From positions 4,447 to 68,446 of the forward strand of contig JAZOLZ010000007.1 of assembly GCA_045653505.1 (NCBI GenBank): a DNA stretch of 64,000 nucleotides, given 5' to 3'. The stretch is from Eubacteriales bacterium (GTDB lineage Bacteria; Bacillota; Clostridia; Oscillospirales; CAG-272). Shown in pieces: positions 1 to 64,000 of this stretch. The notes beneath the pieces were generated by a model. That model saw only the letters and a program-made list of their open reading frames with translations, made no database searches and had not been told where the DNA came from. Both the position numbers and the translations under genes were made by a program. Every line of letters starts with the position of its first letter. Within the stretch, counting starts at the first letter, position 1.

Positions 1-1052
1 GACGATATAATATTAATCTTGAAACACGTGAACAGTTCCTTGATGAATATCCTGACTTCGTTGCAGGTCTTGCTGTCGGAAAAATCAAAGATAGAAACAA
101 GGCAGAAAGCAAACCAATTAAGATTAGAAAAGGCGTTTTCAACGAAATCAAAGAACTTTGGGAAAAAATCAACCAAAGATATTTGCTCTATTATGATGTG
201 GAACTTAACGATGCACTTGATACGGCAATTTTAGAAATACTTGAAAAGCCGGGCATTTTTAATGGTGTCGTTTTGAGTAGTGAACGAGATATTGTCCGTA
301 GTGATGGCTCGCAAATGTCAACCGAAGCTGGGGTTGGTGTACAATATACCATTTCTCGTCCTATTGCCTATAATGTGTTCCTGAAGCGAATTATGCACAC
401 CACAAATATTCCTCTTGCAGTTATGCACAAGGCTATGTGTGAATACGCAAAAAAACACGGAAATATCAATAGCGACTATATCAATGAAAGCACCGTTGTC
501 GTATTCTGCAAAGAGTTTTATGATTGGAAAATTGCACATTTACAAGGGCATTTCCATTATAAAAAGAGTTCTATCGCCACAAGAGAAACAGCGCTTACCT
601 ATGCGGATGGTACTCCGAGAGATGAAATTGCACAAGGTCGTATCGGCACAAAAATTGTTGCGGGCACGCCAAGTGATAAATACCTGTATGACACCTATGC
701 TTACGATTCTCCTTTGGAAAAGCAAAACATTACCTCGGACATTGAATCCGTAACGGTATATGGCAAAATACCGAGAAGCAGTATTGCTATTCCTACTATT
801 ACGGGTGGAACATACAGCCCCGACTTTATGTATGTTGTGACTCGTACCTCAGGAGAAAAGGAACTCAATGTTATCGTTGAAACAAAGGATGTAGAAAACA
901 AGACGGAGTTGCGTGGCACAGAAGAAGCAAAAATAAAATGTGCCGAATTGTTCTTTAGTATACTCGAACAAGACGGCTACAAAGTATATTTCAAAACCCA
1001 AATCAATAATAAACAAATGAAACAGATTATTGATGAGGTGTTGAGTTGTTAA
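1..1052 (+). CDS. Type III restriction endonuclease Res subunit, C-terminal part (5' end lies outside the window)
   Basis: Frame 3 is open from base 3 (RYNINLETREQF...), so the ORF-track Met at 183 is internal. The C-terminus has a PD-(D/E)xK nuclease signature as in type III Res proteins (YSPDFMYVV ... NVIVETKD ... LRGTEEAKIKCAELFF). Confidence 0.65.
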   Translation, partial: RYNINLETREQFLDEYPDFVAGLAVGKIKDRNKAESKPIKIRKGVFNEIKELWEKINQRYLLYYDVELNDALDTAILEILEKPGIFNGVVLSSERDIVRSDGSQMSTEAGVGVQYTISRPIAYNVFLKRIMHTTNIPLAVMHKAMCEYAKKHGNINSDYINESTVVVFCKEFYDWKIAHLQGHFHYKKSSIATRETALTYADGTPRDEIAQGRIGTKIVAGTPSDKYLYDTYAYDSPLEKQNITSDIESVTVYGKIPRSSIAIPTITGGTYSPDFMYVVTRTSGEKELNVIVETKDVENKTELRGTEEAKIKCAELFFSILEQDGYKVYFKTQINNKQMKQIIDEVLSC

Positions 1053-1069
1053 AAGTTAAGGAGAACAGT

Positions 1070-1231
1070 ATGACAGAAGAACAAGTTAAGTTTTTATGTA
1101 AATGGATTGTTGATAACAGCAATCGTCCATTGAATGAATTAGAAAAAGAACTTATTAAGCAAGCAATCGACAATTCTAAAAATCCGCAAGAGATGGTTGT
1201 ATCCGTTTTGGCACTGTTGAAGAATATGTAA
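1070..1231 (+). CDS. hypothetical small protein (53 aa)
   Basis: Lies in ORF 1046-1231. The ATG at 1070 follows AAGGAGAA. The gene abuts the res stop (1050-1052), suggesting co-transcription. No recognisable motif. Confidence 0.4.
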   Translation: MTEEQVKFLCKWIVDNSNRPLNELEKELIKQAIDNSKNPQEMVVSVLALLKNM

Positions 1232-1285
1232 AAATGAAAAAACGTTCTCCTTCATCGAAATAACAATCGAAGCTATGGAGTAAAA

Positions 1286-1816
1286 ATGGATAATATAACA
1301 TACAAAGCACTGCGTTTATTACAAAACATATTTTCTTTGAAAGATATCAACAAACTTATTCTTCCTCTAAATAACGAGTACAAACCTGAAGAAGAATATA
1401 GTTATTTTTCAACGGAAGATTATTATCCAATAATTTACGAAGAATCAGTTTCGTTGATTATTGAAATAGCCGTTTTGATGCGCAGAGAAGCTGAACAATT
1501 AGATAAGTATAAAGAAAGTCTTAACGCAAAAGTAAAATATTCAAATGTAAGCAAAGATATTGAAAACAGCAAAGATATCTCTTTTTTGAATACACTTTCT
1601 AAAATAGTCCACTCTGACGACATTTTGCTTGAAGTAAAAGATAGACACGGGAATATAGGTTATAGTTACGAGTTGGATAGAGATTGTTATTTTACGGGCT
1701 TTGCTTTATGTAAAGGAACAGACAAAAACAATGTTCCGCAGACAATAAAAATTGATATTAAACGCTTTTGTATCAATGTATTTATGTTTAAGGCAGATAG
1801 ATGTGATATGATGTAA
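1286..1816 (+). CDS. hypothetical protein (176 aa)
   Basis: Clean ORF with GGAG upstream of the ATG, co-oriented between res and the HNH gene. No motif recognised. Confidence 0.5.
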   Translation: MDNITYKALRLLQNIFSLKDINKLILPLNNEYKPEEEYSYFSTEDYYPIIYEESVSLIIEIAVLMRREAEQLDKYKESLNAKVKYSNVSKDIENSKDISFLNTLSKIVHSDDILLEVKDRHGNIGYSYELDRDCYFTGFALCKGTDKNNVPQTIKIDIKRFCINVFMFKADRCDMM

Positions 1817-1827
1817 AGGAGAAAGAA

Positions 1828-2523
1828 ATGCCCTTTAATGAAAAAATAAAAGAAGAAGCAATGATAGCATGTGGGCGACACTGCTGCGTCTGTCATAAAT
1901 TTTGTGGTAACAAAATGGAAGTCCATCATATAACTCCACAAAAAGACGGTGGTGAAGACACGTTTGAAAACGCTATCCCCCTTTGCTTTGAATGCCACGC
2001 AGAAGTGGGGGCTTATAATACTAGTCACCCTAAGGGCGTTAAGTTCTCTAAAACTGAATTAAAGCGTCATCGCGATAATTGGTATAACCGTGTTAAACAA
2101 GGTAATGTGACAAGCGATACAATTCCACCAATGAAATTATTGCGTGAAGAAGGATTTGAAAATACCCCACTCGTTCGCATAACATCGGGAATACAACTAT
2201 TAAATGCTTTGAGTGGGTGTTGTGGAGCTCAACATAATTACGAAGAACCCAAAACAAGAGAAGAAGCATCTATTATCAGTGAATTTCAAAAAGAAATTGA
2301 ATATTTATCGGATGCTGATTCTCTTGTGGAAGAAAGTGAAAGAGTGCTGATAGGGTTTGATTTAAATGACTTAATAACTAAAATGGACGAAAAAGGTTTT
2401 TGGATTTTTACAGGAAGAGAAAATGTAGTTTTAACGGGTGGTGCAATCAGAACTCCTGAAAACTTTCCGCTATTACATATTTACATCTTGAAGAAAGACA
2501 ATATAATAATCAAAAACGATTAA
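1828..2523 (+). CDS. HNH endonuclease domain protein with unrecognised C-terminal domain
   Basis: The N-terminal ~70 aa carry a Cys box plus HNH motif: CGRHCCVCHKFCGNKMEVHHITPQKDGGEDTFENAIPLCFECH. AGGAG lies upstream. The gene starts 12 nt after the previous stop. The C-terminal ~140 aa are unassigned. Confidence 0.8.
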   Translation: MPFNEKIKEEAMIACGRHCCVCHKFCGNKMEVHHITPQKDGGEDTFENAIPLCFECHAEVGAYNTSHPKGVKFSKTELKRHRDNWYNRVKQGNVTSDTIPPMKLLREEGFENTPLVRITSGIQLLNALSGCCGAQHNYEEPKTREEASIISEFQKEIEYLSDADSLVEESERVLIGFDLNDLITKMDEKGFWIFTGRENVVLTGGAIRTPENFPLLHIYILKKDNIIIKND

Positions 2524-2538
2524 ACCATTTACAGAAGT

Positions 2539-2570
2539 AGTCCGGTGTACAAGAAAATGTACACCGGACT
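2539..2570 (+). terminator. hairpin after the HNH gene (terminator-like, weak T tract)
   Basis: agtccggtgtac-aagaaaat-gtacaccggact forms a 12-bp perfect stem 16 nt after the stop. The downstream T run is poor. Confidence 0.4.
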
Positions 2571-2592
2571 ATTGACTTTTACGAAACTTAAA

Positions 2593-2637
2593 ATTGGTAT
2601 AGAGTTGGTATAGTTTTCGGTGTTAAAGTTGGTATTA
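2593..2637 (+). repeat. three direct copies of (A/G)TTGGTAT(A/T), candidate recombinase arm-type sites
   Basis: attggtatag (2593), gttggtatag (2604) and gttggtatta (2628) lie about 120-160 bp upstream of the tRNA-fragment core. Confidence 0.4.
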
Positions 2638-2757
2638 GAAGCGAAAATTACTTGAAGAAACGAACAAAAAGCCTCAAAATAGACGCATTTTAGGGCATAA
2701 AACGCACGAAAATCAAGAAAAATCGCATTTCAACGCCACTTTTACGGTAGAAAAGCA

Positions 2758-2801
2758 CTCCTAAGGGTTAGTTACAGGTTCGATTCCTGTTGCGGGTGCC
2801 A
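2758..2801 (+). other. tRNA 3'-half-like fragment (anticodon loop to CCA), putative att site of an integrated element
   Basis: The sequence ctcctaa-gggtt-agtt-ACAGG-TTCGATT-CCTGT-TGCGGGT-G-CCA has a canonical T arm, a 3' acceptor strand and CCA. No matching 5' acceptor strand or D arm lies upstream. The loop would read as anticodon CCT (Arg), which is tentative. Confidence 0.6.
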
Positions 2802-2803
2802 AT

Positions 2804-2840
2804 AAGAACGTAAATCGAACAAGGTTTACGTTCTTTTTCT
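2804..2840 (+). terminator. rho-independent terminator after the tRNA fragment
   Basis: aagaacgtaaa-tcgaacaagg-tttacgttctt is followed by tttt. Confidence 0.6.
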
Positions 2841-2986
2841 TTGCAAAAAATCAAGGGCGGGACAACAAGCCCCACCCTATAAAGTTTAATATTAAAGTTT
2901 ACAATTCCCGCCCAATAAGTATAAAACAAGCAGATGTTCAGGAACGTGGACGTCTGACCGCTTTTGTAAAAGTTTTTAGTTTTCCG

Positions 2987-4210
2987 TTAAATTGCTGCAA
3001 CCAAACTCTTAACAATTCCCTCAAGAGACGACTCGGAACGTTTTTTAACAATATCCGAAAAGTCCATATCTAATGAAAGAAATGTCAATCCTTTTTGTTT
3101 TCTTAAAACATCTAATCCTTCCTTGCCATACATATATATGAGATTTGAAATATACGTATTTTTTGCTTGCTCACTATGGTAAAGAATCATAATTTCATCC
3201 ATTTTATTAAAGAGTTCCATAATGATATCTTTATCCGTGATGTCAAGAGAGTGTCCCATAACAATAAGTGAAGCAAATTGCTTAGGCTCTTTAATTTCTT
3301 TTAACCAATTCATATAGTCCAAATCGGTATTATATTGAGTTCGCTGAAAATACTTTTTAAATTTCACAAAAGATACGTCTATTGAAGTTACCTCATCGGA
3401 AGAATCAGGATTGATACCAATAATTATTTTATTCTTTATATCCCCGTGTAAATGAAAAATTTCTGAACTTAAATAGAATTGCTCGTAACTACTTGTATAG
3501 TTAAAACTAATAGCTTTGTCAATATGCGTAATTGCTGGACATTTTTTAAGTGTATGCTGTTTGATTTCTAATAAAGTTGGCTCTATAAAAGCTTCTAAAT
3601 ATAATCGTAATATTTTAGCCAAAATGTTTAATTCTTCAAGTAAATGTTCAATAATTTTTTCTTTATTTACAATAATTAACCCCGAACCTAAAGGATATTC
3701 CTTAGCAAAATCATCTATTACACTGTGTGAAGGACCACCAACAATACCCGAATTGTAATCTTTAAGAAAGAAATTAAAATTCTTAATTATGTATGTTTGT
3801 TCTTTATTAACTTCGTGAAAGCGAACTTTAACTGTGGCTTTTTTCAAAAAAGCCTTAAAGGCATCTAAAACATAGGCGATTTCCTTTTCAAAATCTATCC
3901 ATCCAACTCTATTATCAAATATCTTTAATAAATACTGAAACCATAAGTTAGTTTTTGATAAATCAATCAACTGCCCAACAATGCGCTCATCCAACACAGT
4001 GCCTTCATAAACTATTTTATGGGCATTATAACATTCGCCAATGAAAGCATCTTCATTTTGCAACCTGCTATCGCCAAAAACATCAGCAATGGTTTTCATT
4101 TCGGGCTTATAATTTTTAACAAGAAAATCTATTGTATGTAAAAAGTTGTCATATCTCGTTGGTAACTTATGATAAAGGTCAAAACCGTTGCCAAGTAAAA
4201 GTATATTCAT
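2987..4210 (-). CDS. AbiH-family abortive-infection protein
   Basis: The N-terminus MNILLLGNGFDLYHKLPTRYDNFL matches the hallmark start of the AbiH family (xIxGNGFDLxHxLxTxYxDF). The 407-aa length fits. Confidence 0.7.
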   Translation of the reverse strand: MNILLLGNGFDLYHKLPTRYDNFLHTIDFLVKNYKPEMKTIADVFGDSRLQNEDAFIGECYNAHKIVYEGTVLDERIVGQLIDLSKTNLWFQYLLKIFDNRVGWIDFEKEIAYVLDAFKAFLKKATVKVRFHEVNKEQTYIIKNFNFFLKDYNSGIVGGPSHSVIDDFAKEYPLGSGLIIVNKEKIIEHLLEELNILAKILRLYLEAFIEPTLLEIKQHTLKKCPAITHIDKAISFNYTSSYEQFYLSSEIFHLHGDIKNKIIIGINPDSSDEVTSIDVSFVKFKKYFQRTQYNTDLDYMNWLKEIKEPKQFASLIVMGHSLDITDKDIIMELFNKMDEIMILYHSEQAKNTYISNLIYMYGKEGLDVLRKQKGLTFLSLDMDFSDIVKKRSESSLEGIVKSLVAAI

Positions 4211-4275
4211 TCTTTCTCCTTTGTTCTTTTGTAAGTATTTCGGCGAGAGAGATTATTCTTCTATTTGCGAATATG

Positions 4276-4467
4276 CTACCATCTTGAATTGCTTAAAAAG
4301 GTTAAAAGTTCGTTTATATCTTTTGCCCTAGAATAAGCGTCAATAGCGTTAAGCCAATTTGCTTTTTGTTGGTTAGATAAGCTCATATCATTACAAATCA
4401 TTTGTTTTATGATTTCGGTTTTTGCTTTCTCTAATCCTTTTTGAATAATATAATCGTTTAAATTCAT
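4276..4467 (-). CDS. hypothetical small protein (63 aa)
   Basis: ORF lies between the RhuM-family and AbiH-family genes on the same strand. No motif recognised. Confidence 0.4.
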   Translation of the reverse strand: MNLNDYIIQKGLEKAKTEIIKQMICNDMSLSNQQKANWLNAIDAYSRAKDINELLTFLSNSRW

Positions 4468-4523
4468 ATTTGTCCTTTCATTTTATCACAGTAAATATAA
4501 CAATACCCGTCATATTTATAAAA

Positions 4524-5531
4524 TTAATCTTCCTTTTTACCTATGAGTTTTTTTACTTCTTTATCAAAGTCAGAAGTGATTTTTTGTGTCTTATTAAACA
4601 CATCGTATTCATGCGTGGCCTTGCGTTCCGCATCAAGTTTAGACACAGTGCCTTTGCCTTGCAAAATCTTATATTTACGGAATTCCAAAAAGGCGTTGAT
4701 TGCTTCTGCAAATTGTTGCATTGTAAATGTGCGTTCTTCTTCGATTAAATCTTCCACATAGTCAAAGAAGCCAGAAACTGTTCTTTCCAACTTTTTAATT
4801 TGCTTTTCTTCAAGATAATTTTTAGCAATCGTTACGTCAGATTTCAAAATCCTTCCGTCTGGGGAGTGTTTCCAAGTCGTAAGTCCCATATTTTCTTTAG
4901 AACTGTCCGCTTTAGAATAAACGATTTCAGCGGCAGTTTGTCCGGTAATAGCATAGTGGAACTTGTTTTGAACCGTAGCATAAAATTCTTGCGTAATAGT
5001 AGAGTTTTTATCGTAGTCGATACTACACTCAGCAAAAATATCGGTAATTAGTTGCCAAATTCTACGTTCACTTGCACGAATGGAGCGAACTCTTTCCAAA
5101 AGTTCACGGAAATAGTCTTTACCAAAAACCGTTTCGCCTTGTTTTAAGCGTTCGTCATCCAAGACAAAACCTTTTTTAATAAACTCTTTTAATACCTTTG
5201 TTGCCCAAATACGGAATTGTGTAGCACGGTGGGAGTTGACGCGATATCCAACGGAAATAACGGCATCAAGGTTGTAGAATTTGATATTTCTTGATACTTG
5301 ACGAGTGCCTTCAGTTTGAACTACCGAGAAATCCTCGGCAGTTCCTGACTCTTGTAATTCTCCATCTTGATAGATATTCTTTAAATGTAAGGAGATGTTG
5401 TCGGCGGAACAATCAAAAAGTTCTGCCATACCACGTTGGGTAACCCAAATGGTTTCGTCCTTTATCGCAACCTTAACCTTAATATCTTCTTGGTCTATGT
5501 TGTATAAAACAAATTGAAGTTCATTAGCCAT
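4524..5531 (-). CDS. RhuM-family protein
   Basis: TIWVTQRGMAELFDCSADNISLHLKNIYQDGEL ... KFYNLDAVISVGYRVNSHRATQFRIWATKVLKEFIKKGFVLDDERLK is a typical RhuM-family core. Confidence 0.8.
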   Translation of the reverse strand: MANELQFVLYNIDQEDIKVKVAIKDETIWVTQRGMAELFDCSADNISLHLKNIYQDGELQESGTAEDFSVVQTEGTRQVSRNIKFYNLDAVISVGYRVNSHRATQFRIWATKVLKEFIKKGFVLDDERLKQGETVFGKDYFRELLERVRSIRASERRIWQLITDIFAECSIDYDKNSTITQEFYATVQNKFHYAITGQTAAEIVYSKADSSKENMGLTTWKHSPDGRILKSDVTIAKNYLEEKQIKKLERTVSGFFDYVEDLIEEERTFTMQQFAEAINAFLEFRKYKILQGKGTVSKLDAERKATHEYDVFNKTQKITSDFDKEVKKLIGKKED

Positions 5532-5737
5532 TATTCCACCTCCACAATTTCCATAATGTCAGCTATATCGCATTTAAGTGCAGAGCAGATTTTTACAAGC
5601 ATTTCAGTATTAACGTTTTCGTTTTTGCCGAGTTTAGCCATAGTGTTTGTTGAAATGCCTGCGGCGATACGTAATTCTTCTTTCTTCATATCTTTATCTA
5701 TGAGAAGTTTCCATAGTTTTTTGTAGCTTACTGCCAT
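5531..5737 (-). CDS. XRE-type helix-turn-helix transcriptional regulator (68 aa)
   Basis: HTH pattern ELRIAAGISTNTMAKLGKNENVNTEMLVKICSAL. Its stop overlaps the RhuM start by 1 nt (ATGA-type junction at 5531). Confidence 0.8.
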   Translation of the reverse strand: MAVSYKKLWKLLIDKDMKKEELRIAAGISTNTMAKLGKNENVNTEMLVKICSALKCDIADIMEIVEVE

Positions 5738-5927
5738 TTTTACAACTCTCCATATTGTAGTTTATATTATTGTAGCATATATAAAAATAAAAATCAAGGC
5801 ATTCTTTGCGTTCGCCAAGATTTACTTGTTGAACACAGAAAGTATTTTCATTCCCTTTGTCTTTCTCAAAAGTTTCTTAAAACTTGATTTGTTGAGTATA
5901 TGACGTGCGCTTGTCTTTAACAAGTAG

Positions 5928-6158
5928 AGTAAAATCGGCAATTACGATGCTGTTTCCCTAGGGTTAAAAATTGCATATTACAGAAAACTGCGTGGTTTAA
6001 CTCAAGAGCAACTCGCTGAAAAAATAGACAAAAGTGCGGCATTTATAGGTCACGTTGAAGCCCCGAATGTAGACAAAGCAATTTCACTTGACACATTGTT
6101 TGATATTGCCGAGGCTTTAGATATACCCGCACATAAATTTTTCATGTTTGAGGAATAA
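5928..6158 (+). pseudogene. XRE-type HTH gene without a usable start codon (remnant)
   Basis: The open frame reads SKIGNYDAVSLGLKIAYYRKLRGLTQEQLAEKIDKSAAFIGHVEAPNVDKAISLDTLFDIAEALDIPAHKFFMFEE*. A TAG sits immediately upstream at 5925-5927. There is no ATG/GTG/TTG before the HTH. Confidence 0.45.
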
Positions 6159-6164
6159 ATTATC

Positions 6165-6198
6165 CTGAGGTTAGAATTATGCTAACCTCAGTTTTTTA
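6165..6198 (+). terminator. rho-independent terminator
   Basis: ctgaggttag-aattatg-ctaacctcag is followed by tttttt. Confidence 0.7.
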
Positions 6199-6208
6199 TT
6201 GTTTTACC

Positions 6209-6237
6209 TTGCAATCTACTGCGTTTTATGGTATAAT
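6209..6237 (+). promoter_or_regulatory. sigma-A-type promoter for the Fic gene
   Basis: TTGCAA, a 17-nt spacer, then TATAAT with an extended -10 (TGgTATAAT). Confidence 0.5.
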
Positions 6238-6267
6238 ATAGTAGAGTTTATAACTAAAGGAGAAAAT

Positions 6268-6876
6268 ATGGCACTTGAAAACAAACTCGGAATAACCGAT
6301 TCTGCAGAGCTTGCCCGCGAAGAAGAACGAATAAGCAAAACACGAGCAGTAGAACTTTTTGAAACTAATTTTCTTTCTTCTCTTACCCCTGGAACGTTTG
6401 ACGCTCTTTCTAAAATACACGCTTCCCTTTTTTCTGACATATACGATTTTGCGGGTCAGATACGGACAGTGAATATGTCAAAGGGGAATTTTAGATTCGC
6501 TCCGCTTATGTATCTCTCTACCGCACTTGAAAATATCGAAAGAATGCCTCAGAGCACGTTCGATGAAATCGTTGAAAAATACGTTGAAATGAACGTGGCT
6601 CACCCTTTTAGAGAAGGTAACGGACGTGCAACTCGAATTTGGCTTGACCATATATTCAAAAACGAAATTGGAATGGTTGTGGACTGGAGTCTTGTGGATA
6701 AAGAGGATTATCTTCTTGCTATGGAAAGAAGTCCTATTAAAGATATTGAAATAAAACATCTTTTAAAAGGCGCTCTTACCGACAAAGTGAATGACCGACA
6801 GGTGTTTATGAAAGGTATTGACCACAGCTATTACTACGAGGGTTATACTACCTTTAAGGCAGAAAATTTGAAATAA
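6268..6876 (+). CDS. Fic-family protein (AMPylase type), class III architecture
   Basis: Fic motif HPFREGNGRATRIW. The ATG at 6268 follows AAAGGAG. The C-terminus has SYYYEG, which fits the inhibitory (S/T)xxxE(G/N) motif. Length is about 202 aa. Confidence 0.85.
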   Translation: MALENKLGITDSAELAREEERISKTRAVELFETNFLSSLTPGTFDALSKIHASLFSDIYDFAGQIRTVNMSKGNFRFAPLMYLSTALENIERMPQSTFDEIVEKYVEMNVAHPFREGNGRATRIWLDHIFKNEIGMVVDWSLVDKEDYLLAMERSPIKDIEIKHLLKGALTDKVNDRQVFMKGIDHSYYYEGYTTFKAENLK

Positions 6877-6882
6877 GACTTA

Positions 6883-6908
6883 GGCAGTCAGATTGACTGC
6901 CTTTTTTA
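6883..6908 (+). terminator. rho-independent terminator
   Basis: ggcagtc-agatt-gactgcc is followed by tttttt. Confidence 0.7.
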
Positions 6909-7012
6909 TTATCGTAACGTTATACATATTTTTAAGTGTTTGACATTTGTTTTACGGTGTGATATATTTTATTTAAGACCAGAGTTAACATTTTTCTTTA
7001 GGAGGTCAGGTA

Positions 7013-7366
7013 ATGTATCTTGAATACACAAACGCACACTACATTGGAGACGTAAACGCGGACGGGCAAGAACACGGCTAAGGTACATTGTTTTATGACA
7101 ACGGCGAAATATATGATGGTGATTGGCGTGATGGCAAGCGACACGGAAGATGCATTATATCTTATAAGAATGGCAGTAGATACGAAGGTCAGTTTTCAAA
7201 TAACGCTTTCAACGGACGTGGCAGGCTTATCCAGAATGACGGTATTGAGATGGAGGGTAACTGGAGTAGCGCGAGTAATGCTACAGACGTAACCTTCTCA
7301 AGTGGCGGCAAAGTTTCAAAGGGATATATTGAAAACTGGGGTTTCAAGAGAATAGATAATAAATGA
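7013..7366 (+). pseudogene. MORN-repeat protein interrupted by an in-frame TAA
   Basis: The ATG at 7013 follows AGGAGG. The reading MYLEYTNAHYIGDVNADGQEHG is stopped by TAA at 7079-7081. It continues in the same frame as GTLFYDNGEIYDGDWRDGKRHGRCI... with MORN repeats (YxGxWxxGxxxG). The Met at 7088 has no RBS. Confidence 0.55.
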
Positions 7367-7416
7367 AATTCATTATAATGAACTTTGCTTAAAACAATAA
7401 ATATTGCCCTAAAATG

Positions 7417-7446
7417 TAAAAGGCGCTTTACAAAAAGCGCCTTTTT
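7417..7446. terminator. bidirectional terminator at the right edge of the AT-rich island
   Basis: aaaaggcgcttt-acaa-aaagcgcctttt has A and T tracts on both sides. Confidence 0.7.
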
Positions 7447-7447
7447 G

Positions 7448-8980
7448 TTATGCTTTTTTAGTAAGTAGTTTGTGTTTTGCTTTGTCCTTTAATGATTTAT
7501 AAAGGGTTGAGATAACAAGATAAAGGGAGAGAAAAATACAACTGCTAAAGACTATTTTTATTATAAGAAGTCCTACGGTTGTAGACTGGCCGTTTATCCT
7601 AAAAAGGGTATGCGAGGTATAGGCGCTTAGGATAGCGCAGATAAGCGGGATGAGAATACTGCCTATAGGATGTATCTCAAATTTTATCCTCTTTCTTAAC
7701 CTGATAAACGACAGAATAAAGTTATACGCCTCCATAACTATTATTACTACGGCGTAACCCATAATACCCATTTTTGGTAAAAGAATTATGACAAGAATGA
7801 CGGATAGAAGTGAGTCTGTGATGTTTACCCACATTGAATATACGTGCTCGCCTATGCCCTTTAATATCGCATCGGTGACGTGGTCAAGATACATAAGCGG
7901 GATTACAAGTGAAAGGACGGCTATGTAATAACCAACATCGTATGAGGAGTAGATTATATAACCGAGTTCCTCTGCAAAGAGAAATATGAATATAGACACT
8001 GCAATCGCAAACACAAGTGTGGTGTTAAGTGAGCGATCGGCAATACTTTTCATTCTATATTTATTTCCTCTGCCCTCTGCCTCAGCAAACTCGGGTACTA
8101 AAAGTCCCGAAAACGAGGAAAGAGGAGACATAGGATAAAGTATCAGCGGTAGCGCCATACCGTGCAAAATACCGTAAAGGCTGAGAGCCTCACTTGCGCT
8201 TTTGCCACTCTCTGCCACTTTTATCGGAATAAGGGTATGCTCTACGGCTAAGAGTGCTGAGCGTATATTGGCTGAGACGCTTAGGGGTACTGCCATACCG
8301 AATACGTCTTTAAGTTTACTCTTATCAGAGGGCGATTTTTTATAGAGAAGTAACCTATCTATAATAAACTGTAGGAAAAGAAGAAGAGCGCAGAAAATCT
8401 CACCGAGGGTATTGGAAAGACAGAGGTAGATGCAAGCCGTCTCTACGCTTAGTTTTTTTGATACAAAAAGTATGACAAAGACTATACGGAAGGCTTGAGA
8501 GATTACGTGAGTGGCAGAGTTGCGTTTTACCCGCCTTACTCCGACAAAATAGCCCGAGAGGACAGAGGAAATTGCCGCAGGAAAAAGTGAAAAGGCGAGG
8601 ATTATAAGCGGCTTTAATGCTCTTTGGTCTCTTAAAATATGTTCTGATATTACCGGAGAGAGGAATAAAAGAGCGGCGCTTGACGCCAAACTGAAAAGGG
8701 ATGCATAGAAAAAGCCTGCGCGTAAAACCGCTGTACTTGAGCCACTGCCCTCCCCTTCCTTTGCCACAAGGCGCGTCATAGTGAGACTTATACCGCCACC
8801 GGCAAATGTCAGTGCAAAATTGTAGACGGTCATTATTACGGTAAAAAGCCCTATTCCCTCTGCCCCGACTGCCTGCGTTACAAAGGCATTAAAGAAAAGA
8901 TTTACCGTGCGCATTCCTATTGCTACTGAGGATAACAGAATGCCGTTTTCAAAAAATCGCTGTTTATTTGACTTTACCAT
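7448..8980 (-). CDS. MOP-superfamily flippase (polysaccharide biosynthesis / SpoVB-like)
   Basis: A 510-aa polytopic membrane protein. The N-terminus (GILLSSVAIGMRTVNLFFNAFVTQAVGAEGIGLF) is typical of SpoVB/MurJ-like proteins. Confidence 0.65.
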   Translation of the reverse strand: MVKSNKQRFFENGILLSSVAIGMRTVNLFFNAFVTQAVGAEGIGLFTVIMTVYNFALTFAGGGISLTMTRLVAKEGEGSGSSTAVLRAGFFYASLFSLASSAALLFLSPVISEHILRDQRALKPLIILAFSLFPAAISSVLSGYFVGVRRVKRNSATHVISQAFRIVFVILFVSKKLSVETACIYLCLSNTLGEIFCALLLFLQFIIDRLLLYKKSPSDKSKLKDVFGMAVPLSVSANIRSALLAVEHTLIPIKVAESGKSASEALSLYGILHGMALPLILYPMSPLSSFSGLLVPEFAEAEGRGNKYRMKSIADRSLNTTLVFAIAVSIFIFLFAEELGYIIYSSYDVGYYIAVLSLVIPLMYLDHVTDAILKGIGEHVYSMWVNITDSLLSVILVIILLPKMGIMGYAVVIIVMEAYNFILSFIRLRKRIKFEIHPIGSILIPLICAILSAYTSHTLFRINGQSTTVGLLIIKIVFSSCIFLSLYLVISTLYKSLKDKAKHKLLTKKA

Positions 8981-9113
8981 ATACTCTCCGAGGTGTTTTA
9001 ATACTAAAATATATGATAAATGAGCGAGAAATATAAAAATTTTACACTCTTAGGTTGAAAAAAATAAAGATATATGCTAAAATAGGATTAAAATAAAGTA
9101 ACGGAGAGAAAAC

Positions 9114-9818
9114 ATGGCAAAAAAACACAAGAATTCAAACTACGTCACTGAAAAGACGATAGCAAAAAAAGAGAGCCAGGAAAAGGCTATCAAGAAAAAG
9201 GAAATGACTAAGTTAATTACTTACATATCCATTGCAACAGCATCAGTGCTTGCAATCGTTGCTCTTATAGTATTACTCGTAGTATTTGCAGCACCCAAGC
9301 CTACACACCACGCAACAATTAAGCTGGTAGGATATGATGAGACTATACACGTTGAACTTTACGGCGACCTTGCACCCGAGACTGTTGATAACTTTGTAAA
9401 GCTTGCAAATGATCACTTCTACGACGGTCTGACCTTCCACAGAGTTATTAAGGACTTTATGATCCAGGGCGGTGACCCCAAGGGTGACGGCACAGGCGGA
9501 AGTGACAAGACCATCAAGGGCGAGTTTAAGGCAAACGGCTTTAACAACACGCTTTCCCACACAAGAGGCGTTATCTCTATGGCAAGAAGCGGTAATAACG
9601 TGAGTGGATTTGACACAGCATCCTCCCAGTTCTTTATCGTGCATAAGGACAGCCCCCACCTCGACGGTCAGTATGCGGCATTCGGTAGAGTTATCGAGGG
9701 TATGGACATTGTTGACGATATCTGCGAAAACACACCCGTTATACCCAACTCCGACGGTGCTGTTTCCAGCATAAATCAGCCCGTAATTGAGTATATCACT
9801 ATCCACCAGGCACACTAA
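9114..9818 (+). CDS. cyclophilin-type peptidyl-prolyl cis-trans isomerase with N-terminal membrane anchor
   Basis: FHRVIKDFMIQGGDPKGDGTGG, SMARSG and QFFIV are cyclophilin motifs. A TM helix lies at about residues 35-58. Confidence 0.9.
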   Translation: MAKKHKNSNYVTEKTIAKKESQEKAIKKKEMTKLITYISIATASVLAIVALIVLLVVFAAPKPTHHATIKLVGYDETIHVELYGDLAPETVDNFVKLANDHFYDGLTFHRVIKDFMIQGGDPKGDGTGGSDKTIKGEFKANGFNNTLSHTRGVISMARSGNNVSGFDTASSQFFIVHKDSPHLDGQYAAFGRVIEGMDIVDDICENTPVIPNSDGAVSSINQPVIEYITIHQAH

Positions 9819-9830
9819 ACGTTTGATTTA

Positions 9831-9874
9831 AAATAAAAAAATGACTGCCCGAAAGCAGTCATTTTTTTATTTAT
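9831..9874. repeat. 44-bp direct repeat, copy 1 (contains a bidirectional terminator hairpin)
   Basis: aaataaaaaaatgactgcccgaaagcagtcatttttttatttat is identical to 10392-10435. The hairpin is atgactgc-ccgaaa-gcagtcat. Confidence 0.9.
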
Positions 9875-10037
9875 CCTTATTTTTGGTCAAAACATATTTG
9901 GGATTTTGTAAAATCAACCCATCAGGGGTTGCAACAATTTCAACCTCGCTTTTAAGTCCATACCTATCTCGTAAATCTTTTGGTATAACTATTCTGCCGA
10001 GTTTATCGAATTGTTTTATTACTCCAATTTTTTGCAT
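9867..10037 (-). CDS. AbrB/SpoVT-family DNA-binding protein (56 aa)
   Basis: MQKIGVIKQFDKLGRIVIPKDLRDRYGL has the SpoVT-AbrB swapped-hairpin motif (GRIVIPK). The ATG at 10037 follows AAGGAG. Confidence 0.75.
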   Translation of the reverse strand: MQKIGVIKQFDKLGRIVIPKDLRDRYGLKSEVEIVATPDGLILQNPKYVLTKNKDK

Positions 10038-10150
10038 TTTTTTATACTCCTTGGAAAGCAAAATACTAAATTCTTATCTTTAACACAATTATAGCAAAAA
10101 AATATGTTAGAGTCAAGTAAATTCTTAAGATTAACACATTTGGAGTTGTT

Positions 10151-10393
10151 ATGAAAATTTATGATTTTAACGGTAATAAGAACGTTTGCGGCGAAAGAAT
10201 AAAAAAAGCGAGAAAAGATTTAAAACTTACGCAGGCAGAACTAGCGGCTAAACTGCAAATCGAAGGCGTAAATATAGAAAGAGACAGTGTAAGCAGAATT
10301 GAGATAGGCACACGCTTTGTTGCAGATTACGAACTGTTGGCACTGTGCAAAATCCTGAAGTTAAGCGCCGACTTCCTTTTAGGTTTAGAATAA
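10151..10393 (+). CDS. XRE-family HTH transcriptional regulator (80 aa)
   Basis: GERIKKARKDLKLTQAELAAKLQIEGVNIERDSVSRIEIG is a classic Cro/C1 HTH. Confidence 0.8.
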   Translation: MKIYDFNGNKNVCGERIKKARKDLKLTQAELAAKLQIEGVNIERDSVSRIEIGTRFVADYELLALCKILKLSADFLLGLE

Positions 10394-10435
10394 ATAAAAA
10401 AATGACTGCCCGAAAGCAGTCATTTTTTTATTTAT
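10392..10435. repeat. 44-bp direct repeat, copy 2 (terminator)
   Basis: Identical by eye to 9831-9874. Confidence 0.9.
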
Positions 10436-10445
10436 AGGCGTTTTA

Positions 10446-11360
10446 TTAGCCCTGAACCATCTTCTGGATCTCAGCTGCGAAGTCCTCTTCTCTCTTCTGA
10501 AGACCCTCGCCCTTGTCAAAGCGAACGTAGCCTGTAACCTTGATCTCGCCACCGAGTTCCTTTGCTACAGAAGCAACGTACTTTGCTACTGACATGGAAT
10601 CATCCTTAACGTAAGCCTGCTCAAGAAGGCAGTTGTTCTCATAGAACTTGCCAAGTCTACCCTCAACGATCTTTTCAAGAACTGCTACGGGCTTGTTAGC
10701 CATCTTGGGATCCTGCTGCATCTGCTTGATGAGAATGTTCTTCTCCTCCTCAAGAACTGATGCGGGAACGCTTGCCTTATCAAGATACTGAACGGGCATA
10801 GCTGCAACCTGGAGTGCTACGTTCTTTGCGCACTCAGCGAAGCCTGCATTGTCCTCAAGGTTGGTCTCAAAGCTTACAACAACACCTGTTGTACCAAGAC
10901 CGTGAATATAAGTGGAAACTGCGCCCTCTATTACTACAAAGCGACGGATAGAAAGTTTTTCACCGATAGTGTATGTCTTCTCGGAAAGAGCTTCCTGTAC
11001 TGTGCCGCCGTTAACAAAGTCAGATGCAAGAAGTGCATCAACATTAGCGGGCTTGTTTGCGATAATTGACTTAAGAATATCCTTTACAAACTCCTGGAAA
11101 ATTGCGTTCTTAGCAACGAAGTCTGTCTCAGAGTTAACCTCTACTATTGCAGTTGTATTGCCGATTGTGAGAACGTCTACAAGACCCTCAGCCGCAATTC
11201 TGTCTGCCTTTTTAGCGGTAGCTGCCATACCCTTCTCACGAAGGATCTTAACTGCTGCCTCAAAGTCACCGTTAGCCTCAACAAGTGCATTTTTGCAGTC
11301 CATCATACCGCAGCCTGTCTGCTTACGAAGTTCTGCAACATCTTTAGCTGTAAATGCCAT
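10446..11360 (-). CDS. tsf: translation elongation factor Ts
   Basis: MAFTAKDVAELRKQTGCGMMDCKNALVEANGDFEAAVKILREKG is the UBA-like N-terminus of EF-Ts. The gene lies downstream of rpsB. Confidence 0.95.
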   Translation of the reverse strand: MAFTAKDVAELRKQTGCGMMDCKNALVEANGDFEAAVKILREKGMAATAKKADRIAAEGLVDVLTIGNTTAIVEVNSETDFVAKNAIFQEFVKDILKSIIANKPANVDALLASDFVNGGTVQEALSEKTYTIGEKLSIRRFVVIEGAVSTYIHGLGTTGVVVSFETNLEDNAGFAECAKNVALQVAAMPVQYLDKASVPASVLEEEKNILIKQMQQDPKMANKPVAVLEKIVEGRLGKFYENNCLLEQAYVKDDSMSVAKYVASVAKELGGEIKVTGYVRFDKGEGLQKREEDFAAEIQKMVQG

Positions 11361-11407
11361 TTTTATATGCTCCTTTTTATTATTCTTAGAAAATCTGAAG
11401 CCTAAGA

Positions 11408-12157
11408 TTAAGCCTCAACAGTCTCTTCTGCTACTTCCTCAGTAGCCTCTACGTCAGCATCGGTAGCCTCGGTAACACCGCCGCGTGCCTCGATAACTGC
11501 GTTTGCAAGAGCTGAACCGATAAGCTTGATAGCGCGGATAGCGTCATCGTTACCGGGGATGATGTAATCTGCATCATCAGGATCACAGTTGGTATCTACG
11601 ATAGCAACTACGGGAATGCCAAGCTTCTTAGCCTCAAGAACCGCATTTCTCTCCTTACGTGTATCTACGATGAATACAACTGAGGGGAGCTGCTCCATGT
11701 CCTTGATACCGCCGTATGACTTCTCAAGATCCTCAATCTCCTTGAGCTTCTTTGCAACTTCCTTCTTAGGAAGAAGATCGAAGGTACCGTCAGCCTGCAT
11801 CTTCTCAAGATCCTTAAGTCTCTTGATAGACCTTCTGATAGTCTTGAAGTTGGTAAGCATACCGCCGGGCCAACGTACGTTTACGTAGTACATACCGCAT
11901 CTCTGAGCTTCCTCTTTAACGGTCTCAGCAGCCTGCTTCTTTGTACCTACGAAGAGAACTGTGCCGCCTTCCTGTGCAACGGAGGATACGAAGTTGTATG
12001 ACTCCTCGAACTTTTTAACGGTCTTCTGAAGGTCAACGATGTGAATACCGTTTCTCTGTGTGAAGATGTACTCTGCCATCTTGGGATTCCACTTCTTTGT
12101 AGGGTGGCCGAAGTGAACGCCTGCTTCAAGCAACTGCTTGATTGAAATATCGAACAT
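11408..12157 (-). CDS. rpsB: 30S ribosomal protein S2
   Basis: [27 protein letters not shown]. The ATG at 12157 follows AAGGAGGAAC. The ORF-track upstream extension is not conserved-looking. Confidence 0.95.
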
Positions 12158-12449
12158 ATTATGTTCCTCCTTGGTTTTTCCTCCACGTCCCATCAATCTG
12201 CGACTTGTCCCTAACAAGCACCGGCAGACAACAAAGGGCGTGTGTGTAATATTTTTGTCGCGCTTGCGCAACGCAAATTATTATATATTATTCTAAATAT
12301 CTATGCAAGAGGTTTTTTCAAAATATTTGTAAAATTTACAATTTGTTCACATTTTGCGTTTTAGTTTGCCTCAGTTGAGGTTGAAATAAGCGACGCTTTG
12401 TGTTAAAATACTACTATGATTTTTGAAAAAACGAAAAAAGGAATGCCTT

Positions 12450-13175
12450 ATGCAGAAAAAGTCACATATAATAAGGAATATATCGCTAATTTTTGCGCTC
12501 GGATATCTTTTGGTCTTTCTGGCGTTTTACTCGCAGCTATTAGTAACGTTACCGGAGCCGTTAACCATCTTATTTGAGGAAATAAGAATAGTATACGACC
12601 GTCTTATCCCGCCTATTGCCGCGGCGATACTGCTCTTTACCAAGGACACGTTAAAGAGCGCCGCTATCTATGCCCTGCCGATGTCACTTACAAAAGTGGC
12701 ATTTTATCTGCCTTACTCATACCTTTACTATCTCTTGGGATATCACTATGATTCACTTGAGTCACTCTTCCTTGGCCTCTTTGCATCCATTGGTGAAATT
12801 GCCACTTGCTATATAACGGTGCTTTTGCTCTTTATCCTTGCAAGATACCTTGCAAAAAAAGAGGCAAAGATCACCGAGTTCAGAGACCTTGATCTGCAAA
12901 AGGATGTTGTAAAAACGCCGCTCTTGCAAATCGATGGAGCGATAAATAAAGGTGTGTTTTACCTCTGTTTGACTAATTTTGTTTACATTTTGGCTATTAC
13001 AGTATACGATATCGTTGTTTTCCTGTTCTCATATACAAGTATAAAGAGTGAGGAATACATCACAATGCTGCTTGATATCTCGCTTTGTCTTGCTACCTTT
13101 GTTCTATCCTTTATAATAGCGATTTTTATAAAGAATATAATCAAAAGAGAAAAAAAAGCGATGAATAAAAAATAA
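12450..13175 (+). CDS. hypothetical polytopic membrane protein
   Basis: Several hydrophobic helices. The start is uncertain (TTG at 12423 or ATG at 12450). Confidence 0.45.
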   Translation: MQKKSHIIRNISLIFALGYLLVFLAFYSQLLVTLPEPLTILFEEIRIVYDRLIPPIAAAILLFTKDTLKSAAIYALPMSLTKVAFYLPYSYLYYLLGYHYDSLESLFLGLFASIGEIATCYITVLLLFILARYLAKKEAKITEFRDLDLQKDVVKTPLLQIDGAINKGVFYLCLTNFVYILAITVYDIVVFLFSYTSIKSEEYITMLLDISLCLATFVLSFIIAIFIKNIIKREKKAMNKK

Positions 13176-13231
13176 ATAAAAAGCACATAGCAGTCGTTTT
13201 TTACCTGCTGTGTGCTTTTTTTATGCTATGC

Positions 13232-13813
13232 TTATTCTATGGTGGGATAGGGCGCCTTAGGAGTTTTTTCAAGAATAAAGAAGAAGGGTGAGCCCGGGGA
13301 GTTTATTATCTCAAATTTTGAGATATTTACATAAAAACGGCTTATTGTTTTAAAATACTCATCGAGCATTTTGCCCTCCTCTGCCCCCTCCTCGTGCCCG
13401 GGATATACGGCTAAAACTATAACGCCGTCGGGCAAGAGCAGATCAATTGCGCTCTTTACAGCAATAAGAGTCGTCTCTCTCATCGTGGTGATGTGCTTTT
13501 TACCGCTGCGTGGCAGATATCCTAAATTAAACATACCCGCCTTTATCGGCTCTTTTACATAGTCCTTTACAAGATGGTGGGATGCAAGGATAAGTTTAGT
13601 ATTATTGGGAGCATTATTTTCTTTAAGCAGCGCCTCGGTTGCCTCAAGCGCCTCGGGCTGAATGTCAAAGGCGTACACCCTGCCGTTTGCTCCTACAGTT
13701 TCAGATAAAAAGAGTGTATCGTTACCGTTGCCCATTGTAAAATCAACAGCAACCTCGCCCTCTTTAAGATGGTCAAGTATAAATTGCTCGTGCAGAGCCT
13801 TAAGATCTACCAT
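13232..13813 (-). CDS. class I SAM-dependent methyltransferase (YtqB/MnmM-like)
   Basis: VAVDFTMGNGNDTLFLSETVGANGRVYAFDIQPEA is a SAM-binding motif arranged as in YtqB-type tRNA methyltransferases. Confidence 0.65.
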   Translation of the reverse strand: MVDLKALHEQFILDHLKEGEVAVDFTMGNGNDTLFLSETVGANGRVYAFDIQPEALEATEALLKENNAPNNTKLILASHHLVKDYVKEPIKAGMFNLGYLPRSGKKHITTMRETTLIAVKSAIDLLLPDGVIVLAVYPGHEEGAEEGKMLDEYFKTISRFYVNISKFEIINSPGSPFFFILEKTPKAPYPTIE

Positions 13814-13821
13814 ATTATTGC

Positions 13822-15561
13822 CTATTCCACTGCCCTGCCGTCTTTGGGACGGACAAATGCAGTATAATTTGTTTTATAGATTACGAAGCCGGGCTTTGCA
13901 CCCTGGGGCTTGCGTATATTTTTTACATGAGTGTAGTCAACCGCAACGATATCGCCCGTAGCGCTTGAATAGTATGCGGCAACCTCTGCCGCCTCGGTGT
14001 AATCGGCCTCGCTCGGCTCCTCGCCATGAGTTTTCATAATAACGTGGGAGCCGGGGATATCCTTGGTATGGAACCAGATATCACTCTTTTCCGCCTCCTT
14101 GAAGGTAAGAAAATCATTTTGAGTGTTGTTACGGCCGACAAGAAGAATATATCCGCCGCTTGTTACAAATTTGCGCGGCTTTGACTTACTGCTTTTTTGC
14201 ACCTTATAGCCCTTAAGTTTTGCGCCGTAACCCGCGCGGCAGAGTTCGTCCCTTATATCGTTAAGGTCGTTTTCACACTCGCATTTATCAAGGAACTCAC
14301 AAACGGTATCAAGATACAGAAGTTCCTCCTCGGCAAGGGCAATCTGCTCTTTGAGTATCTGCCTTGCAGTCTTTGCCTTAGCATATTTTTTATAAAGCCT
14401 TTGCGCATTTTGAGAAGGACTTAAGCGACTGTCAAGTTCAATTTTTACAGTAGGACAATCCTCACTGTAGTAATCGATACATTCAAAACTTTGCATACCT
14501 CTTTTTATCTGATAGATGTTTGCGGTTATAAGATCACCGTGCCGCTTGTATTCCTCGCCTTTTTCACTATCAGCAAGAGTATCTCTTTGTAGGGAAAGTT
14601 TTTTTGTTATACGGCTACGGGCATTTGACAAAAGGTTTGAAAGATCGTGCGAGCGACGCTTTATGCTCTCCTTAAGATCACGCTTGGCAAAGTAGAAGTC
14701 AAAAAGATCGGCAAACTTTGAAAAACTTTGCTTTTCAAATCCGTCACCGAAATAACCGATATCGGTATATGAGTAGTCTATGGGAGTGCCGTCCTTATCA
14801 ATAATAACGGTAGGGGTATAACTGTCGGATTTAAGCATACGGCAAAAGTCGTAAAGAACCTCATATAGCCTATCCCTATCAACACCTAAAAGAAGCGCGT
14901 CAATATCCCCACAGGCTCTAAAGACAAGTTCTCTGGCTACCTGTATTGCGACACCGCCAAGGATAGAGGTGATAAATCTGTCTGCCTTTTTTTCCTTTGG
15001 GTATTCACTGTATACCTTATCAAAGTATTCTTTATTAAATTCAAGGGGTGATAATATCTCCCTGCCCTTGGGCTGCTGATACTTAAGCCCGGGCATAACC
15101 TGCCTGATATCGCTATCAGAAAAATCAATTACCTTAAGGGCTGAAATTATCTTTTTGTCACTGTCAAGTAAAATAATGTTTGCATATTTGCCCATTATCT
15201 CGCACAAAAGCTGTTTTTCAGCAAGATAGCCCATCTCATCATATCCCTTAAGAGTGAATACGGCAATACGGTCAAAATCCAACTGTTCAATATCGGTTAT
15301 ACGATATCCTGTAAGGTGCTTGCGCATCTGCATACAGAACATCGGAGCCTTTATGGGATTTTCCTTTACAGTGTCTGAAAGTTGAAGCCTTGGTGAGGAT
15401 GCGGAGGCGTTGAACACAAGGCGCTTGGACTTTTTACCTGAGTGTATAACAAGATCAAGTTCATCACGCAGGGGCTGTAAAACCTTTTCAATTTTAGCGT
15501 CGGGAAAATCGTTTTTTATCTCGTTTATCACCGCACGCATCATACAAGCATCAAATGCCAT
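13822..15561 (-). CDS. rqcH: NFACT-family ribosome quality-control protein (RqcH / FbpA-like)
   Basis: MAFDACMMRAVINEIK..., a 579-aa protein. The C-terminal region (DIWFHTKDIPGSHVIM) is typical of NFACT-R. Confidence 0.85.
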   Translation of the reverse strand: MAFDACMMRAVINEIKNDFPDAKIEKVLQPLRDELDLVIHSGKKSKRLVFNASASSPRLQLSDTVKENPIKAPMFCMQMRKHLTGYRITDIEQLDFDRIAVFTLKGYDEMGYLAEKQLLCEIMGKYANIILLDSDKKIISALKVIDFSDSDIRQVMPGLKYQQPKGREILSPLEFNKEYFDKVYSEYPKEKKADRFITSILGGVAIQVARELVFRACGDIDALLLGVDRDRLYEVLYDFCRMLKSDSYTPTVIIDKDGTPIDYSYTDIGYFGDGFEKQSFSKFADLFDFYFAKRDLKESIKRRSHDLSNLLSNARSRITKKLSLQRDTLADSEKGEEYKRHGDLITANIYQIKRGMQSFECIDYYSEDCPTVKIELDSRLSPSQNAQRLYKKYAKAKTARQILKEQIALAEEELLYLDTVCEFLDKCECENDLNDIRDELCRAGYGAKLKGYKVQKSSKSKPRKFVTSGGYILLVGRNNTQNDFLTFKEAEKSDIWFHTKDIPGSHVIMKTHGEEPSEADYTEAAEVAAYYSSATGDIVAVDYTHVKNIRKPQGAKPGFVIYKTNYTAFVRPKDGRAVE

Positions 15562-15628
15562 AACTATACCTCCTTATATTTTGTAGACTTAAAGACGGTA
15601 GCTGACAAAGTTACCGTCTTTTGGAATT

Positions 15629-15943
15629 TTATCTTTTTCTTTTATTGCTGTTGGCTACCCTAACTCTCGTAACCGTTTTACCTAAAAAGGTGTCACGGCT
15701 TGCAATAAGATTTAACTTTGCAAAATTGGAGAGCGGATATATCGGTGCTTTTAGTTTTGTTTTATACTTTATTATTATTGTACCTACGGTTATGCCGGAT
15801 ACAACAAGGCCGATTATTATGCCCCATATAACGCACAACTCTATGCTTGTTTCACCGGACAGCTCATCACCCGTAGCATAGACGTTCAAGGCAAACACAC
15901 TTAAAAGTGAAGTAAGAAGGATAAAGAATATAATTTTTTTCAT
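15629..15943 (-). CDS. small membrane protein with signal peptide
   Basis: The ATG at 15943 follows AGGAGG. MKKIIFFILLTSLLSVFALNVYA is a signal peptide, followed by one TM helix. It is the last gene of a three-gene minus-strand module. Confidence 0.5.
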   Translation of the reverse strand: MKKIIFFILLTSLLSVFALNVYATGDELSGETSIELCVIWGIIIGLVVSGITVGTIIIKYKTKLKAPIYPLSNFAKLNLIASRDTFLGKTVTRVRVANSNKRKR

Positions 15944-15953
15944 AGTACCCTCC

Positions 15954-17024
15954 TTACATAAACAGGAAATATCCAAGCAGTGATGCAAGGGTTGAAACAC
16001 CTGCAAAAAGGCCAAGGAACAGAGCCGTTATCTTTGGTATGCTTATCGGCAACTCACCGTAAACCTTGCCCGTATGACCGTTCATAGCATAGGTGAATAT
16101 CTTATCCTTCTTTTTACCCTTTTTACGGTAGGTAAGGATATAAAGAGGCATAAGCGCGTACTGCCATCCCGCACGGGTAAGGCGCATACTGAGATTCTCT
16201 GTCACAAGGGTGGTATAACCCGGCGCGGTATCGCGAAGAAGCGCCTCGGAATACTCACGCATCCTGCCCTGCACCTCAGGAGAAACCTCTTCACGCGAGA
16301 TATCACGTTTTTTAGCAACGTAGCCGGACATATAAGCCATATCAAAGTCCTTGTGAGCCTCGGGCGGATAGGGTAAAATCCCCTCAAGCATAGCCTTATC
16401 CTCACTTGATATTGCAGAGGTTACGATGTCCTCAAAGTGTATATCGCCCGAGCGATATATATCGTATCTTGATGTCTCGGTATAACGGTAATCACCCGAG
16501 CGCCATGATCGAACCTTTGTCGCTTTGGCACTAAGGTCACTGCTGGCATCGGCATCGGTTACCCAGAATGGGAAATAGATGCCCTGCATATTTTCTATCT
16601 GTTTTTTGGAAAAATAGTTTTTAGGTACGAATTTGTGCCTCTTTGCAAAGGATAAAAAGGCATCCTTTGCCTCATCACAGCCAAATTTAAAGGGAATGAT
16701 TTTATCAGGCTTAAGCATACCCGATACCTTGCTTGTCATAACGACGGGGTTATGACAATAGTAACAGAAGGTGGCCGCAGTATCCTTATCAGCGACAACC
16801 TCAGCGCCACAACTTTGGCAGATATATTCGTTTATGCTGTCGTTAAATTCCTCATTAGCCTTTGCCCTATGCGCCTCATCTGCCTGCCTTTTGCCTAAGG
16901 TCTCATCAAGCTCTGCCTTAGTAAAGTCACTAAGACAAAACTCACATGAGAATGCCTGCTTATCGGCATTAAAGGTCAAGGGAGCATCACAGTTTGGACA
17001 CTTATATGTAATTGTAGACTGCAA
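15954..17024 (-). CDS. double zinc-ribbon protein with C-terminal TM anchor
   Basis: YKCPNCDAPLTF...FSCEFC and YICQSCGAEV...FCYYC are zinc ribbons. The hydrophobic C-terminus is ITALFLGLFAGVSTLASLLGYFLF. Confidence 0.6.
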   Translation of the reverse strand: MQSTITYKCPNCDAPLTFNADKQAFSCEFCLSDFTKAELDETLGKRQADEAHRAKANEEFNDSINEYICQSCGAEVVADKDTAATFCYYCHNPVVMTSKVSGMLKPDKIIPFKFGCDEAKDAFLSFAKRHKFVPKNYFSKKQIENMQGIYFPFWVTDADASSDLSAKATKVRSWRSGDYRYTETSRYDIYRSGDIHFEDIVTSAISSEDKAMLEGILPYPPEAHKDFDMAYMSGYVAKKRDISREEVSPEVQGRMREYSEALLRDTAPGYTTLVTENLSMRLTRAGWQYALMPLYILTYRKKGKKKDKIFTYAMNGHTGKVYGELPISIPKITALFLGLFAGVSTLASLLGYFLFM

Positions 17025-17061
17025 GGATACACCCCCTTTTTATAAAAGGATAGTCTTGTGA

Positions 17062-18321
17062 TTATTTTTTATGACCGCACTCGGAGCAGAACTTTGCCTC
17101 GGGTGAATTGGACTTACCGCACTCGGTACAGAACCAAGCGGTATTTATAGGCTTTGCCTTACCGCACTCAGAGCAGAATTTGCCGCCATTTACAGCACCG
17201 CAGGAGCAGGTCCAACTTCCGTTATCTGCCTTTGCCTTACCGCACTCAGAACAGAACTTGCCGCTATTGGTTGCGCCGCAGGAACAGATCCAACCTGTCT
17301 TATCTGCTTTTTCTCTGTCCGACTTCATCTGCTGACGGTTAGTCTCTGACGCGCTCGCCATAAAACTGCCGCCTGCGCCCATGCCCATACCCATACCCAT
17401 AAATGCCTGGGCAGAGCCTTGGCTGTTGGAGCCGGCTGCTTCAAAGCCGCGTGCCATAGCGCCCTGTACGTAGCCCTCACGCACGCTTGCGTCACCGAGC
17501 ATAGCACCCTGATTACGCATATTGATAAGTTGTTTACTCTCATCATCGTAGGAAACAGATGCGATACCCACTGCGAGCACCTCGAAGCCACGCAGATTTT
17601 TCCACGTCTGGTCAAGTTCATCTGCCATATACTTAGAGAGTTCAGGTGACTTTGATGCTACGTAAGAGATACGCACGCCGTCTGCTGACATCTTGTTAAT
17701 TGATGCGCTTATCGCCTCAAGGAACTCGGAAAGATACTGCTCGTTTATTGAGTTAATATCTACTCTGTCCTCGTTTTTGGGAATAGCCTCACTGTAGAAC
17801 TTAATGGGGTCTGTAACCTTTATTGAATAGGTACCGTGAGCGCGCAAGAAAAGTTCTGCATTATAGAAGTTGTCAAAGTAGTTTACAGGAGTACGGGTGC
17901 CAAACTTGATACCCTTTATCTCCTGAAGATTGATGAAGTATGCCTTTTGCTTATACGAGGGCACACCACCGAATTTGACACGCGCAAATGCATCCTTTAA
18001 GGACTGGCCGAACTGACCTGCAAAGAGAGAGGGAGCGGATGAGTTATCTACCTTGTAGTAGCCCTCCTCTGCGGTAAAGTCCACTATCTTACCACCCTCA
18101 ACAAGGAGCATAAACTGATTAGGATATACGTGGATAACCGAGCCGTTTGAAATAGTATCATCTGTACCCTTGACGTTATTGTTGCGTTTGTCATTTGGAC
18201 GTACCTTTACGCCCTTGGTGAATACGGTAGTATCACTCATTTCATAGGCCTCAATAACCTCCTGCCACTGATCTGCAAGAGCACCGCCGATTGCCTGGAA
18301 AGTTGCCTTAATAATTCCCAT
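17062..18321 (-). CDS. SPFH-like (YdjI / virion-core-protein-like) protein with three tandem C-terminal zinc ribbons
   Basis: The N-terminus MGIIKATFQAIGGALADQWQEVIE is typical of the family and paralogous to 36888-38012. The C-terminus repeats WxCSCGAxNxGKFCSECGKAK three times. Confidence 0.7.
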   Translation of the reverse strand: MGIIKATFQAIGGALADQWQEVIEAYEMSDTTVFTKGVKVRPNDKRNNNVKGTDDTISNGSVIHVYPNQFMLLVEGGKIVDFTAEEGYYKVDNSSAPSLFAGQFGQSLKDAFARVKFGGVPSYKQKAYFINLQEIKGIKFGTRTPVNYFDNFYNAELFLRAHGTYSIKVTDPIKFYSEAIPKNEDRVDINSINEQYLSEFLEAISASINKMSADGVRISYVASKSPELSKYMADELDQTWKNLRGFEVLAVGIASVSYDDESKQLINMRNQGAMLGDASVREGYVQGAMARGFEAAGSNSQGSAQAFMGMGMGMGAGGSFMASASETNRQQMKSDREKADKTGWICSCGATNSGKFCSECGKAKADNGSWTCSCGAVNGGKFCSECGKAKPINTAWFCTECGKSNSPEAKFCSECGHKK

Positions 18322-18399
18322 TTTTATTCTCCTTTCGGAACAATATTATTTTATGAAGGGGCTACGCCCCGAGTTTGCTTAAATTCAGTAAATAAGCGT

Positions 18400-19728
18400 T
18401 TAATAGCCGTATTTTTTGCGTTTGAGCAAAAGGCATACGACCGTAACTATGGTAGCAAGCATCTCTGCAACAGCTACCGACATCCATATACCGTCTATAC
18501 CAAGGAATATCGGCAAAATAAGTATTGCCGCAATCTGAAATACGATAGTACGAAGGAAGGATATGATTGCCGACGTGACACCGTCATTAAGCGCGGTGAA
18601 GAATGAAGAGCCGAGAATACCTATGCCAGAGAAAATAAAGCCAAAGGCAAATATTGAAAAACCACGAATGGTAAGGGCTAAAAGATCAGCATCATAGGAT
18701 AGGAATATGTACGAAAGCGGGTACGAGAGCAGCTGTGCAAGAGTAAACATTGCCAAGGAAGCAATACCGATAATAACACCGCTCTTGTTAAGAAGACTTT
18801 TAAGCTCATCCTTATTGCCTGCGCCAAAGTGGTAGCTGACTACCGGGGACAGGCCTACGACAAAGCCTATGAAAGTAGAAATGAAGGTGAAATTGACGTA
18901 CATCATTACACCGTACGCAGCAACACCCGCCTCACCTGCATAAACCATAAGCTGAATGTTGTAAAGCATGCCGACAAGTGACATGGCTACGTTTGCAAGA
19001 AGCTCGGAAACACCGTTGGTACAGGTCTTGAAAAGAGGGTAAAACTCAAGCTGTGTTTGAGTAAGACGCAAAAGGCTTGAGTTGTTGTGTGAAAAATAAG
19101 CTATGGCAAGAATAGCAGCAACAAACTGGCTTAAAATAGTAGCCGCCGCTGCCCCGCCAAGACCTAAGCCAAAAAGACCGACAAAAAGCGCATCAAGAAT
19201 CATATTGGTTACGCCTGAAATAAGCGTAACGCAAAGTCCGAGCTTGGGCTTTTCAGCAGTAACGAAAAGGGTCTGAAACTCAAGCTGTGTCATAAGCGCA
19301 GGCATACCGATAAAGGATATGGTGCCGTAAAGCACACAGTCCTCAAGCAACTGCCCCTCGGCGCCCATAAGCGCCGCAACCGGGCGAACGGTAAGTATAC
19401 CGATAAGAGCTAAAGCCACACCCACGGCAAGTGAGGTATAAACAACTAAAGAAAACGTAGCGTTTGCCTTATCCTTTTGCCCCTCACCAAGATATTTGCC
19501 GATAAGCGCACTACCGCCCGAGCCAAACATAAAGCCAAATGCAGACAATACCGATATGTAAGGAAATATGAAGTTAAGCGCCGTAAATGCTGTGGCACCT
19601 GCGAAGTTTGAAACAAAAATACCGTCCACAACACAATATATCGACGTAAAAACCATCATAATGATGGGAGAAATTGTAAACTTAAGTAGTTTTTTGTAGT
19701 TAAAATGATCTGATAACTGTATCTGCAT
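18400..19728 (-). CDS. MATE-family efflux transporter
   Basis: A 442-aa, roughly 12-TM protein. The N-terminus (FTISPIIMMVFTSIYCVVDGIFVSNFAG) is MATE-like. Confidence 0.8.
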   Translation of the reverse strand: MQIQLSDHFNYKKLLKFTISPIIMMVFTSIYCVVDGIFVSNFAGATAFTALNFIFPYISVLSAFGFMFGSGGSALIGKYLGEGQKDKANATFSLVVYTSLAVGVALALIGILTVRPVAALMGAEGQLLEDCVLYGTISFIGMPALMTQLEFQTLFVTAEKPKLGLCVTLISGVTNMILDALFVGLFGLGLGGAAAATILSQFVAAILAIAYFSHNNSSLLRLTQTQLEFYPLFKTCTNGVSELLANVAMSLVGMLYNIQLMVYAGEAGVAAYGVMMYVNFTFISTFIGFVVGLSPVVSYHFGAGNKDELKSLLNKSGVIIGIASLAMFTLAQLLSYPLSYIFLSYDADLLALTIRGFSIFAFGFIFSGIGILGSSFFTALNDGVTSAIISFLRTIVFQIAAILILPIFLGIDGIWMSVAVAEMLATIVTVVCLLLKRKKYGY

Positions 19729-19805
19729 ATTTTTTCCTTTTGAGAATATTTTAACAACAGATATTTAAAGCCCGCCTCCTTAGGCAGGCTCTAAAAGATG
19801 AGATA

Positions 19806-20126
19806 GTAGTTATCTCAAGTTTTCGCTTCTATTATTAATTTTGAGATAAAACCGTCGTTATTTGACCACTGGCCGTAGTTATCTCAAGTTTTCGCTTTTG
19901 ATGTTAATTTTGAGATAAAATCGGTGATGCTCACACCGCTAGGCGTAGTTACCCTATCGGCTTTCGGTTTTAGTTTTAATTTCGAGATAAATGTTTCGTT
20001 CTTCAACCCGTCAGCCGTAGTTATCTCAAGTTTTCGCTTTTGATGTTAATTTTGAGATAAAATCGGTGATACTCACACCGCTAGGCGTAGTTACCTACGT
20101 CAAGGTGTGAGAGCGCCGATTTTATC
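19806..20126. repeat. tandem array of about 4.6 hairpin-containing units of ~70 nt
   Basis: Units start with GTAGTTA at 19806, 19875, 19945, 20017 and 20087. Units 2 and 4 differ at one base. Each carries tatctcaa...ttgagata inverted repeats. Confidence 0.85.
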
Positions 20127-20132
20127 CAAAAT

Positions 20133-20858
20133 TTAGTTATCCCAGTTGTGGTAAACAGCGTTGACGTCGTCATCCTCATTAAATTTATCAAGCATCTTTT
20201 CCATGTTGTCAATGTCGTCCTGATTTTCAAGGGTGACGTAGGTGGTAGGAACCTTTGCTACGTCTGCGGTGTCTATTTTGTAGCCGAGAGATATTATGGC
20301 ATCACGAACTGCGTCAAGATCGGCAGGGGCGGTGTAAATGTTGTACTCACCCTCATCCGACTGAATGTCCTCAGCACCGCACTCAAGTGCGTCCTCCATA
20401 ATCTTATCCTCGTCTATCTCCTCATCCTCATCGATGATGGTGATAACACCCTTTTCCTCAAACATAAAACTTACACAGCCGCTCTGACCCATATTGCCAC
20501 CGTACTTATTGAACCAAGCGCGCACGTTACCTGCAGTACGGTTACGGTTGTCAGTCGAGGTCTCAACTATAACGGCAACGCCTGAGGGACCGTAGCCCTC
20601 GTAAACTATTTCCTCATAGTTTATATCGCTGTTATCTGTGAACTTTTTGATAGTACGCTGAATGTTATCGTTAGGAACGTTGTTGGCCTTTGCCTTTGCA
20701 ATAAGGTCACGGAGTTTGTTATTGTTGTTGGGGTCCGGGCCGCCCGCCTTGATGGCAATAGCCATCTCCTTACCTATTTTGGTGAAGATTTTTGCCTTTG
20801 CGGCATCGGCTTTTTCCTTTTTATGCTTAATGTTGTTCCATTTTGAATGTCCTGACAT
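20133..20858 (-). CDS. yebC: YebC/PmpR-family transcriptional regulator
   Basis: MSGHSKWNNIKHKKEKADAAKAKIFTK is the invariant YebC start. Confidence 0.95.
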   Translation of the reverse strand: MSGHSKWNNIKHKKEKADAAKAKIFTKIGKEMAIAIKAGGPDPNNNNKLRDLIAKAKANNVPNDNIQRTIKKFTDNSDINYEEIVYEGYGPSGVAVIVETSTDNRNRTAGNVRAWFNKYGGNMGQSGCVSFMFEEKGVITIIDEDEEIDEDKIMEDALECGAEDIQSDEGEYNIYTAPADLDAVRDAIISLGYKIDTADVAKVPTTYVTLENQDDIDNMEKMLDKFNEDDDVNAVYHNWDN

Positions 20859-20879
20859 ATATGTTCTCCTAAGGTTTAA

Positions 20880-22643
20880 TTATATTTTTTCCGGACTTTG
20901 CATACAGATAAGTCCAAGGGCTGTGCCCAAAACTGTTTTGGTTGCGTTTGTAAGAGCAAGACGGTTATCCCTCTCATCTGCGTTATCGCAGGAGAGAATC
21001 TTGCACTCGTGATAGAAGCGGTTAAATGCCGCGCAAAGGTCAAGGATGTAACGGGTTATTACACTCGGCTCATAATCGTCAAGAGACTGCTTAACACGTT
21101 CCGGGAATACGGAGATGGTCTTTGCAAGTTCAAATTCAAGTGAATTAAGTTCCGCCCCACCCATCTTACCAACACTCTTTGCCTTTTCAAGCACTGAGCA
21201 GGTACGCGCATAGGTGTACTGCGCATAGGGGCCTGTGTTACCGTCAAATGAAAGAGCATCCTCCATAATGAAGTTGATATCCCTCATACGGTTGTTGGAC
21301 AGATAGTAGAATATTACAGCGCCAACACCGACTGCCTCTGCAATTCTTTCACACTCAGCCTCATCGGTGTGCTTTTCCTTAGCAATATCCTTTACCCTGC
21401 CTATAGCCTCTTTAAAGAGATCCTTTAAGAGGATAACGTTACCTGTACGTGTAGCAAGTTTTGCACCGTTGATGCTTACAGTACCGTAAGGCACGTGGAC
21501 AAGACCGTCATGCCAATCATATCCCATAAGCTCCACTACCTTAAACCACTGCGCAAAGTGCAAGGACTGCGCGGCACTTGTTACGTAGATAGCCTTATCA
21601 AAGTTATACTCACCCTTGCGATATACTGCCGCAGCGATATCACGTGTGGGATAAAGAGTTGAACCGTCACGTTTAAGGATAAGACAGGCAGGCATACTGT
21701 AATCGGAAAGATCAACTATAGACGCGCCGTCATCTATCTTTAAAAGACCCTTATCCCTGAGTTTTTGCACCTCAGCAGGCATCTTGTCGGTATAGAAGGA
21801 CTCACCCTTGTAGGAGTCAAACTCGATACCGAGCATCTTATAGGTCTTTTCGTACTCCTTAAGGCTTACCGAGACAAACCACTTCCAAAGTTCAAGATTT
21901 TCCTTATCGCCCTTTTCAAGTTTGGTGAATTCAAGACGGGATTTGTCACCAAGGTCGGAATGCTTTTTCTCCTTAGCCTCTGCCTCAGAAAGACCGACAA
22001 CACTCGCCTCTTCTTCATCCTTAATGGCGTTGTTTATCTTGACGTAAAGAGAAACGAGTTCGTCTACCCCGCCCTCTTCAACCTTTTCCTTACTGCCCCA
22101 GAGCTTGTAAGCAACTATAAGTTTACCAAACTGAGTACCCCAGTCACCAAGATAGTTGATGCCCACACACTTGTAGCCCGAAAACTCGTGGATGAGTTTT
22201 AAGGAGTGGCCGATAACGGTTGTACCAAGGTGGCCGATATGGAAGGGCTTTGCCACGTTGGGAGAGGAGTAGTCAAGAACTACTGTCTTGCCCTCACCCT
22301 CCTTCGAGGAGCCGAATTTATCACCCTCTGTAAGCACGTCGTTTACCACACGGCTTGCAAAGGATAAGGGATTAATTTTAAAATTAAGATAGCCGTTTAC
22401 CGCGCTTACAGATGAGAACTCATCACATACGATTTTTTCACTGAGTGCGCTTGCTATCTGTATGGGTGAGCGACGCAAGGTCTTTGAAAGCCTGAAGCAA
22501 GGCAGAGCGATATCGCCCATAGAATTGTCGGGCGGATACTCCAGCATAGAGAAAACCTCACCTTGGCTGAGTGTGGCACCGTCAAAGCATTCACTTACTG
22601 CATCACTGATTATTTTTGCTGTTTTATGTTTAAGTTTAAGCAT
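20880..22643 (-). CDS. argS: arginine--tRNA ligase
   Basis: SSPNVAKPFHIGHL (HIGH motif) and a C-terminal anticodon-binding domain. The ATG at 22643 follows GAGGAAGG. The ORF-track TTG at 22658 is less likely. Confidence 0.95.
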   Translation of the reverse strand: MLKLKHKTAKIISDAVSECFDGATLSQGEVFSMLEYPPDNSMGDIALPCFRLSKTLRRSPIQIASALSEKIVCDEFSSVSAVNGYLNFKINPLSFASRVVNDVLTEGDKFGSSKEGEGKTVVLDYSSPNVAKPFHIGHLGTTVIGHSLKLIHEFSGYKCVGINYLGDWGTQFGKLIVAYKLWGSKEKVEEGGVDELVSLYVKINNAIKDEEEASVVGLSEAEAKEKKHSDLGDKSRLEFTKLEKGDKENLELWKWFVSVSLKEYEKTYKMLGIEFDSYKGESFYTDKMPAEVQKLRDKGLLKIDDGASIVDLSDYSMPACLILKRDGSTLYPTRDIAAAVYRKGEYNFDKAIYVTSAAQSLHFAQWFKVVELMGYDWHDGLVHVPYGTVSINGAKLATRTGNVILLKDLFKEAIGRVKDIAKEKHTDEAECERIAEAVGVGAVIFYYLSNNRMRDINFIMEDALSFDGNTGPYAQYTYARTCSVLEKAKSVGKMGGAELNSLEFELAKTISVFPERVKQSLDDYEPSVITRYILDLCAAFNRFYHECKILSCDNADERDNRLALTNATKTVLGTALGLICMQSPEKI

Positions 22644-22654
22644 TTTTACCTTCC

Positions 22655-23476
22655 TCAAAGAGAATTTTTCATTTTAATGTAGCCTGTGTGCTTTGGGGCG
22701 GAACAACTGAACTTTGCAGAAATAAGAGGCGTTTCATTCATAGAATGCGCAAGAGCAACCTCCACATTTTCATCAACGTAAAATTCGCCATCCCTCTCAG
22801 TCACCGTAATTACAGGCGTAGCCTCTGAACACTCAATCATACCGGTGTATTTATCTATCAGTTCGCTGTCAGGGGCATCATCGGGATAATTAAGACGCAT
22901 AGGTGAAATAAGAAGCGCCTTATAGTTCTTGTCCTTTTGCCATAAGGCAAAGCCCTCAAGAATAGCCGCGGCAACCTGCTCTGGAGTAACATAGGTGGTA
23001 TCAACGATAAGAGAATAATTGCTAAGATCCTTGATATCTACACCGTACTGCTCAAGATAACGCTTTTTCTCACTGGCGCGGCGCTCCTTGGTAGCAATTA
23101 CCGTCTCCTCAAAGGTAGCAGAATGCTCGCCCTTGCGGTTAGCACACATAATGCGTGCGGCACTCGTTTCTATGTCGGTAGAAAGATATACCTTAAAGGT
23201 GCCCTCGGTAAAATACCAGGCAAGGCGAGAATCGATTATAAGAGGCTTGTCCACAAGCGAAAGCGCTTTAAGTCCGTCATCAACCTCGTGATCTATCTCG
23301 GGATGTGTCTCCATATACACGTTAAAGGAAACAACGTCCATACCGTACTTTTCGGCAAGAGAGCGGATTATTGTGCCGACAGAATAATACTCGGCACCAA
23401 GACTGTCCATAAGAAATTTGGCTACGGTGCTTTTACCGCTGCCAAGATCACCTGCAAGTGAAATCTTATCTGTCAT
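22655..23476 (-). CDS. cytidylate-kinase-like P-loop protein with C-terminal extension
   Basis: P-loop GDLGSGKSTVAKFL and a CMP-kinase-like family layout. About 90 extra C-terminal residues of unknown fold. Confidence 0.55.
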   Translation of the reverse strand: MTDKISLAGDLGSGKSTVAKFLMDSLGAEYYSVGTIIRSLAEKYGMDVVSFNVYMETHPEIDHEVDDGLKALSLVDKPLIIDSRLAWYFTEGTFKVYLSTDIETSAARIMCANRKGEHSATFEETVIATKERRASEKKRYLEQYGVDIKDLSNYSLIVDTTYVTPEQVAAAILEGFALWQKDKNYKALLISPMRLNYPDDAPDSELIDKYTGMIECSEATPVITVTERDGEFYVDENVEVALAHSMNETPLISAKFSCSAPKHTGYIKMKNSL

Positions 23477-23654
23477 ACACTACCCCACAATAAAAATATT
23501 TTAACTATAATATTATATAATTATTTTTGCCGCTTGTCAACCGTACTTTTGCAAAAAGACAAATAAAAGAAAAATAACTTTTGCCATTTTCATCTAAGTG
23601 TGAATAAAAAAAGAAATTACAGAAAAAAATAGTAGCACTACTAAATGAAAGGAA

Positions 23655-24350
23655 ATGAAAATGGAACAAAAGTTTAAATTCTCCAAAAGTCCGCTTATCA
23701 GCAAGATAATTTACGGCGCCGTTATCGCAATACTCTGTATTACGGCAATTATCATCGGGCTTGTAGCGGCAAATCAAAAGACAGATGAGGTGCCCGAAAA
23801 CAACAATCCTCCCTTAACCGACCAGACACCCGAAAACAACACCCCTCCCGCAGAGGAGCCGCCCAAGGAAGAAAACACGAAAAAGGAGCTTGTTTTCGTA
23901 TCACCCACAGAGAGCGGAAAAATCATCAAAAACCACTCTGCTACAGTACCCGTATTCTCCCTTACTCTCGGAGAGTGGCGCATACATCACGGAATTGATA
24001 TTATGACAGACCCCGACGTCAGTGTCTTTGCAAGTGAGGAGGGTGAGGTGAGCGCCATTTACAATGACCCAAGATACGGCGTGAGTGTAGAGATAACGCA
24101 CGAGGGTGATATAAAAACGGTGTACTCCAACCTTAAGGATGACCTTAGCGTTAAGGTAGGAGATAAGGTGAAGAAGGGCGATGCTATCGGTACTGTAGGC
24201 GACACTGCTACAAGCGAAATTGCCGAGGAGCCGCACTTGCACTTTGAGGTGCTGGCTAAGGACGTATCGGTGAACCCCCTTGATTATATCAGCGAGGAAA
24301 GTAAACAGACCTCGCTCGGAATTGAAAATCCACCCGATACAGAGGTTTAA
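23655..24350 (+). CDS. M23-family metallopeptidase, membrane anchored
   Basis: HHGIDI ... PHLHFEV are LytM/M23 motifs. There is an N-terminal TM helix and a P/E-rich linker. An alternative ATG lies at 23661. Confidence 0.85.
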   Translation: MKMEQKFKFSKSPLISKIIYGAVIAILCITAIIIGLVAANQKTDEVPENNNPPLTDQTPENNTPPAEEPPKEENTKKELVFVSPTESGKIIKNHSATVPVFSLTLGEWRIHHGIDIMTDPDVSVFASEEGEVSAIYNDPRYGVSVEITHEGDIKTVYSNLKDDLSVKVGDKVKKGDAIGTVGDTATSEIAEEPHLHFEVLAKDVSVNPLDYISEESKQTSLGIENPPDTEV

Positions 24351-24468
24351 TAAAATAAAATGCAAGCGGTCTAAAAGCCACTTGCATTTTTGCGTTTTGT
24401 ATGTTATAATTACTTATCCGTACTCAAGGCTCAAGGTATGGGCCGACGGTGCTTTGGAGGACTTTAAA

Positions 24469-25677
24469 ATGATTAATATAGCCATACTCGGTTTTGGCGT
24501 TGTTGGCGGCGGCGTTGCCGAACTTTTAAGCCGGAACAAAAACGAAATCTTTAAACTAACAGAAAAAGAAATAAATATCAAGTATATTCTCGACCTTAAG
24601 GATTTCCCTGACAGTCCCTTTGGCGACAGAATAGTACACGATTACGATATTATTCTCGGTGACCCTACGGTTGATATTATCGTAGAGACTATGGGCGGCT
24701 CTCACCCCGCTTACGAATATACGGCGGCGGCACTTTCACAGGGCAAGAGCGTGGTTACCTCAAACAAGGAGGTCGTTGCCGCTTTTGGCGAGCAATTTAT
24801 GAACCTTGCCAACGCAAACGGCGTGGTGTACCGCTTTGAGGCGGCAGTAGGCGGCGGAATACCCGTACTCTCACCCATTATCGACTGCTTAAGACACAAC
24901 AGAATAAGCGAAATACGCGGTATCCTCAACGGTACTACAAACTATATCCTCACTAAGATGTTTACCCTTGGCGAAAGTTTTGATAATGCTCTTAAGGACG
25001 CCCAGGCAAAGGGATATGCAGAGGCAAACCCCGCATCCGACGTCAAAGGCATTGATGCCGCAAGAAAAACAGTAATACTCACAGCCCTTATGACGGGCAA
25101 ATTGACAAGCCCCGAAAAACTCTCGACAGAAGGTATTGAAAACATAACGAGAGATGACGTAATTATCGCAGAAAAATTAGGTTACAAAATACGCCTTATC
25201 GGCAGATGCATAAAGCAGCAGGAAAAGATCTATTCTATGGTTGCGCCCTTCCTTGTTCCAAATGATAATATGCTTGCAAACGTAAGCGGCGTGTATAACG
25301 CAATTGAGGTAATAGGCGAGCCGATAGGTAACGTTATGTTCTACGGTCAGGGCGCCGGCGGCGGAGCAACTGCCTCGGCAATCGTTGGCGATATTGTAAA
25401 CGTTATTACACATAAAAGACACTATGCGATACCCGAAATCAAAAAGGCAATGGAAGCCTTTCCGAGTGAGATCGGTGGATTTGTCTGCAGGCATATGTTC
25501 GTTTACAAGGCTAAGTATAAGGAAAAGGTGCTTGAGACCTTTGGTAAGATAGCACTTGAGGAAAACGGCAAGATTGCCGTAATCACAGAGCCGATAAGTG
25601 AGGAAAAGGCAGGCAATATCTGCAATTCACTGCTCTATAATGGCATCTTCCACTTCAGCCACATTCGTATTCTTTAA
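24469..25677 (+). CDS. hom: homoserine dehydrogenase
   Basis: MINIAILGFGVVGGGVAELL (Rossmann fold) and GILNGTTNYILT. The ATG at 24469 follows GGAGG. The upstream ORF extension overlaps the M23 gene. Confidence 0.9.
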   Translation: MINIAILGFGVVGGGVAELLSRNKNEIFKLTEKEINIKYILDLKDFPDSPFGDRIVHDYDIILGDPTVDIIVETMGGSHPAYEYTAAALSQGKSVVTSNKEVVAAFGEQFMNLANANGVVYRFEAAVGGGIPVLSPIIDCLRHNRISEIRGILNGTTNYILTKMFTLGESFDNALKDAQAKGYAEANPASDVKGIDAARKTVILTALMTGKLTSPEKLSTEGIENITRDDVIIAEKLGYKIRLIGRCIKQQEKIYSMVAPFLVPNDNMLANVSGVYNAIEVIGEPIGNVMFYGQGAGGGATASAIVGDIVNVITHKRHYAIPEIKKAMEAFPSEIGGFVCRHMFVYKAKYKEKVLETFGKIALEENGKIAVITEPISEEKAGNICNSLLYNGIFHFSHIRIL

Positions 25678-26949
25678 TTTTACAAGACCGCGTTGCTCCG
25701 ACAGATGCTTTACTCTGTCGGAGCCTTTTATTGTTGCGCCAAGAGAAAGAATAACTAAAAATAAAAGCAAAAAATCAACTGAAGAAATTATGTAAATGCT
25801 ATCAAAAAAGGCGCCGAGAGCCAAAAAAAGAATGAACAGTGTTTCAAATATTGGAACAGTGATTTTTGGAAATACAAAACTAAAGCAGCTCTTACCGTAA
25901 TAGTACCAGCACACAACAGTGGAAAAGGCAAAAAGAAAAATAAGCAAAAGCAGAGTGTATCCCGAAAGAGAGCCGAGGACTGAGGAAAAGGCGGAAATTA
26001 TAAGGGACATACCGTTTTTATAGGACGAAAAATCCGGTACGGCAAGAAGGATCGAAAAGGCTGAGAGCATACAAAGAAGTGTGGTGTCAAAAAAGACCTC
26101 ACACATACCTAAAAGCCCCTGCTCGACGGGGTCGGCAGATGTGTTTTTTATATGCGCAAGGCTTGAGGTGCCTGCACCTGCCTCGTTAGAAAGTATACCC
26201 CTGGCATAGCCCTCGCTTATCCTTTTTGAAAAAAGAAACGTTAGTATACCACCACCGATACTCTCGGGGGTAAATGCGGATTTTATAATAAGTTCTATCA
26301 CGCCAGGCAATTTTGATGTGTTAGTAAAAATCACCCAAAAAGACAGCAAAATGTAAATTACAGTAGTCAAAGGTATGATATAAGCCGTTATTTTTTCTAT
26401 GTTGCTGCCAAACTTAGTAATTGCAATTACAACTAAAACAACGAGAACAGCGGCAGTAATCGCAGGTGATAAATCGCACTCTCTTGCGCTGTCAAGAATA
26501 GCATTTGCCTGCAGGGCACTGCCCATAGTAAGGGCAATCAAAATACACAAGAATGCGTATAGCACACCAAGGGGCTTGCCGTGTTTTTTAAAGCTGTACT
26601 GTACAATCCTCATCATACCCGATGTGCCGTGTTTTTTTAAAAGATCAATTGATAAAACCGTCTCGGAGTATTTTAAAACCGAGGAGAAAAGCGAAGAAAT
26701 AAACAGCCAGAAAACACTGCCAGCGCCCCCTAAAATTATGCCCATTGCAACGCCGCTTATATTACCTACGCCAAGAGTACCGGCAAGAGCAAGGCACAGA
26801 CTCTCCGTACTCCTTTTTTTATCTCTTTTAAATGAGGATACAAGCACCTTTATGCTTTTTATGGGATGAAGAATAAAAAATGCCCTCAGTTTTATCAGAA
26901 GATACAGACCGCCAAAAGTTATTAAGATAGGTAAAATTACTGTAGACAT
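25627..26949 (-). CDS. alanine/glycine:cation symporter (AGCS) family transporter
   Basis: LAGTLGVGNISGVAMGIILGGAGSVFWLF is the AGCS signature region. Polytopic. Confidence 0.8.
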   Translation of the reverse strand: MSTVILPILITFGGLYLLIKLRAFFILHPIKSIKVLVSSFKRDKKRSTESLCLALAGTLGVGNISGVAMGIILGGAGSVFWLFISSLFSSVLKYSETVLSIDLLKKHGTSGMMRIVQYSFKKHGKPLGVLYAFLCILIALTMGSALQANAILDSARECDLSPAITAAVLVVLVVIAITKFGSNIEKITAYIIPLTTVIYILLSFWVIFTNTSKLPGVIELIIKSAFTPESIGGGILTFLFSKRISEGYARGILSNEAGAGTSSLAHIKNTSADPVEQGLLGMCEVFFDTTLLCMLSAFSILLAVPDFSSYKNGMSLIISAFSSVLGSLSGYTLLLLIFLFAFSTVVCWYYYGKSCFSFVFPKITVPIFETLFILFLALGAFFDSIYIISSVDFLLLFLVILSLGATIKGSDRVKHLSEQRGLVKLKNTNVAEVEDAIIEQ

Positions 26950-26999
26950 AAAAAAGACCCTCCGCTAAAATGTATGCGAAAGGGTCTTTTGTTATTAAA

Positions 27000-27470
27000 T
27001 TAAAAAATCAGAGTTATGAGCGTATAGAGCACAACAGCACCTATTATTACACCGAAAATAATGTTGGTGACAAAATCAAGCCTTTTTCCTTTTTCCTCAT
27101 CAATCCTGTCAAGTTCCTTATCCTCCTCACTCTCCAGCATATCCTCGGGTATCTCGTACTCCTCCTCGGATACATCGTCAAGAGCAAAGTCGTACTCCCC
27201 TGCCTTTATCTTTTCAAGCCTCTCGTTTGCCGAAAGCAGAATAAGATTTGTAGCATCTATTACAGGCGTGTCGTAGGCATCGCACATAGAAAGTTTATTA
27301 GCAAGACTGTGCATAGCATCCTCTATCTCACTTACTTCCCTGCCGAATTTTGCTTTTTCAATCTCTGCCTCACAAGAGGGGCAAAGAAGTCTTGGATTGC
27401 CAAAGCCGCTCATTGTGAGAATAGCGCCATCCTCATTCGCTTGATTTGTGCAAAGACAACAACTTTTCAT
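27000..27470 (-). CDS. hypothetical Cys-rich protein with C-terminal TM helix
   Basis: CCLC...CPSC motifs, an acidic middle region and a hydrophobic tail. Confidence 0.5.
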   Translation of the reverse strand: MKSCCLCTNQANEDGAILTMSGFGNPRLLCPSCEAEIEKAKFGREVSEIEDAMHSLANKLSMCDAYDTPVIDATNLILLSANERLEKIKAGEYDFALDDVSEEEYEIPEDMLESEEDKELDRIDEEKGKRLDFVTNIIFGVIIGAVVLYTLITLIF

Positions 27471-27632
27471 TTACGCCTCTCCTTTTTGTATTTCGCCACG
27501 CAGTTTTTGTCTGAACTCGGTAAGATATTCCTTATAAAGCGCTTCCTTCTCCTTGATTTCGCTCTCGGTAAGAGGGCGCTCCGCCTTTATTCTCGCAAGT
27601 TCGTTTATTCTGTCAATCTTTATTTTTTCCAT
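27471..27632 (-). CDS. DUF896 (UPF0291, YnzC-like) small protein
   Basis: Not in the ORF track (53 aa): MEKIKIDRINELARIKAERPLTESEIKEKEALYKEYLTEFRQKLRGEIQKGEA. The pattern is typical of this family. Confidence 0.6.
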   Translation of the reverse strand: MEKIKIDRINELARIKAERPLTESEIKEKEALYKEYLTEFRQKLRGEIQKGEA

Positions 27633-27849
27633 ATCTACTCCGATGGGATCAAAATATTTACGTGAAATATTATACCCGTTTTATAAGTCGGTGTCAACAT
27701 TTTTAAAAAAATGTTTAAATACGGAGCAAAAAGAGAATAAGATATAAGCCGTTTTGTGAGCATTTTATAAAATTTTTGTTAAATGCCTTGCAAAGTTACA
27801 CTGTTTATGTTACAATTACTGGGATAATAAAATTTGAAAGGTATTTGAT

Positions 27850-28236
27850 ATGCAGAACTATTTACTTCTTATGCTCGAGGGTGAAGCAGACCCTTGGTCA
27901 TCTCTTATTTCTATCGGTCTTATCGTAGTAATGTTCGTAGTGCTCTACTTCTTTATGATCCGTCCCCAGAAGAAGCAGCAGAAGGAACAGCAGGATATGC
28001 GTAACAGCCTTGCAGTAGGCGATGAGGTTACAACTATCGGCGGTATTATCGGTAAGGTAGTTTCTATCAAGGGCGAGACCTTTGTGCTTGAAACAACCAA
28101 GGAAAAGACACACATCCGTTTCCTTAAGGGTGCTGTAGGCTCTATCGACGTTAAGGCTGAAGATATTGCTAAGGCTGTTATTGAGGAGCAGAATGCTGAG
28201 GCCGAGACTGAAGCAAAGGCTGTAGAGACAAAATAA
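27850..28236 (+). CDS. yajC: preprotein translocase subunit YajC
   Basis: FFMIRPQKKQQKEQQDMRNSLAVGDEVTTIGGIIGKVVSI. Confidence 0.85.
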   Translation: MQNYLLLMLEGEADPWSSLISIGLIVVMFVVLYFFMIRPQKKQQKEQQDMRNSLAVGDEVTTIGGIIGKVVSIKGETFVLETTKEKTHIRFLKGAVGSIDVKAEDIAKAVIEEQNAEAETEAKAVETK

Positions 28237-28297
28237 TTTGTCATAAATAAAAGAACTCCCGAATAGATTATACCAGTCTATTTGGGGGTCTTTTTTT

Positions 28298-28699
28298 ATG
28301 AAAAAGAGAAAAAAACAAAGTGCTATCAGTATCTTGATTATTAACGTTTTATTTTATATGATCACGCCTCTTATTATCTCACTGTTATTTACCGCCCTTG
28401 CCTGTCTTTACAAAAATCCGCTTGATCTTACCGGTATTCTCGGTCTTTTATCTCTTTTAATCTCGGGAGCCGTGTGCGGATTTGTAAACGTAAAAACGAA
28501 CAAGGATAAGGGTATAAAAATGCCCCTTATATCTTCTCTTATTGCCACCCTTGTGCTTTTTGTCGCATCCCTTTTTGTTTGTGGCACAGAGGGTATTTTG
28601 AGAACATTAATGAACTGTGCGTGCTATATTCTTTCATGCCTGCTTTTTGCCACCCTTGCAAAAAGAGAAAGAAGGCATAAAAGAAAAAGAAGAGTGTGA
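28298..28699 (+). CDS. hypothetical membrane protein
   Basis: Four hydrophobic segments and a basic C-terminus. Confidence 0.45.
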   Translation: MKKRKKQSAISILIINVLFYMITPLIISLLFTALACLYKNPLDLTGILGLLSLLISGAVCGFVNVKTNKDKGIKMPLISSLIATLVLFVASLFVCGTEGILRTLMNCACYILSCLLFATLAKRERRHKRKRRV

Positions 28700-28793
28700 T
28701 TAATAGATTTTTGACCGTTTTTGACAATATTTATTTACAAAAAAGCAAAAATGCTTGGAACCGAACATCCAAGCATTTTTTGTTTGTTTTTAG

Positions 28794-29630
28794 TTATACA
28801 AGGCCGAGACGCTTTATGTAAAGCGGCAGACTCTCCTCAAAATTAACACCGTAAAATCTTGCATCCTTATCATCTATTGTCCTTTGCATACAGTCAAGAA
28901 CAAAGTCAACCGCAATTGTAAGGGACTCCTCAAGACTCTTGCCGCTCATAAATGCGCCTACTATAACCGAGGCAAATATATCACCGGTGCCGTGGAATGA
29001 GTAAGGTAATTTTTTGGTAAAATAGTAGAAGTATTTATCATTTTGACTGTCGTACATATACGCGCCAATAGTATCGGGTGTAAAACTAACGCCGCTGATA
29101 ACGGCAATCTTAGCGCCAAGGGCAGTAAGTTTTTTAAGTACATCCTTTATATAATCCTCATCATACTCAGTAACGTAGGGTATATCGAGCATAAAGGACG
29201 CCTCTGTAAGATTAGGGATAATTATATCGGCCTTTGATGAGAGTTTTGCCATGTTTTTTGCAAACTCAGGGCTGAATCCCTTATAAAGTTTGCCGTTATC
29301 TGCCATAACGGGGTCGATGATTATTTTGCAGTTTTCTCCACCAAATCTATCAAAGAAATCGGAAACAAGGGAAAGCTGCTCAAATGAGCCAAGATATCCC
29401 GTGTAGATTGCAGAGAAATCGATATCAAGATCACTAAAGGTATCGGATATAGGCTGTATCTCGTCAGTTAAGTCCTTAAATGTGTATTTCGAGAACATCG
29501 TATGGGTTGAAAGCACTGCTGTAGGCAAAACAGCCGTCTCAACACCTGCAGCCGAGATAATCGGCAAAGCAACTGTAAGCGAGCACTTGCCGACGCAGGA
29601 GATGTCCTGGATTGTGATTATTCTTTTCAT
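28794..29630 (-). CDS. pyridoxal/pyridoxamine kinase
   Basis: IQDISCVGKCSLTVALPIISAAGVETAVLPTAVLSTHT and GTGDIFAS are ribokinase-fold PdxK motifs. Confidence 0.8.
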   Translation of the reverse strand: MKRIITIQDISCVGKCSLTVALPIISAAGVETAVLPTAVLSTHTMFSKYTFKDLTDEIQPISDTFSDLDIDFSAIYTGYLGSFEQLSLVSDFFDRFGGENCKIIIDPVMADNGKLYKGFSPEFAKNMAKLSSKADIIIPNLTEASFMLDIPYVTEYDEDYIKDVLKKLTALGAKIAVISGVSFTPDTIGAYMYDSQNDKYFYYFTKKLPYSFHGTGDIFASVIVGAFMSGKSLEESLTIAVDFVLDCMQRTIDDKDARFYGVNFEESLPLYIKRLGLV

Positions 29631-29641
29631 TTTCTTCTTTC

Positions 29642-30862
29642 CTATTCCTTAATAATTTTTATTCTTGCGCCAAGGCGTAAAAGTTTTTTATCTATACCGC
29701 TGTAGCCGCGTTTGATAAGCGAGGCGCAGGCGATTGAGGACTGCCCCTTTGCATAAAGTGAGGTAAGCAGCATTGCCGCGCCTGCCCTTAAATCACAGGC
29801 AGTTACGTCAGCAGAATGAATTTTTGATTTATAAATTTCACATCCGTGTGAAAAACGGCGTGATTTTATACCGAATTTTTCAAGCTCACTAAGATAACCA
29901 AAACGATTATACCACACGCCCTCACATATTTTGCCGCCGCCGTATTTGGCAAGAAGCGGAGCAAAAAGCGGAGCAATATCGGTGGGAAAAAGCGGATAGG
30001 CGCCTGTCATAATCTCGGTGTAACGCACACCGTCTTCTTTAAGAGCAACCGTACCGTCCTTTATATCAAAGGTAAAGCCCATATTTATAAGTTTATTTTT
30101 GGCATAGCCAAGACCCTCATGCGACAAAACGCGTACCTCGCCGCCTGTCATAGGGCCAAGCAAAAGATAGGTACCTGCCTCAATGGGATCGGGCGGAATA
30201 GTTATAAAGGAACCATGAAGGCTTGAACCGATAACTGTAATGCGACCGGCGTCCTTATATATCTTAGCCCCCGCATTTTTCAAAAATTCAATAAGAGTAT
30301 CAATATGCGGTTCTCTTGCCGGATTGATTATTTTTGTAATACCAAAGGCACTTGCGGACAAAAGCAACGCATTGACGGTTGCACCTACCGAGGTCTTTAA
30401 AAAAACGATGGTGTTACCGACAAGACGCTTTGATAAAAGTATACCGTTATCTAAGGTTGCGCCTAAAGATATTGCAGAGGATATATGCATATCTATCGGC
30501 CGAATGTCAAAGTTACATCCACCGATATCCGACAGTTCATATCTGCCAAACCTAGCAAGGCATCCACCCAAAAGATAGATAGACGCTCGCAGTGATGACA
30601 TAAGCGCCAAGGGAACTCTTTTATAGTTAAGCGAGCGTGTATCTATTGTAAGAGTGTTGTTACTGAAATTGATATTCGCCCCAAAATCTGCCAGTATTTG
30701 CAAAGCATTGTTTACATCTATGATGTCAGGAACATTTTTTATTACACTGACACCGTCGAGTAAAAGTGTGGCAAATATGATAGGCAGCACGGCATTTTTG
30801 GCACCGTCTATTTTTACATCCCCCACAAGAGGGACACCGCCCTCAACTATAAAATCTTCCAT
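29642..30862 (-). CDS. murA: UDP-N-acetylglucosamine 1-carboxyvinyltransferase
   Basis: VEGGVPLVGDVKIDGAKNAVLPIIFATLL, 406 aa, EPSP-synthase fold pattern. Confidence 0.8.
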   Translation of the reverse strand: MEDFIVEGGVPLVGDVKIDGAKNAVLPIIFATLLLDGVSVIKNVPDIIDVNNALQILADFGANINFSNNTLTIDTRSLNYKRVPLALMSSLRASIYLLGGCLARFGRYELSDIGGCNFDIRPIDMHISSAISLGATLDNGILLSKRLVGNTIVFLKTSVGATVNALLLSASAFGITKIINPAREPHIDTLIEFLKNAGAKIYKDAGRITVIGSSLHGSFITIPPDPIEAGTYLLLGPMTGGEVRVLSHEGLGYAKNKLINMGFTFDIKDGTVALKEDGVRYTEIMTGAYPLFPTDIAPLFAPLLAKYGGGKICEGVWYNRFGYLSELEKFGIKSRRFSHGCEIYKSKIHSADVTACDLRAGAAMLLTSLYAKGQSSIACASLIKRGYSGIDKKLLRLGARIKIIKE

Positions 30863-30926
30863 AAGTTATCCTTTTTTGGTTATTGGATACACTTATATAA
30901 TATTCCTTTGGGGTATTTTAGTGATT

Positions 30927-32012
30927 TTATTTTTCCTTATAATAGGCTACGGCAAGACGGGTAACTAAACTGTAACTTATAGTACCCTCAGTGCCCTGCA
31001 GTTTAAGATAGGTATCGTTAACCGTATCGGATACGTCACCTATAAAGGTATCGGCATAGTATCTTATCACTGCGTTTGATGCCTTTATATCGTTTTTAAT
31101 GGGTGTGGGCATAGAGGTATAAAGTTCTCTGTATGCGTCAACGTCGTGCCGGGCGTAGGATGATATAACGTATTCAAATATATTGAGATAACCGCTGTAG
31201 CGTATAAAATCGTCATCCGAATTAATGCAAGTCAGAAAGGCAACGAAATTAGCCTCATTCTCTCGCGCTATGCCTCTTTGATGCGCAAACTCGTGCGCTA
31301 CGGTAAACGGTCTATTATAGTCTGTATAAACGGTATTGACGTTTGCCTCACCCGTAAAGTAACTGTATATACCGGATATACCTGCATAACCGAAAAGATC
31401 GTCCATAAGGATAACCTTTGCCCTTGTCTCAAAGGTCTTTAATATCCCGTATTCATCCTCAATTTTTTTATATGCTTTGCACAGTTTATCCGAGAGTGTG
31501 TCAAGGTCATAGGGCATCACGGATGCGCCGTCTTCACCGTAATTGATTTTTTCACTTAACGGCACGAGTTCTGATATAATATTCTCAAGAGTATTTTCAA
31601 TATCCTCTCTCGTTATCTCTGTATCGGTATAGCCGAGTTGTTCTTTAAGCGGCGCTGCCTGATATCCAAAGCCGAGAGTGAGGGTAAAGAGTGAGTAAAA
31701 GAGAGTTAAAACCGAGACAAAGCCAACGACAAAGCGCACACGCTTAACCTTATCCTTAAAAGAAACTACCGCACGCCAGACAACAAGCGCCAGAATGGGG
31801 ATTATCAAAAAGACAAGTATCTGCGCTAAGGAAAACGGCAAAGGATTTGTCATAGAGGCAATGAGCGAGCGGAAGAAATATCCCACACTCTGATTATACC
31901 CTGTGGCAAAGCCGTCAAGGTTTGATATAAGAATACCGAAAATCAAGGAGAAAATAAAAAACGCAAAAAGAACGACGGAATAAATCGGTACATATTTAAG
32001 TATCTTTTTCAT
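30927..32012 (-). CDS. DUF3810-family membrane protein (HExxH-like metallopeptidase motif)
   Basis: Three N-terminal TM helices. HEFAHQRG is typical of DUF3810. Confidence 0.65.
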   Translation of the reverse strand: MKKILKYVPIYSVVLFAFFIFSLIFGILISNLDGFATGYNQSVGYFFRSLIASMTNPLPFSLAQILVFLIIPILALVVWRAVVSFKDKVKRVRFVVGFVSVLTLFYSLFTLTLGFGYQAAPLKEQLGYTDTEITREDIENTLENIISELVPLSEKINYGEDGASVMPYDLDTLSDKLCKAYKKIEDEYGILKTFETRAKVILMDDLFGYAGISGIYSYFTGEANVNTVYTDYNRPFTVAHEFAHQRGIARENEANFVAFLTCINSDDDFIRYSGYLNIFEYVISSYARHDVDAYRELYTSMPTPIKNDIKASNAVIRYYADTFIGDVSDTVNDTYLKLQGTEGTISYSLVTRLAVAYYKEK

Positions 32013-32069
32013 ATTTCCTCCTTTTTTGTATTTTAAAATAGTTTGCCTTAGTTTTTAAATTATATAAGC

Positions 32070-33680
32070 CTAAAGTTTTTCAAATCTTTTTGCCATAGGA
32101 ATAAGCAAAAGAATAGCAAATACGGTACTAAGGGCTATCAAAATAAGTAACTGCACTATAATCGCCACAGTCTGCAATCCTAAAAATGCCATTAAAATGC
32201 TGAGTGACATAATGCCGACACCGATTACCATCTGCCCCATCATTGTAACAAACGTAGCAAGAGACTGCTTTATGGGCTGCGCCTCATTTTCATAATCAAA
32301 TTTGGGAAAGGCGGTGTTTATAAACATACCGAAAAATGCATTAAAGATATTTGCCACTTGCGGTGTGAGAATATAAAAGACCATCTCAAAGGGGCCTGCC
32401 TTACCCACTATGCCAAGGGCAATGCTTGTCAAAAGCGTGGGGATAGCGCATATTATAGTATGCGGCAGAGTCTTTGCCAAAAGCACCTCATATGACTTTA
32501 CGGGCATACTTTTAATTATCCATAGATTTTTGCCCTCAAGCGAAAGGGCCGATGAGGATATCGTGCAAAGGGATGCAAAAAAGATGATTGCACCGATAAA
32601 TATCGGAGCCAAAAGACTGCTCATAACACTGTTTATCATAGGGTCTTCAAAGAAACTGTTTATAAGCATATTTATCTCACCCGTACCAAAGAGCGCAAGC
32701 ACGGCTATGAGCACCATAAAGATAAGTCCCATCGCTCCGTTAAGAATATAGGTAGCGCTTGAAAAGAAACGTCCAAGTTCCTTTTTGGTAAGAGAAATAA
32801 GCGCAGTATTCTTTTTTGAAACCGTTTTCTTATAAGCCTTTTTGCTCTGTGACTTACGGTCGGTTACGATTTTTACGTAATTTTTGGAAATAATAAAATA
32901 GCAAAGCGAGGATACGCCCACACATACGGCTAAGAGCACTATGATCTCAAGGGGGGCAAGCAGTGCCGCATCGCCAAGAAATTTTACAGGGCTCATAGTA
33001 CTTGCAAGCGCGCCCGCATTTGCACCGAGGTCCTCAATAAAGTTATCCATCCCCTCTGTCATCGCGCTGTAAAGCATAATATAGGATATCACGAATATGA
33101 GCGAAAGTATTACTGTGGATAGGGTCTTGTTTTTCATCTTACGGCTGATAGCGGCAACCAAGGCGCCGACTCCCGCTGCAAGAGAGGTAGCAAGAAGCGG
33201 TATAGCAAGTGAAGAGATTACACCGCCTATTATACCCATAATATCACCCGTATACATAGCGTACACTATGACGGTGGGAACCATTACCACGGCTGTCTCA
33301 ACGTAATTGTATATAAGTACGACGCTTATGCGCATATTTACTATATCGCGTGGGCGAATGGGCATTGACAAAAGCAGATCGTTGTCCTTTGACTCAAAAA
33401 GTTCACTCTTAGTCTCAAAAATAGACATAAAGAAGACTAGAGAGAATGCAACCAAAAGGAAAAGAGCAAAATAAAGCCAGGAAAGACCGAGGTCTGCAAG
33501 AGGGACTAAAATTACTGCGTAAAGCGAGCACAGAGCAACAAATATACCTATAACAAAAAGGTAAAGGGCCGCAAAGCCAACCTTTTTCAGATTACTTGCC
33601 TTGTTTGCGTTTTTTACACCGCCTGAAAGCATAACGTTAAGGGTGCCGCTTATCTTTATATATATAAGGGTTTTAAGCAT
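32070..33680 (-). CDS. ABC-2-type transporter permease (putative)
   Basis: Large polytopic protein. The ATG at 33680 overlaps the ATPase stop (ATGCTTAA). An alternative start lies at 33707. Confidence 0.55.
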   Translation of the reverse strand: MLKTLIYIKISGTLNVMLSGGVKNANKASNLKKVGFAALYLFVIGIFVALCSLYAVILVPLADLGLSWLYFALFLLVAFSLVFFMSIFETKSELFESKDNDLLLSMPIRPRDIVNMRISVVLIYNYVETAVVMVPTVIVYAMYTGDIMGIIGGVISSLAIPLLATSLAAGVGALVAAISRKMKNKTLSTVILSLIFVISYIMLYSAMTEGMDNFIEDLGANAGALASTMSPVKFLGDAALLAPLEIIVLLAVCVGVSSLCYFIISKNYVKIVTDRKSQSKKAYKKTVSKKNTALISLTKKELGRFFSSATYILNGAMGLIFMVLIAVLALFGTGEINMLINSFFEDPMINSVMSSLLAPIFIGAIIFFASLCTISSSALSLEGKNLWIIKSMPVKSYEVLLAKTLPHTIICAIPTLLTSIALGIVGKAGPFEMVFYILTPQVANIFNAFFGMFINTAFPKFDYENEAQPIKQSLATFVTMMGQMVIGVGIMSLSILMAFLGLQTVAIIVQLLILIALSTVFAILLLIPMAKRFEKL

Positions 33681-34380
33681 CGGCAAGTTCAAGGAATACC
33701 TCTTCAAGAGAAGAGTTGCCCTTTACCTCCTCCATTGTTCCCTCGACTATAAGATTGCCGTCCTTTATTATAGCAACCTTGTCGCAAAGTTTTTCAGCAA
33801 CGTCAAGTACGTGAGTTGAGAAGAATATAGAGCCACCTGCCTCACAGTGCTCGCGCATCATAGCCTTAAGAGTATGGGATGCCTTAGGGTCAAGACCTAC
33901 AAAGGGCTCATCCATAAGGATAAGCTTTGGCGAATGGATCCAAGCGGAGATGATAGCCAGTTTTTGCTTCATACCGTGAGAATAGGTGGCTATCGGCGCA
34001 CCAAGATCAGGCGTAAGGGCAAGGAGATCTGCATAGTAGGATATTTTTTCATCCCTTTCCTTTGCATCAATGCCGTATACGTCTGCTATAAAATTAAGAT
34101 ATTTTATGCCCGAAAGAAAGTCGTAAAGATCGGGGTTATCGGGTATATATGCTATCACCTTTTTTGCCTCAAGGGGCTCAGCTTTAATAGACTTACCGTC
34201 AATATAGATTTCACCATTATCAAAGGAGATAAGGCCTACAGTCGCCTTAAGGGTGGTCGTTTTACCCGCACCGTTATGACCGATAAAGGCGCAAATAACG
34301 CCCCCCGGTATCTCTAAGGTAAGATCGTTTACGGCACATTTTTCGCCGTAGGTTTTTGTAAGATGAGAGATTTTAAGCAT
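33673..34380 (-). CDS. ABC transporter ATP-binding protein
   Basis: Walker A GHNGAGKTT, signature YSHGMKQKL and Walker B LILMDEP. Confidence 0.9.
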   Translation of the reverse strand: MLKISHLTKTYGEKCAVNDLTLEIPGGVICAFIGHNGAGKTTTLKATVGLISFDNGEIYIDGKSIKAEPLEAKKVIAYIPDNPDLYDFLSGIKYLNFIADVYGIDAKERDEKISYYADLLALTPDLGAPIATYSHGMKQKLAIISAWIHSPKLILMDEPFVGLDPKASHTLKAMMREHCEAGGSIFFSTHVLDVAEKLCDKVAIIKDGNLIVEGTMEEVKGNSSLEEVFLELADA

Positions 34381-34566
34381 ATGTCATACCTCTTTGCTGT
34401 ATCTTAGTCGGTTAGGCAATCCCCTCGTATCTATATAAGAAGGGGTCGAAAATTATGATACAATTATACAACACTATACTTTTGGTGTCAATATATTTTA
34501 AAAACTCACGCGCTAAAATATTGTAAATAAAATCAAAACAAAACTAAAATTAATCTATCATAGCAA

Positions 34567-34595
34567 TTGACATAAATGCATTTGTCTATTATAAT
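34567..34595 (+). promoter_or_regulatory. consensus sigma-A promoter for the SDR gene
   Basis: TTGACA, a 17-nt spacer, then TATAAT. Confidence 0.55.
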
Positions 34596-34626
34596 ATTTT
34601 TGACAATCAAAACAAGGAGAATTAAT

Positions 34627-35448
34627 ATGAAAAACGTATGTGTTATTACGGGTGGCGGAAGTGGAATGGGCTTTGCTGCCGCAAAATGTATGCCTAAGGA
34701 CAAAATAATATTGCTCACCGGCAGAACTTTATCAAAACTTGAAAAAGCAGTTGACGAACTTAAATCTCTTGGATACGAGGCTTATGCAAAAACTTGTGAC
34801 ACCTCCAAAAGAGAGCAGGTGCGCGAACTTGCAGAATATGCCGCAAGCCTTGGCGTGATTAAAAACGTAATAAATTCTGCAGGACTTTCTCCTGCTATGG
34901 CTGAACCTGAGATGCTTGTAAGAGTAAACGCTTTAGGCACAGTATATATCAACGAGGAATTCTCTAAACTTATGGGGGCAGGAAGTGTTATTGTTGACAT
35001 TTCATCAAACTCTGCGTATATACTCCCCGGCTTCCTCGCCAGCAAAAAGACCTTTGCCCTTGCAGACAAGGACGAGGAAAAGTTTATCAAAAAAATGCTT
35101 TCTTTACCCAGCAAATTGAAGGGTTACAAGGCATCCGGCCTTGCGTACGGACTTTCTAAAAAGTTTGTAATCTGGTATGCTGCAAAGTCGGCATACGATC
35201 TTGGCCCTAAGGGTATCAGAGTATGCTCATTAAGCCCCGGACTTATTGCAACCGATATGGGTGCGCTTGAGGCTGAGGAGGGCGCTAGCCTCCTTGATAC
35301 AACTGCAGAAAGACGTATGGGCAAGCCCGAGGAGTTGGGTTATGCTATCGCAACGGTTGCCGATGAAAGAAACGGTTATCTTGCGGGCGTTGATGTGCTG
35401 GTTGACGGCGGAAGCGTTGTTGGTAAAAAATTTATAAAGAAAAAGTAA
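34627..35448 (+). CDS. SDR-family oxidoreductase
   Basis: VCVITGGGSGMGFAAAK (TGxxxGxG) and YGLSK (YxxxK). The ATG at 34627 follows AAGGAGA. Confidence 0.85.
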   Translation: MKNVCVITGGGSGMGFAAAKCMPKDKIILLTGRTLSKLEKAVDELKSLGYEAYAKTCDTSKREQVRELAEYAASLGVIKNVINSAGLSPAMAEPEMLVRVNALGTVYINEEFSKLMGAGSVIVDISSNSAYILPGFLASKKTFALADKDEEKFIKKMLSLPSKLKGYKASGLAYGLSKKFVIWYAAKSAYDLGPKGIRVCSLSPGLIATDMGALEAEEGASLLDTTAERRMGKPEELGYAIATVADERNGYLAGVDVLVDGGSVVGKKFIKKK

Positions 35449-35466
35449 TATTTTGATAAAAATCAC

Positions 35467-35517
35467 ATCAGCCCAATGAGCAATCGGCAAAATGTACGCC
35501 TCGCTCATTGGGCTGAT
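35467..35517 (+). terminator. long hairpin after the SDR gene (no clear T tract)
   Basis: atcagcccaatgagc...gctcattgggctgat forms a 15-bp perfect stem. Confidence 0.4.
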
Positions 35518-35639
35518 ATTAATATGGAGGTATTTTAAGCCTTTAAGATTTAAATCCATTATTTACGCACACCAATCCCTGTTTTGCAGAAAAATATCCG
35601 GAATCAAAAAATTAATGCAGAGAAAAACAATACTCTGTA

Positions 35640-35668
35640 TTGACTTTTTACTTTTGTTTTGTTATAAT
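35640..35668 (+). promoter_or_regulatory. sigma-A promoter for tRNA-Pro
   Basis: TTGACT, a 17-nt spacer, then TATAAT, ending 18 nt before the tRNA. Confidence 0.55.
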
Positions 35669-35686
35669 AGTCTGCGTTAAGTATTT

Positions 35687-35762
35687 CGGGATGTAGCGCA
35701 GTTGGTAGCGCGCCTGCTTTGGGAGCAGGATGTCGCAGGTTCAAGTCCTGTCATTCCGACCA
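35687..35762 (+). tRNA. tRNA-Pro (anticodon TGG)
   Basis: CGGGATG acceptor pairs with CATTCCG. D arm GCGCAGTTGGTAGCGC. Anticodon arm CCTGC-TTTGGGA-GCAGG. T arm GCAGG-TTCAAGT-CCTGT. Encoded ACCA end. Confidence 0.9.
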
Positions 35763-35767
35763 AAAAA

Positions 35768-35805
35768 CCAAAGGGAGTAGATTTTTTACTCCCTTTGGTT
35801 TTTTT
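35768..35805 (+). terminator. rho-independent terminator of tRNA-Pro
   Basis: ccaaagggagta-gattttt-tactccctttgg is followed by ttttttt. Confidence 0.8.
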
Positions 35806-35990
35806 GGTTTGTATGACAAGGGTGCAGAACCTGCCTCCTCGTCAGTATGCAGTATTGAACTTTGTAAATCTCGGCTGACGAGGATTAAATTTACTCCTTG
35901 TTTTGCTTGCAAAATTGATGCGTATGTCGCATCAAGGGTAAATTGGGGGCGTTGGTGCTTTGATATACTGTGCCAACGCCTGTTCAACTT

Positions 35991-36012
35991 TCCTGTCATT
36001 CCGACCAAAAAA
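35991..36012 (+). repeat. direct copy of the last 16 nt of tRNA-Pro plus the A tract
   Basis: tcctgtcattccgaccaaaaaa is identical to 35746-35767. Weaker similarity extends into the T loop (ctgttcaac vs aggttcaag). Confidence 0.75.
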
Positions 36013-36046
36013 GACTGTGATTTTGATACATTTCGCTAAAAAGCTA

Positions 36047-36075
36047 TTGTATTTTTCTCCAAAACACTGTATAAT
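36047..36075 (+). promoter_or_regulatory. candidate sigma-A promoter of the PH-like/SPFH operon
   Basis: TTGTAT, a 17-nt spacer, then TATAAT. Confidence 0.45.
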
Positions 36076-36257
36076 AGTGTTGCCAAACTAACTTAATAAT
36101 TGTGATTTGTGGTATTTTTCTATCTTCAGGGATAACTATACCCTTTTTTAGCCACACTTATCTTATGAATTTGATAAAATGCAAATTCCATCTAGTAAGT
36201 GTGGTAATACCCATTTCACATAGAGTTAGTTTGGCGACTATCGGAGTTTGCGTTTTG
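36076..36257 (+). promoter_or_regulatory. structured 5' leader (nested long-range helices), class unknown
   Basis: 12-bp perfect pairing gccaaactaact (36082-36093) with agttagtttggc (36224-36235). It encloses a 9-bp pairing ccacactta (36152-36160) with taagtgtgg (36196-36204). Confidence 0.45.
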
Positions 36258-36290
36258 GTGCGGTTGCTTCGGTAGCCGCACTTTTTGATT
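36258..36290 (+). terminator. intrinsic terminator inside the leader, just upstream of the RBS
   Basis: gtgcggttgc-ttcg-gtagccgcac followed by tttttgatttt. GGAGG lies at 36293 and the ATG at 36304. Confidence 0.6.
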
Positions 36291-36303
36291 TTGGAGGTAA
36301 AAT

Positions 36304-36876
36304 ATGGAGGATTTAAAATTAGCATCCAACGAGGGCATTATTATTCAAAGCACAGACGTTTTATCAGGCACTCGCTTAATGGACGGTTATACCGATGACC
36401 TTATTCTAACTAACTTAAATATCATCTTAATAAAAAGAGGTGTATTTGGAAAGAAAAAAAGTGAGCAAAGATTCCCTGTTTCTGACATCAAAATAATAAA
36501 CAACAAGCCCCAAGTAATGATGAGCAAAATGAATTCTCGCAACGTCGATCAACTGCAAATAGATTTCAAAAACGGAATCCAACATTTTGAGTTTTCCAAT
36601 AAAAACAAAAAAGAAATTGCAAAGTGGATAAAATCTATTCACGAATTATTGAATTGCAAAGAAGACGGCACAACTATGGACGTAGTAACCGATTCATTAA
36701 AAAAGGGTGTAGATTCAATCAAACAAATTTTTGGCATAAAAACAGATACAAAAAACACCAACGATCCACAAACTCAATTTTTAACTGCAAGATGTCACGG
36801 ATGTAAAGCTCCTTTAAAAGGAACAAGAAAACAAATAGTTAGGTGTTCATACTGTGATACCGAGCACACATTTTAA
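36304..36876 (+). CDS. PH/GRAM-like domain protein with C-terminal zinc ribbon
   Basis: The pattern DDLILTNLNIILIKRG...FPVSDIKII...LQIDFKNGIQHFEFSNKNKKEIAKWIKSI resembles bacterial PH-like domains (inference). The C-terminus CHGCKAPL...CSYCDTEH is a zinc ribbon. Confidence 0.55.
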   Translation: MEDLKLASNEGIIIQSTDVLSGTRLMDGYTDDLILTNLNIILIKRGVFGKKKSEQRFPVSDIKIINNKPQVMMSKMNSRNVDQLQIDFKNGIQHFEFSNKNKKEIAKWIKSIHELLNCKEDGTTMDVVTDSLKKGVDSIKQIFGIKTDTKNTNDPQTQFLTARCHGCKAPLKGTRKQIVRCSYCDTEHTF

Positions 36877-36887
36877 CGGAGGTTACT

Positions 36888-38012
36888 ATGGGACTAATCA
36901 AATCATTTGCGGGTGCAATAAGCGGCACCTTAGCCGATCAATGGAAAGACATAATAACTTCAGATGTCTTTGATACCCACACTTTAATTTCTCCTGGAAT
37001 TAGAAAAACGACCGATAACGACAGAGGAAATGATTATAAAGGTTCTTCCGGCGTAATCTCTAATGGATCAAAAATTTTTGTTCCGGAAAACACCGCCGCA
37101 TTTATATTTAGCCAATCAGGTATAGAAGAAATCATCACTGAACCAGGCGGATACATTTATAAAAATGGAGACTCAAGCATCTTTAATGGTGATGGCTTTA
37201 AAAATTCAATTTTTAAGGAATTAGGAAAGAGATTTCAGTACGGCGGTATCACGGATACCAAAAAAGAAATTTGCTTTGTTAATCTAAGGGAAATAAGGGA
37301 TATAAAGTTTGGAACAAGAGGTGCGCAATTATATAACGATATGTTTTACAAATGTGACCTTGAATTATTTGCATTTGGATCATTTACTGTAAAAGTTATT
37401 GACCCCGTAAAGGTCGTTAAAAATTTCGTGCCCGCTGGCACAAACCATTATTCATTTGATGATCCATCTGCAAGAGAGCAGCTAATATCGGATTTTTTAC
37501 AATCATTTATTGTTGCCATTAATTCTCTTTCAAGCGAGTACAGAATCTCTCAAATCCCTTCACAATCAAATGCACTATCAATACAAATTTCCAAAGACTC
37601 TTTAAACGCAGGGTCGTGGGCAAATAGATTTGGCTTCGAAGTCGTTAAGGTGTCGATTGAAAATATAGAATTATCTGATGAATCTAAGGAATTAGTTAAA
37701 AAATATAATGAAAACAGAATGAACTTATCTGCTTATGAAGGCATTTCACAAAAAGCCTCTAATATTGCAGCTCAACAAAAAATTGCAGAAGGTGTAAAAA
37801 ATAATGGCTTTGGTGATATCGGGGGAATGATGTTTGCCACAGGAATGATTCAAGGACTAAATCCCCAAAATGCATCACAAATTGATCAAGGTAAAAAAAT
37901 GTCTTTCAATGAACAAATTGAAACACTAACAAAATTGAAGGGGTTATTAGATGCAGGTATTTTAACTCAAGAAGAATTTGATACTAAGAAAAAAGAAATT
38001 ATGGGGTTATAA
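36888..38012 (+). CDS. SPFH-like (YdjI / virion-core-protein-like) protein with C-terminal SHOCT domain
   Basis: MGLIKSFAGAISGTLADQWKDIITS parallels MGIIKATFQAIGGALADQWQEVIE of 17062-18321. The tail IETLTKLKGLLDAGILTQEEFDTKKKEIMGL is a SHOCT motif. The gene starts 12 nt after the upstream stop. Confidence 0.7.
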   Translation: MGLIKSFAGAISGTLADQWKDIITSDVFDTHTLISPGIRKTTDNDRGNDYKGSSGVISNGSKIFVPENTAAFIFSQSGIEEIITEPGGYIYKNGDSSIFNGDGFKNSIFKELGKRFQYGGITDTKKEICFVNLREIRDIKFGTRGAQLYNDMFYKCDLELFAFGSFTVKVIDPVKVVKNFVPAGTNHYSFDDPSAREQLISDFLQSFIVAINSLSSEYRISQIPSQSNALSIQISKDSLNAGSWANRFGFEVVKVSIENIELSDESKELVKKYNENRMNLSAYEGISQKASNIAAQQKIAEGVKNNGFGDIGGMMFATGMIQGLNPQNASQIDQGKKMSFNEQIETLTKLKGLLDAGILTQEEFDTKKKEIMGL

Positions 38013-38122
38013 TAGTAAAAAAATACAATGTCGCTTTTTTGCTGTAACCAAATTCAAATGGGAGCAAAACTATTCTCCCAAATACACCCATTATAAAATG
38101 GTATCAAGATTTTAGATTACTC

Positions 38123-38164
38123 ACCAAAAAAACAAAAGGAGTAGATTTTTTTACCTTGTTTTTT
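38123..38164 (+). repeat. degenerate copy of the tRNA-Pro 3' tip plus its terminator
   Basis: accaaaaaaacaaaaggagtagatttttttaccttgtttttt versus 35760-35805 accaaaaaaccaaagggagtagattttttactccctttggttttttt. Confidence 0.55.
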
Positions 38165-38432
38165 CAATGTTTTGTTGTTTGTGAGCAGTTTTTCTGTTCT
38201 TTTTTATACTGATAAATTAAGATGTACCGATATCGCAAATCTAATCTGTAAAAAAGTAAATATTTTTGCAAAAAGGTATGGATTTTTTTACAAAAAGGTA
38301 GTATAATATATAGCCGATGAAAAAGAGCTCAACCATAAAGATATCTATGAGAGCATATATAATACCCTCACATCACATCTGAATGATTCTACTCTCACGT
38401 AATCAAAATACTTTTGAAAGAAGGCGTATTCT

Positions 38433-39719
38433 ATGACTCAAACAGCCAGTATCTTTTTGAGTTTGTCCATCGCTTTACTCGCAGGTCTGCTTTTGTCAAG
38501 GCTTGCCAAGCTTGTAAAGCTCCCCGCAGTTACCGCATATCTGATCTCCGGCGTTTTGATCGGGCCTTTCGTGCTCGGATTGCTGAACATTCCGGGAATC
38601 GGTATCACGGCAGACCAAATCGAAGGCTTCGGGCTTATCTCCGATCTTGCCCTTGGCTTTATAGCATTTTCTATGGGAAATGAGTTCAGAATTTCTCAGC
38701 TGAAGAAGATCGGTAAGCAAGCAACCGTAATCGGAGTACTTCAAGCATTGATCACTACCATAGTGGTTGACGTTGCCTTGATCTCGCTGCATTTCGCAAT
38801 GCCTGACACACTCTCCATCCCGGCCGCCATCGTTCTTGCATCGGTTGCGACAGCAACGGCTCCTGCCGCTACGCTGATGGTTATCAAGCAGTACAAAGCA
38901 AAGGGACCGGTTACAGACGTTCTCCTTCCCGTCGTTGCACTTGACGATGCAGTCGGTCTTGTGATTTTTGCCATTTCCTTCGGTGTGGCAAGATCATTGG
39001 GATCAGCAGGCGTAAGTCCGCTTGCTATTGTTCTTGAGCCGCTGATTGAGATTGTTTTGTCGCTGCTGCTCGGCTTTGTGATGGGATTGCTCTTTACACT
39101 CTGCGAGAAGTATTTCCATTCGCGCTCCAAGCGTATGGCAGTTTCGGTTACTTTCATTATGCTGACCGTTGCTATCTCCAACTTGAGGTTTGAAGTTAAC
39201 GGCATACATATTTGCTTTTCATCATTACTTGCCTGCATGATGCTCGGTACAGTATTCTGTAACATCTGCGAGGTTTCTGAGGAACTGATGGAAAGAGCCG
39301 ACAGATGGACTACCCCGGTGCTGATTTTGTTCTTTGTAATCAGCGGCGCGGAGCTTGATCTCTTGGTATTCGCGCAGTGGACTGTCGTGCTCGTTGGTGT
39401 CGTTTACATCATTTCACGTTCTCTAGGTAAATATTACGGCGCAAATATCAGCGCAAGAATGACTAAATCCGACCCCAACATTGTAAAATACCTCGGTATC
39501 ACCTTGCTTCCCCAGGCGGGCGTTGCACTTGGTATGGCCAACAAAGCTATCGAGCTTGGTTACGATGGAGCAATCGTTCATAACATAACGTTATTTGCCG
39601 TCCTGATTTATGAGATCGTCGGACCATTCCTTACAAAAATTGCCCTTACCAAAGCCGGCGATATCAAGGAGGAAGGTCGCACAAGCGCACGTGAAGAACA
39701 CCTTGCCAAAAAGCACTAA
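38433..39719 (+). CDS. cation:proton antiporter (CPA2/Kef-type)
   Basis: LSIALLAGLLLSRLAKLVKLPAVTAYLISGVLIGPFVLGLL is typical of the Na+/H+ exchanger family. About 12 TM helices. Confidence 0.85.
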   Translation: MTQTASIFLSLSIALLAGLLLSRLAKLVKLPAVTAYLISGVLIGPFVLGLLNIPGIGITADQIEGFGLISDLALGFIAFSMGNEFRISQLKKIGKQATVIGVLQALITTIVVDVALISLHFAMPDTLSIPAAIVLASVATATAPAATLMVIKQYKAKGPVTDVLLPVVALDDAVGLVIFAISFGVARSLGSAGVSPLAIVLEPLIEIVLSLLLGFVMGLLFTLCEKYFHSRSKRMAVSVTFIMLTVAISNLRFEVNGIHICFSSLLACMMLGTVFCNICEVSEELMERADRWTTPVLILFFVISGAELDLLVFAQWTVVLVGVVYIISRSLGKYYGANISARMTKSDPNIVKYLGITLLPQAGVALGMANKAIELGYDGAIVHNITLFAVLIYEIVGPFLTKIALTKAGDIKEEGRTSAREEHLAKKH

Positions 39720-39905
39720 AGTGAATATTTCTATTTAATAAAAGCGATGAGATTTTTGCTCTCATCGCTTTTATTATACTAACGGTTATTAAATTTCCCC
39801 GTTCTTCCTTTATCCCCTTTCGCAACTACAATATAAAAACATCTTGTAAACTTTAATTTTATGTGTTAAAATTACTATAGAATATTTTATGAAAAGGAGA
39901 AAAAT

Positions 39906-41432
39906 ATGGCTCATTATCTTGAACTCAAGGACTGTGGACTTGAGGCTATGCGCGAAATCAATCCCCGTCTTGTATCCTATAACGTGGAGATGACCGAGGT
40001 TACAGGCGGCACATTCTGGAAAGCATATACCGAGGCTCAGATTGCGGGAACAGAGGAGTTTCCCAAACTTGAAGGCGGATTTTCAAATCATACTGCTATG
40101 GCAGGACTTATGCAATATTATCCCCCGATTGACACAACAAATGAAAAGCTTATTGCTCTTGCAAAGGAACTTGGCTCAGTTTGGGTACGTGTCAGCGGTA
40201 CGTGGGCAACTAAGACATACTATGACTTTGACGGTACAACGGGCGGCAAGGCTCCCGAGGGATACCAGAGTGTGCTCACACGTGAGCAGTGGTCTAACAT
40301 AATTAATTTTGTAAAGGCAATTGACGGTAAACTTCTTGTATCTGCAAGTAACTGTGCCGGTGACCACAAAGACGGCGGTCCACTTGATCTTACTCAGATC
40401 AAGAAGCTCTTTGCTCTTACCGATGAACTTGGTGGCAAAATTGATGCTTTTGAATTTATGAACGAACCTAATATGCTCCAGGTATCGGGCGCTCCTTTGG
40501 GTTACAACTTTGCCGACTACGTGCGCGACCAGGATATTGCACACGCCTGGGTAAGAGAAAATTACCCCGAGTGCCTTATCGTAGGCCCCTGTAACACAGG
40601 TCTTACCGATGATAAGCCCGGTGATGACCCTATGTCCAAAATGGGATCAGGCATGGGTGATATGATGGTTATGGGCTCTGTCCACGACCTTATGCGCGGA
40701 CATAAGGTAAAGATGGACGTTTACTCTTATCACTACTATAACGGTATTTCAGAGCGTCTTGCATCAATGATGCCTCAGGGTCACTGGCCTGCAGAGGCGG
40801 CTCACACAGATATGTACCTTGCAGTTGCTCCCGCTACCTGCAAGAGCAACACCGTCCCCCGTGACAAGTACGTGCCCGGCGGCGAAATGTGGGTAACCGA
40901 GTCAGGCGATGCAGGCGGAGGTGGAGATACTTGGGCTTCCACATATCTTGACGTTCTGCGTACTCTTAACGAGCTCGGTAGTTTCTGCACCATCACAAAC
41001 GGCGTAATATTCCACAACACACTCGCTTCTTCCGACTACGGTTTCTTACAGCACGGCAGTTTTGACCCAAGACCCAACTACTTTGCCGCCCTTATGTGGA
41101 CAAAGCTTATGGGTAACGTCTGCTATAAGGCAGAGAACCCCGGCAAGGAGGGTGCGCACGTTTACGCTCACTCACGCAAGGACGGTAAGGATGGCTACTG
41201 CTATCTTGTTATAAACAACTCTCTTACAGAGGAGACAACAATCTCTGTCCCCAAGGATGCAACCCTTTACACTCTTTCAGGCAATGGAAATATGAGAAGC
41301 AAGGTTATGTATCTTAACGGCAAGCCTCTCACACTTGGTGAGAACAATGCTCTGCCCTGCCTTTGCGGAGAAAATATCAAAGCAGGAAAATACAAGCTCC
41401 CTAAGGGCTCATGTAGCTTTATAGTTATCTGA
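39906..41432 (+). CDS. clan GH-A glycoside hydrolase, GH79 (heparanase/beta-glucuronidase)-like
   Basis: FEFMNEPN is the acid/base NEP motif and WVTESGDAGGGG holds a nucleophile Glu candidate. The family assignment is tentative. Confidence 0.5.
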   Translation: MAHYLELKDCGLEAMREINPRLVSYNVEMTEVTGGTFWKAYTEAQIAGTEEFPKLEGGFSNHTAMAGLMQYYPPIDTTNEKLIALAKELGSVWVRVSGTWATKTYYDFDGTTGGKAPEGYQSVLTREQWSNIINFVKAIDGKLLVSASNCAGDHKDGGPLDLTQIKKLFALTDELGGKIDAFEFMNEPNMLQVSGAPLGYNFADYVRDQDIAHAWVRENYPECLIVGPCNTGLTDDKPGDDPMSKMGSGMGDMMVMGSVHDLMRGHKVKMDVYSYHYYNGISERLASMMPQGHWPAEAAHTDMYLAVAPATCKSNTVPRDKYVPGGEMWVTESGDAGGGGDTWASTYLDVLRTLNELGSFCTITNGVIFHNTLASSDYGFLQHGSFDPRPNYFAALMWTKLMGNVCYKAENPGKEGAHVYAHSRKDGKDGYCYLVINNSLTEETTISVPKDATLYTLSGNGNMRSKVMYLNGKPLTLGENNALPCLCGENIKAGKYKLPKGSCSFIVI

Positions 41433-41622
41433 TAAATTAAAATATTACTGAAAAAAGAGCAGACATACAAGATTTTCTTGTGTGTCTACTCTTTTTGCTT
41501 ATATGGGGTGGGCTTAACCCATTTGACCGGTCAAATACAATGCTTTCGCTTTTGTCAAAAACAAACATTCTGATAAGAGAATCGCCTGTTGCTTTTGTGC
41601 TCCTTTTGATTTTTATTAGGCT

Positions 41623-41823
41623 ATGAAGGAAATGGGCAGCGCTAAGGCGTATCTTTGCGGTCATATGCACGTTCTTTCATATCACGTAAAAATGGACGGA
41701 ATAATATTAGGTTTTTGCCCGCAAATGTGCGTTACCACAAAGGGCCGCGGCAAGCGCAGCACCTGCCTTTATACGTTTGATGAATCCTTTGATTTAAATG
41801 TTACGCTTGTTGATGAGCCGTAG
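41623..41823 (+). pseudogene. 3' remnant of a metallophosphoesterase gene
   Basis: The 66-aa ORF has only the last calcineurin-like motif (AYLCGHMHVLSY). There is no upstream open frame or RBS. Confidence 0.5.
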
Positions 41824-42030
41824 TATTTTTAAACAAAACCAAGAAGAATGTAAATTTTTATTTACTTTCAAAGCATTTTAAGTTAAAAAATGGCTTAGGT
41901 ATCCTATAAAGATAGGTGTATCTAAGCCATTTTATTATATTAGTCTACGTATAGGTTGACGGTGAGATTACCGTCATGCGTTTAGGTTTTATAAATAGCG
42001 ATAGGTCGGGCTATGTTTTTATATAATGAA

Positions 42031-42690
42031 TTAGCCCTCTGTACCAAACAGGATGCTTTTAAAAAGTTTTGTTGTTTTATCAAGACCTAAAGTTTTTTTG
42101 AATACATCTGTCGATGGACCGCCATTTGTCAAAAGGCCATCTACGTAAAGAGCCGCCTTTTCCTTTTTCGATTCCGGATCAAAATCGGCATCACAGGGAG
42201 CATCAAGATACACCTTGAAATACTCTGCCGTCATCTCATCAAGACGTGATGTTTGTGCCTTTTTGCCTTTTTTTGAAATGCTCTGTGATAACTTTATACT
42301 ATCGTACCAATGCTCACCGGGATCTCTCTCACAGATATCAGCATATCTCTGTTTTACAGTGTCGAGTTTTGAAAGATCGCATGCCCCAGATAGGGTATCG
42401 TAAAGTTCGACAATAAGAGTATCGTTGCCCATAGCGTAAATTCTGTCATAGGAATAAAGGGGCAGATCCTTTTGTTTGGGATTGATAATGAGCGTATCCA
42501 TTTTCATAAGTCCGAAAAATCCTTTAGCCCGCATAATCGAAACGTGACCTAAGCCCTCAGCATTATAGGCAGAGAGTGTAAAGGTCATACCGTTTGCCTT
42601 AAGGGTCTGCATTTCTCCGAGAGGAATGTCTGTAAGGGGATATTTTTCTTTAATAATTTCAAGTATTTTTTCTGTCATATCAAAACTCAC
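42031..42690 (-). CDS. hypothetical protein (219 aa)
   Basis: Clean ORF. No motif confidently recognised. Confidence 0.5.
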   Translation of the reverse strand: MSFDMTEKILEIIKEKYPLTDIPLGEMQTLKANGMTFTLSAYNAEGLGHVSIMRAKGFFGLMKMDTLIINPKQKDLPLYSYDRIYAMGNDTLIVELYDTLSGACDLSKLDTVKQRYADICERDPGEHWYDSIKLSQSISKKGKKAQTSRLDEMTAEYFKVYLDAPCDADFDPESKKEKAALYVDGLLTNGGPSTDVFKKTLGLDKTTKLFKSILFGTEG

Positions 42691-42741
42691 TTTCGTATAT
42701 TTGTATCAATAAAATTTATAAATTAAGGACATTGTTGCCTC

Positions 42742-43158
42742 TTAAAACAGTTCTTTTTTAAACCATTGATGGGCTCTGCCCTGCTCGTAATCAACATCAC
42801 CAAATTTAAAGTAGCCGATTTTTTCATAAAAATCCTTGGCGTGATACTGCGCGTGGATAAGGATAAACGGTATGCCGTTTACTCTTGCATAATCCTCGGC
42901 AAAGGTGACAATCTTTTTACCAATGCCCTGCCCGCGCAAGTGCTTTACCACCGCGATACGGCCAAGGATACATTCTCCGCTTTCCTTTTTTAAAAGACGG
43001 GCTGTAGCTACGGCATCTGTGCCCTCGTATGCAACAAAATGCACTGAATGTGCATCATCATCATTTTCCCCATCACTAAAGCCCTGCTCATTTACAAAAA
43101 TTTGTATGCGTAAATCAAGAGCGTCTTTAGGAAGTTTTTCAAAGACTTTAATTTGCAT
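42742..43158 (-). CDS. GNAT-family N-acetyltransferase
   Basis: RIAVVKHLRGQGIGKKIV is the acetyl-CoA binding motif (Q/RxxGxG/A). Confidence 0.85.
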   Translation of the reverse strand: MQIKVFEKLPKDALDLRIQIFVNEQGFSDGENDDDAHSVHFVAYEGTDAVATARLLKKESGECILGRIAVVKHLRGQGIGKKIVTFAEDYARVNGIPFILIHAQYHAKDFYEKIGYFKFGDVDYEQGRAHQWFKKELF

Positions 43159-43233
43159 TGTAGTATCCCTTTTCGCGTTTTTTGGGGTTGTTTTAGAAAC
43201 TTTAGTTTGCTTTTTGGCACTATATATATTGAA

Positions 43234-44199
43234 TCATGCCTCAAGGTGAGCAAATATTTTATCCCAAACCTCGCTATCCTGGGCAGTCATTCTATGCCAG
43301 TTGAAACTGTTTTTAAAGGCATTTTTTTCTTCATCAGTAGTCAGTTTTTTAGCCTTAAGAGCCTTGGTATAAGTGCTAAAGAAAGCGTCCTTATATGCAA
43401 CGGCATCAGCAGTATAGTTGGGGTTATGCCCCTTGCCGCTTACAAGGCAAAGAGAGATGTTTTTGTTATCTTTAAGAGCCTCAAGAAGTATATCGTAGCT
43501 ATGCTCCTTTTTAACCATATTATCGTTATCCGAGTAGATAAGGAGAGTTTTGGCATTTGTGTTTTTAAGTGTTTCAATACCGTCGCAGTCAACAAAGTCG
43601 GGGTTGGCGTCCTTTTCAAGATTATATATCGCCTTTTGCCAAGGAGATAAAAGACCGCCAAAATACTGCTTTATCATACGCATAGGTGAGACAAAGCCCG
43701 AAATTACAACTGCGTGCGTGATGTCGGGATGGTATGCCGCAATATTCATTGTAGAAAAACCGCCCCAGCTATGACCTATTACGGATATTGAATAGCCGTT
43801 TAAAGCATCAATACCTTTAAGAGATGAAAGACAATCGTCAAGATCAGACAGCGACTGAGAAAGACCGTTGGTGTTTTCACCCTCAGAGGTCATACAACCC
43901 GTATGGTCGTAGGAGAATACCAAATAGCCCGCCTTGGCAATAGTCTCAATCTCACGCATATAGGAAAGGTGACCGCCGCCAAAACCGTGGTCAAAGACAA
44001 CTATCCTGTTTGCCTTAGGATTATCATACCAATAAAAATTGCCCTTTAAGGTATTACCCCTTTTGGATTTAAACTCAAAGGGGTGGTGGTTAAGACCCTC
44101 AAAATCCTTATTAGAAAAATAGAATATCGCGCCACTGTCATCGCACCTGACGTGCATCTGTGACTTAAAGACGTTTACAAAAAATTTATCAAAAATCAT
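43234..44199 (-). CDS. alpha/beta hydrolase
   Basis: Nucleophile elbow GHSWGG, with Asp and His further downstream (SDNDNMV, GKGHN). Confidence 0.75.
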   Translation of the reverse strand: MIFDKFFVNVFKSQMHVRCDDSGAIFYFSNKDFEGLNHHPFEFKSKRGNTLKGNFYWYDNPKANRIVVFDHGFGGGHLSYMREIETIAKAGYLVFSYDHTGCMTSEGENTNGLSQSLSDLDDCLSSLKGIDALNGYSISVIGHSWGGFSTMNIAAYHPDITHAVVISGFVSPMRMIKQYFGGLLSPWQKAIYNLEKDANPDFVDCDGIETLKNTNAKTLLIYSDNDNMVKKEHSYDILLEALKDNKNISLCLVSGKGHNPNYTADAVAYKDAFFSTYTKALKAKKLTTDEEKNAFKNSFNWHRMTAQDSEVWDKIFAHLEA

Positions 44200-44333
44200 A
44201 ATTCCTCCAAAAAGAACCTATTAGTCTTTAAATAGATTTTAGCACATATTAATTTCTTTTGCAAGGGTAAAGGGAGTGGACATTTTAAAAAATATATGTT
44301 AAAATAAGAATATAAAACAAAAGGGAGCCGATT

Positions 44334-45182
44334 ATGGCAAATTTGATTAAGATAGATAGCCTTGAGGTAAGCGAGCTTGACGTATACGTGAGGCTGACGG
44401 GCGCACAGTTAAGAAACAAACTGGAGCCGCAAAAAAGCATATTTATTGCAGAGAGCCCTGAGGTGATAAGAGTGGCGCTAAAGAGTGGGTGCGAGCCTGT
44501 ATCACTGCTGACCGATGAAAGATTTTTGGAAAGCGGGGTTAAGGACATAGTAGAACGCTTTGAGCGTGACTACCCCACCCTGCCTATTTATATTGCGAGC
44601 CGTGATGTGCTTAAGGATTTGACCGGCTTTGAACTGACGCGCGGAGCACTGTGCGCTATGAAAAGACCGCCTGAGAAAAGTGTCCGAGAGTTATGTGAAA
44701 ACGCAAGGCGAATAGCGGTGTTTGAAAACGTGTGCGACTCAACGAATATAGGCGCGCTCTTCCGCTGCGCGGCGGCGTTTGACATTGATGCCGTACTGCT
44801 TACACCAAGCTGCTGTGACGCACTCTCAAGACGCGCGGTAAGAGTAAGCATGGGTACGGTCTTTCAGGTGCCGTTTGCCAGAATTGGCAAGACCAATAAG
44901 GACTGGCCATACCCTGCTATAGATGAACTGAAAAATATGTGCTTTAAAACGGTGGCTATGGCACTTAAGGATGACTCATATTCTATTGAGGATAATACCC
45001 TTAAGGCTGAAGAAAGGCTTGCTATAATCCTTGGTACAGAGGGCGACGGACTGAAAGAAGAAACTATTGCAAAATGCGACTATACGGTAAAAATACCGAT
45101 GTCACACGGAGTTGACTCGCTTAACGTAGCCGCCGCGGGAGCGGTGGCGTTTTGGGAACTGACAAAGCCCTCAAAACCTTGA
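44334..45182 (+). CDS. TrmH/SpoU-family RNA 2'-O-methyltransferase
   Basis: ENVCDSTNIGALFRCAAAF, ILGTEGDGL and IPMSHGVDSLNVAAAGAVAFW are SpoU motifs 1-3. Confidence 0.85.
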   Translation: MANLIKIDSLEVSELDVYVRLTGAQLRNKLEPQKSIFIAESPEVIRVALKSGCEPVSLLTDERFLESGVKDIVERFERDYPTLPIYIASRDVLKDLTGFELTRGALCAMKRPPEKSVRELCENARRIAVFENVCDSTNIGALFRCAAAFDIDAVLLTPSCCDALSRRAVRVSMGTVFQVPFARIGKTNKDWPYPAIDELKNMCFKTVAMALKDDSYSIEDNTLKAEERLAIILGTEGDGLKEETIAKCDYTVKIPMSHGVDSLNVAAAGAVAFWELTKPSKP

Positions 45183-45348
45183 CGGCAGAGAGAAAGAAGT
45201 CAAGAGCGAATAGTGAAGGGTGGAGGTAAAATGCGCACTTAGTTTTACATTTTTGCGCTTTTTAGATAAAAACAAGGCGTTACAGCTAGATACTGTAACG
45301 CCTTGTTTTAAATATGCTCCCTTATTTTTGTTAAACAGATTTTAGTGC

Positions 45349-45549
45349 CTAGTCAATCGCCTCGATAAGAAAACTTACCGGGCGAAAACCGTCATTGCAG
45401 GAGATCATAGCCGAGTGTCTGTTTTTCATCCAGCCGTCATAAAAATCCCCACCGCCGTTTGTTAGCCACAAGGTAATCGGATTTTCATATTTTTCTATAA
45501 GGTCGGCATAGTGCACCATTTTTACAACTGTTATCTTTACCCTTTTCAT
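45349..45549 (-). CDS. TIGR04076-like small protein, apparently lacking the central Cys-rich segment
   Basis: The ends match the family pattern (MKRVKITVVK... and ...ISCNDGFRPVSFLIEAID). At 66 aa it is shorter than I recall for the family. Confidence 0.45.
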   Translation of the reverse strand: MKRVKITVVKMVHYADLIEKYENPITLWLTNGGGDFYDGWMKNRHSAMISCNDGFRPVSFLIEAID

Positions 45550-45557
45550 AATTTCAT

Positions 45558-45827
45558 CTAGTGATTTTTATTGTATAAAAATATGCCAAGTCCTATCTGT
45601 AGTACTGATATTATCAAAGCAAAGCTTAAAGGCAAAATGCCTAAAAGATTGCCCTCATCGATTATAAGAGCCACGCCAAAGAGTGCAAGCGCAAGGACGC
45701 CCACAAGTACGATAAGCGATATAACGGCAGATATTATTTTGTGTGCTTTGGTGACGTTTTTTTCGGGAACAATGAGCATCATAAGCTCGGCATACACCTC
45801 AAAAATTATCTCAAACAAAATCTCCAT
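45558..45827 (-). CDS. small membrane protein (89 aa)
   Basis: Three hydrophobic helices. Confidence 0.4.
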   Translation of the reverse strand: MEILFEIIFEVYAELMMLIVPEKNVTKAHKIISAVISLIVLVGVLALALFGVALIIDEGNLLGILPLSFALIISVLQIGLGIFLYNKNH

Positions 45828-45845
45828 AGCAGTCCTATGCCTTTT

Positions 45846-46406
45846 TTATTTTAATTTAAGTCCGTCAGAGAAAGCCTTACCCACAATCTCGCCGAGAGCG
45901 ATATAGTTATGACCGAATGAGTCATAGGTAATGGGTCTGAAAACAGAAAGGTCTACATTGCCATTTTTATCAAGTATACTCTCATCTGCTGAAATATTAA
46001 CTATTTCACCGACAAGACGGCAACTTTCCTCATCATAACTCTTTACCTTGCACTCAAGCGCTAAGGGTAATTCAAGAAAAATGGGGGCGTCAACGTTGTC
46101 TGCTTTAACGGCACTCCAGCCCGCCTTTTTAATTTTATCGGGTACCTTATTTGCAGATACAACACCAACGTAGTCTGCCGCTACTACGTTATTTACATCG
46201 GCAATACTGACAGTGAATGCGCCTTTTTCAAGAAAATTGTAGGTTGTTTTGTGATCGGCGCTAACACAGATGGATATCTCGTTCTCCTCACTGATGCCAC
46301 CCCAAGCCGCATTCATCGCGTTGGGTACACCACACTCGTCATAGGTGCCGATTATAAATACCGGCATAGGATAAAGAGCAGTTTTTGCTCCAAGATTTTT
46401 TCTCAT
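45846..46406 (-). CDS. flavin reductase-like (FMN-binding split barrel) protein
   Basis: LYPMPVFIIGTYDECGVPNAMNAAWGG is typical of the family. Confidence 0.8.
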   Translation of the reverse strand: MRKNLGAKTALYPMPVFIIGTYDECGVPNAMNAAWGGISEENEISICVSADHKTTYNFLEKGAFTVSIADVNNVVAADYVGVVSANKVPDKIKKAGWSAVKADNVDAPIFLELPLALECKVKSYDEESCRLVGEIVNISADESILDKNGNVDLSVFRPITYDSFGHNYIALGEIVGKAFSDGLKLK

Positions 46407-46499
46407 TTTATTCTCCTCGTCTTTAAAAGTACGGGGTTACCAATTTGAACTGATAACCCCGTTTTAAGACAAAAAATGTCTATGTTTATTTACAAAATC

Positions 46500-48269
46500 T
46501 TATATACGGGCATCCCAAAGGCCGCAGAATGAATCTATCGGGTCATTACCCTTGAATGCATCGGGGCCTGTAAGAAGACCGTTTACAAGAGCATCCATAG
46601 TGCTGGGCTTGGAGTCGTATGCGTTGATGTACGTACGCACCTGTGGAATATCAGCAAGCATTGTGGGAAGGTTAACGCTGATTGCTACAACGGGAAGCTC
46701 AAATACGTACCAAGGGAGTTCTCCGCCGCCCTTTGCGATACCGAAGGTGGGTCTGCCCATACCAACGTCGCAAAGAGTGATTACAAGATCCTGCTCCTTT
46801 TTGAAGTCCTCGATTGCGTGTTTGCCTGCAAAGTAGAGATTAAGGCTGGGCTTTTCGCCTGCTTCAACCATCTTCTTTATCTTTTCAAGAGGACTTTCAT
46901 AGATGAACGCATCAAAGCCCGCCTCTATAAGTTTTTCCTTAAGCACCTCAGCAGGGTTCTTTTGATTGCCGCCGCCCATCGCCATCTTCATAAGCATATC
47001 CATAGGTCCGGGTGCGGGCTTAACGTGTACTATCATAATTCTCTTATACTTTTCAGTAGTAAGAGGAAGAACGCCCTCATCCTTATATTTTACAAGTGTA
47101 ACACTGTCACGGCTGATAGCCTCGGATGCTGCCTTGTACTCTGCCTTACCGATTGCCTCGTTTGCAGGTGCTGCAGGAACAAGAGCCTCCTTTGCCACCT
47201 TGTTAAGACCCATATGAGCCTTAAGGCCAAGGATACGTGTAAGAGCCTCTGTCATACGCTCTTCGGAGATAATACCGCTCTTGTATGCTTCAAGCATAAT
47301 GCCGAAGTCCTCATCGGGATCGTTGAAGAATAAGAACATATCACAGCCTGCGTTAATAGCAAGAGGAAGCATTTGACGTCTTGTCATACGGTCGGTCATT
47401 GCTACCATGTGGCTGGCGTCTGTTACTACCATACCGTTGAAGCCGAGTTTGTCACGAAGAAGACCTGTCATAATATCCTTTTCAAGAGTTGCGGGGAGCA
47501 TCTCTTCATAGGTAATGCCGGGTCTTACCTCTTTCATATACTCGGGCATCATAATGTGACCGCCCATTATTGCGTCAAGGTCGTTATCAATAAGTTCCTT
47601 GTATACGTAACCGTAGGTCTGCATCCACTCCTTTTCATTAAAGTTGTTGATGTTGTTTGCTACGTGAGCATCACGGAAGTCCTGACCGTTACCGGGGAAA
47701 TGCTTTGCAGCGCAGGCAAAGCCGTCTATGGTGTGAGCGCCTGCAAGATAAGCCTTGCTCATCTCGGCTACAAGTTTTTCATCAGTACCGAAGGCACGGG
47801 TGATAACCTCCTGGTTTTGCCAGTTGTAGTGAATGTCACAAACGGGCGCAAACGCCATATTGCATCCAAGCGCCTTTGCTTCCTCGTTAGAGTACTGACC
47901 AAGCATTTTTGCATACTCTGTGTTGCGTGTAGCGCCAATCTTGATACCGCCTGCAATAAAGGTACCGTCTGAGCAAGCACCGTTACCGCCGGTCTCCGTG
48001 TTGCACGCGATGAAGAGGGGGATCTTGGAGTTTGCCTGCAAAATTCTGTTCTGCATCTGTACTGCTACTGCGGGCATATTGTTGTAGCGGCAACCGCCAA
48101 GGTGGTATTTGCCTACTAGGTCCTTAAGATATGCCTCATCTACTCCTGCAGTAAGCTGAAAGAAGAGTTGACCTACCTTTTCTTCATCAGACATAGATGC
48201 AATAGTCTGCTCAACCCACTGAATGTCAGAGTCGTTAAGGTAATAGGGTTTTGCCTTTAAGTTTACCAT
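46500..48269 (-). CDS. glycoside hydrolase family 3
   Basis: AKHFPGNGQD (KHFPGxG motif) and GMVVTDA (nucleophile Asp region). Confidence 0.85.
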   Translation of the reverse strand: MVNLKAKPYYLNDSDIQWVEQTIASMSDEEKVGQLFFQLTAGVDEAYLKDLVGKYHLGGCRYNNMPAVAVQMQNRILQANSKIPLFIACNTETGGNGACSDGTFIAGGIKIGATRNTEYAKMLGQYSNEEAKALGCNMAFAPVCDIHYNWQNQEVITRAFGTDEKLVAEMSKAYLAGAHTIDGFACAAKHFPGNGQDFRDAHVANNINNFNEKEWMQTYGYVYKELIDNDLDAIMGGHIMMPEYMKEVRPGITYEEMLPATLEKDIMTGLLRDKLGFNGMVVTDASHMVAMTDRMTRRQMLPLAINAGCDMFLFFNDPDEDFGIMLEAYKSGIISEERMTEALTRILGLKAHMGLNKVAKEALVPAAPANEAIGKAEYKAASEAISRDSVTLVKYKDEGVLPLTTEKYKRIMIVHVKPAPGPMDMLMKMAMGGGNQKNPAEVLKEKLIEAGFDAFIYESPLEKIKKMVEAGEKPSLNLYFAGKHAIEDFKKEQDLVITLCDVGMGRPTFGIAKGGGELPWYVFELPVVAISVNLPTMLADIPQVRTYINAYDSKPSTMDALVNGLLTGPDAFKGNDPIDSFCGLWDARI

Positions 48270-48295
48270 AAATGTTTCTCCATTTATATATTTTT

Positions 48296-49144
48296 TTAAT
48301 TGCCAAGGTTTTTTAAGAATTCGTTTGTCTTTTTATCCTGATATTCGCCGCCGTACTCAGAAGAAAGCAGTTTGTCAAAGCCAAACGATATAAACTCATC
48401 CCAACTTTCCTTCTCTCGCCTTACAAGTATAGGATAGTAGTAAACGCCGTTTTTATCTGCCGCGTCACGGTCACCCGGAGCGTCACCGCACATAAGCACG
48501 TTTGTTTTTTTGTAGCCTTTTTTCAAAAGTTCGCCAATGCAATATGCCTTGGAGCCGCAGTTTTGCGCAAGGACAATGTCCACATAATCAAGTAAGCCGT
48601 ATTTTTCCCACTCTTCAAGCACTGCATCAAGGTTGGCGCTTGATACGATAGCCACGTCAGCACGCTTGTGCGCAAACTCAAGAGCCTCCTTTGCGCCCTC
48701 AAACGGGAGCTTTACCTCCTCAGGGAGCGCATTTATAGAACGGTTTACTGCCTCTGACCAACTGAGAGCCTTTTTTAAAATAACGGAAGACGGGTTCTTT
48801 TCAATCTCCCTTTTTAAGGCTGAGTTTGAAAGTTCATCTGCATTCTCTGCCCAATAAAGAAGTTCATCAATCCCCTCAATTTTCTTGTAAGTGCCGTTTA
48901 TCTCCAAAAGCGCTATAGCAAGACCCTTAAAGCGATTGATACCGCGTGTCATAGTATAAAGGTTAATATCGTTCCATCTTTTAAGAATAGGCCCAGAGAA
49001 CTGTGAAAGCTCCCACTCATCTACCATGCAGGGGCCAAAGCAACGTATATGCTTTATGTCCATGGTGTCCATAGCACAGCCGTCACTGTCAACACAGATA
49101 AGAAAGTCCTTTTGCTTTTTGTATTCGTCCAAATTAGCAAACAC
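48296..49144 (-). CDS. HAD-family hydrolase
   Basis: ICVDSDGCAMDT (DxD motif I) and CGDAPGDRDAA (motif IV). Confidence 0.7.
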   Translation of the reverse strand: MFANLDEYKKQKDFLICVDSDGCAMDTMDIKHIRCFGPCMVDEWELSQFSGPILKRWNDINLYTMTRGINRFKGLAIALLEINGTYKKIEGIDELLYWAENADELSNSALKREIEKNPSSVILKKALSWSEAVNRSINALPEEVKLPFEGAKEALEFAHKRADVAIVSSANLDAVLEEWEKYGLLDYVDIVLAQNCGSKAYCIGELLKKGYKKTNVLMCGDAPGDRDAADKNGVYYYPILVRREKESWDEFISFGFDKLLSSEYGGEYQDKKTNEFLKNLGN

Positions 49145-49243
49145 TGTTTTTCCTCCGTTTTAGATTCTGAGTAAATTTAAATGTTTTTCAGTCTTTAACT
49201 GTAAAGCGCCCAAAGCGCTGAAAATTCACGCATCAGCGCGAGT

Positions 49244-49723
49244 TCATATTATTCTCTCTTGGCTAAGCCTTTTATATGCCCTTTGTATGTATCTATCTAT
49301 GATGCCCTGCTTTTTAAACTCGTCCTTATACATAAATATCTCAGTTATTACAAGACAAATAGGCACGGCAAGACCGCCTATGCCACCGACAATTATGCCC
49401 TGAACTGTAAGGACAATAAAAAGAACAGCAAAAATGATATGATAAATCGGCTCTGTGGTAATAACGCCCTTTATTCTACACCCCTCTGCCTCATCGGTAA
49501 TTTTGCCGTTAAATCGGGTGCCGTATATAAATCCGTTATCCTTTGTGGGTCTGTCCATATACTCGCACTTAAGGGTAACCTTATCCCCCTTTTCGACATA
49601 ATGGATATAGGGCATGCCAAGGCGAGGATCAAATATGACCCTTTCGTTAACTCTTTTGTTATCCTTTAAAATCTCGATAAGTTCTTCTCTTTTGCAGTCA
49701 AAGAGGTGATTAATAAACTTCAT
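49244..49723 (-). CDS. hypothetical membrane protein
   Basis: Two TM helices in the C-terminal half. Overlaps the upstream gene's stop by 4 nt. Confidence 0.45.
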   Translation of the reverse strand: MKFINHLFDCKREELIEILKDNKRVNERVIFDPRLGMPYIHYVEKGDKVTLKCEYMDRPTKDNGFIYGTRFNGKITDEAEGCRIKGVITTEPIYHIIFAVLFIVLTVQGIIVGGIGGLAVPICLVITEIFMYKDEFKKQGIIDRYIQRAYKRLSQERII

Positions 49724-50418
49724 ATAACACCTCCAAGCTTTTTGATAACGTATCCTGCAAGCATAAGACCTGCAACGCTTGGCACAAAGGAGCAGGATGC
49801 AGGGGCGTGCCTGCCGTTTTCTTCCACGGTGCTTTGCCTCGGTATCTCGCTTGAAAAGATAACATCAAGATGGGTTATAGAGGCAGCCTTAAGTTCACGC
49901 CTCATCACCCTTGCAAGTGGGCAGGTGTGTGTCTTTGATATATCGGATATCATAAGCTTTTGAGGCTCAATTTTATTGCCCGTACCCATTGAAGATATAA
50001 TGGGTATTTGCATCTCTAAAGCAGTTTTTGCTAAGCAAACTTTACTTTTTACGCTATCTATGCAATCAATTATATAATCAGGGCGTTCAGACGAAAGAAT
50101 AGATGAAATATTACTCTCATCAACAAAAACGGGATAAGTGACAACCGTGAGCGAGGGATTGATATCAAGAAGTCTATCCCTTGCAACGTCACATTTCAGT
50201 TTGCCGACAGTTGAGGTAAGGGCAAATATCTGCCTGTTTATATTACTCTCACTCACCTTATCGAAGTCAATGAGTATAAGTTTACCCACGCCACTGCGCG
50301 CAAGCGCCTCTGCTGCGTGACCGCCAACACCGCCGATGCCAAAGACAGCCACACTGCTCTTATTCAGTTTTGCTACAGCCTCTTTACCAAGAAGGCTCTC
50401 TGTCCTTGAAAATCTCAT
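49720..50418 (-). CDS. tcdA: tRNA threonylcarbamoyladenosine dehydratase (ThiF/TcdA family)
   Basis: VAVFGIGGVGGHAAEALARSGVGKLILIDFDKVSESNINRQ. Confidence 0.85.
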   Translation of the reverse strand: MRFSRTESLLGKEAVAKLNKSSVAVFGIGGVGGHAAEALARSGVGKLILIDFDKVSESNINRQIFALTSTVGKLKCDVARDRLLDINPSLTVVTYPVFVDESNISSILSSERPDYIIDCIDSVKSKVCLAKTALEMQIPIISSMGTGNKIEPQKLMISDISKTHTCPLARVMRRELKAASITHLDVIFSSEIPRQSTVEENGRHAPASCSFVPSVAGLMLAGYVIKKLGGVI

Positions 50419-50461
50419 ATTTTTTCCTTTTTAAGTTTATATTACACTAAGCCATTGGCGT

Positions 50462-50838
50462 GAAAATTTTGAGGTAAAAACGTTGTTCTTTTGCGGTGAT
50501 AGTTGCTCATAGTTGCTTATTTTAATCGAGGAAATTTTGATGCAGATTGCGGCTTCTTTGACCCGAAGCCTATCTTACACCTTTAATCGAGGAAATTTTG
50601 AGGTAAAAACGTTGTTCTTTTGCGGTGATAGTTGCTCATAGTTGCTTATTTTAATCGAGGAAATTTTGATGCAGATTGCGGCTTCTTTGACCCGAAGCCA
50701 TAGTTATCTACAGCGAGCCTTGGTCAAAAAGTGTAACCTCCTGATATACTCACTTTAATCGAGGAAATTTTGATGCAGATTGCGGCTTCTTTGACCCGAA
50801 GCCGTAGTCATCTACGGCGAGCCTTGGTCAAAAAGGCG
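50462..50838. repeat. complex tandem repeat array (107-nt block x2, 50-nt sub-block x3, related tails x2)
   Basis: 50464-50570 equals 50593-50699 by eye. tttaatcgaggaaattttgatgcagattgcggcttctttgacccgaagcc occurs at 50521, 50649 and 50754. The tails at 50700-50733 and 50804-50838 are similar. Confidence 0.85.
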
Positions 50839-50860
50839 TGATATGCGCAAAATTTACCGA

Positions 50861-53260
50861 TTAAAACAGATGGAGAACTGTTACTCCCGCATCCCCCTCT
50901 CCATACTCTCCGTGTCGATAACTCTTTATGCGCTTATCGTTTTTAAAGTACTTCCAAAGGGCGGCACGCAGGGCGCCTGTGCCTTTACCGTGAATTATTC
51001 TTATGGGGGAGACGGATGCAAGCATTGCATCGTCTATATATTTATCTACTACAAACCAGGCGTCATCACCTATCATACCCCTTACGTCTATCTCGGTACG
51101 GAAGGAGGATGCTACGGTGCGTTTTACCTTACCCTCGCTTATAGGCTTTTTAGTCTCTTTTGTTTTAAATTTGACATCACCCTCAATAAGGCGCAGTTTA
51201 TCCTCGCCAACCTTGGTTTTAAGAATACCCGAGGTTACGGCGTAAAGACCGTTTTTATCCTTAAGGGCGGTTACCACACCCTCCTTTTCAATGGTAACAA
51301 GGTACACCTTGTCTCCAACCTTTAAGGGGCGTGGGAGAGTATAATCCTCATCAAGAGAAACCTCGCTGAAACCAAAGCCCGAAAGAGCCTGTTCTCCCTC
51401 TCTTATACGCTGACGGATTTCCTCGCGCGCTTTTTGCATCATCTCATTGCGCTTTTCCTTATCCTCCTGGCGCTTAAGATCCTCAAGTTGACGGAAGATA
51501 AACTCGCTTGATGCCCTGGCGGACTCAAGCACCTGACGTGCGCGCTCGGTTTGTTTTACTATTTCCTTTTCGCTCTGGAGAAGTTTTTTGTTTAAAGCCT
51601 CTTCGGCCTCAGCCTTATAGGTCTCATATTCAATACGTAATTTTTCTGCAATCTCGCGCTCGCGCTCCATCTTCATACGGCTGGTGTCAAGCTGCTCAAT
51701 TACGTCCTCAAAGCGCTTATTGTCCTTTTCAATAAGTTCCTCTGCCCTCTTTATAATATCGCTTGGCAAACCAAGTTTTTCACTGATTGCAAAGGCGTTG
51801 GATTTACCCGGTGTGCCGACAACCAACTTGTAGGTCGGGCGCAGGGTGTCAACGTCAAACTCACAGGATGCATTTTGCACCCTTTTTGTCTGCAGAGCAT
51901 AAACCTTAAGTTCGGAATAGTGAGTAGTGGCTAAGGAAAGGGCACCGAGACTCTGCGCGCGCTCAAGCACGGATATGGCAAGCGCCGCGCCCTCTATGGG
52001 GTCTGTACCCGAACCAAGTTCATCAAACAGAACAAGTGTCCTATTTGTAAGCTTAGTAAGAATGTCAACAATATTGACCATGTGGGCAGAGAAAGTCGAA
52101 AGCGACTGCTCAATACTCTGCTCATCACCTATATCGCAAAGTACACCGTCAAAAACACCAACAATACTGGTATCGTTTGCCGGTATCTGTAGGCCTGACT
52201 GTATCATAAGCACAAAGAGACCCACCGTCTTAAGAGTTACCGTTTTACCACCGGTATTGGGGCCTGTAATAACTAGAGTATCAAAGTCATCTCCAAGCGA
52301 TATATCAATAGGCACTACGGTCTTTGCATCAAGTAAGGGATGGCGTGCTTTGTTTAAAGTAATAGTCCTTTTGTCAACTATACTTGGCATTTCTGCCCTC
52401 ATTTTGAATGCAAGCGCCGCTTTGGCAAAAGTAAATGATATGTCGGTTATGTTGTGGTAGTTAAGAGATATTGCAGTTGAAAACTCTGCGCAGTCAGCAC
52501 TTAATGATGAAAGAATACGCTCTATCTCCCTCTCCTCATCATTGGCAAGGCTCTTAAGCTCATTGTTAGCCTCAACTACCGCTAAGGGCTCAACAAAAAG
52601 GGTGGCGCCCGAGGATGATGTATCGTGCACAAGACCCTTCATCTCATTTTTATGCTCTGCCTTAACGGGTACTACGTATCTGCCGTTACGCATAGTAACG
52701 ATATTTTCCTGAAGATATTTTATCCTCTGTCCCGAGACGTAGGACTGCAGCGTTTCTTTGATTTTATTGTTTGCAAGACGTATCTTGCGCCTTATCTCAG
52801 CAAGTGCGGGGCTTGCCTCATCGGCTATCATATCCTCAGATAAAATCGCACGCTTTATGCTCTCTTCAAGTGAACGGTTTGGCATAAGGCGGTTAAATAT
52901 CTCATCAAGAGAAGTGGTAAAAAGTTTATCGGTACTGATGTAATCAAGCATCATCCTTGCGCTGTAAAGAAGCGATGCTATATCCAAAAGTTCCTTTGGT
53001 GAAAGGATAGCGCCTTTATACGCGCGCTCGGCTGAGGGGACTACGCTCTCGGGCGCACTGAAGGTGGGATAGCCCTTGGCATTTATAAGCCTTTTTGCAT
53101 CATCTGTCTGCCTCTGGCGCTTGGTGACAACGTCAAAGTCATCACTCGGCATAAGAGTAAGAGCGCGTGCGCGAGCCCCCTCTGTGGGACAGAGGGAGAT
53201 GAGCATTTCTATTATTTTGTCATACTCAAGACTTTTCAAAGTCTTCTCACTGAAAAGCAT
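50861..53260 (-). CDS. mutS2: endonuclease MutS2
   Basis: Walker A ITGPNTGGKTV, 799 aa, C-terminal Smr domain (IIHGKGTGALR). Confidence 0.95.
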   Translation of the reverse strand: MLFSEKTLKSLEYDKIIEMLISLCPTEGARARALTLMPSDDFDVVTKRQRQTDDAKRLINAKGYPTFSAPESVVPSAERAYKGAILSPKELLDIASLLYSARMMLDYISTDKLFTTSLDEIFNRLMPNRSLEESIKRAILSEDMIADEASPALAEIRRKIRLANNKIKETLQSYVSGQRIKYLQENIVTMRNGRYVVPVKAEHKNEMKGLVHDTSSSGATLFVEPLAVVEANNELKSLANDEEREIERILSSLSADCAEFSTAISLNYHNITDISFTFAKAALAFKMRAEMPSIVDKRTITLNKARHPLLDAKTVVPIDISLGDDFDTLVITGPNTGGKTVTLKTVGLFVLMIQSGLQIPANDTSIVGVFDGVLCDIGDEQSIEQSLSTFSAHMVNIVDILTKLTNRTLVLFDELGSGTDPIEGAALAISVLERAQSLGALSLATTHYSELKVYALQTKRVQNASCEFDVDTLRPTYKLVVGTPGKSNAFAISEKLGLPSDIIKRAEELIEKDNKRFEDVIEQLDTSRMKMEREREIAEKLRIEYETYKAEAEEALNKKLLQSEKEIVKQTERARQVLESARASSEFIFRQLEDLKRQEDKEKRNEMMQKAREEIRQRIREGEQALSGFGFSEVSLDEDYTLPRPLKVGDKVYLVTIEKEGVVTALKDKNGLYAVTSGILKTKVGEDKLRLIEGDVKFKTKETKKPISEGKVKRTVASSFRTEIDVRGMIGDDAWFVVDKYIDDAMLASVSPIRIIHGKGTGALRAALWKYFKNDKRIKSYRHGEYGEGDAGVTVLHLF

Positions 53261-54046
53261 TTATCCTTTTACCTCGTTATAAAATTCAAGTGATTTAAAG
53301 CTCCTCTCAAGATGGTTTAAGAGATATTTCTCGCACGTAGCGGCAAAAATCTCCATATCACCTTCCGGTATCTCGAAAGAAAACAGTTTATTAAGTGGGG
53401 CAAATATACAGTATGAGAGCGCCATTTTTGCCCCTGCGGTTACGATAGATACTATGTATCTTTCCTCGCTCTCATCTATCTCGTTGTGTGGGGTATGCAG
53501 CTGGCGCTTGGAGTTACACTCCATGCACTCAAGACTACCTCCCATAATATCAAACATAAAGTCGCCCTCTGTCTGCCCACAGTTTACGCAGTGTACAGTA
53601 TCCGGCATAAAGCCGATTATAGCCATAAGGCGTATCTCAAAGGCGGCCTTGACCTTTTTTAACGAATAGGTGCCCTTTGATATGGCATAAAGAGTGTTTA
53701 ACGAGAGCCTTAAAAGATCCCTCTCAGCCTCGTTTACCGTAACGTGTGAGAGCACCTCAAGTACATAGGTACCGACTGCCAAACCCTCAATGCTGTCACG
53801 CAGGCCAAAGAAACTCTCGATCAAAGAGGCCTCTTTTACCCAGAAAAAGTCTCCTTTTTTATAAAGCACGAAGGAGGCATAGCAAAACGGCGAGGCCGAG
53901 GACAAAAAACGGCTCTTATGCGTTCTTGCACCCTTGGCTATGGCAGAAACCGTACCCATCTCCTCTGTAAAAATCGTAATAAGCCTATCCGACTCCTTGT
54001 AGTCGACAGATCGGATAACTAAGCCCTTTACCTCAATAGTTTGCAT
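53261..54046 (-). CDS. recO: DNA repair protein RecO
   Basis: VKGLVIRSVDYKESDRLITIFTEEMG and the zinc finger CVNCG...CMEC. Confidence 0.9.
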   Translation of the reverse strand: MQTIEVKGLVIRSVDYKESDRLITIFTEEMGTVSAIAKGARTHKSRFLSSASPFCYASFVLYKKGDFFWVKEASLIESFFGLRDSIEGLAVGTYVLEVLSHVTVNEAERDLLRLSLNTLYAISKGTYSLKKVKAAFEIRLMAIIGFMPDTVHCVNCGQTEGDFMFDIMGGSLECMECNSKRQLHTPHNEIDESEERYIVSIVTAGAKMALSYCIFAPLNKLFSFEIPEGDMEIFAATCEKYLLNHLERSFKSLEFYNEVKG

Positions 54047-54933
54047 TATTCCTCATCAGCGAAGCCGAAGTTCTGAAGATTGAACTCGTTATCGCGCCAA
54101 TTCTTTTTTACCCTTACGTAAAGGTCTAAGAACACCTTTACACCAAGCATATTCTCTATATCCTGTCTTGCGTATGAGCCGACAGTCTTTATAGCCGTGC
54201 CGCCCTTACCGATAATAATACCCTTATGGGTATCCTTTTCACAGTAGATCTCAGCGCGAATGGATACAAGGTCTCTCTTTTCTTTCCACTCCTCGATAAC
54301 GACAGCCGTACCGTGAGGTATCTCCTCATCAAGCGTGCGCAAAAGTTTTTCTCTTATTATCTCAGCAGCCATAACTCTCTCGGGCTGGTCTGTTACTATA
54401 TCGTCCGGGAAGAACCAGGGGGACTCGTGAAGCAGTTTTTCACACTCGCTTACCACCGTGTCAACACCCTTGCCACTTTTTGCGCTGGTGGGAACTACTG
54501 CCATAAAATCAAAGGCGTCGGCATAGGCCTTTATGGTTTTTGCAATATTCTCCTTATGCACGCAGTCGGTCTTGTTGATAACGAGAACTGTGGGGATATT
54601 CTCCCTCTTAAGCCTGTCCATTATCTCCTTTTCTATATCTCCGACCTCTTCCCTTGCCTCAACCACTAAAATTGCACCGTCAGTACCGCCGATAGCATCG
54701 GTAGATGCCTTTACCATATAGTCACCAAGCCTTGTACGTGGCTTATGGATGCCGGGGGTATCAAGAAATACGTACTGATTTTCACCCACTGTGTGAATAC
54801 CTGTGATACGGTTACGCGTGGTCTGAGGTTTTTTTGATACTATAGAAACCTTCTCACCAAGAATTGAGTTAAGAAGGGTGGATTTACCTACGTTGGGTCT
54901 GCCTACTATTGCTATGAAAGCTGTTTTTGTCAT
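54046..54933 (-). CDS. era: GTPase Era
   Basis: G1 GRPNVGKST, G3 DTPG, G4 NKTD and a KH domain at the C-terminus. Confidence 0.95.
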   Translation of the reverse strand: MTKTAFIAIVGRPNVGKSTLLNSILGEKVSIVSKKPQTTRNRITGIHTVGENQYVFLDTPGIHKPRTRLGDYMVKASTDAIGGTDGAILVVEAREEVGDIEKEIMDRLKRENIPTVLVINKTDCVHKENIAKTIKAYADAFDFMAVVPTSAKSGKGVDTVVSECEKLLHESPWFFPDDIVTDQPERVMAAEIIREKLLRTLDEEIPHGTAVVIEEWKEKRDLVSIRAEIYCEKDTHKGIIIGKGGTAIKTVGSYARQDIENMLGVKVFLDLYVRVKKNWRDNEFNLQNFGFADEE

Positions 54934-54957
54934 GTTTTTTCTCCAAAAATACTGTTT

Positions 54958-55431
54958 TTAAAATTCAAGTGCTTTTATAATTTCTCTCTGCGCTGCGCAC
55001 TGCGCCTCCTCATCATCCTTGCCCCTTTCGTGGTCAAAGCCGAGAAGGTGGAGCGTGGAGTGTATTGTAAGGAATGCAACCTCTTTTAAAAAACTGTTGC
55101 CTATCTCCTTTGCCTGCTCTTTTGCACGCTCAAGAGAAAGAACTATGTCACCAAGAGATGCGCCCTCTATACACTCGGCAAGTTCAAAGTCACCGTCCTC
55201 GTAAAGAGGGAATGAAAGCACGTCTGTTGCGCTGTCCTTATCGCGGTATTCCTTGTTAAGGCTCTTAATATACTCGTTGTCCGTAAAGGTGACCGATACT
55301 CTTGCATCGAAGGGAAAATGCTGATGCAAAAGAGTTGCGCATACGGCATCTCTTACTGCCATTTTGAGGTTGTAGTCAACCTCATCCATTTCCTTTGTCT
55401 TGGAAAAATCTATAAAAACTCTTCTTTTCAT
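54958..55431 (-). CDS. ybeY: rRNA maturation RNase YbeY
   Basis: HSTLHLLGFDH metal-binding motif. Confidence 0.95.
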   Translation of the reverse strand: MKRRVFIDFSKTKEMDEVDYNLKMAVRDAVCATLLHQHFPFDARVSVTFTDNEYIKSLNKEYRDKDSATDVLSFPLYEDGDFELAECIEGASLGDIVLSLERAKEQAKEIGNSFLKEVAFLTIHSTLHLLGFDHERGKDDEEAQCAAQREIIKALEF

Positions 55432-56441
55432 TGTCTTTTTTCTTTCTCTATGCGATATTTTGCGCTTTGCGCATCCTTTTCGTATTTATCGTATGCCTTG
55501 ATTATCTTGCGCACAAGGCCGTGACGGACAACGTCTCTCTCCGAAAACTCGAAAAGACCTATACCCTCTATGTCCTTAAGCACACGGTTTGCTATAGCAA
55601 GACCGCTCTTTTTACCAAAAGGTAAATCTGTCTGCGAAAGGTCACCCGTTACTACTGCCTTTGAGTTAAAGCCAAGACGGGTCAAAAACATCTTCATCTG
55701 CTCGGGCGTGGTGTTCTGCGCCTCATCAAGAATGATAAAGGAGTCATCAAGAGTACGACCCCTCATATAAGCAAGGGGAGCAATTTCTATTATGCCTTTT
55801 TCAAGGTGTCTTTGATAGTTCTCACCACCCATAAGCTCAAACAAAGAATCGTAAAGAGGGCGAAGATAGGGGTCTATCTTGCTCTGCAGATCACCCGGCA
55901 AAAAGCCGAGTCTCTCACCTGCCTCCACAGCAGGACGCGTGAGAATTATACGGGATACGCTTTTATTCCTGAGCGCCTCAACAGCCATTGCCACGGCAAG
56001 GAAGGTCTTACCTGTACCTGCAGGGCCGGTGCCAATAACAACGGTGTTCTTTTTTATAAGGTCGATATATCTCTTTTGTCCTATGGTCTTTGCTTTTATG
56101 GGCTTGCCGCGATTGGTAACGCAGATAAGATCCTGCTTAAAATCGTCAAGGCTCTTATCAAGGCCGTCACGCACTGCGCCTATAACGTATTCTACACTGG
56201 TCTCCTCTACCGTCTCGCCGTTGCCTATCATACGCTTAAGATATTCAAGCACTCTTACCGCAAGGTTAACGCATTGCTCCTCGCCCACAACGGCAATACA
56301 GTCACCGCCATCACTGCTGACGCTTTTATTGGATATGCGTACGTCAAAGGCTCTTTCAATAAGGCGTATATTTGAATCAAATGCACCGAAAAGAGCGCCC
56401 GTTGCCTCATTTGACGGTGTTAAAACATATTTTTCTGCCAC
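55428..56441 (-). CDS. phoH: PhoH-family ATPase
   Basis: Walker A GPAGTGKTFLAV, then FIILDEAQN. Confidence 0.95.
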   Translation of the reverse strand: MAEKYVLTPSNEATGALFGAFDSNIRLIERAFDVRISNKSVSSDGGDCIAVVGEEQCVNLAVRVLEYLKRMIGNGETVEETSVEYVIGAVRDGLDKSLDDFKQDLICVTNRGKPIKAKTIGQKRYIDLIKKNTVVIGTGPAGTGKTFLAVAMAVEALRNKSVSRIILTRPAVEAGERLGFLPGDLQSKIDPYLRPLYDSLFELMGGENYQRHLEKGIIEIAPLAYMRGRTLDDSFIILDEAQNTTPEQMKMFLTRLGFNSKAVVTGDLSQTDLPFGKKSGLAIANRVLKDIEGIGLFEFSERDVVRHGLVRKIIKAYDKYEKDAQSAKYRIEKEKRQ

Positions 56442-56455
56442 AGTACTTTCCTTTC

Positions 56456-57607
56456 TCAGCCAATCTCAATCTGTACCTCTTTTGCTATATTCAGCGAATG
56501 GGTGACGTAAGAGGTGAGCATATATTTATCCCCAAAAAATCCACCGTCCGTCCTTAAGGAAATAAGGGTGGAGGTCTTTAAAAGCTCAAGCATTTTACCG
56601 TTAAGCTCCACAGCGGCAAGAGAGGTCATCTCATCGGGTGAGTGAGTCAGCGATATCTCTCTTTTTTGCTGACGGTAGGTAAAGTTAAATTCAAGGGGAA
56701 TTTTTTTATCAAAGATAAAAATGGGGGTATTTTTTTCTATTATAGCATACTCGTTATCAAAATTTCCACCCGATTTTAAAATATTTACAGAAAAATTAAA
56801 TATTTTTATGCTAAAGTCACTAAGAAAAGGGGGGTCAAGTAGTGTTTTTGTACCAAGTTTGCTTATCTCTACGCTTACCGTATCCGTCCTTTTGGCAATA
56901 ACCATGGCCTCAGCATTGACTATTGCACCGCCCAAGGCATCGGGCATAATGCCCGAAACAAGCAGATCCCCTGCCCTGACACTGTCACCCGCCTTTACCA
57001 CGGCATAGCCGCTTTTTACACTGATTTCTTCAATAACACCGTCATAGGCGGCAACGATGTTTGAATATATTAACTGCCCCGGTGTATCCGGGATATCCTT
57101 TTTACGCATCTCGACGTATGCGACACTGCCACGCCTGTTTATGTTTACCCAACCGATATCGGGCGAGGATAAAAGAAGCGAATTTTCAATTTTTGAATTA
57201 TCAAGAGTGTGCCAAAGTGCACCGACAAAGAGACCCGACTCATCCAAAAGTTCTCTTGCTCTTATAGTATCTATCCCATCCTCGCACTCAAGCCGCACGT
57301 CCCAAACAAGGAGCGAAGAGAGAAAAAACAAGAGGCTGACAAGCAATATGCCTGATATAAGACCGTATCGTTTTTTGTTTTTGATAACAAAAGACGGAAT
57401 ACCCAAAATCGGTGAATATGTAAATATTTCTTTGCTAAAAAGACTATTTAAACGTTTTTTGTGCCAGGCACTGATCAAGAACTCGCCATCAGAATTTATT
57501 TTAAAGGACAGTTTTTCTTTAAGAGATTCATTCAAAAAGTAGGTTTTGTGTTCTTCCTTAACCCTAACCTTATAATAGCCAAAAATATAATAATCAAGCC
57601 TTACCAT
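56456..57607 (-). CDS. yqfD: sporulation protein YqfD
   Basis: Follows yqfC with a 14-nt overlap. Single TM helix near residues 90-110. The ATG at 57607 was chosen over the upstream extension. Confidence 0.75.
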   Translation of the reverse strand: MVRLDYYIFGYYKVRVKEEHKTYFLNESLKEKLSFKINSDGEFLISAWHKKRLNSLFSKEIFTYSPILGIPSFVIKNKKRYGLISGILLVSLLFFLSSLLVWDVRLECEDGIDTIRARELLDESGLFVGALWHTLDNSKIENSLLLSSPDIGWVNINRRGSVAYVEMRKKDIPDTPGQLIYSNIVAAYDGVIEEISVKSGYAVVKAGDSVRAGDLLVSGIMPDALGGAIVNAEAMVIAKRTDTVSVEISKLGTKTLLDPPFLSDFSIKIFNFSVNILKSGGNFDNEYAIIEKNTPIFIFDKKIPLEFNFTYRQQKREISLTHSPDEMTSLAAVELNGKMLELLKTSTLISLRTDGGFFGDKYMLTSYVTHSLNIAKEVQIEIG

Positions 57608-57863
57608 ACAAAAACTCCCAGAGTGCAATTTTACCAAAAATCTGCAAAGTGCCGTTTTCAAAAAGAGTGAGGGTTAAGAGGGTGCCCTTTATGGATATTT
57701 TGCCACCGACAAGAGATAAAATAACCTGAGTATCCGAAAAGTCGATTATCTCCTTTACCCCGCTTATAATCACAGATATGCCGCCGCTATATCTGTCTGC
57801 CTCTATATGAAAGTGAGGCGGTCTTTGCGACCTCTGCCTTTTGTCCTTACTCTTTTTGCGCAT
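57594..57863 (-). CDS. yqfC: sporulation protein YqfC
   Basis: About 89 aa. EIIDFSDTQVILSLVGGKISIKGTLLTLTLFENGTLQIFGKI is typical of YqfC. The context (yqfC-yqfD-phoH-ybeY-era-recO) is conserved. Confidence 0.75.
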   Translation of the reverse strand: MRKKSKDKRQRSQRPPHFHIEADRYSGGISVIISGVKEIIDFSDTQVILSLVGGKISIKGTLLTLTLFENGTLQIFGKIALWEFLYGKA

Positions 57864-57930
57864 TTTTGTCCCCCAAATTACATACAAGTTAATTAGATAC
57901 TATTTAACTATATGTAAGGAGAGTAAAAAA

Positions 57931-58863
57931 ATGAATTTAGGGATAGGCACAAACCAAGAAAGCAAGGCGGCTAAGACCTTTTTTATAACCCTTTATTTTG
58001 CTATATTTGCTCTCATCATCATAAATTCACGCACGGTTGGTGACGGGGTATTTGGCGCATTTGTATTTAGTTTTAAGTCGGTCTTACCCTCGCTTTTCCC
58101 CTTTTTTATTCTCTCGGATATGTTTTTATCCCTTGGAATGGATTTTGGTACTGCACTTTTTGAAAGAGTATTCAAGATAAACAAAAAGGGTGCAAATGCT
58201 CTTGTAATCGGACTTTTGTGCGGCTTTCCCATTGGGGCAAAGGTTGCTCTTGACCTTTTGAGACAGGGGCATATAAACAAAGATGAATGTCAGAGGCTTA
58301 TCGGCTTTACTAACAATACAGGGCCTGCCTTTGCCGTGTGCGTTTTAGGTCTTGGAATGCGAGGCAGCCTTTTTGACGGAATTCTGATTTACCTTATCGA
58401 AATAATATCGGCTGTTGCCGTCGGCGCTGTCTTTGGCATAGGAAAGAGGGCATCAAAAGACAAGGCAGTACCACTAAAAAGAATAAAATTCAGCCTCATA
58501 TCTTCAACCAAAGAGGCAGTAAATAAAAGCCTTAATATTGCAGGATTTATTGCTCTTTTTGCCTGTGTAAGTTCGCTTATTAAACTAATACCGTTTGAGA
58601 CGGTAAGATATATGGTGTTATGCCTTGGCGAGGTCTTCAGCGCACTTGAATATTTAAGCAAAAGCAACCTCAATTATCCCGTATCGCTTGCGCTCTCTGC
58701 CTTTGCTTTATGCTTTTCATCCATCTCTGTACATCTGCAAACAGTATCCCTTACAAAGGAAAACGAAATAAGCCTTAAGGGATATTTGTATATGAAGTTT
58801 TTGCAAGGTCTTATTGCCGCGCTTATCGGACTTTTGGTGGGAGTATTCATTAACAGAATGTAA
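57931..58863 (+). CDS. ylbJ: YlbJ-like sporulation integral membrane protein (nucleoside-recognition/Gate domains)
   Basis: LPSLFPFFILSDM...GLLCGFPIGAKVALDL...FTNNTGPAF. The ATG at 57931 follows AAGGAGAG. Confidence 0.65.
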   Translation: MNLGIGTNQESKAAKTFFITLYFAIFALIIINSRTVGDGVFGAFVFSFKSVLPSLFPFFILSDMFLSLGMDFGTALFERVFKINKKGANALVIGLLCGFPIGAKVALDLLRQGHINKDECQRLIGFTNNTGPAFAVCVLGLGMRGSLFDGILIYLIEIISAVAVGAVFGIGKRASKDKAVPLKRIKFSLISSTKEAVNKSLNIAGFIALFACVSSLIKLIPFETVRYMVLCLGEVFSALEYLSKSNLNYPVSLALSAFALCFSSISVHLQTVSLTKENEISLKGYLYMKFLQGLIAALIGLLVGVFINRM

Positions 58864-58876
58864 TTTTTCAAAAGTA

Positions 58877-58912
58877 AAAGCGCTTTGGCGAATAATCGTC
58901 AAAGCGCTTGTT
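58877..58912. terminator. bidirectional terminator
   Basis: aagcgctttg-gcgaataatcgt-caaagcgctt followed by gttttttatttt. It lies between convergent genes. Confidence 0.65.
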
Positions 58913-58924
58913 TTTTATTTTTAC

Positions 58925-59074
58925 TTAAGGCATGGGAACCATAGGGGTGGAGATGCCGGTATCAGTATCCTTGTTGTTATTATTACCGGGATCCTTTTTA
59001 TCACCGCAACCGTCACACGCGAAGAGTGAAAATGCTAAGCAAAGTGTAATGAGTAAAGCGAATAACTTTTTCAT
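58925..59074 (-). CDS. small lipoprotein (49 aa)
   Basis: Not in the ORF track: MKKLFALLITLCLAFSLFACDGCGDKK..., with lipobox LFAC. AAGGAAT lies upstream. Confidence 0.45.
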   Translation of the reverse strand: MKKLFALLITLCLAFSLFACDGCGDKKDPGNNNNKDTDTGISTPMVPMP

Positions 59075-59149
59075 TTCATTATTCCTTTCTTTTAATCGTC
59101 TTAGTTAAAAACCGCCAAAAATGCAATCTTTAGTTTGCAAAATCAAGGT

Positions 59150-60937
59150 TTACTTGCTAAGTCTTGCTTCAAGAGCCTCAAGCTCACTATAAAGTTCACC
59201 GGGTACTCTGTCGCCTACCTGCTTATAGAAGTCACGGATGCCCACACAGTCCTCAAGCCAGAGCTCCTTATCAACAGAGAGAAGGCCCTCAACAACTGTC
59301 TTATCAATATCAAGACCCTCTGTATTGATATCATCTGCATAGGGGATGTAACCGATAGGTGTTTCTTTAGCATCAACCTTGCCCTCGCAACGTGCAAGTA
59401 TCCACATAAGAACACGCATATTGTCGCCAAAGCCGGGCCAGATAAAGTGGCCGTCCTCATCGGTCCTGAACCAGTTAACGTGGAAGATCTTGGGAGGATT
59501 GGTAAGTTTTTTGCCCATATTGAGCCAGTGCTGCCAATAGTCACCCATATCGTATCCTACGAAGGGACGCATAGCCATGGGGTCACGGCGTACTACACCG
59601 ACTGCACCTGCTGCTGCCGCAGTAGTCTCAGATGCCATAATTGAGCCGATGAATGTACCGTGCTGCCAGGATGTTGACTGATATACAAGAGGAGCAGTCT
59701 TTGCACGGCGGCCGCCGAATATAATTGCGCTTACAGGCACGCCTGCAGGCTCGTTGAACTCAGAGGAAATGCAGGGGCAGTTAGCAGCCATAGCAGTAAT
59801 TCTGGAGTTGGGGTGAGCAGCACAGGTGGACTTATCCTTTTTATCATACTTGGATGCATCCCACTTGTTGCCGCGCCAGTCAATAGCGTTTGTAGGAAGA
59901 TTGTCGTTAAGACCCTCCCACCAAACTGTGTTATCATCAAGGTTGTGAGCAACGTTTGTAAAGATAGTGTCCTTAAGACAGGTTGCAAGAGCGTTGGGGT
60001 TGGACTTGTTGTTAGTACCGGGAGCAACACCGAAGAAGCCGTTCTCGGGGTTAACAGCCCAAAGGCCGCCGTCCTTAACACGAAGCCATGCAATATCATC
60101 ACCAACACACCATACCTTATAACCAGCATCCGCATAAATTGCAGGGGGAATAAGCATAGCAAGGTTGGTCTTACCGCATGCTGAGGGGAATGCCGCAGTT
60201 ACGTACTTGATCTCACCGTTTGGAGCCTCGATACCAAGGATAAGCATATGCTCTGCCATCCAGCCTTCCTTACGGCCAAGATAGGATGCAATACGAAGCG
60301 CAAAGCACTTTTTACCGAGAAGAACGTTACCGCCGTATGCAGAGTTAACGCTCCAGATAGTGTTGTCCTCAGGGAAGTGACAGATGTATCTCTTCTCCTC
60401 ATCAACGTCTGCGCACGCGTGTAAGCCCTTGATAAAGTCTGCGCTATCGCCAAGAGATTCAAGAACATTTGTGCCTACTCTTGTCATAATAAGCATATTA
60501 AGTACAACGTATATAGAGTCTGTAAGCTCTATACCGTATTTAGCAAAATCAGAACCGACTACAGACATTGAGTAAGGAATAACGTACATAGGCTTGCCTG
60601 TGTATGAGCCCTTGTAAAGCTTGGAAAGCTTTGCATAGCACTCATCGGGACCCAACCAGTTGTTAATGTTACCTGCATCCTCTTTTTTGCTTGTGCAGAT
60701 AAAGGTCCTGTGCTCAACTCTGGCAACGTCGTTTACCGCAGTGCGGTGAAGATAACAGCCGGGAAGCTTTTCTTCATTAAGTTTAAAAAGTTCACCACTA
60801 GCAACAGCCTGTGCGCGAAGGGCATCAGCCTGCTCCTTGGAGCCGTCGATAAGAATGATATCGGAGGGATTAACCATATCGGCCATCTCTTTGATCCACT
60901 CGTTAACGTGTTTGTTGGATGTTACAAAAGCGTTCAT
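59150..60937 (-). CDS. pck: phosphoenolpyruvate carboxykinase (GTP)
   Basis: FPSACGKTN kinase-1a motif, 595 aa, GTP-type PEPCK pattern throughout. Confidence 0.95.
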   Translation of the reverse strand: MNAFVTSNKHVNEWIKEMADMVNPSDIILIDGSKEQADALRAQAVASGELFKLNEEKLPGCYLHRTAVNDVARVEHRTFICTSKKEDAGNINNWLGPDECYAKLSKLYKGSYTGKPMYVIPYSMSVVGSDFAKYGIELTDSIYVVLNMLIMTRVGTNVLESLGDSADFIKGLHACADVDEEKRYICHFPEDNTIWSVNSAYGGNVLLGKKCFALRIASYLGRKEGWMAEHMLILGIEAPNGEIKYVTAAFPSACGKTNLAMLIPPAIYADAGYKVWCVGDDIAWLRVKDGGLWAVNPENGFFGVAPGTNNKSNPNALATCLKDTIFTNVAHNLDDNTVWWEGLNDNLPTNAIDWRGNKWDASKYDKKDKSTCAAHPNSRITAMAANCPCISSEFNEPAGVPVSAIIFGGRRAKTAPLVYQSTSWQHGTFIGSIMASETTAAAAGAVGVVRRDPMAMRPFVGYDMGDYWQHWLNMGKKLTNPPKIFHVNWFRTDEDGHFIWPGFGDNMRVLMWILARCEGKVDAKETPIGYIPYADDINTEGLDIDKTVVEGLLSVDKELWLEDCVGIRDFYKQVGDRVPGELYSELEALEARLSK

Positions 60938-61330
60938 TTTATATCTCCTTAAATAAAATTACAAAAAATAAGGTTTTGATAAAGGCAAAATCAGTTGTTC
61001 GATATAAGCCAAATTACCACGATAACATTTTAACACAAAATATAAGATATTGCAATAAATATATGGTAAATATTTTATGAACAATATTCATTTTTGTGAG
61101 AAGAGGTGATTTAAAGTAAAACGGAGATTTTGGCTTTAATTTTTGCTTTTTGTCAAAGAAAATCGTACCCTGCTTAGATTTGGTAAATTTTACCATTTTA
61201 AAGAAGAAATGTTTGTAAATGTTTTTGCAATTTTGTCTCTTGTTTTATTTTTTTCTTTGTGGTAAAATGGTATCACTTCCAAAAATTACCAAATTTTACC
61301 AATTTAACAAGAAAAAGGAGAAAAAAGAAA

Positions 61331-62092
61331 ATGGAAAGAAAAGTGAAAATCTTGATTTGTGACGAAAACAGAGACGAAAGAAGAAGAGTTATAGAGTATC
61401 TCTGTAAGAATGGATTAAACGAAATTGAGGAGGCCGAAAACGGCGAGGTAGCCTTTGACCTACTGAGAAGAAATACCTATGACGTGGCAATACTTGACCT
61501 TTGGCTTACAAAAATCGACGGCATTGGAGTCATACGCAGCATTATGAGAGAAAGAGATATTAAAAAGCCGCGCTTTATCCTGACCTCACTTGTAAGCAAG
61601 CAATCCATACTTTTAGAGGCTAGCGAGGCAGGTGCGGATATATGCCTGCTTAAGCCATTTTCTCCCGATTCTCTTCTTATGCATATAGAGTCGCTCTTAA
61701 AACTCGGCCACAATAAGTCGGGTGAGATGCCCGGTGACCTTGAGGGACAGGTTACCAAGATCATACACGAAATAGGCGTGCCTGCCCACATAAAGGGATA
61801 TCAGTACTTAAGATGCGCTATACTTATGTCGATTGAGGACAGCGAGGTGATAAACTCGGTTACAAAGGTACTCTACCCTACCGTTGCAAAGAAATACAGC
61901 ACGACCACCTCGCGCGTTGAAAGAGCCATAAGACACGCAATTGAGGTGGCATGGGACAGAGGCGACGTTGACACGCTCAACTCCTACTTCGGTTACACTA
62001 TACAGAACACAAGAGGCAAGCCCACAAACTCCGAATTTATCGCTATGATCGCCGATAATCTGCGTCTTAAATACAAATACACTACCGTATAA
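61331..62092 (+). CDS. spo0A: sporulation master regulator Spo0A
   Basis: Receiver domain (KILICDEN...ILDLWL) plus the invariant Spo0A C-terminal domain ([16 protein letters not shown]...[17 protein letters not shown]...[13 protein letters not shown]). The ATG at 61331 follows AAAGGAG. Confidence 0.95.
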
Positions 62093-62322
62093 GTTAAATT
62101 CAAAACCGATCGAAATATAGCAAAAATCATAACTTTTTAAACATCACCGTCCTAATTCTTAAAAAATTTTGGTATTTTTTATCATAAAAAAAGAAAAAAT
62201 CCGATTTATCCAAAAGGAAGATCGGATTTTATTAAAGATACCCTCTATAAAAAAGAAAAAAGAGGCACAGAAAAATGTGCCTCTTAATTGATTTTTATTC
62301 TTAAAAGAATTTAAGATGAGGG

Positions 62323-62928
62323 TCAGATGCCTCTTCTTCCCTCCATCGCCCTATAGAGCGTCACCTCATCGGCATACTCTATATCAGCACCGACAGGGAT
62401 GCCGTATGCAAGACGTGAGACGTGGACGCCTTCTATGTCCTTAAGCATCCTTGCAATATACTGCGCAGTGGTATCACCTGAGGGGGTGGGGTTTGTTGCA
62501 AGTATTATTTCCTTTACACTCCCCTGCCTTACTCTGTCAAAAAGTTCCTTTATATTAAGATCGCTTACAGATATATTATCAAGGGGTGAAAGAGCACCGC
62601 CAAGAACGTGATATACACCGCGGTAGCCGCGCACACGCTCCATAACCATAACATCCTTGGCATTTTCAACAACGCAGACGGTGGATTGGTCTCTGCCCTC
62701 ATCGGCACAGATATCGCACATATCGGCATTTGCGCTAAGAGCAAAGCAGGTGGGACACTTGTAGACATCCCTTTTTGCACCAAGGAGCGCATCGGTAAAG
62801 GAAGCAATCTCCTCCTCAGTAAGATTAAGAGTGGCAAAGGCGTATCTTGCCGCAGTCTTTGCGCCGACACCCGGCAGCCTTCTATACTGCTCTATCAGCC
62901 TTTCAATAGGCGCTATATATTCTCCCAT
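62323..62928 (-). CDS. recR: recombination protein RecR
   Basis: LPGVGAKTAARYAF (HhH), the C4 zinc finger CPTC...CDIC and a Toprim domain. Confidence 0.95.
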   Translation of the reverse strand: MGEYIAPIERLIEQYRRLPGVGAKTAARYAFATLNLTEEEIASFTDALLGAKRDVYKCPTCFALSANADMCDICADEGRDQSTVCVVENAKDVMVMERVRGYRGVYHVLGGALSPLDNISVSDLNIKELFDRVRQGSVKEIILATNPTPSGDTTAQYIARMLKDIEGVHVSRLAYGIPVGADIEYADEVTLYRAMEGRRGI

Positions 62929-62931
62929 TTA

Positions 62932-63279
62932 TTAAAACATCCCCGGTATGCTCATATTGCCGGTAATCTTCTTCATTTCCTCGCTTGAGACTGCCTCAAC
63001 CTTTTTGATAGCCTCGTTTACACCTGCTACGATAAGATCCTCAAGGGTCTCGATATCGTCAGGGTCAACTATGTCCTCTGAGAGTTTTACCGAAAGAATT
63101 TCCTTTTTACCGTTTATCTTTACGTTTACGACGCCACCGCCGCAGGATACCTCATATTCACGGCTTTCAAGCTCAGCCTGCATGTTAGCCATATCCTCTT
63201 GCATCTTTTGTGCCTGCTTGAGCATTGACTGCATATTCTGGGGGCCGCCGCCCATTCCCTGTGGTAATCTAACCTTCAT
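62932..63279 (-). CDS. ybaB: YbaB/EbfC-family nucleoid-associated protein
   Basis: NMQSMLKQAQKMQEDMANMQAELE...GGGVVNVKINGKKEI. Canonical dnaX-ybaB-recR order. Confidence 0.95.
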   Translation of the reverse strand: MKVRLPQGMGGGPQNMQSMLKQAQKMQEDMANMQAELESREYEVSCGGGVVNVKINGKKEILSVKLSEDIVDPDDIETLEDLIVAGVNEAIKKVEAVSSEEMKKITGNMSIPGMF

Positions 63280-63290
63280 ATTATCCTCCG

Positions 63291-64000
63291 TTATTTCAAA
63301 GCATCCTCGAGCTCTTGCCCGAAATCGCTTGCTGTTTGTATTTTATTTGCCTCAAAGCTTATATTAATTTCATTTGCAGGGCGGCGCAATTGATCTGCTA
63401 TACCGCTCTTTATAAGCATAATGCTTGGTATATTTTTTGACAGTGACGTAACAAACGCGCCACTCATCTTAACAGTGAAGTTGCCCTGACCGTCCGTGTA
63501 CGCCTTTGATGAGCGCAGTTGCGCGGCAAGAGCCGGCTTAATTGCAGATAAACCTTCAAGAACGTTTGACCAGCCGTTAAACTCAGAATAGGAATTTGTT
63601 GACGTTTTGGATACGTTTTGCGAATTATTATTTACATTTTCTGCAATTTTAGATCCTTTTACAGACGCATTAGTTTTATCATCCTTAGGCGCAGGTGTCT
63701 GCGTTTTTACAGCATCAATGCCGGTCTGCATCCCGTCTGAAGTAACGGGTGCTGAAGAAATAACAGCGCCTGCCTTAAGCATTTTTATCTCCCTCTCAAG
63801 CTCCTCAATGCGCACAACGAGCGCCTCGGGTGAGCCTTGGGACGATGGGTCACACATACGGGTAAGCGTTATCTCTGCAATACCTCTTTTTGCATTTTGC
63901 GCCTTAAGCATATCGCCAAGGGCATCCTCAAGAAGTCTTACGTGATATGCCATTTTTGCCATCGTAAATTCCTTAGAAAGCGAGAGAAGCCTTGTATATT
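63291..64000 (-). CDS. dnaX: DNA polymerase III subunit gamma/tau, C-terminal part (5' end outside window)
   Basis: The frame stays open upstream of the ORF-track Met to base 64000 (...YTRLLSLSKEFTMAKMAYH...). The assignment rests on its position upstream of ybaB-recR. Confidence 0.8.
   Translation of the reverse strand, partial: YTRLLSLSKEFTMAKMAYHVRLLEDALGDMLKAQNAKRGIAEITLTRMCDPSSQGSPEALVVRIEELEREIKMLKAGAVISSAPVTSDGMQTGIDAVKTQTPAPKDDKTNASVKGSKIAENVNNNSQNVSKTSTNSYSEFNGWSNVLEGLSAIKPALAAQLRSSKAYTDGQGNFTVKMSGAFVTSLSKNIPSIMLIKSGIADQLRRPANEINISFEANKIQTASDFGQELEDALK

Follow-up and report, generated by a model that had tools for sequence, protein, structure and literature searches.

A probable two-part, horizontally acquired defence island beside a split tRNA-Arg(CCT) gene in a Eubacteriales genome

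The first 7447 nucleotides of the window analysed here (64,000 nucleotides of contig JAZOLZ010000007.1, hereafter C7, 4446 bases of which precede window position 1) in all likelihood make up the right two-thirds of a two-part defence island of 11.8 kb (C7:136-11893) that was acquired horizontally and whose first part is the remnant of an integrative element. The genome under study (G000) is a metagenome bin (MAG) of 41 contigs and 83% completeness. As a defence island it is well supported and fairly ordinary, apart from one uncommon feature.

A first-pass annotation had described this stretch as a variable defence island, AT-richer than the DNA that follows, and its composition is indeed foreign. 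Its GC content is 0.350 against 0.425 for the genome (7.4-kb windows: mean 0.426, SD 0.020), the second-lowest of any 7.4-kb stretch in the 1.73-Mb assembly (lowest 0.4% of windows), and its tetranucleotide L1 distance (0.339; mean 0.149) puts it in the top 0.3%, only 0.27% of windows being equally deviant. In the 1-kb GC profile the drop comes right after the tRNA gene at C7:135 and the return at about C7:11900 (window 7450). The left edge had been placed outside the window; it does lie there, 4.3 kb further left, yet is recoverable on the same contig. All genes listed earlier for window 1-7447 were found again by open reading frames and domain searches (Table 1), as was a terminator at the right edge. 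The remark that no integrase or transposase was visible extends to the whole island, as domain and profile searches found no recombinase domain in any open reading frame of the 11.8 kb: no integrase, excisionase or transposase.

Table 1 Features of the island and its right flank (window positions unless prefixed C7)
Feature	Position	Strand	Evidence and remarks
XRE1, 71 aa	C7:272-487		Left of window; HTH_26 / VanU-like family; overlaps mod start
Mod	C7:462-2528		Left of window; MTase_III 526 bits; N6_N4_Mtase and EcoP15I C-terminal domain
Res, 985 aa	C7:2541-5498		NCBIfam NF012027 1202 bits (cutoff 564), span 1-983/986
Res, C-terminal 349 aa	1..1052 (frame 3-1052)	+	PADLOC REase_III E=7.8e-61; Pfam RE_endonuc
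p61, small ORF	1046..1231	+	Overlaps res stop
p176, conserved orphan gene	1286..1816	+	ORF list
HNH nuclease, 231 aa	1828..2523	+	Pfam HNH E=3e-10; PHROGs HNH endonucleases; weak PADLOC mREase_IV match
Right arm	2594..2757	+	Three direct TTGGTAT repeats: 2594-2600, 2605-2611, 2629-2635
attR, 3' 44 nt of usual tRNA-Arg(CCT)	2758..2801	+	Anticodon loop to CCA; no 5' half
Terminator hairpin	2804..2835	+	Directly 3' of tRNA fragment; terminator scan
AbiH-family abortive-infection gene, 407 aa	2987..4210	-	Pfam AbiH 118.4 bits (cutoff 30.9); PADLOC AbiH
p63, small ORF	4276..4467	-	Cassette common to JAZLBC010000002.1 island
RhuM-family candidate defence gene, 335 aa	4524..5531	-	Pfam Virulence_RhuM 358 bits; PADLOC PDC-S05 513 bits
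XRE2, 68 aa	5531..5737	-	Pfam HTH_26; stop overlaps RhuM start
XRE-type frame without start codon	5928..6158	+	Stop-to-stop ORF list
Bidirectional terminator	6165-6191		After start-less XRE; terminator scan
Fic adenylyltransferase, class III (NmFic-type), 202 aa	6268..6876	+	NCBIfam NF046029 305 bits (cutoff 230); PADLOC PDC-S04 338 bits
Small MORN-repeat gene	7014..7366	+	Pfam MORN; in-frame TAA at 7079-7081
Terminator hairpin, right edge of low-GC block	7418..7445	+	Terminator scan
Flippase-family core gene	7448-8980	-	Starts right after the 7418..7445 hairpin

Part 1 spans about 7.3 kb and ends at window position 2801, with the order tRNA-Arg(CCT), XRE1, mod, res, p61, p176, HNH, arm and attR. 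Of what had been expected on leftward extension, mod, the full Res, an XRE controller and an intact tRNA-Arg(CCT) are present; no integrase is, and the tRNA is not the source gene of the fragment. From their domains, the restriction-modification (R-M) genes are predicted to form a complete, XRE-controlled type III system. As in EcoP15I-type systems with a controller, mod precedes res, Mod joins its methyltransferase domain to an EcoP15I C-terminal domain, Res matches NF012027 in full length and a small HTH gene overlaps the mod start; the HTH protein differs in its HTH_26 / VanU-like family, and is a putative controller by gene position only. Behind them, p61 has no above-threshold family in Pfam, PADLOC, NCBIfam or PHROGs. 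The orphan p176 occurs in only 21 protein clusters among 5.8 billion proteins, none of the 21 with a Pfam domain, and its AlphaFold2 model (pLDDT 80) has no fold match at E<=0.001; the gene recurs, at 85-91% nucleotide identity, within otherwise unrelated defence gene arrays. HNH starts 12 nt past p176, and its C-terminal half is uncharacterised.

The tRNA 3'-half fragment seen in the first pass is real, being identical over 44 of 44 nucleotides to the intact tRNA-Arg(CCT) genes of related genomes (G004, G200, G357 and G505), and ARAGORN calls no tRNA at 2758-2801. Over 191 nt the right arm preceding it shares 92% identity with the corresponding stretch of congener G062, and its TTGGTAT repeats are possible arm-type integrase sites; similar TTGGTATA repeats stand before attR in G115 and G014, and also in the left arm. 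The 5' half of the usual tRNA is degraded in our genome (C37:93999-94029 on the neighbouring contig; 31 nt recognisable, with 5 mismatches); in G014, G082, G115 and G117 it precedes the replacement tRNA by 100-170 nt. The two halves overlap in a duplicated 9-17-nt core (CTCCTAAGG...) at the anticodon loop, with repeat-bearing inner arms. This replacement tRNA, the intact tRNA-Arg(CCT) at C7:135, is a valid tRNA (ARAGORN; Rfam 54.8 bits) that differs in sequence from the source of the fragment. The join of C37 to C7 is supported by a 140-nt exact overlap and by contiguous homologous stretches in G117, G082 and G014, and the contig break falls exactly at the replacement tRNA, a sequence 98-99% common to other species of the genus. 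In G062 the usual tRNA is still intact and precedes the replacement, so splitting is not universal among these elements, and as the MAG is only 83% complete, an intact usual tRNA-Arg(CCT) could sit in unassembled DNA. Outside the genus, one of 298 high-quality genomes of the order has the replacement tRNA, there without flanking tRNA half or arms. A promoter-like motif was read just upstream of it in that single genome.

We propose that the usual tRNA-Arg(CCT) of the lineage was the element's target, entered at its anticodon loop, that the shared core would be too short to rebuild this gene, and that the element would instead bring a complete, sequence-different tRNA-Arg(CCT) beside attL as its replacement. 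With no integrase in the 11.8 kb, we infer integration by a tyrosine recombinase only from the att architecture and from relatives: G050 combines the same attL and arm with another tRNA-Arg(CCT) and a 475-aa tyrosine integrase, and G123 has a related integrase beside its intact usual tRNA-Arg(CCT). Part 1 has probably lost the integrase module that the related element retains, which would leave the element fixed in place. The CIMEs of streptococcal ICEs are likewise att-flanked elements without integration or transfer genes, and are mobilised in cis, through accretion to an element that arrives. Our element resembles them in its att flanks, in having no integration or transfer genes and in its probable derivation by deletion from an integrase-bearing element; its att sites, however, are partly degraded, and no conjugative partner was identified for it. 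By analogy, the closest known mechanism is the tRNA-dependent lysogeny of phages; in actinobacteriophages the core of ~10 bp is too short to rebuild the host tRNA (Guerrero-Bustamante and Hatfull 2024, PMC10865867). Both cores are too short (~10 bp there, 9-17 nt here) and are flanked by repeat motifs, possible arm-type sites (PMC10865867). Unlike those temperate phages of Actinobacteria, our element is a 7-kb, non-phage element of a Clostridia MAG with defence cargo, it lacks the integrase that its relative in G050 has, and the host's need for the replacement tRNA is here only presumed.

Part 2 (window 2802-7447) fills the space from the displaced 3' half of the tRNA to the core flippase gene, orthologues of which occur in 18 of 18 congeners searched. 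It carries the XRE2-RhuM-p63-AbiH operon, XRE2 being the first gene and AbiH the last. XRE2 is a paralogue of XRE1, which stands upstream of mod, and forms a 202-nt inverted repeat (71% complementary) with C7:269-470; the p63 stretch (window 4277-4523) has 91% nucleotide identity to G163:C2:7536-7782. The XRE remnant called start-less in the first pass has no ATG, GTG or TTG where four homologues (G537, G462, G457 and G452) have an ATG, 12-15 codons before a conserved GLK(I/V)AYYRKL; our copy reads TAG-AGT-AAA-ATC there, and its frame is probably that of a pseudogene. The Fic protein has the motifs HPFREGNGRATR and a C-terminal SYYYEG, and its gene has its own promoter (6209-6237) and terminator (6882-6902). 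The MORN gene is interrupted, as had been noted, and has orthologues in none of 79 congeners; the matches there are generic to MORN repeats and do not exceed 47%. The PADLOC search advised earlier returned REase_III and AbiH matches, and RhuM and Fic, which fall in PDC classes, are no more than candidate defence genes. The first-pass view is supported and calls for one refinement, not for another reading: the island is not one unit but a composite, an att-flanked, integrase-less element up to window position 2801, then a second block. The XRE2 operon and the dead XRE gene are probably a later insertion, because Fic stands within 130-250 nt of attR in two congeners (~250 nt downstream of the fragment in G062, 93% aa identity; ~130 nt in G014, 87%).

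Comparison with relatives indicates that the island is variable. In five of the six congeners examined, the flippase gene directly adjoins the orthologue of C37:81234-82451, with no island genes beside it. The genes of the island are also rare in the genus, AbiH having turned up in 3 of 150 other species. A non-self flippase reaches at most 56% identity and there is no conspecific genome, so that presence and absence are to be read as between-species only, in a heavily rearranged genus. In congeners the same spare tRNA is followed by other defence cargo: G014 has another subfamily of type III R-M, G098 has LlaJI-type R-M and an AAA_13 protein, and G062 has a DUF4379 zinc-finger protein that matches a nuclease domain weakly and below threshold; in G064 and G115 the proteins, of 236 aa upwards, are unannotated. 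In G115 a single contig holds the 5' half, the replacement tRNA, 4.6 kb of low-GC cargo, the TTGGTATA arm, the 3' half and then normal-GC genes, and G014 has the same architecture, followed by Fic. Furthermore, four island cassettes are 87-91% identical in nucleotides to MAG contig JAZLBC010000002.1 (NCBI: Christensenellaceae), on which the AbiH copy is 89% identical in amino acids and 90% in nucleotides. The LepA-like core protein of that contig is only 68% identical, against 83-85% for congeners, and we count cassettes at 87-91% beside a core at 68% as support for horizontal transfer, which the sequences suggest.

Defence islands, as Makarova et al. are said to have described them in 2011, offer a first comparison. 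Our island shares with such defence and tRNA-linked islands its low GC, its sporadic distribution, defence systems side by side, a tRNA gene location with a displaced tRNA fragment marking one end, and pseudogenes among intact genes; it differs in having no integrase. Variable defence hotspots bounded by conserved genes were reportedly found in P2/P4-like elements of E. coli by Rousset et al. in 2022. In our island, similarly, XRE1 with its promoter, p63 and p176 keep 85-91% nucleotide identity, and the genes between them are wholly swapped for unrelated defence systems, although element family and hosts are different, the conserved genes are orphans and homology stops exactly at gene borders. 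Cargo appears to turn over, and would do so by recombination at the conserved linker genes XRE1, p63 and p176. Islander-type islands restore their target tRNA (PMC4383910); at our junction the target is not regenerated. As to function, the type III R-M system would restrict unmodified DNA, and AbiH, possibly with HNH, RhuM and Fic, would arrest or kill infected cells; such an island may provide several layers of protection, against phages and against foreign DNA.

It seems very unlikely to us that the locus is an old variable region, handed down vertically and shaped by local recombination and decay without integration, with the split arising from a rearrangement of tandem tRNA-Arg(CCT) genes. 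This reading would fit the tandem of usual and second tRNA-Arg(CCT) in G062, the finding of an integrase in no carrier examined except G050, and the varying flanking genes of the carriers in a genus with many rearrangements. The duplicated core at the anticodon loop with its repeat-bearing inner arms is, however, a signature of site-specific recombination, and in G050 a tyrosine integrase accompanies this same attL and arm. Moreover, only 10 of 213 species in the genus share the 3' 50 nt of the second tRNA at 100% identity, the distant G014 (flippase 39% identical) among them, and the 87-91% cassette identity is to a genome outside the genus. About equally unlikely is a decayed prophage or phage satellite, which would make the tRNA fragment the attR of a prophage and the XRE genes what is left of a lysogeny switch. 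TRNA splitting with a replacement tRNA has so far been experimentally described for temperate phages (PMC10865867), the XRE genes are repressor-like, HNH matches PHROGs families and the 94-aa MORN frame matches PHROG 7324; yet no capsid, tail, terminase, portal, lysis or replication gene occurs in G000 or at seven related loci, RhuM and p176 are without PHROGs matches, AbiH has matches in just two PHROGs families, both of unknown function, and there is no megablast match among 50,697 phage records. The elements are also only 3.6-7.3 kb long and made of R-M or other defence genes.

We likewise regard as very improbable, and as the least probable of these readings, an assembly or binning artefact in which DNA of another organism, sharing tRNA, Fic or arm sequences, was joined to a core contig. 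The fragmentation and incompleteness of the bin, and a contig end exactly at sequence 98-99% common to other species, would be in keeping with such a join. Against it, one contig carries the island together with 98 kb of adjoining core DNA, and the sequences inside it that are common to other species are 85-93% identical, never identical, apart from the 44-nt tRNA fragment, which is shorter than the 140-nt contig overlap that we take as the assembler's word length. Three independent assemblies (G014, G062 and G115), finally, have the same architecture on single contigs, which also speaks against an artefact.

The source of this DNA is a metagenome-assembled genome (MAG) of 1.73 Mb in 41 contigs, with a completeness of 83%, and the first 7,447 bases of the window differ markedly from it in composition. 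The AT-richness that the first-pass annotation had judged by eye is confirmed: window 1-7447 has a GC content of 0.350 against 0.425 for the genome, 3.9 SD under the mean and the second lowest among all 7.4-kb windows of the assembly, and only 0.27% of windows exceed its tetranucleotide distance from the genome, which places its deviation in the top 0.3%. The genes listed in that annotation are all present with the families stated; the MORN gene is indeed interrupted, by an in-frame TAA, and the XRE frame described as start-less lacks the ATG that four homologues have at that point. The window occupies positions 4447-68446 of contig C7, which extends 4446 bases leftward of it, where mod, an integrase and an intact tRNA had been suggested as things to look for; mod and a tRNA-Arg(CCT) are there and a recombinase is not. 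No recombinase domain was found in any ORF of C7:1-11893, which takes in the whole 11.8-kb island, and the non-coding gaps are too small for one. In a 1-kb profile of C7 joined to the contig on its left, C37, the drop in GC begins right after the tRNA ending at C7:135 and normal GC is regained at about C7:11900 (window 7450).

The leftward extension supplied Mod and a full-length Res, and the type III restriction-modification (R-M) system, in the order mod-res, is therefore complete. It is clustered with a second recognised defence system, AbiH (118.4 bits against Pfam PF14253, gathering score 30.9), and with candidate defence genes of the classes PDC-S05 (RhuM) and PDC-S04 (Fic) and an HNH nuclease. 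Class III Fic proteins are single polypeptides of about 200 aa that combine HPFx[D/E]GNGRxxR with a C-terminal inhibitory [S/T]xxxE[G/N]; the 202-aa Fic product of the island carries HPFREGNGRATR and a C-terminal SYYYEG, scores 305 bits against the NmFic equivalog NF046029 (cutoff 230) and thus belongs to this class (NmFic type). The two XRE genes that head operons, XRE1 before mod (C7:269-470) and XRE2 before the RhuM gene (window 5539-5740), are inverted paralogues, 71% complementary over 202 nt, and could in principle allow inversion of the intervening 9.5 kb.

Features of the island and its borders (C7 and C37, contig coordinates)
Feature	Position	Evidence or remark
5' part of usual tRNA-Arg(CCT) (attL)	C37:93999-94029	31 nt recognisable
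Intact tRNA-Arg(CCT), later read as replacement	C7:61-135	ARAGORN; Rfam 54.8 bits
XRE1, 71 aa	left of window	
Type III Mod, 688 aa	left of window	PADLOC MTase_III 526 bits, positions 1-657/657
Type III Res, 985 aa	begins left of window	NF012027 positions 1-983/986
3' part of usual tRNA-Arg(CCT) (attR)	window 2758-2801	44/44 nt, anticodon loop to CCA
Start-less XRE frame	window 5928-6158	
Stop codon in MORN gene	window 7079-7081	in-frame TAA
Hairpin terminators	window 2804-2835, 6165-6191, 6882-6902, 7418-7445	
Repeat D10, 21 nt	C7:3-23 and 7051-7071	TTGGTAT motif

The last 140 nt of C37 are the first 140 nt of C7, and homologous stretches in three congeners (G117, G082, G014) cross the join uninterrupted; C37 is therefore placed before C7. 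The break of C7 at the tRNA finds its simplest explanation in near-identical copies of this tRNA and its adjoining arm in other species of the same sample. To the left of the island, C37:82452-94110 is a block of normal GC which parts genes that adjoin in congeners, so the island lies at a synteny breakpoint. The DAK2, DegV and ATPase genes of this block have another location in G013, and five congeners yielded no counterpart of its 419-aa protein.

The tRNA 3'-half fragment reported in the first-pass annotation is real, and its parent is a gene other than the intact tRNA at the left edge. When 400 genomes of the order were searched at the DNA level, the fragment matched many of them at 91-98%, and it is the 3' part of the usual tRNA-Arg(CCT), which is shared intact by G004 (same genus), G200 (same family), G357 and G505. 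The intact tRNA at the left edge has the anticodon of the usual tRNA, but its acceptor, anticodon and T stems differ. A direct repeat of its own 3' end at the right edge was sought and is not there; the true repeat involves the different, usual tRNA. The 5' part of the usual gene, through the anticodon arm, lies 100-170 nt upstream of the second tRNA and is followed by divergence. It is nearly perfect in G014, G082 and G115, partly degraded in G117 and reduced in our MAG, where the second tRNA sits 142 nt inside attL; in all five genomes non-tRNA sequence follows the 5' half and the target tRNA is not restored there. The arrangement can be followed on a single contig in G115. There a spacer of about 140 nt, in which TTGGTATA motifs occur, parts the 5' half from the second tRNA; 4.6 kb of cargo with low GC follows, and a further region of TTGGTATA repeats leads to the 3' half, beyond which the genes have normal GC. 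G014 has the same layout, with Fic after the 3' half. The 21-nt repeat D10 of our MAG is alone no better than chance and is meaningful only because the repeat is conserved in G062, G115 and G014.

Where the two halves overlap, a short core is duplicated: CTCCTAAGG in G115, CTCCTAAGGGTTAGTTA (17 nt) in G014, and 14 of 16 nt in our MAG. Halves and core together form the pattern that a site-specific recombinase would leave if it acted in the anticodon loop and the core were too short for the gene to be reconstructed. On this reading the second tRNA, which lies just inside attL, is a replacement. We found no other tRNA-Arg(CCT) in the 83%-complete assembly; an intact usual copy could lie in the unassembled DNA of this incomplete MAG. 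In G014 the attR fragment (L131, the reverse complement of G014:C14:85000-104900, at about 7113-7157) joins the replacement-tRNA T arm GTGAGTTCGATTCTCGC to the acceptor strand of the usual tRNA, which suggests gene conversion between usual and replacement tRNA sequences inside that element.

The replacement tRNA is sporadic within the genus, its 3' 50 nt being found with zero mismatches in 10 of 213 species. Its carriers include G014, whose homologue of the flippase encoded to the right of the island in our MAG is only 39% identical to ours. Elsewhere in the order it was found in one of 298 high-quality genomes, G625, of another genus of the family. The G625 copy has neither a split tRNA half nor arm sequence alongside, and what we read as a promoter-like motif precedes it closely; we infer that the replacement-type tRNA may be an ordinary gene of the G625 lineage. 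A metagenome scan returned the replacement tRNA on one contig of 1.2 kb and no match to the attR junction.

Integrases related to the element family do exist in the genus. A tyrosine integrase lies beside p176, a 176-aa ORF that the island also carries, on the metagenome contig L157, and it has two relatives in the genus that are 55-56% identical. One of these, in G123, adjoins an intact usual tRNA-Arg(CCT). The other, in G050, is separated by about 680 nt from a replacement tRNA-Arg(CCT) whose sequence is of a third type and which has the shared arm and the shared usual-tRNA 5' half in front of it. The extracted G050 locus (L163, G050:C64:369-4778) has this tRNA, of 77 nt, at 730-806 behind the attL and arm and, on the opposite strand, genes of 146 aa and 86 aa and then the 475-aa tyrosine integrase (1483-2910). 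As a candidate for an intact member of the family it ranks first. Since such integrase-bearing relatives exist, the element of our MAG is most plausibly descended from such a form through loss of the integrase module. The idea that tRNA-Arg(CCT) is a general integrase hotspot was rejected, as mostly metabolic genes lie downstream of the intact usual tRNA in four genomes. In G004, an element-free congener (L121, G004:C53:11000-30000), an HTH_26-Fic fusion of 305 aa (8341-9258, minus strand) has its start 113 nt downstream of that genome's intact usual tRNA-Arg(CCT), so the genus has a Fic-family gene next to this tRNA more than once, here in another architecture.

The cargo behind the replacement tRNA varies from species to species. 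Our MAG has XRE1, the type III R-M system, p61, p176 and HNH; G014 has XRE1 (98% aa), a 186-aa protein and type III R-M of other subfamilies; G098 has two C5 methylases, an AAA_5 protein, an LlaJI nuclease and an AAA_13 protein; G062 has a DUF4379 zinc-finger protein, with a weak, sub-threshold nuclease-domain match, and a 243-aa protein. G064 and G115 each have a 236-aa protein and a larger one (591 aa and 785 aa, respectively), and those of the G064 and G115 cargo proteins that were tested with PADLOC gave no match. The whole island had no megablast match among plasmids and phages.

Part of the island is shared with a more distant host. The nearest AbiH (89% aa) is on contig JAZLBC010000002.1, titled Christensenellaceae bacterium by NCBI. 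Four separate pieces of the island recur on this contig with nucleotide identities of 87-91%: XRE1 and its promoter, p63 together with the spacer upstream of it, p176 and AbiH. The homology blocks each stop at a gene border, and on that contig the genes form a single operon of XRE, p63, a type II methyltransferase, a split type IIG enzyme, p176 and AbiH. In its LepA-like core protein that genome shares 68% identity with ours, compared with 83-85% for congeners, so the cassettes are far more alike than the genomes, which is evidence that cassettes have been exchanged horizontally. The type IIG restriction-methylase (L102, G163:C2, 2470-6537, minus) is split into frames of 261 aa and 1075 aa that jointly span one 1359-position PADLOC profile, and is for this reason probably broken or phase-variable.

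p176 belongs to a narrow orphan family of 21 clusters, most of them 84-95% identical, with no Pfam domain; the best Foldseek E-value of its AlphaFold2 model (pLDDT 80) against the PDB was 0.27. In the loci inspected it always lies between unrelated defence-type genes. On the upstream side it adjoins a type IIG R-M plus a 353-aa protein, an array of SNF2, 503-aa and 117-aa genes, or a gene for a TIR protein, and on the downstream side it is followed by DUF3644, AbiH, HNH or a 449-aa protein. One p176 contig (L156) also opens with XRE1 (98% aa). Although p176 and AbiH are adjacent on JAZLBC010000002.1, a fixed pair was rejected, since 56 other AbiH loci have no p176 and other genes follow p176 elsewhere.

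Beyond attR, the G062 right arm and truncated attR are 92% identical to window 2593-2782, and Fic follows attR at about 250 nt in G062 (93% aa) and about 130 nt in G014 (87% aa). Our MAG thus has additional sequence here, from window 2802 to about 6200. This segment comprises a terminator, the minus-strand XRE2-RhuM-p63-AbiH operon and the XRE frame that lacks a start, together with the terminator behind that frame. RhuM and AbiH were considered as a conserved pair and rejected, as AbiH has different neighbours at both of its loci in the genus and RhuM is near none of 57 AbiH loci. Downstream of its NmFic-type gene, G062 also has a larger second Fic-family gene of 348 aa, with HPFxxGNGR seen by eye, and a duplicated Fic C-terminus fragment (L139, G062:C3:24000-34232, at 6079-7125 and 7356-7457, respectively).

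Presence and absence could be compared between species. Exact flippase look-up returned no conspecific strain, and the best relative in a homologue search of 5.8 billion proteins was at most 56% identical (source names include Clostridia, Ruminococcaceae and Oscillospiraceae bacterium), so the species is known from this assembly alone. In five of six congeners the flippase gene adjoins the orthologue of C37:81234-82451 and the island genes are absent, a comparison made between species of a genus with frequent rearrangements. AbiH occurs in 3 of 150 other species of the genus, with different neighbours every time, and no MORN orthologue was found in 79 congeners.

With its deviant composition, sporadic distribution and clustered defence systems the locus qualifies as a genomic or defence island, but it has no integrase or transposase of its own; as a defence island it is ordinary, one more cluster of R-M, Abi and candidate genes at a tRNA gene. 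Islander-type islands likewise have a displaced fragment of the target tRNA at the distal end; they restore the target tRNA (PMC4383910), whereas the island here has no regenerated copy at the proximal junction. The nearest described mechanism for the splitting is tRNA-dependent lysogeny of actinobacteriophages, in which the core is short, the tRNA is not reconstructed and a phage tRNA of the same isotype is needed for survival; its authors suggest that the phenomenon may reach beyond actinobacteriophages (PMC10865867). Our island likewise has a short core, a tRNA that is not rebuilt and its own tRNA of the same isotype and anticodon. The differences are that temperate phages are involved there and a small, non-phage element here, in which no phage genes were found, that our element lacks the tyrosine integrase which the related G050 element has (475 aa), and that the requirement for the replacement tRNA is here a predicted one. 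With an attL remnant, an attR with inner arms and no recombinase, the island also fits the definition of a cis-mobilizable element (CIME), an att-flanked element devoid of integration and transfer genes that a related element may mobilise by integrating alongside; related integrases occur in the genus. Splitting of a tRNA with a replacement has experimental proof only in temperate actinobacteriophages, from 2024 (PMC10865867); it is now seen in small integrase-less defence elements of uncultured Clostridia, with an integrase-bearing relative known.

As the most likely course of events we propose that an element with a tyrosine integrase of the G050/G123/L157 family would have entered the usual tRNA-Arg(CCT) at the anticodon loop and made up for the lost gene with a tRNA-Arg(CCT) that it brought along, and that the integrase module would have been lost afterwards. 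Defence cargo could then have been swapped by recombination at conserved linker genes, and the XRE2-RhuM-p63-AbiH operon inserted between attR and Fic. We infer a role in layered defence, in which the type III R-M system would restrict unmodified DNA, with its timing probably set by XRE1, and AbiH, as predicted from its family match, would act through abortive infection; the HNH nuclease, RhuM and the auto-inhibited Fic may contribute, RhuM and Fic being PADLOC candidate classes only. Three orphan genes hold 85-91% nucleotide identity across hosts while the intervening defence genes are swapped wholesale, a pattern that offers a concrete, testable model of defence cargo exchange. More tentatively, and on balance doubtfully, the island may represent an undescribed family of small non-phage elements of gut or rumen Clostridia that cut tRNA-Arg(CCT), bring a replacement and serve as a plug-in defence scaffold; XRE1, p63 and p176 would be its core genes, bordering two cargo slots as recombination anchors or as regulators shared by the plugged-in systems. 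The genes found after p176 or behind XRE1 in related loci, i.e. DUF3644, the 449-aa and 353-aa proteins and the SNF2-503-117 aa array, are candidate defence genes.

The lowest-GC 7.4-kb stretch of the genome (0.339) lies outside the window, on contig C1 at about 66,500-74,000. It begins beside a tRNA-Ser(GGA) (C1:66131-66221) and may for this reason be a second tRNA-linked island. Further low-GC stretches are located at 15.5 kb on C23 and at 66.5 kb on C41.

Follow-up and report, generated by a model that had tools for sequence, protein, structure and literature searches.

The window, that is, the whole stretch of 64,000 nucleotides of contig JAZOLZ010000007.1 that was analysed, begins within a Type III restriction gene, behind which three short genes, a hairpin, and part of a tRNA gene follow on the same strand. 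The features are listed below, with positions counted from the first letter of the window.

3..1052, + strand: 3' part of the Res frame (C-terminal 349 aa of a 985-aa Type III Res)
1070..1231, + strand: 53-aa gene (ORF call), with an AAGGAG Shine-Dalgarno (SD) sequence at 1057
1286..1816, + strand: 176-aa gene (ORF call), with a GGAG SD sequence at 1276
1828..2523, + strand: 231-aa HNH gene (ORF call), with an AAGGAG SD sequence at 1817
1828..2112, + strand: HNH (His-Me finger) module, residues 1-95 of the 231-aa protein (PF01844)
2113..2523, + strand: C-terminal domain of the HNH protein, residues ~96-231, predicted as beta-beta-alpha-beta-alpha-alpha-beta-beta and matching no family or known fold
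2536..2573, + strand: hairpin of 16 bp that closes the HNH cassette (-26.6 kcal/mol, z = -6.8 versus shuffles)
2590..2757, + strand: conserved right-end island segment, 87-91% identical to the sequence directly after the AbiV gene in L111-115
2758..2801, + strand: 3' half of the native tRNA-Arg(CCT) of the genus, the island border, with no difference from the corresponding half of the L111 tRNA

The restriction gene is intact. It encodes 985 aa, of which the C-terminal 349 aa in the window match the Res profiles of PADLOC (REase_III, E = 7.8e-61), NCBIfam (PRK15483, E = 6e-99), and Pfam (RE_endonuc, E = 9e-27), and the same contig (L012) encodes a Mod of 688 aa ahead of the window. Gaps of 17, 54, and 11 nt separate res, the 53-aa gene, the 176-aa gene, and the HNH gene, in agreement with the preliminary description of three co-oriented, closely packed genes behind res, each with its own SD sequence. 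The 53-aa gene has an alternative TTG start at 1046; we place its start at ATG 1070 because all 24 of 24 homologous clusters encode proteins of 53-55 aa. All three are true coding genes under purifying selection, with pairwise dN/dS values of 0.17 (53-aa gene), 0.07-0.13 (176-aa gene), and 0.06-0.16 (HNH gene). A hairpin had been described only after the last gene, and this also held: no terminator-like site was found within 1046-2523, while the hairpin at 2536-2573, which none of 200 shuffles equalled in stability, is probably a terminator.

Beyond the HNH part of the last protein, the genes had been called uncharacterised, and Pfam, NCBIfam, PADLOC, and PHROGs indeed yielded no family for the 53-aa protein, the 176-aa protein, or the C-terminal ~135 aa of the HNH protein. 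No model of PADLOC 2.0.0, with its embedded-gene, HEC, and PDC candidates included, matches any of the three proteins, and Foldseek searches with AF2 models of the 176-aa and HNH proteins, together with PDB profile searches for the 53-aa and 176-aa families, likewise brought no characterised family for the 53-aa protein, the 176-aa protein, or the HNH C-terminal domain. [quoted passage not shown]

The segment at 2590-2757 is common to islands of related genomes with the order DUF4379 - 53aa - AbiV. The tRNA fragment at 2758-2801 is 96-98% identical to the tRNA of congeners, and the same congeners lack everything else in window positions 1-2757; the island was absent from the 12 congeners in which it was sought. 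ARAGORN found no complete tRNA in the window and a complete, different tRNA-Arg(CCT) at contig positions 61-135 of L012, before mod. The GC content of the island is 32-36%, versus 40-46% for the core genome. On our best reading, window positions 1046-2523 form the 3' end, mosaic in composition, of an AT-rich island that is specific to the strain, lies at tRNA-Arg(CCT), and has the intact mod-res pair as its core.

Comparison by blastn resolved the three genes into separate cassettes. The first, positions 1058-1288, extending from its own ribosome-binding site (RBS) up to the start codon (ATG) of the 176-aa gene, is 89.6% identical in nucleotides to L111-116 over exactly that span. The second, 1270-1816, is 85% identical to L008-10, and the HNH cassette, 1814-2555/2581, matches L013-15, L031, L032, L001-4, and L034, homology reaching 2555-2581 in these other loci. 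Each gene was found at 85-92% identity in foreign contexts, with nucleotide homology stopping at the cassette edges. Co-occurrence across genomes had been set beforehand as the test of a self-contained three-gene module, and that proposal was not supported: about 25 loci have the 53-aa gene but neither of the other two, the 176-aa gene is without the HNH gene in L008-10 (87.5% identity) and L028 (51%), and the HNH gene stands without the other two in L013, L031, and L032 (91%) and in more than 10 further architectures. The 176-aa and HNH genes are paired elsewhere only in L033, and because this pair forms one contiguous 1.5-kb stretch of 90% nucleotide identity, we attribute it to recent common ancestry and do not count it as an independent instance. 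The idea of a toxin-antitoxin pair of the 53-aa and 176-aa genes fared similarly; in tblastn searches over part of the loci both genes came together only in the genome of the window, and further loci gathered around the 53-aa gene held neighbours other than the 176-aa gene. As to additional subunits of the Type III enzyme, none of the three genes co-occurs constantly with mod and res; the loci of each also include other systems (Type I, II, or IV R-M, BREX, or Hachiman) or lack R-M. We read the three genes as cassettes independent of one another rather than as parts of a single system. A false lead is thereby removed, since there is no new three-gene system at the locus, and three separate leads that can be tested take its place, one for each gene.

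The 53-aa protein belongs to an unnamed family for which Pfam holds no relative and a PDB profile search gave nothing significant. Members of the family follow a Type I hsdS or a Type III res gene and precede AbiV, TIR, DUF2971, or hsdR; relatives between hsdS and hsdR were found, a gap reported to be a hotspot for defence insertions (PMC12255303). Elsewhere AbiV takes exactly the slot of the 176-aa gene, separated by an equal spacer of 54 nt from a 53-aa gene that is 92% identical to the one in the window. The family marks a slot after hsdS or res that takes Abi-type effectors (AbiV/HEPN, TIR, DUF2971/PDC-S31). The 53-aa gene cannot simply be a leader for effector cassettes, because plain hsdS-53aa-hsdR operons with no effector behind exist (L134, L142), and it also lies behind genes unrelated to R-M (L111, L117). 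We infer a regulatory or adaptor role for the protein, and the family could explain how effector slots after hsdS or res are organised or regulated. RptR and the C-proteins are likewise small and associated with R-M operons, Type I among them (PMC12255303), but the genes for RptR (79 aa) and the C-proteins precede those under their control and their products contain a helix-turn-helix (HTH), whereas the 53-aa gene comes after hsdS or res and no HTH was detected in its product; identity with RptR was rejected on position and size. An anti-SD hairpin in the conserved 54-nt spacer, which would couple translation of the 53-aa and 176-aa genes, was likewise dropped because folding energies did not surpass those of shuffled sequences (z of -0.48 for the window and +1.89 for L111).

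The 176-aa family is very rare, with 21 homologs in a set of 5.8 billion. A search of 1.84 billion representatives gave 21 matches, of which 3 were spurious, the long matches P0177, P0185, and P0186 being repeat proteins (zinc fingers, fn3). The AF2 model (pLDDT 82.4, pTM 0.79) predicts a long N-terminal helical hairpin and a C-terminal beta-sheet domain. Foldseek found no PDB entry with a probability above 0.11 for this model and at best an unconvincing match in BFVD (probability 0.51, TM 0.17), and a profile search of the PDB with the family gave nothing significant. In L008 the order is TypeIIG - PDC-S31 - 176-aa gene - PDC-S19, with no HNH gene nearby, and the relative in L028 lies near RloB. 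In the window the gene fills the position that AbiV, TIR, or DUF2971 holds behind the 53-aa gene elsewhere. The protein may be a stand-alone Abi-type defence candidate in the effector slot, a label given by position and by analogy because its fold matches none known. One such analogue among the Abi effectors encoded by single genes is the lactococcal AbiV (HEPN), which shares the slot and the 54-nt spacer but neither sequence nor fold: the 176-aa protein has no Pfam or PADLOC match to AbiV/HEPN (PF18728, Rx4-6H) and no BLAST similarity to the L111 AbiV, and its model is alpha/beta, versus the all-alpha fold expected of HEPN. A reading as a PD-(D/E)xK nuclease (D97 ... E/Q116-x-K118) was rejected, as E116 varies among the homologs and the fold searches gave no match in its favour. 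With its rarity, its confidently predicted new fold, and its place in an effector slot, this orphan merits attention.

The third protein had been described as recognisable only at its N terminus, and PF01844 covers residues 19-59 (E = 3e-10, above the gathering score); outside residues 1-96 there is no match in Pfam, NCBIfam, or PADLOC. Its membership in the HNH superfamily is indicated by the catalytic His, central Asn, and distal His of the beta-beta-alpha-metal motif. The module has the CxxC...CxxC zinc ligands of the McrA/IscB type, the catalytic set HH34, N48, and H57, and a conserved HPKG...HRDxWY extension. C19, H33, H34, N48, C53, C56, and H57 are invariant across 32 sequences, C22 is nearly so, and, judged from these residues, the catalytic site is intact and zinc-stabilised. 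The AF2 model aligns with the HNH domains of McrA, IscB, and Cas9. The closest solved structures are IscB, EcoKMcrA, and ScoMcrA, with alignment confined to the HNH part, as is the best Foldseek match in the PDB (6ghc, E = 7e-3, TMq 0.27). A weak NCBIfam match to HlpB led only to generic HNH papers.

The N-terminal module is 50-65% identical across phyla, where six or more other C-terminal domains follow it, including that of an 843-aa STAND NTPase (L108, N-module 55% identical). The C-terminal domain is modelled with a pLDDT mostly above 90, and its residues 100-231 have no sequence or fold match in the PDB. It evolves faster than the N-module (median identity 36% versus 66%), although purifying selection extends along the entire protein, down to 39% identity. 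An HMM of this domain finds only the 19 loci of one class, class A, a family that comprises more than 360 proteins of gut Clostridia. No full-length relative occurs in 150 other genomes of the same family as the window's, and one weak partial match among 50,697 phage records indicates that this is not a phage gene. With its new, confidently folded C-terminal domain, the class is a promising candidate single-gene defence, one that PADLOC does not yet include.

The contexts of the class A gene are diverse. It follows Dcm - BpuJI-like R - Dcm, Vsr - Dcm - HpaII, HamA - HamB (Hachiman), HaeIII M::R, M - PstI-like R - 103aa, and, among the closest relatives, GmrSD - 74aa. It stands within the order MTase_II - 71aa - HNH - MTase - ResIII, between Type III Mod and Res, its frame overlapping or abutting theirs (L036, L046, L047), and in BREX as BrxC - PglX - HNH - ... 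- PglZ (between PglX and PglZ in L043). Restriction-type neighbours accompany 10-11 of about 13 architecture types, and the gene lacks a nearby restriction system in L035 and L040. As a control, 77 immediate neighbours of HNH genes with other C-terminal classes were mostly housekeeping genes, about 3 being parts of R-M systems. Class A is thus much more often located within or directly after a restriction-type system than its sister classes are, and two unnamed families, the 53-aa proteins and these HNH proteins with a second domain, recur inside or just behind such systems. Part of the adjacency to R-M may come from the mobilisable elements of gut Clostridia, whose cargo regions are small and carry R-M more often than any other cargo. 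The small proteins encoded upstream of the HNH gene (74 aa, 60-71 aa, 103 aa) are unrelated between types and unrelated to the 53-aa protein, so the HNH protein has no conserved small partner. Nor is the locus Septu, as had been stated: the HNH protein of ~230 aa is common to both, but the PtuA ATPase is absent from the window and from all related loci, no ATPase adjoins the gene in the ~13 architecture types, and the PtuB profile gives E = 0.0097.

Taken as a whole, we consider it fairly probable that the locus is the mosaic end of a tRNA-Arg island in which independent single-gene defence candidates lie behind mod-res. The reality of the genes, the cassette borders, the lack of co-occurrence, the intact HNH site, and the contexts are shown; that the genes act in defence, that one domain is a sensor, and what would trigger it, we infer. 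Recombination would have strung the three cassettes behind res, the 53-aa gene marking the effector slot found after hsdS in Type I and after res in Type III systems, and the 176-aa orphan would be the Abi-type occupant of that slot. The HNH protein is probably, by analogy, an effector nuclease with a C-terminal sensor: the family-specific domain would hold or direct the nuclease until a phage-derived signal or a feature of foreign DNA is met, after which the HNH module would cut DNA. The sensor label comes from the position of the domain and from analogy, its fold matching none known. Avs/STAND effector-sensor proteins similarly join an N-terminal nuclease module to variable C-terminal classes, but the HNH protein has no NTPase and its C-terminal domain has only ~135 aa.

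Cooperation of the three genes, or at least of the 176-aa and HNH proteins, in one defence module would explain their single strand, the 54- and 11-nt gaps, the sole terminator after the last gene, and the adjoining pair in L033. We nevertheless think it very unlikely, since every gene is known at 85-92% identity without the others, L033 provides no independent case, the HNH protein has more than 360 relatives against ~20 for the 176-aa protein, and the gene upstream of HNH varies by locus (74 aa, 60-71 aa, 103 aa, DUF2992, or an R-M gene). Still more doubtful is a selfish, homing-type cassette that cuts and copies itself beside restriction genes with no benefit to the host. The sharp edges of the HNH cassette from RBS to terminator, its 77-90% nucleotide identity in unrelated contexts, and the many homing enzymes in the HNH superfamily (PHROGs matches) are as such a cassette would have them, but the family is found neither in phages, the weak match above apart, nor in introns or inteins; there is no shared insertion target and no DNA-binding module of NUMOD, IENR, or AP2 type (Pfam), and full-length purifying selection and the coupling of HNH frames to flanking mod and res also speak against it.

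Two further readings concern the trigger. The HNH protein could be a Type IV enzyme whose C-terminal domain reads a phage-type base modification and so complements the neighbouring R-M, BREX, or Hachiman system against hypermodifying phages. Its top PADLOC match is mREase_IV (E = 9e-6), EcoKMcrA and ScoMcrA are among the best solved relatives of the HNH part, and BrxU/GmrSD enzymes are known within BREX loci (PMC12839542; bioRxiv 10.1101/2024.01.29.577857). McrA-type HNH enzymes (EcoKMcrA, ScoMcrA, TagI, VcaM4I) also combine a zinc-stabilised HNH with a second domain. However, the matches are restricted to the generic HNH motif, for which IscB scores as well; the HNH is N-terminal, the opposite of the order in McrA, TagI, and VcaM4I; and Pfam, NCBIfam, PADLOC, and the PDB reveal in the C-terminal domain no SRA, PUA/EVE, wH, RAMA, McrA N-domain, DUF3427, or other reader. 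Its partners are m5C, m6A/m4C, and unmethylating systems alike, and the closest relatives already lie beside the Type IV enzyme GmrSD. We therefore regard this reading as unlikely. Less likely still is a layer resembling PrrC, in which the HNH protein and the effectors behind the 53-aa gene stay silent until an anti-restriction factor disables the neighbouring complex, or in which the 53-aa protein, as adaptor, docks swappable effectors on Type I and III enzymes and the HNH protein fires when the neighbouring system is engaged or disabled. PrrC in EcoprrI is the precedent (reviewed in bioRxiv 10.1101/2024.01.29.577857), and embedding in a restriction operon, as in the PrrC/RloC guards, is seen in HNH relatives (three loci between mod and res, and BREX in L043) and in 53-aa relatives, whose gene directly follows hsdS or res and is followed by suicide-type effectors (AbiV, TIR, DUF2971). 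In the window, however, both genes are appended, and Pfam, NCBIfam, and PADLOC find no ATPase or ACNase domain in its proteins. Partner systems as different as Type II, III, and IV, BREX, and Hachiman are too diverse for one specific protein-protein contact, and the loci without a nearby restriction system (L035, L040), without an effector (L134, L142), or behind non-R-M genes (L111, L117) also argue against it. Under the docking variant, the effectors are AbiV, TIR, DUF2971, and the 176-aa orphan, and the HNH neighbours are R-M, BREX, and Hachiman.

The preferred reading, independent cassettes at the end of a mosaic island, is consistent with what has been described for other embedded or appended defence genes. 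PrrC in EcoprrI, BrxU in BREX, HEC-01..09, and DarTG2 between hsdS and hsdR have the same placement in or 3' of restriction-type operons, and are likewise co-oriented, often translationally coupled, exchangeable among host systems, and carried on mobile islands (bioRxiv 10.1101/2024.01.29.577857; PMC12839542; PMC12255303); the three window proteins differ from them in having no ABC ATPase, TOPRIM, GmrSD, or HEPN domain. Genes embedded in R-M, BREX, or Hma loci are usually independent defences (bioRxiv 10.1101/2024.01.29.577857), and HNH nucleases of BREX loci have been catalogued as auxiliary effectors (PMC12839542). The locus displays, at base-pair resolution, an exchange of cassettes bounded by RBS, start codon, and terminator, and such edges are useful for understanding how defence islands are assembled.

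In the window the Type III restriction gene res is followed by three genes, best explained as cassettes independent of one another that have been appended to the Type III operon within a mosaic defence island. The res frame matches PADLOC REase_III (E = 7.8e-61), NCBIfam PRK15483 (E = 6e-99) and Pfam RE_endonuc. The part of the contig upstream of the window (within locus L012, the window's own contig; L-numbers denote loci from database genomes) holds an entire tRNA-Arg(CCT) followed by mod (688 aa), and it completes Res to 985 aa.

Features of the island (window coordinates unless stated)
L012 61-135 (contig C7:61-135): complete tRNA-Arg(CCT), left island end, before mod
3-1052, + strand: 3' part of Type III res; the window starts within the gene
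1070-1231, + strand (that of res): 53-aa ORF, own SD
1286-1816, + strand (that of res): 176-aa ORF, own SD
1828-2523, + strand (that of res): 231-aa HNH ORF, own SD
2536-2573: 16-bp hairpin, 3' of the HNH gene
2758-2801: 3' half of a tRNA-Arg(CCT), right island border

The preliminary description of three tightly spaced same-strand genes behind res, with a hairpin after the last alone and a family assignable to the HNH part alone, is confirmed by the layout, the hairpin, the family searches and the purifying selection acting on all three genes. The gaps from res onward are 17, 54 and 11 nt. ATG 1070 was taken as the start of the 53-aa gene because 24 of 24 homologous clusters encode 53 to 55 aa; an alternative TTG at 1046 would give 61 aa. 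No terminator-like site was found inside the three-gene region, and the hairpin beyond it is stable (-26.6 kcal/mol, z = -6.8). Against relatives, dN/dS was 0.17 (53-aa gene), 0.07-0.13 (176-aa gene) and 0.06-0.16 (HNH gene). Residues 19-59 of the 231-aa protein match HNH (PF01844, E = 3e-10); its C-terminal ~135 residues and the 53-aa and 176-aa proteins had no match above threshold in Pfam, NCBIfam, PADLOC or PHROGs. An anti-SD hairpin considered in the spacer after the 53-aa gene was unsupported by a folding test.

The proposal that the genes form a self-contained module was not borne out, as each recurs without the others in tblastn of the three proteins against one set of loci and in gene maps of further loci. 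The HNH protein has >360 full-length relatives (39-92% identity, mostly in uncultured gut Clostridia) and the 53-aa protein falls into 24 clusters. The 176-aa protein has 21 relatives in a 5.8-billion-protein set; when 1.84 billion representatives were searched exhaustively with a profile, the matches again numbered 21, 3 of them spurious repeat proteins. The HNH gene occurs at 91% identity behind GmrSD and an unrelated 74-aa gene (L013, L031, L032), the 176-aa gene at 87.5% identity without HNH (L008-10), and the 53-aa gene at 92% identity without either partner (L111-116). Outside the window the 176-aa and HNH genes were found together only in L033, a sheep-colon MAG, which aligns by blastn to window 1277-2801 as a single 1.5-kb block, 90% identical, and therefore reflects shared recent ancestry, not an independent instance. 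A true three-gene module, for which that pair might be cited, is accordingly very unlikely.

When window 1-3000 was compared with all loci by blastn, homology ended sharply at each unit. The 53-aa unit is conserved over 1058-1288, a span that opens with its own RBS, takes in the 54-nt spacer and closes on the ATG of the gene that follows (HEPN_AbiV in L111-116); the 176-aa unit over 1270-1816, from RBS to stop; and the HNH unit over 1814-2555/2581, from RBS to hairpin. These edges identify the region as a chain of exchangeable cassettes. In L111-115 the stretch that closes the island here (2590-2801, 212 nt up to the border) is found directly 3' of AbiV.

The 53-aa protein belongs to a family of small proteins, as yet unnamed, that is linked to R-M operons. 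Either hsdS or res lies directly upstream in 7 of about 10 interpretable architectures, often with overlapping stop and start codons, and the gene 3' of it frequently, not always, encodes an abortive-infection-type effector. No HTH, Pfam family or PDB relative was found for it.

Neighbourhoods of the 53-aa family, as architecture types, not phylogenetically independent events (genes called by a simple longest-ORF rule; coordinates are those of the small gene)
Type III Res - 53aa - 176aa: window
Type III Res - 53aa - TIR: L131
HsdM - HsdS - 55aa - DUF2971/PDC-S31: L128-129
HsdS - 54aa - DUF2188 - HsdR: L133 (1498-1662), L141 (913-1080)
HsdS - 53aa - HsdR: L134 (1474-1635, - strand), L142 (1807-1968)
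HsdM - x - HsdS - 55aa - 335aa - HsdR: L143 (5995-6162)
DUF4379 protein - 53aa - AbiV: L111-116, L122-126, L137
228-aa protein - 53aa, facing AbiU: L117-120

The Type I operons that carry a relative between hsdS and hsdR are otherwise ordinary. That interval is an insertion hotspot (PMC12255303), and a targeted literature search found no description of this small gene within it.

For the 176-aa protein we argue for a role in defence, by positional inference from its neighbours. In the window it takes the place held elsewhere behind the 53-aa gene by AbiV, TIR or DUF2971; RloB lies near its homologue in L028, and in L008 a Type IIG enzyme precedes a stretch in which PDC-S31 and PDC-S19 (DUF3644) flank the homologue. 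Its AF2 model is confident (pLDDT 82.4, pTM 0.79) and predicts a long helical hairpin followed by a beta-sheet domain, with no fold match in PDB or BFVD; PDB profile search with the sequence likewise found nothing. In L008 (903-7578), too, single-gene candidates line up behind a restriction enzyme: the Type IIG-like protein (1347 aa, ResIII + Eco57I), PDC-S31 and the 176-aa homologue in overlapping frames, then PDC-S19 after 33 nt.

In the AF2 model of the 231-aa protein (pLDDT 85.7), the HNH module continues into a conserved helical extension that reaches about residue 95; a flexible linker then leads to a compact C-terminal domain (beta-beta-alpha-beta-alpha-alpha-beta-beta, pLDDT > 90). Conservation is complete or nearly complete for the catalytic set H33/H34, N48 and H57 and for the CxxC...CxxC zinc ligands. 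Structural comparison bore out the HNH assignment, with sequence and fold matches in PDB to IscB, EcoKMcrA, ScoMcrA, a group II intron maturase and Cas-HNH; there was no PDB match outside the HNH part, nor for the 176-aa protein.

Effector-sensor defence proteins usually combine an effector that is conserved with a partner domain that evolves fast and can be exchanged. Across 185,579 species genomes scanned, residues 1-95 (the N-module) turn up in many phyla at 50-65% identity, attached to C-termini of at least six unrelated classes, among them a STAND NTPase (843 aa in L108, 8001-10532) and ORF6C-like tails; other proteins with the module measure ~505-535 aa (L063, L072, L091 and others) or 276-291 aa (L055-L065). 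An HMM of the C-domain matches only 19 Clostridia loci, here called class A, within which median identity is 66% for the N-module but 36% for the C-domain. The protein is probably an effector nuclease whose C-terminal domain would act as sensor or regulator. The class-A family is essentially absent from phages and plasmids. Two class-A copies, L044 1693-2409 (tblastn match beginning 5' of the first usable start codon) and L045 1581-2327 (shorter, later-starting frame chosen by the ORF caller), look damaged or mis-started and may be pseudogenes.

Class-A neighbourhoods, as architecture types, not phylogenetically independent events (genes called by a simple longest-ORF rule)
Dcm - BpuJI-like R - Dcm - HNH
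Vsr - Dcm - HpaII - HNH
GmrSD, then HNH further 3'
HamA-HamB (Hachiman) - HNH
Type III mod - HNH - res, frames abutting or overlapping: L036, L046, L047
HaeIII M::R fusion - HNH
HNH between PglX and PglZ of BREX
PstI-like R-M, then HNH
HNH between a Type II MTase and an MTase/ResIII pair
Type III res, then HNH: window

A restriction-type neighbour is missing from L035 and L040 alone. Among the 77 immediate neighbours of the other HNH classes, housekeeping genes predominate and R-M parts number about 3, so the linkage to restriction-type systems is specific to class A. The reading as three appended cassettes follows the published frame of "guilt by embedding" (bioRxiv 10.1101/2024.01.29.577857) and is further backed by the cataloguing of auxiliary HNH and other nucleases in BREX loci (PMC12839542) and by the hsdS-hsdR insertion hotspot (PMC12255303). 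For the HNH protein, context could also suggest a Type IV-like enzyme, which we consider rather unlikely, or a PrrC-like guard, which is more doubtful still; a selfish homing cassette is very unlikely. Several class-A loci lie on mobilisable elements with Mob_Pre, relaxase or integrase. In L021 (6001-8507), on an element with two integrases, Hachiman is followed by the class-A HNH and, after it, by PDC-M50A (142 aa, apparently a membrane-associated protein), a TIR protein and a ThsB-like one, a dense string of small defence candidates.

The island carrying the cassettes is strain-specific and horizontally acquired, as indicated by its absence from relatives (none of 12 congeners carries any of window 1-2757, and none of 150 other genomes of the family a full-length class-A HNH), its low GC (32-36% over 1001-3000 versus 40-46% in core genes further on) and its tRNA border. 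In sequence the border fragment equals the L111 tRNA and matches that of congeners at 96-98%; it is the 3' half and sole remnant of the genus's native tRNA-Arg(CCT). The complete left-end tRNA differs from the native one in both halves, the two having in common only the anticodon-loop octamer CTCCTAAG at the junction; a replacement tRNA appears to have come in with the island.

The corresponding tRNA-Arg(CCT) site of related genomes is occupied by a smaller island (L111 2856-6510; also L112-116, L122-126), with a 50-nt direct repeat of the 3' end of the tRNA on either side. Its genes encode a zinc-ribbon protein (DUF4379, 700 aa), the 53-aa protein and AbiV; gene calling found no integrase within the stretch examined. 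Just past the border in the window, on the - strand of the 2987-5737 region, lie AbiH (Pfam E = 7.5e-34) and a RhuM-family protein (PADLOC PDC-S05, E = 4.7e-155), so that defence cargo carries on along the other strand.

Follow-up and report, generated by a model that had tools for sequence, protein, structure and literature searches.

Integrase-less units and an uncatalogued leader RNA at the 3' flank of a tRNA-Pro gene in a gut Clostridia genome

The 3' flank of the tRNA-Pro(TGG) gene described here is, we conclude with moderate confidence, the site of a composite accretion in which at least two separate insertions, both of them integrase-less, have come to lie behind one tRNA. The gene is located in a stretch of 64,000 nt (from here on, the window) of a Eubacteriales bacterium (CAG-272; assembly GCA_045653505.1, contig JAZOLZ010000007.1, positions 4,447-68,446). 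All features to which we give coordinates lie on its + strand, and comparison loci or contigs from other genomes are denoted by L and a number. The original prediction was of a single 2-kb islet, placed by site-specific insertion at the tRNA end and bracketed by partial copies of that end. Its view of the flank as an insertion hot spot is supported, and the repeats look as site-specific recombination at the tRNA T-loop/3' end would leave them; the bracketing, on the other hand, is not borne out, since two kinds of repeat bound different segments and the exact one encloses a 245-nt segment (E1) rather than the islet.

The tRNA-Pro(TGG) gene itself (35687-35762) is intact and encodes its CCA (ARAGORN; Rfam RF00005, 69.8 bits). 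It is preceded by a promoter at 35640-35668 (TTGACT-17-TATAAT with a TG extension) that agrees with the consensus at 11 of 12 positions, and it runs into a terminator, T1 (35762-35804), with a 20-pair stem and a dG of -31.3 kcal/mol. A longer palindrome (35749-35818) is centred on T1, and in its right arm the tRNA 3' end recurs in inverted and degenerate form, a match that 2 of 500 shuffled sequences reach. Another tRNA-Pro gene of the clade (L197) has a terminator that differs from T1, and T1 is therefore native only putatively. On the right, the region is anchored by a cation/proton antiporter gene (38433-39719, within a feature of 38259-39719; Na_H_Exchanger match), preceded from about 38259 by a conserved promoter and 5' UTR of its own; nucleotide conservation on this side begins at 38257-38263 in many genomes.

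Three repeat copies can be recognised between these anchors. Copy 1 (35746-35767) takes in the final 17 nt of the tRNA, beginning where the T-loop ends, and the AAAAA that follows, and it recurs exactly as copy 2 (35991-36012); the exact recurrence of this 22-nt sequence, TCCTGTCATTCCGACCAAAAAA, had been predicted, with a length of 16 nt plus the A tract that we correct to 17 nt plus five A. With up to three mismatches allowed, TCCTGTCATTCCGACCAAAAAA matches at these two places only in the 64 kb, whereas 100 shuffles predict 0.00 matches. Copy 3 (38122-38175) consists of ACCA, an A tract, a decayed T1 hairpin (dG -7.4 kcal/mol, against -31.3 for T1) and 8 more nt. It includes a 29-nt block that is identical at 27 of 29 positions, within a gapped homology of 54 nt that pairs 35758-35812 with 38122-38175, and its local alignment score of 55 compares with 20.3±2.4 (maximum 32) in 500 dinucleotide shuffles and with at most 25 for the best match elsewhere in the window. 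Several of the other short repeats reported in the region are plainly chance matches. That the three copies, too, arose by chance in low-complexity, AT-rich intergenic DNA could be argued from those chance repeats and from the A and T runs in copies 1 and 3, but none of 100 shuffles gave two 22-mers at up to three mismatches, none of 500 reached the score of copy 3, and copy 3 begins exactly where the homology to other copies of the islet ends. Chance is thus an extremely improbable explanation. The repeats are real, non-random by both shuffling and alignment, and clearly significant when formally aligned.

The copies differ in what surrounds them. Directly upstream of copy 2, at about 35976-35990, lies a degenerate T-stem/T-loop (GCCTG-TTCAActt, compared with GCAGG-TTCAAGT in the tRNA), and identity sets in at the last base of the T-loop. 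The sequence that follows copy 2 is about 85-90% identical both to the trailer of an intact tRNA-Leu in L086 and to the trailer of a displaced tRNA-Pro end in L016. By its sequence, copy 2 would fit a displaced original tRNA 3' end, that is, an attR-like site left by a crossover in the T-loop. Upstream of copy 3, we find the conserved end of the islet itself, which does not resemble the tRNA significantly. Of the direct repeats that a tyrosine-integrase element would leave around itself, E1 has an exact pair (22 nt); copies 2 and 3, which flank the segment 36013-38122, share only the 9 nt ACCAAAAAA, and a convincing pair of attL and attR exists for E1 only.

E1 (35768-36012), bounded by the exact repeat, is a 245-nt mini-insertion without ORFs. 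It is laid out as the T1 terminator, an inverted copy of the tRNA end (positions 43-72 of the unit), hairpin-rich filler and the direct copy of the tRNA end, and it folds at between -100.5 and -102.8 kcal/mol, according to the span taken. E1 restored the 3' end of the tRNA and brought a new terminator with it, and the target gene was regenerated intact as judged by ARAGORN and Rfam. Similar units recur elsewhere: among 50 tRNA genes on the Clostridia contigs that we fetched, seven (that of the window and six others) carry an ORF-less unit of 150-245 nt that begins with a terminator and ends in an exact 16-21-nt copy of the 3' end of its own tRNA (the window enters this count with 17 nt of tRNA, 22 with the A tract), and five of the seven units contain a significant inverted copy of the tRNA end. 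The repeats are specific to each tRNA. Behind one tRNA-Ser gene (L194) two mini units stand in tandem, and the same tRNA-Ser with its trailer occurs without units in L177, which thus provides an empty site matching L194.

Tyrosine integrases that target tRNA genes reportedly fall into classes by the sublocation of the crossover, the tRNA T-loop among them, as set out by Williams in 2002. E1 resembles a T-loop crossover in that the block of identity begins at the T-loop boundary and extends past the 3' end, and in that the displaced copy keeps T-arm-like sequence with altered stem bases; it differs in that no integrase is known here and in that a whole 25-nt tRNA end is inverted in the would-be P' arm, an arrangement that, to our knowledge, has not been described for attP sites. 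The same repeats might instead descend from two ancestral tandem tRNA-Pro genes, each with a T1, the second of which decayed to copy 2 while the islet landed between its 3' end and its terminator. Such a history would account for the degenerate T-arm similarity upstream of copy 2 and for the fact that removing 36013-38122 joins copy 2 to an A tract and a T1-like hairpin. We nevertheless consider it very unlikely: the 185 nt before copy 2 contain no tRNA body (ARAGORN, Rfam), a perfect 22-nt block beside complete decay is unexpected under neutral decay, and six other tRNAs have a terminator-first unit in which only the 3' end is repeated, L194 among them with two units in tandem.

The second component of the composite is a cassette. 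A remnant of the old tRNA trailer (36013-36029; motif a-, G+ACTGTGATTTTGATAC), which in L086 forms the left arm of the tRNA-Leu terminator, separates it from copy 2. The cassette body has its start within this trailer, about 20 nt past copy 2, and extends over 2.1 kb of AT-rich DNA (about 36030-38114). As had been predicted, it holds a promoter, a structured leader RNA and a two-gene operon, followed by a conserved 3' UTR. The promoter (36047-36075; TTGTAT-17-TATAAT, with the extended -10 TGTATAAT at 36068-36075) was read by eye and was not called by a strict promoter scan; its position and form recur in aligned leaders. The first gene (36304-36876) encodes a 190-aa protein with a C-terminal CxxC..CxxC zinc ribbon and a weak match to a bacterial PH-like (bPH) domain, all its matches lying below Pfam cut-offs. 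In all relatives it is paired with the second gene (36888-38012), which encodes a 374-aa SPFH protein (Band_7_1, 2.5e-13; C-terminal SHOCT, 7.6e-9) with 4103 homologues and with no match in PADLOC, NCBIfam or PDB; among the anti-phage defence models of PADLOC, the 190-aa protein gave one weak, partial match. The conserved right end (38099-38124) reads TGGTATCAAGATTTTAGATTACTCAC and contains motif a+ (38101-38115) and motif b+ (38115-38122), after which the islet homology ends. An origin as a transposon or MITE was rejected: the a- and a+ arms match at only 11 of 15 positions, L086 has no duplication, and each mini unit has repeats that belong to its own tRNA.

SPFH/Band 7 proteins of the Band_7_1 type can have zinc-ribbon or PH-domain partners encoded next to them, as in the ydjG-ydjH-ydjI genes of B. 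subtilis, which adjoin pspA. The operon of the window is like this system in pairing an SPFH protein with a small zinc-ribbon partner, and its predicted role may likewise be associated with the membrane; unlike it, the partner here is bPH-like with a zinc ribbon, the SPFH protein ends in a SHOCT tail, and no pspA lies nearby.

How the operon came to lie here has to be judged from its composition and its relatives. Only E1 might have been inserted, with the SPFH operon a long-standing resident and copy 3 the operon's own terminator, related to T1 by duplication or gene conversion. This would agree with the fact that we found neither an integrase nor an empty site for this locus; no genome of the same species was found either. 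For the flanking genes, the best homologues reach 92-93% identity without being syntenic. Synteny is lost for flanking genes at a comparable level of identity as well, so that changes of context are common in the clade and a changed context alone is weak evidence of mobility. In L083/84, moreover, the conserved islet end is likewise followed by an A run and a terminator. Other observations speak against residence. The operon has 34% GC and a GC3 of 27-33%, compared with 42% GC for the whole window and a GC3 of 40-52% for the flanking genes, as the predicted AT-richness of the islet implies. Close copies turned up next to other tRNAs when searched for: proteins 82-88% identical are encoded behind tRNA-Leu (L086, where 1609-3723 is 75% identical in nucleotides to 36035-38124) and behind another tRNA 3' end (L089), and an operon at 82% protein identity lies in 23% GC DNA beside RmuC, GIY-YIG and SNF2 genes. 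The operon's own GC content stays at 30-37% while that of the host DNA spans 23-50%. The right end is sharp and identical in the window, L086 and L083/84, and gives way to unrelated DNA; the left end differs in that L086 has 340 nt more than the window. Finally, in L016 a tRNA-Pro with its mini unit stands on the left and the same antiporter on the right, and the roughly 2.9 kb that separate them hold other cargo; leader cassettes are also enriched after tRNAs (see below). We therefore regard a resident operon as unlikely. L016 also contains the cassette-less junction ACTGTGATTTTGATAC|GATTACTC as a contiguous sequence, identical at 22 of 24 positions, and 30 shuffled junctions found no match in 3.8 Mb. 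The sequence on the outer sides of this junction does not match that of the window, and the junction lies on the other strand; it is not a true empty site.

As predicted, no integrase, recombinase or other mobility gene was found among the ORFs between 24 and 50 kb of the window (±12 kb), and between the repeats there are no ORFs other than the bPH/Zn-ribbon and SPFH genes. Nor was a counterpart of the islet found on phages or plasmids: apart from tRNA genes, the phage and plasmid search gave only one weak match to the leader (H1), viral contigs gave one distant match at 60% identity, matches to PHROG were confined to the SHOCT tail, and no phage, plasmid or ICE bearing an attP was found.

These data also bear on the model put forward originally, which is classical tandem accretion by one integrase specific for tRNA-Pro: an attL, E1, an internal att (copy 2), the islet and an attR (copy 3), the islet being a cis-mobilisable element (CIME) that has lost its integrase. 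CIMEs and tandem accretion at tRNA or other att sites are exemplified by ICESt1/3 in Streptococcus thermophilus and by elements at tRNA-Lys in S. agalactiae, and a pathway of integration, decay and further integration at the regenerated site is documented for streptococcal elements (PMC5704250). The window resembles these streptococcal cases in having integrase-less segments beside the target 3' end, att-like direct repeats and an internal repeat, and it shows the three repeats in one orientation and in the expected order, an intact tRNA, and neither integration nor transfer genes. It departs from them in that good att repeats surround only the 245-nt non-coding segment. Copies 2 and 3 share no more than the 9 nt noted above, and the sequence upstream of copy 3 is unlike the tRNA; no tRNA-end copy lies downstream of the other islet copies or of other tRNA-adjacent leader cassettes; the islet contains no residual ICE or IME genes, no phage genes, and no homology to such elements or to plasmids; and its body begins 20 nt past copy 2, within a trailer common to L086 and L016. 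Tandem accretion by one integrase is, in our view, rather unlikely.

A second comparison is with the tycheposons of Prochlorococcus, where islands next to tRNAs grow by repeated integration (bioRxiv 10.1101/2020.12.28.424599). Partial tRNA copies beside the tRNA, newer arrivals that push older material inward and mostly integrase-less cargo are common to both; here, in contrast, the hosts are gut Clostridia, no integrase-bearing element occurs at the loci examined, a leader RNA is shared, and the partial tRNAs belong to tiny units of fixed architecture.

The composite accretion that we favour would have proceeded as follows. E1 would have entered by site-specific recombination in the T-loop/3' end of the tRNA, its left junction regenerating the tRNA 3' end and supplying T1, and its right junction (copy 2) retaining both the original 3' end, which now follows a degenerate T-arm, and the original trailer. 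The cassette would be a horizontally moving unit that sits in this old trailer between ACTGTGATTTTGATAC and GATTACTC. Copy 3 would be a decayed second "ACCA + A tract + T1", most simply the tRNA's earlier terminator, now beyond the cassette. We infer that the cassette came first and E1 second, and the recombinases for both would presumably have been supplied in trans. The units of the E1 type may more generally be non-autonomous, attP-only-like elements that repeatedly reset the terminator of a tRNA.

The cassette is headed by a structured leader RNA (36082-36292) that folds at -75 kcal/mol (z = -8.0). Its closing helix, P1, pairs 36082-36095 with 36224-36237 and is followed by helix P2 and a three-way junction with P3 and P4, the latter capped by a conserved hairpin (GAAUUUG..CAAAUUC); an invariant core (36234-36256) leads into an intrinsic terminator (36257-36282) plus a U run. 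Three of its helices covary. P1 and the terminator show covariation in 79 sequences, and P2 and P4 are likewise supported. The leader occurs once in the window and in more than 120 metagenome contigs. It matched no family in Rfam 15 at the gathering score; at E<=5 the window gave only scattered chance matches, and 15 other leader loci gave no consistent match at E<=1. In gut Clostridia, this widespread and uncatalogued RNA precedes a large variety of genes. Most of 117 leaders continue with a terminator and then an RBS 45-70 nt after the core, and the terminator of the window's leader probably gates the expression of both genes. Leaders are enriched just downstream of tRNA genes: a same-strand tRNA ends at most 800 nt upstream of 9 of 74 leader cassettes (opposite strand, 0), and none of 98 has a same-strand tRNA downstream.

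In its architecture (a promoter, a conserved structured domain closed by P1, a terminator as expression platform, an RBS and a gene), and in its strongly covarying helices and partly invariant loops, the leader is of the kind seen in riboswitches and attenuators. It differs from them in its lack of an Rfam family and in preceding at least 76 unrelated protein families without a common pathway; the 76 cargo clusters (zinc ribbons, lipoproteins, LRR surface proteins, ABC ATPases, SPFH, a methylase-like protein and others) contain no coherent pathway that would point to a ligand. The cwpV-type switch of C. difficile is an invertible leader in which a segment between inverted repeats occurs in both orientations. 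The P1 arms of the present leader are inverted repeats as well, and its inner domain is inverted in one of about 125 instances (L126); G.U pairs far outnumber A.C pairs, which argues for selection on the RNA.

Taken jointly, we propose only tentatively that the leader is a new class of cis-regulatory RNA and that the tRNA-flank units were placed by site-specific processes. The leader could act as a riboswitch that senses a global signal or as an attenuator bound by a protein, standing before a large pool of interchangeable and mostly cell-envelope cargo in gut Clostridia, and the cassettes and the ORF-less units of 150-245 nt may be placed by way of the T-loop/3' end of the tRNA and a conserved motif of its trailer. 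Mobile DNA is known to land beside tRNA genes; what has landed here are only very small parts, a non-coding unit by which the tRNA end is restored and a cassette of two genes that includes none for mobility. If such parts moved in trans, much of the turnover of accessory genes in gut Clostridia would escape island finders that rely on integrases. The leader RNA, highly conserved and with its own terminator, is the more testable lead: it stands ahead of many unrelated, mostly envelope-related families, a distribution that implies one common signal acting on a large accessory regulon.

The sole tRNA in the window is a tRNA-Pro(TGG) with its CCA encoded (35687-35762; 69.8 bits in Rfam), preceded by a near-consensus promoter (35640-35668) and followed by a terminator, here called T1, with a 20-pair stem (35762-35804; dG -31.3 kcal/mol). 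We find that the end of this gene is repeated downstream, as the original prediction had it. The 22-mer TCCTGTCATTCCGACCAAAAAA, made of the tRNA 3' end and an A tract, occurs exactly at 35746-35767 (copy 1) and at 35991-36012 (copy 2); with up to three mismatches allowed these are still its only matches in the 64 kb, and shuffled sequences give none. A third copy, at 38122-38175, is a gapped homologue (about 54 nt) of "ACCA + A tract + T1 + 8 nt", to which 35758-35812 aligns with a score of 55; 500 shuffles give 20.3±2.4 and never exceed 32, and nothing else in the window exceeds 25. The hairpin of this copy has decayed to -7.4 kcal/mol. The AT-rich character of the intervening segment also holds: its operon has 34% GC and a GC3 of 27-33%, compared with a GC3 of 40-52% in the neighbouring genes. 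Two further candidates were dropped: a homology longer than 54 nt between the sequence after the tRNA and the region of copy 3 was not significant, and T1 is not the usual tRNA-Pro terminator of the clade, as the tRNA-Pro of locus L197, from another genome, has a different one.

What the repeats delimit is another matter. The reading of the segment as an islet that lacks an integrase beside a tRNA hot spot, an already known kind of feature, is partly supported. From 24 to 50 kb the window contains neither an integrase gene nor any other gene for mobility. The exact 22-nt repeat bounds only the stretch 35768-36012, which we call E1, and not the islet (about 36030-38114). E1 holds no ORF and has a very stable predicted fold (-100.5 to -102.8 kcal/mol for the different spans folded). 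It runs from T1 through an inverted, degenerate copy of the last 25 nt of the tRNA (a similarity matched by 2 of 500 shuffles) and a series of hairpins to the direct copy. Just upstream of copy 2 the sequence reads GCCTG-TTCAActt, where the tRNA T-stem and T-loop have GCAGG-TTCAAGT, so that copy 2, judged by its sequence, looks like the displaced side expected of a crossover in the T-loop. Downstream of it, AAAAAAGACTGTGATTTTGATAC is homologous both to the sequence directly 3' of an intact tRNA-Leu(TAG) in the related locus L086, where it forms the left arm of the tRNA terminator, and to the sequence 3' of a displaced tRNA-Pro(CGG) end in another relative, L016. Copy 2 and its trailer are thus where the tRNA gene formerly ended, and E1 an insertion that rebuilt the gene and supplied it with a new terminator.

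Units of this kind recur at other tRNAs. Among 50 tRNA genes, taken from all the non-phage contigs fetched, seven are followed by an ORF-less unit of 150-245 nt that begins with a terminator and ends by repeating exactly 16-21 nt of the 3' end of its own gene (for E1, 17 nt, or 22 if the A tract is counted). Besides E1 at tRNA-Pro(TGG), these are found at tRNA-Pro(CGG) in L016 (5071-5234) and L234 (minus strand), tRNA-Ser(TGA) in L037 (from 16816), tRNA-Ser(GGA) in L041 (from 2241), tRNA-Leu(CAG) in L215 (minus strand) and tRNA-Ser(CGA) in L194, where two units of 191 nt each stand in tandem (12045-12426). A significant inverted copy of the tRNA end directly follows the terminator in five of the seven. 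Locus L177 has the tRNA-Ser and trailer of L194 with no unit at all, and so provides an empty site for the class. Since the unit sequences are unrelated between loci and each is specific to its tRNA, they are not copies of one transposon. Their size is that of both arms of an integrase attP, and we propose that they may be attP-only or heavily reduced integrative elements, a proposal that does not account for the inverted copy of the tRNA end. A literature search for miniature att-only elements returned nothing.

The islet itself has boundaries of its own. Nucleotide homology between the window and L086 extends from 36035 to 38124 at 75% identity. Its right limit, just past TGGTATCAARATTTTAGATTAYTCAC, falls on one and the same base in the window, in L086 and in L083/84, with unrelated sequence beyond; copy 3 begins exactly where this homology ends. 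(A decayed 3' half of a tRNA as the origin of this conserved end was considered and dropped, the similarity being not significant.) When the left trailer motif is joined to the last 8 nt of the conserved right end, the result, ACTGTGATTTTGATAC followed immediately by GATTACTC, is present uninterrupted on the opposite strand in L016. This cassette-less junction is identical at 22 of 24 positions, and 30 shuffled junctions give no match in 3.8 Mb. We also observe that ACTGTRATTWTGATRC follows tRNA ends, displaced or not, in three genomes and that the islet terminates in its inverted form (sites at 36014-36029 and 38101-38122 in the window, 5247-5262 and about 5335-5358 in L016, and 1253-1268 in L086); it may serve as a target for site-specific events in the trailer of the tRNA, or the two forms may be TIR-like arms.

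The same relative shows what else can occupy this position. In L016 (4900-8000) some 2.9 kb separate a tRNA-Pro(CGG), with its mini unit, from the same antiporter gene as in the window, which again has its conserved promoter, and the cargo between them is a single AT-rich gene for a 635-aa protein of zinc-ribbon repeats. A degenerate, partial 5' copy of the tRNA-Pro(CGG) is seen just upstream of the gene (4900-4968). Because the cargo between tRNA-Pro and antiporter differs, we take the interval to be a variable slot.

In the window the cassette has two genes. The product of the first (190 aa) has weak bPH similarity and a zinc ribbon at its C-terminus; that of the second (374 aa) is an SPFH protein of the Band_7_1 type that ends in a SHOCT tail. 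Neither of them matches defence-system, NCBIfam or PDB entries. Close relatives keep this pair in differing places, with the SPFH protein 81-88% identical: after tRNA-Leu(TAG) in L086; beside RmuC, GIY-YIG and SNF2 genes in the 23% GC DNA of L081; and, in L089, without the leader RNA, after another tRNA 3' end where several tRNA-end fragments are present. The L089 contig (1-560) opens with a tRNA 3' end, followed by three opposite-strand fragments resembling tRNA 3' ends (about 137-245), after which the leaderless pair comes. As a control, the short-chain dehydrogenase (SDR) and the antiporter are likewise non-syntenic at about 90% identity, so a change of context is by itself weak evidence of mobility. 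The stronger evidence lies in the sharp boundaries, the L016 slot and the composition, with operon GC constant at 30-37% across host DNA of 23% to 50%; on these sequence features the cassette is, we infer, a mobile unit separate from E1.

Searches for an empty site of the window locus or for a donor gave null results. Scanning the genome collection with the antiporter returned 80 loci (74-93% identity), none with tRNA-Pro(TGG) or the SDR gene upstream, and the surroundings of SDR homologues (89-92% identity) differ from those in the window and contain no tRNA. The best match in a full protein search with the antiporter is 93%, so no genome of the same species is among the proteins searched; this search and a metagenome scan for the tRNA/T1 junction, which permitted both T1 variants and had no match, found no empty site. 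Viral scans with the tRNA 3' end found phage tRNA arrays only, and with the repeat plus A tract nothing, so that no attP donor was seen. Phage and plasmid collections gave essentially tRNA matches, plus one weak match to the leader, and the islet has no counterpart among the phages, plasmids and viral contigs searched. The antiporter gene (38433-39719) has features of its own: its promoter and 5' UTR of about 120 nt (38259-38432) show nucleotide-level conservation in many MAGs that begins abruptly at 38257-38263, with no Rfam family match, and more than 100 clusters have its protein at 91-93% identity, mostly on short contigs in varied contexts that include Bacteroidaceae-labelled bins. Its promoter (38270-38308) and that of the cassette (36038-36076) are 72% identical over 39 nt, probably through common promoter features, but each stands at the left edge of a conserved unit.

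We give an even chance to a two-step history in which the cassette came first and E1 second. The cassette would have been placed in the tRNA trailer, and the older "ACCA + A tract + T1", now beyond it, would have decayed into copy 3; later, E1 would have recombined with the T-loop and 3' end of the tRNA, restoring the gene with a fresh T1 and displacing the old end, copy 2, inward. Both steps would require recombinases supplied in trans. The main rival is classical accretion (the CIME model), with one integrase and two att-flanked elements (PMC5704250), and the order of the repeats fits it; however, copies 2 and 3 overlap by just 9 nt, and other copies of the islet have no flanking repeats. 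In the nine other tRNA-adjacent loci compared (eight cassettes with a leader of the window type and the L086 copy of the islet), neither the tRNA end nor the terminator recurs downstream, and the three-repeat pattern is particular to the window. The general picture in the two-step history resembles that proposed for the growth of tRNA-proximal islands in Prochlorococcus (bioRxiv 10.1101/2020.12.28.424599).

Between the cassette promoter and its genes lies a leader RNA (36082-36292), present once in the window, with a predicted fold of -75 kcal/mol (z = -8.0). It consists of covarying helices P1, P2 and P4, a short P3 hairpin, a conserved apical hairpin, a 23-nt core and a terminator. P1 and the terminator carry many compensatory pairs among 79 aligned copies (one P1 column has UA 37, AU 21 and CG 20 times), and G.U pairs are far more frequent than A.C pairs, a pattern indicative of selection on this strand's RNA. 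RNAalifold on MAFFT alignments recovers P1, the apical hairpin and the terminator only. P2 and P4 come from single-sequence folds, all of which give P1, P2 and a three-way junction from which the short P3 and a long P4 arise, the conserved hairpin GAAUUUG-AUAAAAAU-CAAAUUC forming the tip of P4, and from a duplex test in which cognate strands pair far better than non-cognate ones (-18.2 vs -11.0 kcal/mol for P1, -15.9 vs -8.1 for P2 and -17.2 vs -7.8 for P4), with the 5' strands of P2 and P4 just about 34% identical. Within the core, GGAGUUUGC is the complement of a conserved stretch in the apical hairpin, GCAAAUUCC, and we propose that the two could form an alternative pairing. An ORF through the leader was rejected because A4/A5 length variation in other copies breaks the frame.

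The 23-nt core, GCGACWATCGGAGTTTGCGTTTT, occurs exactly in at least 120 metagenome contigs, 4 viral contigs and several relatives (the family includes the window leader, L065, L075, L003, L086, L091-94 and L126-L249), a sample picked by the exact 23-mer in which the core is fixed by design and its variation hidden. Rfam 15 has no matching family, and a literature search found no paper with the core sequence and no matching RNA motif. Of 125 instances, 117 are followed by an ORF on the same strand that has an RBS and mostly starts right after the terminator, and these ORFs fall into at least 76 clusters of unrelated proteins, among them zinc-ribbon proteins, lipoproteins, BspA-type LRR proteins, ABC ATPases, SPFH proteins and a 763-aa methylase-like protein. 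This last is an N6-adenine-methylase-like protein (NPPY motif) in L150 (4240-7017), headed by a leader about 90% identical to that of the window and 200 nt past an eight-tRNA array, with a convergent, spoIVA-like gene next. One of about 125 leaders, in the viral contig IMGVR_UViG_3300010346_002427 (L126, 3647-3858), has its inner domain wholly inverted between the P1 arms, as would result from recombination between the P1-encoding inverted repeats, and a leader-like sequence (72% identical to window 36128-36286) is seen near the 5' end of MT835503.1 (378-531; "Bacteriophage sp.", human faeces).

The leader is enriched downstream of tRNA genes. Where the contig reaches far enough upstream (74 instances), nine leaders have a tRNA on their own strand whose end lies within 800 nt (background expectation about 1%), none of the 74 has an opposite-strand tRNA there, and none of 98 has a same-strand tRNA downstream. 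L177 and L194 have in common the tRNA, the trailer and a block upstream of the promoter (88-93% identity) and differ in leader stems and cargo. A sub-family marked by GTCAAGCACCCGCCAAAGTGCCA about 240 nt upstream of the core (L177, L194, L235, L140, L155, L214 and L246) has varied cargo; its four members with enough upstream DNA all stand behind tRNA-Ser, and the other three contigs break there.

The unusual parts of this locus are the recurrent non-coding units that rebuild a tRNA end and the uncatalogued family of leader RNAs. Most simply, the leader would be a terminator-based regulatory RNA that answers a common signal, and its link to tRNA genes probably reflects where accessory cassettes accumulate.
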